25,708 nucleotides of DNA. Origin: Chlorokybus atmophyticus. Taxonomy: Eukaryota; Plantae; Mesostigma and Chlorokybus algae. The notes beneath the pieces are model-generated. The model was not told the DNA's origin. It did not search any database and worked only from the letters and a program-made list of their open reading frames with translations. The stretch covers positions 1 to 25,708 of the forward strand of contig RHPI01003079.1 in NCBI GenBank assembly GCA_009103225.1. Direction: 5' to 3'. Both the position numbers and the translations under genes were made by a program. Positions 1 through 25,708 of this stretch are shown here, piece by piece. Position 1 is the stretch's first letter. Every line of letters begins with the position of its first letter.

Positions 1-82
1 CTAACCCTAACCCTAACCCTAACCCTAACCCTAACCCTAACCCTAACCCTAACCCTAACCCTAACCCTAACCCTAACCCTAA
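1..82 (+). repeat. Telomeric repeat array (CCCTAA)n, i.e. TTAGGG-type, ~14 units
   Basis: Perfect CCCTAA hexamers from base 1 to 82, C-rich strand on + as expected for a left chromosome end; abrupt end with no degenerate units. Confidence 0.97.
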
Positions 83-420
83 CACAGCACAACAGGTCAG
101 CAAGGCAAGGGTGATCGGCCGCCTCAAGAGGTGGTGAATTAGGTCGGGCACGACATGGCAGCGCCGACGCTGGTGACCTACCCAGGCTCTTATGCATTCC
201 GCAACGGAGGGCCAGGGCTGGTGTGGGACTCACGACACAGCAGGTTGGAAGAGCCAACAGCTGATGAGCGCGAGCGAGCGATGGGGTTCTTGTCCGGTGC
301 GACGGCAGCGCTAGGACTGAGTGAACAACGATGCCGAGTGCTGCTAGGGCAAGCCATGGACCAAAACAGCATGGTGTGGCTGATGGTTGTCTGCTTGGCG
401 GCACAAGAGTTGGCATCAGG
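83..420 (+). pseudogene. C-terminal part of a retrotransposon-borne C5 cytosine DNA methyltransferase (motif IX-X region)
   Basis: Frame of ORF 155..739 reads GDRPPQEVVN*VGHDMAAPTLVTYPGSYAFRNGGPGLVWD...EEPTADERERAMGFLSGATAALGLSEQRCRVLLGQAMDQNSMVWL. E-x-E-R-x-x-G-F...T...R-x-x-LLG-x-x matches DNMT3/DRM-type motifs IX-X (ELERIFGFP..YT...RQKLLGRSW). Catalytic motifs I-VIII are absent because of the truncation. Confidence 0.72.
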
Positions 421-649
421 CTTCATGCCGGTGCGACAGCAAGCACGTCAGGCGCCTGCGCCTCTGTCGAGGGGGTGGGAGCATGGTGTACATGATGGTG
501 AGAGTAAAGGGGTGTCTTTTTCGCCTGTGACAGCTGCAAGTGGCAAGAAAGCGGCTATAGATGGTGGCTTGAAGCTTGAGAAGCTTACCGAACAGACCAT
601 GGAGTGGTGTATGGGCGAGTGTGTGACACCGAAGCACCGTGAGCGGCAG

Positions 650-1535
650 AAGCATTATTGGCGCGCAAGCGCAACTGCTTTGCCTACTCCATCAAGGAGT
701 TGGGAGTCTGCAACTTCTACACGATGGACATTGAGTTGACCTCTCCTGAGCCCATCTTTCGTCAGCAATATCGGCTGATAAAGGTGGAGAAGGAGTTCGT
801 GTTGGACAAGTGTGCTGACTTGTTGGAGGCCGGACTCATTGAGGAGTCGACTTCAGACTTTGCGGCTGCGACAGTGCTGCTAATGAAGAAGGATGCGCAG
901 GGAAACTAGACCTCGAGGAGGATGTGTGGTGACTATCGGCCATTGAATGAGAAGACCAAGGCTGATCGCTACCCCATGCCTATCCCGAAGGCAAAGTTCG
1001 ATGACATCGGCGATGCAAAGGTGTTCTCAATTGTGGACTTGAGGCAAGGCTTCAACCGGATCGCCATTAAGCCTGAGGACCGTGGTAAGACAGCATTTTG
1101 GGGAGTAGATCAGCTCTACCAATGGAAGGTCATGCCGTTCGGCTTGAAGAACGCACCAATGAAGTTTCAGCGCGTGATGGATCGCGTGCTTCGTGGGCTA
1201 CCCTTTTGCAAGATGTTACATCGATGACATCTTGGTGTTTAGCCACACAATGGAGGAGCATCTTGTGCACTTGGAGCGCGTGTTCGAGCGCGTGCGCGAG
1301 GCCGGCATGAGGTGCCATCCGGAGAAGTGCTTGTTCGGGGCTAATCGCATCCCGTACCTGGGGCATGAGATAGTGCCAGACGGCGTCTGCGTGCAGCAAG
1401 CAAAGGTGGATGCCTTGCTGCAAGTGCCTGCGCCGACGGACATAAGTCGACTACGCGCATTTCTCGGCTTGGCGAACTACTATCGGCGGTTCGTGGAGGG
1501 GTACAGCAAGATTGCAAAGCCCTTAATGAGTTATT
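650..1535 (+). pseudogene. Reverse transcriptase domain (Gypsy), disrupted
   Basis: LLEAGLIEESTSDFAAATVLLMKKD..RMCGDYRPLN..DRYPMP..VDLRQGF..KTAF..MPFGLKNAP..F; YIDDILVFS after a frameshift at ~1207; YLGH; LRAFLGLANYYRRFV. Confidence 0.95.
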
Positions 1536-1629
1536 GAGGAAGGAGAAGGCGTGGTGCTGGTCGGAAGAGTGTCAACGCGCCTTTGAGCTTCTTAAGGAGA
1601 AGCCGTGTACTGCGCCAGTGCTGAGATGG

Positions 1630-2015
1630 GCAGACTACAACCGTCCTTTCATCCTACACACAGACTGGAGCCGCCTGGGCATAGGGGCCGTGTTGTGTCA
1701 GAAGGGTGACAATGGGAAGGAGTATGCGGTGACGTATGGCAGCCGAAGCAACAACAACACTGAGGCCAACTACAATTCCTATGAGGGGGAGTGTTTGGCG
1801 GCGGTGTGGGCCATTGTTCACTTCAAACCGTTTTTGTATGGACGTCCCTTCACGCTGATCATCGCCGACCATCAGCCTTTGGAGTGGTTAATGTGCAACG
1901 ACAAGCTTATAGGGAAGCATGCCAGATGGGCGCTCATACTGCAAGAGTATGCGTTCAGCATTGAACACCGAGCTGGTGTTGACAACATGGAAGCAGATGG
2001 GCTGAGTAGGAACCC
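1630..2015 (+). pseudogene. RNase H domain (Ty3 type)
   Basis: FILHTDWSRLGIGAVLCQ..YGSRS..EANYNSYEGECLAAVWAIVHFKPFLYG..DHQPL..RWALILQEY..EADGLSR in ORF 1534..2058. Confidence 0.93.
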
Positions 2016-2339
2016 AAACCCATCATCTATGGACGAGAGTGAGGCACGGCATGACTAAGCCATGCCCGTGGCTGAGTTTTTGGCCTTCCGTGTGGCGTCA
2101 TTGCTTGTATTGGCGGGTTCCGCAGACATGTACGCAACCACGCGCCAAAACGCAGCAGATGAGCGCGATGGTGATGGTGTTATGATGGCTTTGGCATCTG
2201 CACCAGCCCCGACGGTTGACAACGTTGATGGGAAGGAAGCCGAGGCTTCAAATGATGTATGGGGTGATGAGCAAGTGCTTGCTTACCTTAAGACCGGGCT
2301 GTTTCAAGCTGGGTGCGAACGGCGACACGTGATCGTGTG

Positions 2340-3500
2340 TGGCAACGTGCGCAACGGTTTTGGTGGGAGGGAGACCACCTTGTGCGCTTGATGCCTGATG
2401 GAGGTGTGAGGATTGTGCCTCAGCCACATGAGAGGAAGCCGCTTGTGGAGCTGCTTCTTGAGAAGATGGGCCACTTTGGTGTGAAGAGGACACTTAGGCT
2501 TGTGCAATCAGCATATTGGTGGGCTGGCATGCAGTCTACCGTGGCGGGAGTGGTCGCAAGTTGTGTGGAGTGCGAGAGGGTGAAGGCGAGCTTCAATGCC
2601 AAGCACCCACAGCTGCACCCTCTGCCAATATAAGGACTACTCTATCGATGGAGCCTAGATCTGGCCGGAGACCTACTAGTCAGCAAAAGAGGCAATCGCT
2701 ACGTGCTCGTGATGATGGAGCACTTCTCAAGAGGGGTCGAGGTGGTGGCGGTGGCGTTGCCGTTGATGGAGAGCAAGCTGGTTGCTGAGGCTTTCCTTGA
2801 CCAAGCGCTGAGCAGATTCGGAGCCTGTGCCAAGGTTCTCACTGACCAAGGCACTGAGTTTCGCGGCCAGTTCGATGACTTGTTGGCGCAAGCCTTCATT
2901 GATCATCGTAGGACTTCCCGTGATCATCCCCAAGCTGATGGGCTTGCGGAGAGCATGGTACAGGCGGTGAAGAAAGGGCTTTGCAAGTACTATCTCACTC
3001 ACAACAAGAGCGACTGGGACTTGGCGTTGCCGTGGCTAGCGATGGGCTACCGCATGACGCGAAAAGCTGCGCTGAGCTCATACAGCCCCTACTTCTTGTT
3101 GTATGGGAGAGAGCCCATACTGCTTACATCAATTAGGAGGCTGGTTGAGCAGGAGCTTGACTTGGAGGATCCCAATGTGTGGGAGAGAGAGATAGCAAAG
3201 CGTGCAGAGCTGTTTCGGTGTGTAATGCCAATGGCACTTGGCAACCTGCAAGTGGCACAACACCGCGACACGCTGCGCTATGCCAGGGTGAGGAGTGGCT
3301 TCTACAAGCCAAGACTGCAGAAGTTTCAGCCTGGAGACTTCATCTATCTGCAGAGGAAGACCAAGGACACATTGGGCACGAGTGCGAGTCGCACCATTCT
3401 ACGTGTGAAGAAGGTCCTCAGCAACGGAGTGTTGTTGCTGGAGGGAGCTGATGCCCGCACTACCAAGGAGCACATGAAGAACTGCGCTTCTTGTCATCTG
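2340..3500 (+). pseudogene. Integrase (zinc-binding H2C2 remnant, DDE core, C-terminal extension), disrupted
   Basis: GHFGVKRT..YWWAGMQ..CVECERVK; WSLDLAG; TDQGTEF; HPQADGLAESMVQ; SPYFLLYGREP; FQPGDFIYL in ORFs 2313..2633 and 2703..3575. Confidence 0.92.
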
Positions 3501-3557
3501 CCCAACGTGGATGACCACGTGGATCCGTCGACGGCAATACCAGGTGTGGATCACCGT

Positions 3558-3692
3558 TGTGAGCGGTGTGGTTGAGCAGACGGCTGGGACACCATGCTGC
3601 GGTGCGACAGGTGTGTTGCCGGTTGGCATATGGAGTGCCTCCGCCCGCCACTAGATGAAATTCCTGATAGGGCATGGTACTGTCCGGCATGT
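3558..3692 (+). pseudogene. PHD finger at the integrase C-terminus
   Basis: Reading through TGA at 3573: CERCG*ADGWDTMLRCDRCVAGWHMECLRPPLDEIPDRAWYCPAC, a complete C4HC3 pattern with P..W.CP.C; frame ends at TGA 3708-3710. Confidence 0.92.
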
Positions 3693-3749
3693 ATGAGTAG
3701 TAGCGTGTGAATCAGCTGCAGGCGCACGAGGACGTTGGCGCTCAGCTGC

Positions 3750-4776
3750 AAGGGGTGGTGACACGCATCTTTCATGTGTATGTGTATACCTCGTGAGATG
3801 AGTGGTAATTTGAGACAGCACAACAGTGTTTCATGGTGTACAATAGCATGCTGACATGCATGGCAAGGAGGTTGTACGACGAGTTCAAGCAACGAGGAGT
3901 GAAGGCACGACATATGCTTCTGTCAGCACTCGCGCCTCTTAGGACTGCGAGGGATCTTGTTGGGATTTGTGTAATGGTTGTAGATGGTGGACTTTGCAAT
4001 GCCATGCTTCTCGCTTGCCTCCCTAATGGCCCCTGCCTTCACATCATCCACAGCCATGGCAACCTGTACATTATATAATCATGCCACGCCCATGTTATTA
4101 AAGAGAGCGCATGTGCGTTACGTGAGCCCCACAGCCTGTCGCAGAGCCTTCTTGCTGCGACCCCTTAGCCTCTTCAGGCTGCACGGAGCTGAAGGTGTGT
4201 TGGCAGAGCGTTAGTTGCTCTCCATAGGGGTAGACTCCTGCGCCCACAAAGCAACACAGTCAACCACACAAAGCCACTCGCATACACACGCAATGTCATG
4301 GTATTGGTCACCGTCCGCGAAGTCTCCTCGACCATGCCTATGTAGCCAGGCATTCGCGCTTGCTATTTGCGTGATGATCGCGCGGCGTACGACTGCCACG
4401 GCGGTTGTGAGTCGTGGATACCATTGTAGGTGTCTCCATTTTGGCTTAGCTCAAACTGCATTGAGTTCCAACGGTTCCGTCGATTGAACTCACAACTAGC
4501 CATTGCTTTCTGACAGCACAGATGTAAGTAAATGCGGCTGTACTATAAGTAGCAAACTTAGCCATATTGTTACTTAAAACAACTATGAGTTTAACGAAGC
4601 AAAAGGCCTGATCAACGCCCCAACCTCTACAATACAAAGCCTACACATGAGCTTGGTGTGTTTGCGATTGTTGTGTATGGATGCGGAGCACACAAATTGC
4701 CTTTGCCGCACACACTAGTTGCGCGTGCTCACATTGCTGAGCATACACTCCCATCTGTCAGGGTCTTACCATCACA
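3750..4776 (+). repeat. Candidate polypurine tract and 3' LTR of the Gypsy element
   Basis: Short purine run AAGGGG(TGG) at 3750 followed by TGACAC; non-coding sequence follows; possible end near GGGTCTTACCATCACA (~4761-4776). No second LTR is available to confirm. Confidence 0.25.
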
Positions 4777-6365
4777 CTTCTTAGTAGCACCCATAGCTCC
4801 TACTTAATAGGGAACATACACACATACACGTGCGTCTTGCTATCAAGGGAAGGCCCTGTGAGCACAGCACCTAGGTAGGTGGCTTGTTGGCTTGCTGCCT
4901 ACATAGCTTCCTCTACACTTAGCTATGCTAGGTGGGAGCTCTTTTCAGCTGAGTTCGTATGTCTACAACAGCCTCGGCCTTGCGTACAGCGATAACATCA
5001 TCATCGCGCACACCATCAGCAACCAACAACCACATCCTCGAGAAGGACCAGCCCTCGTGGACGCCCGGCCCGACAGCAGTAAGGTCAAGGGGTGATGATG
5101 ATAAGCCACTCCCTGAGCCCCAAGTTCAACTGCACACTTGTGGTAGGCATGCAGGTATAGTGTAACCAGCAACAAGACAACCTTGTAGACTAGCATATGC
5201 GTATGCCATGTGCTGCATCCCCATACCTTTGCAGTTTGGGAGTCATCTTGTGTTGATTGCCGCGCGCGTATAACCACCATTGCACTTGCTTTCCATAAAA
5301 GCACACTCACTCTCACTCTTAACACCTCCCTCGCACCCCCAACGCCACAAACCCTTCACACAACACAATATACCTCAATTGCACATTTACAGCAACTGTA
5401 ATTATTTTGAACGACTAAAATCACACATATACATTGCCCGCCACACTTTTTTAAATAAGTTTGGATTGTTTGAAAACAAACCAAGTTAGGGGTGTATGAT
5501 GCACAACAAGGGCTAAAAGCAGCCTCAGCAATGCATATTTAGATAACTACACTACCTCCGTTTGATAGTTCAAAGTCAACCAAACCTTGCACACACTTCT
5601 GCCACCCACTGCTTGGTGGGCTCCCATGGCGCCAATACTTGCAGAATGGGCTACACCTTTATTCTCCACCCCCATTGGCCACTAGGAGCACACCTATACA
5701 CCGTACACCACCGTTGGCCGCCAATACAATGCACTAGGTAGGCCAAAACAGGTTATAGCATTGTCCGAAATAGGGCATTACTACACTATACCTAGCACAT
5801 TCGCCGTCATCGCAACGCACGATCAGCACCAAGGTCACACACTCCTCAGCGTGTAGTCACTAGGGGACCTACTTCAACATGCCTCGAGATCACATCCTGA
5901 TCACTGAAGACCGCTTTCATCGCACGCCCAGTTCTAATCGAGCGAGCAGCTTGCTATTACTCTGGTTTCCGGCTGTTATCAGCATTCCAGCGCCGTTATC
6001 GTACGATCTTACATGTCGTACTACGCCTCTGACACTGCCTTGCGGACAAGCGTTATTGCTTGCACGCTATTTGTCTATCAGCTTTCAGGCGAGTATTCTG
6101 AATACGTGCCTGAGGCCGGCTGTCGGCAGAGTAGTACGACATGCCTTGGATAGTACAATACCAAGAACCGCGCGTGTCACGGGGCATCATTGTTTCTTGC
6201 CGTCGGGGCAGGGAGTGTGGGCGTTGGGGGCGTTGGGGTTTGGGGGGGCGAGGTTGTGGCTGTCCGCGCATGCCAGGCGGGGGGCGCTGATGCGACACCT
6301 GTGGCCTGCCTTGCTTGCAAACACCGGAGCCGCTGAGCTGCGCGCCGCTAGCAGAGTCTGGGTGC

Positions 6366-6366
<1 letters not shown>

Positions 6367-6410
<44 letters not shown>
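6367..6410. repeat. (TC)22 microsatellite
   Basis: Perfect TC dinucleotide run ~180 bp upstream of the ATG at 6593. Confidence 0.95.
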
Positions 6411-6413
<3 letters not shown>

Positions 6414-6592
6414 CCTATATCTGCGCGGGTTGACCCCCGCTCTGCATGCTTTAGTGGTGGTATGCGCTCTCTGCGATTGGTTTGCCCATGTGCACGCCCG
6501 CACTCATTTCATCCCCCACTTCTTGCAGCAAGAAGAGCGTGTGTGGAGGACCTTGCGGTTTTGACGCGACAACAGGGAGCGCGTAGACAAGC

Positions 6593-9167
6593 ATGGCGCT
6601 GATGCGCGTGGTGGCGCTGATGCTTTTTCTGCTCGTCCAACCCCTCGCTGCAGGTGAGAAGAAGGACGAGCGAGGCACTGCGCGTGCCTGGTACCCCTCC
6701 TCCTTCCCTTCCTCTTCCGAGGAGGAGGAGGAGGAGAGTACCTCTCTTTGCATGCATGCCAGTGTGTTGGCTTTCCTCTTTTATTGCACCAACTAGGCTC
6801 GCTTCTCGGTGCTGACGTCTTCACCCATACGTTGTGCAGCTGCCACGGCTGTAGTTGCTGGACGATTGTTCTGCGACAAATGCAACAGCGGCATCCAAGT
6901 CCCCATCTCGCGCGGCAAGGTATGCTCCGGTACTAAGGGCAGGCAAGTCCCCTCAGCAGTGGGTGGAAGCCTGGGCTTATTCAGTCAAGGCGCCATGTAT
7001 ATCCATACGTTCTTGACATGTTTTTTCTGCACGTGTGAGAGAGTGAGCCCAATCTCATCTGGTTGACATATCATGCACGTGTGCAGGTGGTGCTCAATTG
7101 CACAACTTATGTCACTATCGACACGACGTATGATGATGACTACTATTACGCGTCCAATCCGGTTGTGTTGAACTCCAGCCAATCGACGCTTACGAATGCA
7201 GACGGCACCTTCAGCTTTGACAATGTCTATATGACAGACCAATACGTTGCAAGCTTGTATAACAGCTCTGTGCCGCCTTTCTCAGACTATTACAGAGTGT
7301 TCTTCCCAGTGCACTGCAACGTGTACGTGCCTGCATCAGCGCCATGCACTGCTGCGGCCATCACCTACCCTATCAGCAACAATGTAGACTGCACGAGTCG
7401 GATAGGAAGCCCTCTTTCTGCCCCTTACGAGGCTTCTCCAAGCCTCGCTTCCGTGTTCAGTCCACAGGATGCCTCCACTTACGCCCTTGGCAACTTTTGC
7501 CTTGCGCCGGCGCAAACACCTTCACCGCCGACGTGCCCGTTTCCCTCCGCTGCGCCCTCACTGCGACGGCTGTTCTACACCAGACCCGTCCCCGCCGGCA
7601 GCCAAGCAAGCGATGAGTTCGGACGGAGGTTGGAGATTGCCTTCTGGAACGATGCAACTGGCCGTAGTGTAACGGTGCTTGAAGCCTGCACCCTCCCTTA
7701 CTCTCCTCACAGCGTGGAAGCCGTCGACCTTTCTCTAAGCAAGTTTGGTGGTTACGCTAGCACCCTTCAAGTCGTAGGAGGTACGTGTGTGAGCACAGAG
7801 GTGCGCATATGAAGCAATGCCAACATGCCTGCTTGAACCGAGCGTATGGCAGAGAACCTTTACTTCTTGGGGCGCAACTGCTCCAGCCACACTGTGGGGG
7901 TGTTTCGCAAGCCTGCGGCATGGCATCCTGACCGCTATCAGCGCAACACGCGCTTTGCCCAACCCGTTCTCATCAATGCCAACTACACTTACTACCACAC
8001 GTTTGCTGTTGATGTGGACGGTGAGAAAGCTTGGGAGAGCGCGAGGAAGCGCGCAATGCATTGTACAGGTAGCTTATAGCTCTCTTGTGGTGCTCAGCTC
8101 TCGGAAAGGAGTATGTGTACTTCTCGGCGCTATCACCGATTGGAGGTGGTGGCAACTCGTTTGTCACGCATTTTGCCGTTCAGACTGCCACCTGGCGCCA
8201 GGCGGTACTCCTGGAAGTGTATGATGATTACGAGTATGAAGGCGTACAAAGCCCAGGGGCTGCATGGGTTTCGTTGTACACCATTCAGGTTGATTCCGCA
8301 GGTGCGTGTGTAACAGTTCAGGTCAAAATAGAGTGTGGAGAACAATAACAGCACAACTCCCCTCGGCCGTGATGGCTATGCACAGAGGCGCTCTCCTTGA
8401 TAACGGTTGACTTCAATGCGTTACTCTTAAATGTGGTTGTGTTGCGTGGCTTGCAGCGACGCCGCACAGGGTGTGGTGGGGTTGGCGGGACGACTCTGCC
8501 GCATATCAGTCCTGCTCCGTCAGCTATGGAGACATCTCTCCCGATCATCGTTCCATTACAAACCAGCAGCTATGGGATTATTGTGTTGATTTGCTGTCTA
8601 TCGACCAAGGTGCACATACACACGCACGCATGCGCACTGGCGCCAACAACCATGATGCGTAAGCACTGCTCATCGCATGGTTAATGACAGTCCATGGAAG
8701 GCTGTTTGTGTTACACGATGGGTACTTGCTCGACGGGCCAAGGCTGTCAGTATTCAACATATCTGGAGAAGGCCCTGTCCCCATCCTCAGCAATCGCCCA
8801 CTTGGGATCAGTTTTGCAAAGACCATAGCATACTACGCTCCAGCAAGTATATACCCCCCCCNACACACACACACACACACACACACGCACACCACCACCT
8901 CTCACTCCCCTCTCACACGCAATTGTCAACGCAGACTACCTGTTTTTCAGCGTGCCGAATTGGTTGAACTTTGGCAGCAGCGATGCAACAGCGTATGTGG
9001 AATTGTCACAGCTGGTGGGCAAGGCGGAGCTTGACGCTTGTCTTGCAGTTTCTGGCAGCAGCGATGAAGACCAGCCGTGTGCTGCAACAGGTGTTGCCAC
9101 TAGTGGCAACCGTCCCGTCCACATTGTGACTCCCCCCCCGGGCGGCAGCATCGCCCTGTTCTATTGA
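6593..9167 (+). CDS. Secreted protein, ~582 aa: signal peptide, Ole e 1-like Cys domain, Pro-rich linker, putative beta-propeller; 8 exons
   Basis: Exons 6593-6653, 6840-6919, 7087-7780, 7853-8020, 8098-8301, 8457-8609, 8691-8846, 8935-9167 all have GT-AG ends and consistent phases, with no stop. Signal MALMRVVALMLFLLVQPLAA; VAGRLFCDKC..V.LNC..T.ADG.F..C..C resembles Pollen_Ole_e_1. Further 3' exons (~9320-9945) are possible. Confidence 0.72.
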
Positions 9168-10690
9168 ATGATGGTGAGGGCATGCATGTGCATGCGCCCT
9201 CGTGCACAGTCATCTGTCATCGTGCGAGTGGGCATGCATACAACGCACGCAACTGTTTTCAGGAAACGTGTGGACAACAAACGCACCTTATTGATCCGCA
9301 AAAGACTAGGATGCAATAAACGCAGTCGGGGTGTGTTGCTTGCTAGTCGCCCCCTTGCCCTACAAACGTTATGCCTTAACAACAAAGCCTTACAAAGCGA
9401 AGACCTTGCGTACAAGTGTGCGTGTTTGCGTGCGTGTGTGTGGGGTGGCGGGGGCGCGGGGGGTGGGGTGGGGGGGAAGACACAAGCATTTCCAACCAGC
9501 ACACCTGCAGCGGCGGAGGCAGTTCAAGAAAGGGAGGTGATGGTGTGTCCCATGTCATGCGTACGCAATGTTGGTAGCCCGTACTCAGCGGCTTCAGCCT
9601 ATAGCTATCGCACCCAATGGCCACATCCTCGTCCTCACCTTCGCACACATCCTCCCCCTCCTTGTGCTCCCGTTTGTCCCCTCGGCCTTTTTCTCTCTCC
9701 TGCAGCCCCAAAACAGAGTACAACGGAAACATACGCACGTTGGCAGGTGTGTGCGCATGGGTGGGGATATCGCCGCTCACGAGGAGGCTATGTGTGTGCG
9801 AGAGCAAGCTGTCTGCAGGCCTGCGGTCGACATCGCTGCGGCAGTGAGCAATGCTGCCGATCTGAAGAATCCAACGGGCAAGCAGGCAGCTAGTATCACT
9901 GTCGACGTTCATACCCAAGCGGTTGCAGGTAGCAGCTGTAGCGCTATGCCGTGAGCAAGTGTACATAACATGCGTGGATGGAGACGCGCAGAGAGGCACT
10001 TCGCAGATTTGAAGGCACTGTTGCCACGCATGGCAAGTGCATTGAAGACTGCATGTAGCGTACTGTCGTTACACGGCATCAACAACAGCCATAACCACGA
10101 CTGCGGCTGCAACCACAAGGATAAGTATCGCTGCAGGTTACAGGTCTTTTCTGCCCTTCACTCCGCCAGGATAACCGTCACTGTATCCTCACATATATGT
10201 GCCCGCGCATCCATGTGTTCCTGTATTGTGGTAAACGCAAGCCACTTGCGTTTACACTCTTGCGGCAAGAGTGTTAAACAATGTGTGATGGTGAGCAAAT
10301 CAATGCACGCATTGACGTTGTCAAATCAATCCAACTCGTATACACCCCCGCATACAGTGCACGCAATGGGCACGAACTACTGTTATATACAAGCTGCATG
10401 ACAACGACTACGTGCACACTATATGTACAACCTAAGCTATTGTATGACAAAGTAGATACTACAGCATGGAGGCATATCTGCCAGCATATGCATTTTTACT
10501 CTGAGCTTGCAAGAAGTTTGCTACCTAGGGCACATTCAACGCCTGTCCAGCTTGCAAGCTCTCTGGACGCACGCCCGGGTTGACGCGCTGCAATGCTATG
10601 CTAACCCTGAGATCTTTGCCAAGTTTCCACAAGAGCTCCCCCTTGCTTAACGATGTAGACGAGGCCAGCTGAGGTACCGCTAAGAGCTAC

Positions 10691-13040
10691 CTGCGGAGGC
10701 ATGCGGCACCCGTATCTCTTGATTGGTATGGAGTGATTCGGGTGCCATCCCCGGGTTCATGGCCTGCACAGCGTCAACAGAGACCCCCAACCTGTTCGCT
10801 ATGATCGCGAAAGCGTCTCCTTGCTGCACATTGCAGGCAGTGCCGCCTGCTGCTGCCCGCTATTCACCCCCCTGTGGCGGTACGGGCAGGGGCGTGGATG
10901 CGTGCACAGCTCGAACTGGCGCGAAGGTGATCACATTGCCCTCCATGGACCGGTTGCTAACGCAATACCGTTGTCGTAACCAAGTTGTCGTAACCAAGCG
11001 CCCCGTTTCTCCTAAAGTATCCTTTGCCCAAGAACACAACCATGCGAAACGCACCCCCATTGCCCATCGGCGCCAACAATTTTTCCAAGCCACCACGAAG
11101 CTGCACTCGAAATAGAGATGCAAGTTCCAGCATGCAATGTTGACGACTCTTAGCCAGTATGTAATCTGGGCCTTTTCGACCATCATCTGCATATGTTACC
11201 AACAATTAAGTAATGACGCACACTCACATGTGCACACATACAAGTGTACAAAAGAACATTGACGGAATGTGTGTACACATATGCACACATGCGCGCAAGC
11301 ACCGACCAGTGTAGCAGCAGCTGAGCGAATGTAACAATCGTCGATTCACCCAAGCACACATGCTCCCACATGCGCGCACGTGCACAACCAGTGCGTGCGC
11401 AACAGCCAGCCCATGCATGCCTTGTGGTACAGTCGATAGGTCTACCTACTCACGTTACTATGCAACAGACTTCTGATTGTGGTGCAACAGTACAAGCACT
11501 CTCATCTGGCATGGGCGTTCTCTGCCGATGCGGTCCGAGTCAAGGCTGATCTTGTCAGGCCAGCTTATGGCAAAGTTGGTGACGGGGCAGGGCAGGACTT
11601 TCAAGCCCTCCTGCTCCAATGCCCTCCAGGCAGGCTGATTGGAAAATAAGCCGAGAAGGACGTCCTCCACTGTTGCCTCGGTCGATGTCACGTGCACGCG
11701 TTCCCTTTCGCCGGCTATTTCGCCGCCTGCTGCTGCCCGCCGTGGTGCAGCGGGCGCGGGCACAAGTTGAACCAGTTCTTCCTGAAGTATGTTGTACTAA
11801 TTGCTGCCGACCTCATCCGCGTCAAACGCCTGCAACACCACGTCCCCACAATCGTCCTTTGGCACCTCCACCTCCAAGACATCCCTCAGTGTCACCTGCC
11901 AAGAAACGGTTGGACAAGATGACAACGGGAGCGGTCAATGCAAGTAGACACATATGCATACGGGTAAACTAGGCTGGTACGCGTCTCTTACCTGACCATC
12001 ATCATGTGACTAGAAACTGTCTTGAATGACGAGCTCCTGGCGATGCACGCTTCTAGTAGAATGGGCGTACAGCTTGGCGTCGAGCAAACGCTTGCCATAC
12101 ACAAAAAAGGAGCAAATCTGGCCAACTTCATGGTCATCTGTAACACAACACCAGCGCATGAAGCAGCAGCCTGCAAACATTCACCAAGGCAGCACTTTCA
12201 CTTCAAGTGCAAGGTGCTGGCGCGCCCACGCCTGCCATGAAGCCCGTTGATGAAGCTATATGCTAATGTCGGGCAAACTCATGCATAGCAAGCCATCTAG
12301 CAAGCAAACGAAGCAGATGTCTACTTGTTGGCTGACGTCTCCATCTAAGCCATTACTACCTCAATAACAGACGGCGCTTGCTGGAGCGAAGGGGGGAAGG
12401 CATGCTATCCAACATGGCGCGCCCGAGCTTTGTCTCCGTGCTGTCGCCGAAGCTGCACACGGAGGCAATGTTAGCGGAGGCAGCAGTAGCACTGCAAGGG
12501 GGTGGCTCGCTTGCTGCCACCAAAGGGAGCATCGCACGAATTCTGAGCCAGGCAGCAAGCTAGCACAATAGAAAGAAAGCGCTCAACTCTGCATGCATGC
12601 GGGGCTGCGTGTTCCCTCTTCTCTTGCTTACCTTGACGGCAGGAAGGCAGGGCGGCAAGCGCACGGCACAACGGCGGCTGCCATGGCAATCTCGGGTGTC
12701 GTCGGCGAGGGCCAAGGAGAGCGGCAGCACTAGCTGCCGCAACCGCGAAGGCTGGAGCGAGCGATGACTCCAAGGCGGGGGAGCCTGCCTGGTTAAGTAG
12801 GCGCCGCCTCGCCGCAGCCATGCGTGCAGGATGCAACGGGACGCCCACCAATATGCTGCGCTCCGCTCTCCATATGCCCCATGCCCAGCAGGACGCCGCC
12901 TTCCTGCTGCATCCTGCGGGCCAGGAGGAACAGGATGGCAGGAAGGCTGGCGTCGTAGAGCTTTCCTGCCTGTGGCTTTGTGAGTGCCCGTGGCCCCACC
13001 AGCTGACATCTTCGTACACGCCGATATACATCGCAAACGG
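10691..13040 (-). pseudogene. Decayed multi-exon gene containing a LysM domain
   Basis: Phase-0 exon-like blocks with GT/AG ends (~12563-12360, ~12230-11992, ~11896-11455) carry in-frame TAG/TGA stops; LysM is in the block ending at donor 10691. The 5' boundary is uncertain. Confidence 0.45.
10704..10835 (-). pseudogene. LysM domain
   Basis: CNVQQGDAFAIIANRLGVSVDAVQAMNPGMAPESLHTNQEIRVP fits Y.V..GD....IA...GV....L...NP......L...Q.I.VP; an in-frame TAG lies just upstream at 10860-10862. Confidence 0.8.
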
Positions 13041-15612
13041 TGATGATATCAATGACGCGTTCTGCAGACGTGACGCACCCCGCAGTCACTAAGTCTCCGT
13101 CTTACCGAGTTAGATTATGCTTTAACCTATATAAGCATGGAGTCTATCCATAATTTCTCCTTTTGCATGTTAGACTGCATTGCCTTGCACAGTCACGTGT
13201 TGTAGTTACTGTGGCTATTTCAGGCATCTTTGAAAATATAACTGCATAGCTAGCCTATTAAGATCAGCATAAAGGCTAGTATAAAAGACGTAGTGGTTCA
13301 CTGTTTACTTGGTTTAACCCAAAAGCGATTGCTCAGGCTTCTCGCTGCAATACATTAAGTTTCGTGACTTGTGTTTGCTTGTATTTGTGTTGCACGCGTG
13401 TGCACACTTTTATATGCTCAATATGCTTGCCTTAATACATGTTTTTTAGTATGTCAAAGCTGGACATGGATATCGTACGAACGATCCAGATCAAACGAGG
13501 TCCGATCCAACGGCATGCGCGGCAATTTTTGTCCGATGTCACACCGGACTTTGCCGGTCGCGACCTGTACTTTCATCATTTGTGCTTCATGTAACACTTA
13601 TATTGTAAGTGTTTGAGGGTATTCTCACCCTCTATTCTCTTAGCTCTTATTCTTACTACTACACCACAGAAAGTAGGTGCATAGGGTTTTGGTGGACCCA
13701 CTCTCTGTGGTGACGGCCCCTCGCTTCTTACAGCTTTCCTATCGCATCCTGCATCATGTCACAGATTCAATCGAGGCTTCCAACTTGTTGTGCGGGAAGC
13801 CTGCTGCAGAATGCCGGTTCCCACTACACCACGCGATTGATTGCGACAAATCATTCATGTAACGTTACGGTAGAATTCCTTGTTACAGTCAAATCTAATG
13901 CTTACATGCAACATTTTTGCCAGACAATAGAGTAGTGCAACTCCGCCCTTGTCTACGATCAATGTCATTCTTATATCAACATTACTTTAATATATGTGTA
14001 AAATGATGAAGGCTTGACATGGAGGCAATGAGCCTGATCAACCTCCTCGTAGGCCTCCTGAGAGACTTGCAGCTTGCGCATGTTGCGAGAGAGTATCTGC
14101 TCAAATCGACTATGCCCAAGCCCTTGCTCGATGTCATTCTCAAAGCAATTATTATTTTTATCAATGTAAAAATTTTTCGTCTGCTCGTTAAGTGTGACTT
14201 GGCTTTTGCCAACGAAAGTATCATTAATTGTTAAAAAGGTACCTTATTTACTCGGTCACGGTGCCCCCCCATTATGATTACCCTCTTAAGTTTCATGGGG
14301 GCACACTATTAGGCTGCACTATACCCTTTTCTCGTATATAATGCCCCCTTGCTATAAGGTTACGCAAAAATGCAATAGATTACATATTTATTACGATTGT
14401 GTTATGGCTTTTTTTGTGTTGAATACTATAAATTACAGTCAATCAGTGTAATCTTGATTTTTAACAATGCCCCGTTTGATTGGAGTGCCCCCCAAATACA
14501 ATTAACACCCCCCCCCCTCTCCCCCACAAATTTTAAAAAGGGCATATCTTGAAAGGCGGGCATTGGAACGGGTATGTACGTAAGACTGTGTATTGTACCT
14601 AGCGGATTACCAAAGAATGCAATTATGTCGAGTATGTCATTGCTATGCGATACGTATCAACTTCACCTACCAGCACCTCATCTAGTAGCTGCATGTCCCA
14701 GCAGTGGTTTGATGAGGACTTCATAAGCAAGGTGGTTGTCAAGCAGAGTGCATCGGGCGTTTGCAAGCATGTTTGTTTGCTAATTAATTGCAAATCTCTG
14801 CATTTAGAACAAGAATTAAGGGTTGGGGTCATTCCATAGTGGATGACGGTGGTGATGGCGGCGGTGGTTAACCGCGGCGTGGCGCCATTCGTGCGCTAAC
14901 GATCAACGAGGGGGAAGAGNGTTGTTTCTTGCCTTGTCACGCCTGCCAGCAGCCATTCGCAGGCAGGGGCGGCAACCGGCACACCAAGTTATAAGTCTTT
15001 TCGTTGAAAAGCCTGCCCGTGTGTAGAAGAAAACACAACTTCGGGAGAAGACTCTCGAGAATATCGTGCCTTACGAGCTCGTGCGTTATGGTGTCGGACC
15101 CATTTGTCCTTAACATGCTATGTATTATAAAAGTACAGGTGTACGGGTGTAACAATCACCCTGACCATTGCAACTCACGCATTCGCATTCACAAATGGTA
15201 TAAAAATAATACACCGTGTGCGTGACGCTCTGCAATTCCTGACTCAGGCTGTATGTATTCCTAGCTTGCTCATGAGTAAGGGGATCAAGAGGCTAGATGC
15301 AATTTGAATAGATGTATCAACTAAGCCTTGCCACCATGTAAACTTGAATAAGAGAGGCAATAGCATGCGCACACTGAATGATGATGAACAACAACTGATG
15401 AAGCTAAGGGATCAATTGCACAGCGCAAGCAATCAAGCACAAGTACGTATAACACTGGTGCGCATGTGCGTGAATACACTCAAGCAAAGCCAGCACGCAT
15501 ACACAAGCACAACAAGGAATCAGACTGACGGTATGGAAGAATAGCTGAGTTGCTGCGGTTTCACTTGAACACCAGCTGTCTCATGTCTCAGGGAAATATA
15601 CAGCTGCACATA

Positions 15613-15614
<2 letters not shown>

Positions 15615-15645
<31 letters not shown>
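15615..15645. repeat. (AT)n microsatellite
   Basis: Perfect AT run. Confidence 0.95.
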
Positions 15646-15649
<4 letters not shown>

Positions 15650-18075
15650 CGAGCAACTGGCGGTTACATTAACAACCGTTAAGCTGAATTTGTAACGCCA
15701 TGGCCATACTTCTTCAAAGCCTCCCACTCTTTCTTACGCCTGTTTATCTGCGTGCCGAGTTCCCGGCCATAATGTCCGCGGGCTTTTGCTTTGATGGATT
15801 CGCCATGTCGGCGGCGCTTGGCCTTCCTCCGCCGGCCATGTTGTGCCACTGCTGCAGTTCCTCGGGATCGACTACTGCGGTCGATATGTGCTCCTAGCTA
15901 ATGGGTGTGCACTGGCTGTAGGAATCAGCTAAGGTCCTTCTACATTGAGGGCCCCTCGCATGACAAGAGCTCGTGACGCAGCCCACCCTCACTCTTAACA
16001 ACAACATCCTCAACAGCCACCATCATGTGCATCAGCATGCACAGCTGCATGTCAAAGAGTGCCGATACACACCCACCTCCAGCATTTGAAGCACCTCCAG
16101 CGTAGAGTGATCAGTCTTGGGCGTTGGACAAGAGGTTTATGGGATGATGTGGCAGCCTCAGACATGAGTTGATGGTTGATGTTCATCCTCTCCTTCCTTG
16201 GTGCGGTGCTGTGACTTCCCCTGCAAGGTACTGCGCCGGTGATGCTGGTAGGGCTTCCAGTAGTATGTCCTTGTGTTTAAGTTTACCAAGCGACCCACCA
16301 AGTAAGTGAATGGTATTGTCGCATATTATGTTAGGGTGTGACTATTTCGGTTGGTTGGACTGGAATAGGTACACGTTCTTGAGTAGGATTGAACTTTATG
16401 TTTCAACACTGCCCGCAATCCATAAGCAAAACAAACCTTGCTCGCACTTAGCAACGGTGAGTGCCGACCTTTGTGTGAAAATGCATGCTGCGTAGTGATT
16501 GTGATTGAACAACTATGGATGTTCATGCGCACGCTTGTGGCCGTGTATTTGTGTCGTGTGTATATGTGAGTTGTGCGCGTATGTTTGCTGATGTTACCAC
16601 ACTAGCTACCATACCATGGATAGCACCCCCTTAACACTCTCCCCCTCCGCAGGGAGTGCATGCACCTCACACTTGAGGGGCACACAGTCTAGATTGCGCG
16701 CCTCTCAGACGCAGTCGGCGGGCCCTCCACATCGCTCACAGAGTAGTGGTAGCTCTCCACATAGCATGCCGGTGCGTGCATGTTGCCGGACGGGCTCGCA
16801 GCGGTGTACGCCTCATAGATGGAATTCTAGTCTTATATTGCTTTGACAAGTACCCGCTCCTGTTGACGGCAACGAACTCTGCCTCTGACGGCAATGGCGG
16901 TCAGGTTGGGCGTCTGTCGCACAGTGTACGTGGCATGTAGTGGTAGTTGTTGTAATGGTACCTCGTCAAGGTGCTCAAGGAGTACCTATCCGTCAACTGC
17001 TTGCAGTATGTGTGTGACAGTTGCAACAGTTTGCATACAATGCGCACTACGTCTCTCACCACGCTCCATCTGTACAGTATGTTGCGCGTGTCCACGGGGG
17101 GAGCACAACCGTTCGCGCGTGTCATCGTCACCGACACGTCCTGCGACTGTGGGAGAGCGGACGTCAGTTTATGCGTGTGTGTAAGTGGGGAGGAGTCTTG
17201 GCCTATACATGTGCCCCGTGCATCTTTGTGTGCCCCATGTGTATGTTTGTGCCCTGGTATGTGTAGGCGCGCTCGTGTATGTCGTGGGCATGTGTAGGTG
17301 AGCAGATGTGCAGGCGGGTTTGTTCGTGTGCTATTGACTGCATGCAAGTGCTAGTGTCTCAAGGGCTTGACACCTGCTTGCACATGCGCATATGATGTGA
17401 GTGCTGACACAGCCACCCACGCTCCATCTTCACACATGCATAGCTGCAGTGCAAGCGTATACTGTATCCGCTGTGGATGTTCCCAAGGAGGCTTGTCCAA
17501 TTGCCTGATAGTTTACTCTGCGGTAGGCCGCGCCCACAACAGTTGTCGTGACGACTCCACGGGAAGTCTGCACATACAATTGCTCAATAGCATGCTGCAC
17601 CACGGCAATCATCGCAATTATTACCCATTATTGTTGTGCTTTGCAATATCACCAACCCCTAGCCCTCACCACACTGCTGTCCCAGCAAACTTCCACGTGC
17701 CAACAAATAGGGCATAGCCCTTCTTGTGGTACTACGTTGTTGTATGGATCAATGGGGTTGGTTTGGTTGAAGATGTGCGAATTGTGCTTCAACACCAGGC
17801 CTGATGGGCGTGCGACCGTCATCATTATCTTGTACACTCATCTGACTTGCTGCAGGTACGATGACAACTACAGAGGTATGTATGTATGTATGTATGTATG
17901 TTGACCTCACACCTTGTGTTGCACGTGCCTCTGTCACGCTGCCCGTCACGTTGACCATGGCAAAGTCTTGGAACAACAACAGGTTGGTATCCACCTGCTG
18001 GTGCAAGCAAGGGTATGAGCACATGTGTGTCTCTCTATGCGCAAACGTGTGCATGTGCACAAGTTGATGTAGGGC

Positions 18076-19131
18076 ATGCACCTGCAATACCAACCAATGC
18101 TATGCTGTAGCCCTGCATCTATATGTATTAGGCGGATATGTCTCGATGGCACGGAAGGCGATGCTATGGGAGCGGTTCGCCATCGTTGATGACGCTCACA
18201 AAGGGTGTCATGTCCACGCTAAAGCTCTTGACGACAACCGCGGGTGCATGAAAGTCCACATTGTCGCTTTGGGCGAAGGCCACGCCGCACACGCCCCCGT
18301 CGAACAGTATGTTTAGCGCAAAGGGTGCGTACGCGTGTGTCGTGTGAGGGAACATCGCCTTCACCTAATGCGCGTAAAAAAAGCTAAACCTTAAACATGC
18401 GTGCATGTAGGATCACTGCACGTGCGCATGCGAGTATGTATGTATGTATGTATGTATGCACGTACCTTCAGGACAGCGGTGCGAGTGCTGGTGGGTGCCG
18501 AGAAGGTGATGGCACGGGTGGTTGTGATTGTGGACGTATATGACGCAACCACGCGTGGTAACACTGCTGTGCGCCATGCATACAGGGGCACAACACGGTG
18601 AGTAGCATCCGCGTTGGGCGGGTATGCCGTGTGTTGACTGGCGCAGAATATTGCGCTCACAGTCACGTTGTATTGCAAGTTGTCAACATGGTTGCTTGGA
18701 TACTCCACATACCCCCGCAGCTCCCCCTTTTTACTGAGAAGAGCAGAGTACTGCGCACACGTGCACCTTTAATGTATGTGTGTGCGTGCGTTCCCAGCAT
18801 AGACACGCAGATGTGCACGCGTTTGCAACAACAAGCATATCTGTGATATGTTGTTGGCAAGCTGGAACCAATGGTTCTTGGACTTGGACTTGGACTGGTC
18901 GGATGCAACCGCCTAAGGCCGCTGAAAGCTTTCTAAATCCAGGGCCGTGAAACAACAACCAACTCTTCACACTTGCACCTGTTGTATTGATACAGAGAGT
19001 ATGTGTTGTAGTTGCTGCCATGGCTGTAGTGTTGTTGGTGTCGAGGTGGTATATATATGTACACATGCAAGCAGCCTTATGGGCACTCTCTGTCAAACAG
19101 CTGCGCCCGTGGCAACATACGCAGATGCACA

Positions 19132-19163
<32 letters not shown>

Positions 19164-19535
19164 CACACATATACACAAGCACACGTGCCCCCGCCCCCGT
19201 CCCCCACACACTCATGCATGTACACGCACACACACACGCACACACCTTGCAGCCAGATGCTAAGGGTAAGAGGTGGGGTGAAGGTGGATGGAGTGGGCGC
19301 GTATTGCACTCGCATGGTTAGATCCACACGCGCCCAATTGTTGTTGTACTGATTGCCGGTGCATTTGTTGTTGCAGGTGGGGAGCGAGTACGTGGTGGAG
19401 ACCGAAGGTGACGACTTCGTGAAAGAATGACGCAGCAACACCAACTTGCAAGAAGCTGTCAGCAACGGCGTGGACGGCGCCGGCCTCGATAAATACCATT
19501 CCTGCGCGCGCGCGCACAAAGAGAGAGCTGTTTGT
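18076..19535 (+). repeat. Copy A of a >=1460-bp direct duplication (offset 6173 bp)
   Basis: The ORF track repeats exactly at +6173; the (TATG)6 and (GCAC)8 lengths are identical in both copies. Confidence 0.95.
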
Positions 19536-19693
19536 GTGTGGGGTTCGTGGTTATGTCATCATTGTAGCACTTACGACACTGGTAACGGTAACAACAACAA
19601 CGGTGACGAAGACGACAATAATAGCGACATCAACACCGACATTACCGTACTGCTACATACTATTCGTCGTAAAACCAATTGCCAAATGGAAGT

Positions 19694-20064
19694 GGTCTAT
19701 ATTTTTGCTCTGAGCTATATTGTTTATTTATTTTTAAATTGGAACTACTGATTTACAAATAATGTATAATACTGAGTTTACCGTTCAACGCCAAATTACA
19801 TTACGGTTAGCTTTTTTTGCTTCTTTTGCCTTTAAAGTGCCTATGGTCCCCGTTCACAATTGGCTTCCTGAAGCTCACGTGAAAGCTCCGACCGCCGGAT
19901 TAGTAATATTGGCTGATATTTTACCAAAATTCGGTACTTACAGATTCCTTCGATTCTCTATTGCAATTTACCCGGAAACTACTTTATATTTTACACCTTA
20001 TACTATGAGTGTAAATGCTATCATATACACTTCATGAACTGCTTTAAGCCAAATCGATCTAAAA
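19694..20064 (+). pseudogene. nad4: NUMT: mitochondrial nad4 fragment inside intron 1 of the PNGase A-like gene
   Basis: AT-rich; reads [102 protein letters not shown], matching plant Nad4 but with stops and substitutions. Confidence 0.93.
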
Positions 20065-21623
20065 GTGACGAAAACAATAACTACATAGCGCAGCAGTTGC
20101 GACGAACGATGGTAAACTGTGAGTTAGGGTTTCAAACGTTTTCTAGCCGGTTTCCATGCAATCTATTGATATAGTGTAAAACTTGTACCTGTATCGTACA
20201 GTACAGCGAGTTTCCCCGCGCGTATAGACGAACTCTTGCAACCATTACTGACGCAAATTAACGGCTACAGGTGCTAGTGACGACAAAAAAACTGAAGGTT
20301 CAGAAGGCCGTCACGACTATAGTTTGTAGCACTACGGTACTACCGCTTTGCCTTGCCTTTTCATAGGTCGGGTCTGTGAGAGGATCTGCCCACACGTCGG
20401 CTGCCGACACCAGCAAGGATGACGAGAACACCAACAGCAGCATCACACCCATCATCCGCACCCTCATCATGGCTCTCTCCACAGCGGCAGAAACAGAGAG
20501 GGAGAAACCCTGCACTATTCACAGGTAGCACACACCCCAGCGCATTCATCAATACCCTCTACCCAATTCATACTACGCTTCCCCAATGGGCTGTGGGGTG
20601 TGCGCGTGGCCTGCGTGGTGGTGCGTTCTTGGGTGGTTGTGCTGTGCTGGTGCTGTGCTGTGCAGCTGTCACGTCAGCCAGTGTCCAGCAACATGTTGTT
20701 TCTTGCCTTGTCACGCCTGCCAGCAGCCATTCGCAGGCAGGGGGGATGCTGCCACAACGCGTATATGGATATATACTAGGTGAAGGAAAGGAAACAACCA
20801 CCCAAACCAGGAACATGCCCGCACACATGCATGGGCGGTTCTGTTGAGGGCACATGTTAATGGTTGTCTGACACACACGGCCTGCACTCTGCTGTGTCCT
20901 TGCATGCGCTTCAAGCTTCCTCCGCTTGGATGCAACTTGAATGACGATGACAACAGTGAGTTGGACAGCAGCAACGAGATACATGACCACAGCACTGAGT
21001 AACACATCCACGCAGGGTATCAGCTGCTGATGTAAGTAGGAAATATCATCGGGGTTGTATTTCCTTTTGCAACGCGTATGGACGCGGGTGCCTTGCACCT
21101 TAATTGACACGACGACGATACTGTTGTGTTTAGTCGTAGCTGTGCTATGCATGGATGCAGGCAAGCGACAATGCTGCTGTCATGTACTATCCTTCATCAT
21201 CGTGTTGAGGCATTTAACTCGAGGGAGATCCAACCCTACAACCCAACGAGTCTGAGGACGCCGAGCGCAGCATCGCAGATGTACGTGTGCCTCCATTACA
21301 ATCACAAGCAATCCCCGCGGGACGGTGCGATAATCATGCGTGTACACTGAACACACAACATGCATACACACTCAACACACTCCATGCGCGCACATGCGCG
21401 CACAAACACTTTTCCAACCACATGTGTATCCATTGTACTTCCTCCCACGTTGTGTGAACTTTCAGCAACCCACCCAGCCGGAACCGTATGCTTAAGCGTG
21501 AGGTGCCATCTTATTCTGCGTACACACTTACATTACCCTACTGTCGGCGGTCCACCATGGCTGCTCTTGGTGCATTACTCGCCAAACGGTTGGGTTTATT
21601 CGGGAAGAGTTGTGGGTTTTATG

Positions 21624-23818
21624 CTATTTGCACAGCTTGCCAGCCTCCCATGCATAGTCGCTATCGTTGAGCTGAGCGACACCGTAACACTTGTCGGCAT
21701 CTTGTCCGACACCAAAAAGCTTGCACACCTGCCGTTAATGGCAAAAGATGTGAGCAAACACGCATGTATGCATGCATACGCATGTGCGGGTTGTTGCATA
21801 TGTTGAACTATGCAACGGCACCCACATGCCTACCTTGCTGTAACGGCCAGTGCCTGTGTAGTATGACCAATACTTGCAGGCAAGGTTGGCCTTGCACTGG
21901 TGGCAGCAAGTGTCTGCGTCAGGGATGCTGCTGACCGATGTGATGTTGTTTAGCACCGGAGTCTTCCACAGCCCCGACCACTGCCCGCCCGGGTTATAGC
22001 AGAAGGACTTGCACATCCTCTTGCCGTTCAAACGCTTCTGCACAAGGCTGCGATTCAGTGTACATGCTGTAACAATCTCAACTAGGCAAACATATGCGTG
22101 GGTGCACATGCACGCACGCACGCACGCACAAATAGCTAGCTACGGTAACGAACATGTTCGTAGAAGCCATGATCACAGATGCAGCGATAGCCGTCTCCAC
22201 CCGTCACCAGCTGGCAGCGGCCATGGGGCCCACAAAGGGTGGGGTTGCAGACTGTGCGTGTATATATACATTGCAGACGTTAGTCAACCAGCAGCTGGCG
22301 GATGACATGCAAACCTCTGCACGGACGAGTGTATGATGAGTGGCTCACTCTCACTCTCACGCATGGCATACAAAGACTCGATGGACCTGGAGGAGGTGTG
22401 GGAGGCGGAGGGGGTGATGCGCAGGGGATGCCAAGGCCTGTGTTTTTATAATTGGTGTCCACGGTTTGGCTGAACTTGGGAGGATCCCCGCATAGCCCAA
22501 TGTTGTTTTCTAAATAGCTGCCCATCACGACAAGACATGATGAGCGTAACAAGATTCTGAGTTTGAGTGAAACGTAGTAGAGTGGTTTGTCGCAACACAT
22601 GACTCGATGTTGCAGCGTTTACACAAGAAACAGCCAAGATTATGCACTGAACCAAGCATAGTCTTACAGCGTGTGTAGGTTGATCAAGTCGCCCCACTGC
22701 GACGGCACAGGTCCAGAAAAGCGATTTCCATCAGCCCAACTGCACACCCACATGCAGCTATTGGTAAGCTGAGCTGATAACCAACCAGTTCAAGAAGCAA
22801 ATTATCAGGGGCACATGCGCATGGGAGTTGCACGCTCAAGGACAACTCACAAAGTATCCAGGCTTGTGAGCTGGCTCAGCGTGGGCAACGGTCCAGTGAA
22901 GCGATTGTTGAATATGTATCTGCACATGAATGTTGCAGCAAATGAGACAAATGCACATCACTGTGAGGCTTAGGCAGGACATCACCCACTGGAAAACTGC
23001 GGCCTCTACGTGCGTGCGTGCGTGCGTGCGTGCGTGTGGAAGCAACTTGCCAAACTGCTGGTGTGTACGTGGAGCGCACTCACAGAAGTTGCAGGTAGAC
23101 GAGGTCGTTGAATCCAGTCAAGGGCTTGTCGTTGTGAAGCCGCGGTGTACCTTCCCCATCATACGAATCGATACCAACATCCCTGCCAATGCTCAGATCC
23201 CTGCAAGACACGCGCTGCGCTCAACACAATACATGTGACTGAAACGCTGCAGCAGGTAGCTCACTCGGATAGGATTTGACACAGAGAGGAACACACACGG
23301 GCTTACTCACAGTGTAGAGATGTATTCAGCCATGGGATCGGAGTTGCAAAAGATGTAACGCAGGTTGCAGACGTCGTAGTCCGGTTGGGCGTCCGCCAGG
23401 TCGGGCCAATGGGGGATCCCTCGCACCTGGTTGCCATGACCATCATGATGGTAGATGGCCGCCTGCAGTGACTTGAGACCCGCCACTGCAGCAGGCGGTG
23501 CTCACTCAGTGTGAGCGGCAGCACGCACAGGCCTGCCAGCAATGTGGCACGCTACGGGCAGGCATGTTGCAGCGTACGACACTTACATTGCTGGCTGGAA
23601 ACGGCAGACGACGCCTCGCGGACTGCGCCAACATGGATGTTGTTGGATAACTACACTGCGTGATGAGCCAGAGCCAAGCACACACAGAGCATGGCACAAA
23701 TCGAAAGGCCGAAGGCAGGCATACGCATGCAGGTCGCCGGCGCTTTACCTGAGCCGAGCAGCAGAGGCAGCAGCAGGAGCAGCGTCCGCCGCCAGGCCGC
23801 CGGCGCTGCCATCGTCAT
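21624..23818 (-). CDS. Secreted LRR + Pro-rich + EGF-like + PAN/apple protein, ~376 aa, 10 exons, no TM or kinase
   Basis: Exons 23818-23749, 23622-23587, 23485-23311, 23200-23084, 22919-22851, 22739-22668, 22517-22372, 22251-22144, 22066-21834, 21728-21624 are all GT-AG and in phase. LRRs LYIFNNRFTGPLPTLSQLTSLDTL and FWADGNRFSGPVPSQWGDLINLHTL, cap NNIGLCGDPP; EGF CNPTLCGPHGRCQLVTGGDGYRCICDHGFYE..C; PAN DTCCHQCKANLACKYWSY..VCKL..EAGKLCK. Confidence 0.82.
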
Positions 23819-23997
23819 GTGCTGGGACACGCTAGCCGACCCCCCCGGAGAAGAGTGAGAGCCAAGCATGTATGTATGTACCGGGAGTAAATAACGAGAC
23901 GGAAGCTGACGCAGCCAGGGCAGGTCGAGGCCGCGCGGCTTGAAAAAGCAGTCCTTTCATAGCACATCAAAATCTATCAACTAAAAAGTGCTGATTA

Positions 23998-24160
23998 TCT
24001 GAGTATGCGCCTGTCAGCAGCGCAGGGCGTTTCGCCAGATTCGCCCACTACATACTATACATGTATAGGTACCACCTATGTACCGCAGGGAACATGCCTG
24101 AGGCCGTCGCTGTCCTAGGAATGGAATCTGCCCTGCGCTGACAGAATGGGCGTACTCAGA
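23998..24160. repeat. Imperfect ~31-bp inverted repeat pair (23998-24028 / 24130-24160)
   Basis: TCTGAGTATGCGCCTGTCAGCAGCGCAGGGC versus the reverse complement of the right arm, TCTGAGTACGCCCATTCTGTCAGCGCAGGGC. Confidence 0.7.
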
Positions 24161-24248
24161 CACAAGGGGGCCCCTTTCTACAAAAGGACCCCCCCCTTTA
24201 TTCTCTGGACGGCCCCCACCCGTTTACACAATGGGATTGGGGGGGGGG

Positions 24249-25304
24249 ATGCACCTGCAATACCAACCAATGCTATGCTGTAGCCCTGCATCTATATGTA
24301 TTAGGCGGATATGTCTCGATGGCACGGAAGGCGATGCTATGGGAGCGGTTCGCCATCGTTGATGACGCTCACAAAGGGTGTCATGTCCACGCTAAAGCTC
24401 TTGACGACAACCGCGGGTGCATGAAAGTCCACATTGTCGCTTTGGGCGAAGGCCACGCCGCACACGCCCCCGTCGAACAGTATGTTTAGCGCAAAGGGTG
24501 CGTACGCGTGTGTCGTGTGAGGGAACATCGCCTTCACCTAATGCGCGTAAAAAAAGCTAAACCTTAAACATGCGTGCATGTAGGATCACTGCACGTGCGC
24601 ATGCGAGTATGTATGTATGTATGTATGTATGCACGTACCTTCAGGACAGCGGTGCGAGTGCTGGTGGGTGCCGAGAAGGTGATGGCACGGGTGGTTGTGA
24701 TTGTGGACGTATATGACGCAACCACGCGTGGTAACACTGCTGTGCGCCATGCATACAGGGGCACAACACGGTGAGTAGCATCCGCGTTGGGCGGGTATGC
24801 CGTGTGTTGACTGGCGCAGAATATTGCGCTCACAGTCACGTTGTATTGCAAGTTGTCAACATGGTTGCTTGGATACTCCACATACCCCCGCAGCTCCCCC
24901 TTTTTACTGAGAAGAGCAGAGTACTGCGCACACGTGCACCTTTAATGTATGTGTGTGCGTGCGTTCCCAGCATAGACACGCAGATGTGCACGCGTTTGCA
25001 ACAACAAGCATATCTGTGATATGTTGTTGGCAAGCTGGAACCAATGGTTCTTGGACTTGGACTTGGACTGGTCGGATGCAACCGCCTAAGGCCGCTGAAA
25101 GCTTTCTAAATCCAGGGCCGTGAAACAACAACCAACTCTTCACACTTGCACCTGTTGTATTGATACAGAGAGTATGTGTTGTAGTTGCTGCCATGGCTGT
25201 AGTGTTGTTGGTGTCGAGGTGGTATATATATGTACACATGCAAGCAGCCTTATGGGCACTCTCTGTCAAACAGCTGCGCCCGTGGCAACATACGCAGATG
25301 CACA

Positions 25305-25336
<32 letters not shown>

Positions 25337-25708
25337 CACACATATACACAAGCACACGTGCCCCCGCCCCCGTCCCCCACACACTCATGCATGTACACGC
25401 ACACACACACGCACACACCTTGCAGCCAGATGCTAAGGGTAAGAGGTGGGGTGAAGGTGGATGGAGTGGGCGCGTATTGCACTCGCATGGTTAGATCCAC
25501 ACGCGCCCAATTGTTGTTGTACTGATTGCCGGTGCATTTGTTGTTGCAGGTGGGGAGCGAGTACGTGGTGGAGACCGAAGGTGACGACTTCGTGAAAGAA
25601 TGACGCAGCAACACCAACTTGCAAGAAGCTGTCAGCAACGGCGTGGACGGCGCCGGCCTCGATAAATACCATTCCTGCGCGCGCGCGCACAAAGAGAGAG
25701 CTGTTTGT
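24249..25708 (-). pseudogene. Copy B of the duplication: 3'-truncated second PNGase A-like copy (exons 2-5), runs off the window
   Basis: Appears identical to 18076-19535, including the stop/frameshift lesion; begins right after a poly-G tract. Confidence 0.85.

Follow-up and report, generated by a model that had tools for sequence, protein, structure and literature searches.

The chromosome-end locus

The window (the whole 25,708-nucleotide stretch of Chlorokybus atmophyticus DNA that was analysed) begins with a telomere-type repeat array, which joins a mobile element at base 83/84 (Table 1). From there, remnants of the reverse transcriptase (RT), the RNase H (RH) and the integrase (IN, with an H2C2 zinc domain and a DDE core) follow one another on the plus strand in the order that typifies Ty3/Gypsy elements in Pfam. 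Directly upstream of the RT, on the same strand, lies what looks like the end of a DNMT3-type cytosine methyltransferase (DNMT). Taken together, positions 84–3710 can very probably be seen as a dead, 5'-cut relic of a Ty3/Gypsy clade that carries a DNMT3-type methylase between the protease (PR) and the RT and whose integrase ends in a PHD finger.

Table 1. Features of the telomere-proximal part of the window
Feature	Position	Strand	Basis or remark
Telomere-type tandem repeat, CCCTAA x 13.8 copies	1..83		Orientation of a left chromosome end; makes the element's 5' cut
Broken pol remnant, Ty3/Gypsy (one part)	113..3710	+	Order: DNMT tail, RT, RNase H, integrase, PHD, terminal stop
DNMT3-type C5 cytosine methyltransferase, probable C-terminal remnant (~last quarter, motifs IX-X)	113..412	+	Family relatives, DNMT3A alignment
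Reverse transcriptase (RVT_1)	844..1372	+	Pfam E 7e-15 and 1e-11
RNase H (RT_RNaseH / RT_RNaseH_2)	1537..1962	+	Pfam E 4e-33
Integrase, H2C2 zinc-binding domain and rve catalytic core	2409..2951	+	Pfam E 3e-16 (zinc), 7e-10 (rve)
Integrase C-terminal extension	2952..3557	+	Conserved with PHD-bearing relatives
PHD finger, C4HC3	3558..3692	+	PF00628 E 7e-10, 39.2 bits vs cut-off 24
Neighbouring 44-aa ORF	3923..4057	-	Borderline HTH_psq match

The decay of this copy is extensive: at least four frame changes or frameshifts and at least five in-frame stops interrupt the pol remnant. Its 5' LTR, gag, protease and DNMT motifs I–VIII are lost, and the chromosome-end array stands in place of everything upstream of motif IX. 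No gag, protease or N-terminal part of the methylase was detected anywhere in the window, which rules out a second copy, or the lost methylase half, elsewhere within it. With the last quarter of the methylase only, the copy cannot work. The initial annotation had credited it with a methylation writer; as motifs IX–X alone persist, truncated and broken, it encodes none.

The 3' limit is less sharply drawn. A search for LTRs, performed on this single copy whose 5' side is telomere repeat, found no repeat in the window pairing with the region past 3710, and an LTR pair of the family was likewise not found in three related loci (L001, L003 and L033). Positions 3708–7000 have no DNA similarity to any relative. 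The small neighbouring ORF on the minus strand may derive from some other mobile element, in which case the Gypsy remnant would end before about 3920. Among 10 long ORFs and 44 further ORFs outside the element, Pfam recognised only a fragment of nad4 and a single weak match to PAN_4, and the window gave no match in scans against Rfam or for tRNAs. The CpG observed/expected ratio of the element (0.75) is no different from that of its flanks (0.68–1.01), and CpG depletion was dropped as a sign of methylation.

Integrase and PHD finger

The integrase core and its extension share 44–60% identity over about 315 aa with PHD-bearing relatives, and the RNase H piece finds matches of up to 62% identity in a protein search, all of them metagenome proteins. 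The earlier claim that the integrase ends in a full C4HC3 PHD finger holds as regards the fold signature, with all eight of the eight zinc ligands in order and a Pfam score well above the cut-off, and has to be qualified as regards the gene, for one of the in-frame stops falls inside the finger. A chromodomain at the integrase end was considered and rejected: no chromo-family domain was found by Pfam in 2634–3707, and the PHD finger sits there instead. The closest solved PHD fingers are those of CHD4, WSTF, KMT2D, ORC1b, ATXR5, UHRF1/2, AIRE and PHF21A, several of which read the unmodified histone H3 tail, as does the ADD domain.

Identity of the methylase tail

The window retains the last ~90 residues of a DNMT domain of ~330 residues. 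The ERERAMGF motif quoted in the initial annotation does occur, in the second frame of the plus strand, within a conserved stretch (~155–412). Searched against 1.8 billion proteins, this stretch matches 476 at E<=1e-3, the best of them at E 5.6e-25; the figure of 476 refers to clusters of public sequences at 50% identity. This similarity is far beyond chance; a word-indexed protein search with the DNMT-like piece gave 9 matches only. The initial annotation had looked to a DNA methylase profile match for the translation of 83–420, and none emerged: in a Pfam scan of the piece 143–736 there was no PF00145 match at E<=1. Nor did a PDB sequence search match any chain with either the stretch alone or its 15-sequence profile. 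Because the stretch by itself reaches neither PF00145 nor a PDB chain, its assignment to the DNMTs is transitive and passes through the relatives.

A profile built from nine whole DNMT domains of the family matches DNMT3A (E 5.5e-17) along three stretches that are colinear in both; in the third, the ERE..G / LLG block falls on the final ~45 residues of the catalytic domain of DNMT3A. The window retains the columns of motifs IX and X that are invariant or near-invariant in 15 aligned sequences, and through the family profile these align to the same ~45 residues. An AlphaFold model of one relative (P0065, pLDDT 77.7) retrieves DNMT3A, 3B and 3C with target TM scores of 0.70–0.75 (E 3e-12) and superposes on DNMT3A/3B across 312–324 columns of 285-residue chains. 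The motif order, being colinear with DNMT3A, led us to reject a rearranged DRM-type methylase. Thus, the suggestion of DNMT3-like motifs IX–X upstream of the RT stands in substance by way of the 476 relatives, with no direct match to PF00145 or PDB.

The stretch might also be read as an ordinary conserved pol linker of a Gypsy clade that resembles motifs IX–X in its ERE..GF and LLG residues by chance, as might be suspected from the missing direct matches just described and from the mere 1.8–4.6 bits that the segment alone scores in the DNMT3A alignments. Yet in every relative that extends upstream it is contiguous with a PF00145-positive region, and the two are still joined where the block as a whole sits behind RNase H; moreover, the stretch aligns colinearly with the DNMT3A C-terminus and lies inside a confidently folded domain of the predicted model that superposes on DNMT3A/3B. 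A chance linker is therefore largely refuted, and we consider it very improbable. Even less credible is the idea that part of a host DNMT3 gene lies by accident beside an unrelated Gypsy insertion and never formed one gene with it, for although the methylase tail and RT of the window are read in different frames and the tail alone is present, the same order and spacing recur at more than 40 independent loci, P0152 reads Gag-PR-DNMT-RT-RH-IN as a single ORF of 2327 aa, and the RT, RNase H and integrase of the window are 60–63% identical to L003, which is also its second-best match for the methylase tail (61% as against 62% for L002).

Relatives with intact architecture

The reading of positions 84–3710 as a remnant of a methylase-bearing Gypsy clade is carried by their relatives. 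A family with its own DNMT3-type methylase and PHD finger does exist and is widespread among green algae and liverworts, the named hosts being Spirogloea, Marchantia, Calypogeia and Chromochloris; K. nitens was absent among the named matches of the protein search. Intact relatives read Gag-PR-DNMT-RT-RH-IN(-PHD) in one frame. In P0031 and P0152, PF00145 covers 978–1226, the stretch like that of the window 1208–1314, and RVT_1 begins at 1421; PF00145 scores 46–51 bits in relatives against a cut-off of 22. Gag and an aspartic protease are present in P0031, P0152 and L003. The last of these, the nearest relative, has Gag-PR-DNMT and RT-RH-IN-PHD in one frame with a single stop between them, and its identity to the window of 60–63% extends to the methylase tail, dropping to 55% in the PHD finger. 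Nearly all of the 57 metagenome loci show PR-DNMT-RT-RH-IN, at least 10 of them with a PHD finger as well. Alongside the type with the methylase before the RT (type A, that of the window) there is a sister lineage in which it follows RNase H, as in L033 with its open stretch of 1576 aa encoding RT-RH-DNMT-IN-PHD. Thus, the proposal that one polyprotein unites methylase, integrase and PHD finger is borne out by the pol frame of the relatives, many of which include the PHD, and fails for the frame-broken copy in the window.

The expectation that intact copies carry motifs I, IV and VI in the pol frame is likewise confirmed. Among 46 relatives, the catalytic Cys and the Glu of the ENV motif are conserved in all and the Asn of ENV in 96%, while the Glu residues of motif IX are conserved in 100% and the Gly of motif I in 93%. 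In 57% of the relatives the residue preceding the catalytic Cys is Glu in place of the canonical Pro, which raises a doubt as to the enzymatic activity of some of them.

Comparison with known systems

Gypsy elements with a DNMT3 have been reported in Klebsormidium nitens as KnitGypsy-Dnmt3 (de Mendoza et al. 2018, PMC5890265), for which the name 'streptophyte Gypsy-DNMT3' is used in bioRxiv 10.64898/2026.05.21.726589. By their published description, these are like the present family in being green-lineage Gypsy LTR elements with a non-rearranged DNMT3-type methylase within the Pol ORF, and in both the catalytic residues are conserved in intact copies. They differ in that the text and text supplements of PMC5890265 make no mention of a PHD finger, whereas the integrase of the present family ends in one, and in that this family has two domain orders, with the methylase before the RT or after RNase H. 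SymbioDIRS-Dnmt3 of Symbiodinium offers a further parallel, with a DNMT3-type domain within a retrotransposon Pol and two coexisting domain orders (PMC5890265); it is, however, a DIRS element of a dinoflagellate host, with a tyrosine recombinase and no DDE integrase. De novo CG methylation has been demonstrated for SymbioDIRS-Dnmt3 and not for the Gypsy type, the activity of which was the subject of one published yeast test with an inconclusive outcome (PMC5890265).

As to the integrase end, a parallel may be struck with the chromoviruses, which also bear a histone-tail reader module on the C-terminus of a Gypsy integrase; their reader is a chromodomain, with integration targeting as its accepted role (as cited in PMC6673714), while that of the present family is a predicted reader of the PHD type. 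PHD fingers have been noted in CR1 LINEs and, in Chlamydomonas, in several retrotransposons as well as DNA transposons (as cited in PMC8557442 and PMC6673714). The family resembles other PHD-bearing retrotransposons in this respect: the finger recurs as an accessory domain across mobile elements and is common in green algae. The PHD-bearing elements as cited in those two sources include no case of a pairing with a cytosine methylase, which the present family does show. EpiLTRs are LTR retrotransposons that similarly join a DNA methylase to a chromatin-reader domain (bioRxiv 10.64898/2026.05.21.726589), but in these the DNMT has DNMT4 as its sister and is accompanied by a DAM adenine methylase and a chromodomain, in contrast to the DNMT3 type, PHD finger and lack of DAM seen here.

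Animal DNMT3A/3B are the best match of the family methylase in both sequence and fold, at about 20% identity, and share with it a motif order running from I to X without rearrangement; plant DRM2 matches only in part. The animal enzymes carry readers of the ADD and PWWP kinds, with the ADD beside the catalytic domain, whereas the family has a classical PHD finger about 1000 residues away on the integrase.

Possible functions in the family

For intact members of the family, the DNMT domain would be expected to methylate cytosines of the element's own cDNA or of nearby chromatin, while the PHD finger, at the position of the chromovirus chromodomain, would anchor the integrase on histone H3 tails, thereby biasing the landing sites of new copies. 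Neither activity is possible in the window copy. The initial annotation went further, in proposing that methylase, integrase and PHD finger act as a unit that mimics DNMT3 with its ADD domain and allows pre-silenced or chromatin-aimed insertion. As a statement about the family rather than the window copy this is an unlikely reading, and the likeness to DNMT3 and ADD is an analogy only. It draws on the co-occurrence of DNMT and PHD in two lineages of differing domain order, on the PHD finger that terminates all 15 of the 15 representative proteins running at least 260 aa beyond the integrase core, on the full set of zinc ligands kept in 16 of the 17 PHD fingers, and on the presence, among the nearest solved PHD fingers, of several that read the unmodified H3 tail as ADD does. 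Against it, the one fully open type-A relative, P0152, runs 257 aa beyond the integrase core and has no PHD, so that the pairing is not obligatory, and in type A the two domains lie ~1000 residues apart on opposite sides of RT-RH-IN, probably in separate cleavage products.

Evolutionary significance

With the Klebsormidium Gypsy-DNMT3 described in 2018 and PHD fingers known as retrotransposon accessories, the element belongs to an already known kind, and the additions made here are modest: the pairing of DNMT with PHD and the two alternative positions of the DNMT. The window itself provides no working example; what it holds is a commonplace dead piece of a transposon next to a telomere repeat. 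The design, however, is common (476 clusters at 50% identity) and present beyond the streptophyte algae; it occurs in two domain orders and is usually accompanied by a PHD finger. Only a few lineages of retrotransposons that bear the silencing enzyme of their own host have been described, and they make a rare and puzzling case of genome-parasite conflict.

A broader reading, which we put forward tentatively and hold to be somewhat short of probable, is that Gypsy-DNMT3 is no peculiarity of Klebsormidium but constitutes an old green-lineage clade, spanning the chlorophyte Chromochloris, the zygnematophyte Spirogloea, liverworts and many metagenome contigs, with a habitual methylase-PHD pairing in two sister designs, by which it would both select chromatin and mark DNA; to this the window would contribute a host whose telomere repeat is of the human type. 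The relatives form a natural sequence set for asking, through surveys of methylomes and insertion sites, if elements of this kind mark themselves or direct where they insert.

Identity of the methylase-like stretch

The initial annotation placed the end of a C5 DNA methyltransferase upstream of the reverse transcriptase (RT), and the motif it quoted is present in the sequence. The profile test it proposed was not borne out: PF00145 gave no match at E ≤ 1 to the 198-aa piece translated from 143–736. Sequence search of the PDB chains with this piece likewise returned no match, and a profile built from 15 sequences and confined to the stretch found nothing there either. In an exhaustive HMMER search against 1.84 billion representatives, the piece recovered 476 relatives at E ≤ 1e-3 and 104 at E ≤ 1e-10 (best 5.6e-25), all matches being confined to its residues 5–90, i.e., window 155–412.

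Three observations on these relatives identify the stretch as the tail of a DNMT3-type domain, which is thus demonstrated via the relatives and not directly. First, in the long matches a region called DNA_methylase by Pfam always precedes the stretch—e.g., in the relatives P0031 and P0152, PF00145 covers residues 978–1226, the stretch 1208–1314, and RVT_1 starts at 1421. Second, a whole-domain profile of nine relatives matches DNMT3A over three colinear segments (E 5.5e-17), the third of which aligns the ERE..G and LLG blocks with the last ~45 residues of the catalytic domain, i.e., motifs IX–X; plant DRM2 and M.HhaI match this profile only partially, and the motif order is therefore the unrearranged order of DNMT3. 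Third, the AlphaFold model of the relative P0065 (mean pLDDT 77.7, with the confident part extending through the stretch to residue 317) has a predicted fold that superposes on DNMT3A, 3B and 3C with a target-normalised TM of 0.70–0.75 over 312–324 columns (E 3e-12).

Conservation was measured across 46 relatives whose methylase domain is nearly complete: the catalytic Cys, the Glu of the ENV motif and both motif IX Glu residues occur in 100%, the Asn of ENV in 96%, and the key Gly of motif I in 93%. At the position preceding the invariant Cys in motif IV, 57% have Glu and 39% have Pro; Glu is unusual here, since C5 methylases canonically have Pro-Cys. Motifs I, IV and VI, which the initial annotation expected, can thus be found in the relatives but not in the window copy, from which around three quarters of the domain are missing on the upstream side, where the telomere repeat lies; the lost part contains the AdoMet-binding and catalytic motifs.

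Domain architectures of the family

The relative P0152 is a single 2327-aa ORF on an 11.9-kb metagenome scaffold (L001), with a zinc-knuckle Gag, aspartic protease (PR), DNA_methylase, RT, RNase H (RH) and integrase (IN) in that order. The nearest full-length relative is the 9.3-kb contig L003, whose identity with the window is 60–63% across the DNMT tail, RT, RNase H and integrase, and 55% for the PHD; its 1359-aa open stretch Gag-PR-DNMT is followed, after a single stop and in the same frame, by a 1043-aa RT-RH-IN-PHD. Across 57 metagenome loci fetched by the tail motif, the order PR-DNMT-RT-RH-IN recurs in nearly all, most of the loci being decayed, and a PHD is also present in at least 10. 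A second design, RT-RH-DNMT-IN-PHD, was seen among the 150 best representatives, with all five domains lying within a 1576-aa open stretch in the contig L033. The latter contig also bears a 71-bp unit repeated three times in tandem at 5547–5765 (reported repeat length 77 nt). A G-patch domain (PF01585) constitutes a further accessory module in the relatives P0032, P0062 and P0229; in P0032, which has the DNMT after RNase H, it lies just after the methylase.

The two designs form two clean clades in a neighbour-joining tree of the methylase domain, which, being without bootstrap, is only indicative of such a split. In the window copy, the domain order is that of the first design and the RT is nearest to the members of this design, while the integrase tail and PHD also lie close to those of the second. 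The PHD lies at the end in 15 of 15 representative proteins extending at least 260 aa beyond the integrase core, and all eight ligands are kept in 16 of 17 PHDs of the relatives; P0152 extends 257 aa beyond the core and is without a PHD. The named relatives come from Spirogloea muscicola, Marchantia polymorpha, Calypogeia fissa and Chromochloris zofingiensis.

The pol remnant and its flanks

Features located in the window
Feature	Position	Strand	Evidence
(CCCTAA)n array	1–83		13.8 perfect copies, left chromosome-end orientation
RVT_1 (Gypsy pol)		+	Pfam, E 7e-15 and 1e-11
RT_RNaseH (Gypsy pol)		+	Pfam, E 4e-33
Integrase_H2C2 (Gypsy pol)		+	Pfam, E 3e-16
rve (Gypsy pol)		+	Pfam, E 7e-10
PHD finger, C4HC3	3558–3692	+	PF00628, E 7e-10; 39 bits (cut-off 24)
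Terminal stop of the element's coding part	3708–3710	+	
Mitochondrial nad4 fragment	19762–20037	+	91-aa open stretch; PF00361, E 1e-15

The pol domains are scattered across all three frames, and piecewise comparison with the relatives places at least four frame changes and at least five in-frame stops in the remnant. The PHD keeps 8 of 8 C4HC3 ligands, yet has one in-frame stop inside the finger. The single polyprotein with methylase, integrase and PHD, as claimed initially, accordingly holds for the relatives—in one frame bar the single stop in L003 and as an open stretch in L033—but not for the window copy. Across the whole window, no gag, protease or N-terminal part of the methylase, no second copy of the element and no definable LTR were found, and CpG depletion in the remnant is no different from that in its flanks. 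Past the 3′ coding end, the GC skew goes negative near 3900–4050; a 44-aa ORF at 3923–4057 (−) matches HTH_psq at borderline strength (E 5e-4; 20.2 bits, cut-off 20.4) and may represent a small piece of a DNA transposon adjoining the remnant.

On the 5′ side, the pol domains begin immediately after the telomere array. The simplest reading is that breakage or erosion of the chromosome end within an element already in place was followed by capping with telomere repeats; an assembly join at this junction is a possible alternative. The hexamer is the human-type telomere unit. The rule reported for green-lineage organisms is TTTAGGG or TTTTAGGG (PMC3622300); the unit here departs from that reported for streptophyte algae, though the element's named relatives are green-lineage organisms.

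Elsewhere, the segments 18076–19535 and 24249–25708 are 100% identical copies, at least 1460 bp long and spaced 6173 bp apart, the second running off the window end; either the two LTRs of a very young element or a duplication, segmental or tandem, could account for them. Their interior has no matches to Gypsy-DNMT relatives, and from its five long ORFs Pfam gave only the nad4 fragment. This fragment, whose nearest solved structures are land-plant Nad4 chains (E 3e-34), represents mitochondrial DNA copied into the nucleus and lies just past the first identical copy. Taken with the element's named relatives, it points to a green-lineage host, and no sign of a human origin of the contig was seen. 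The region 13000–16000 is lower in G+C (0.43–0.47 against 0.50–0.58 elsewhere in the window), with only short ORFs, none reaching 85 aa, and nothing identified. A pooled Pfam screen of 44 ORFs outside the element gave one weak PAN_4 match (E 0.0016).

Relationship to known elements

The nearest solved PHDs to that of the element are those of CHD4, WSTF, KMT2D, ORC1b, ATXR5, UHRF1/2, AIRE and PHF21A, several of which read the unmodified H3 tail. From this likeness alone no ligand can be assigned to the PHD of the element, and the initial comparison with a 'DNMT3 plus ADD' logic is an analogy.

For Klebsormidium nitens, Gypsy elements whose Pol includes a DNMT3 domain have been described, as have DIRS elements bearing DNMT3 for Symbiodinium (PMC5890265), and 'streptophytes (Gypsy-DNMT3)' are treated as known in a 2026 preprint (bioRxiv 10.64898/2026.05.21.726589). 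De novo CG methylation was demonstrated for the DIRS-type DNMT3, the result for the Gypsy type in yeast being inconclusive (PMC5890265). Retrotransposons, those of Chlamydomonas in particular, are described as commonly carrying the PHD finger as an accessory domain, in work as cited in PMC8557442 and PMC6673714; the text and text supplements of the 2018 paper make no mention of a PHD in Gypsy-DNMT3 elements (PMC5890265). Since it shares with the Klebsormidium elements a DNMT3 domain inside a Gypsy Pol, and the PHD is a known accessory domain, the element belongs to an already described sort. What is known of this sort is modestly extended by the pairing with a PHD, the two domain orders and the broader range of hosts.
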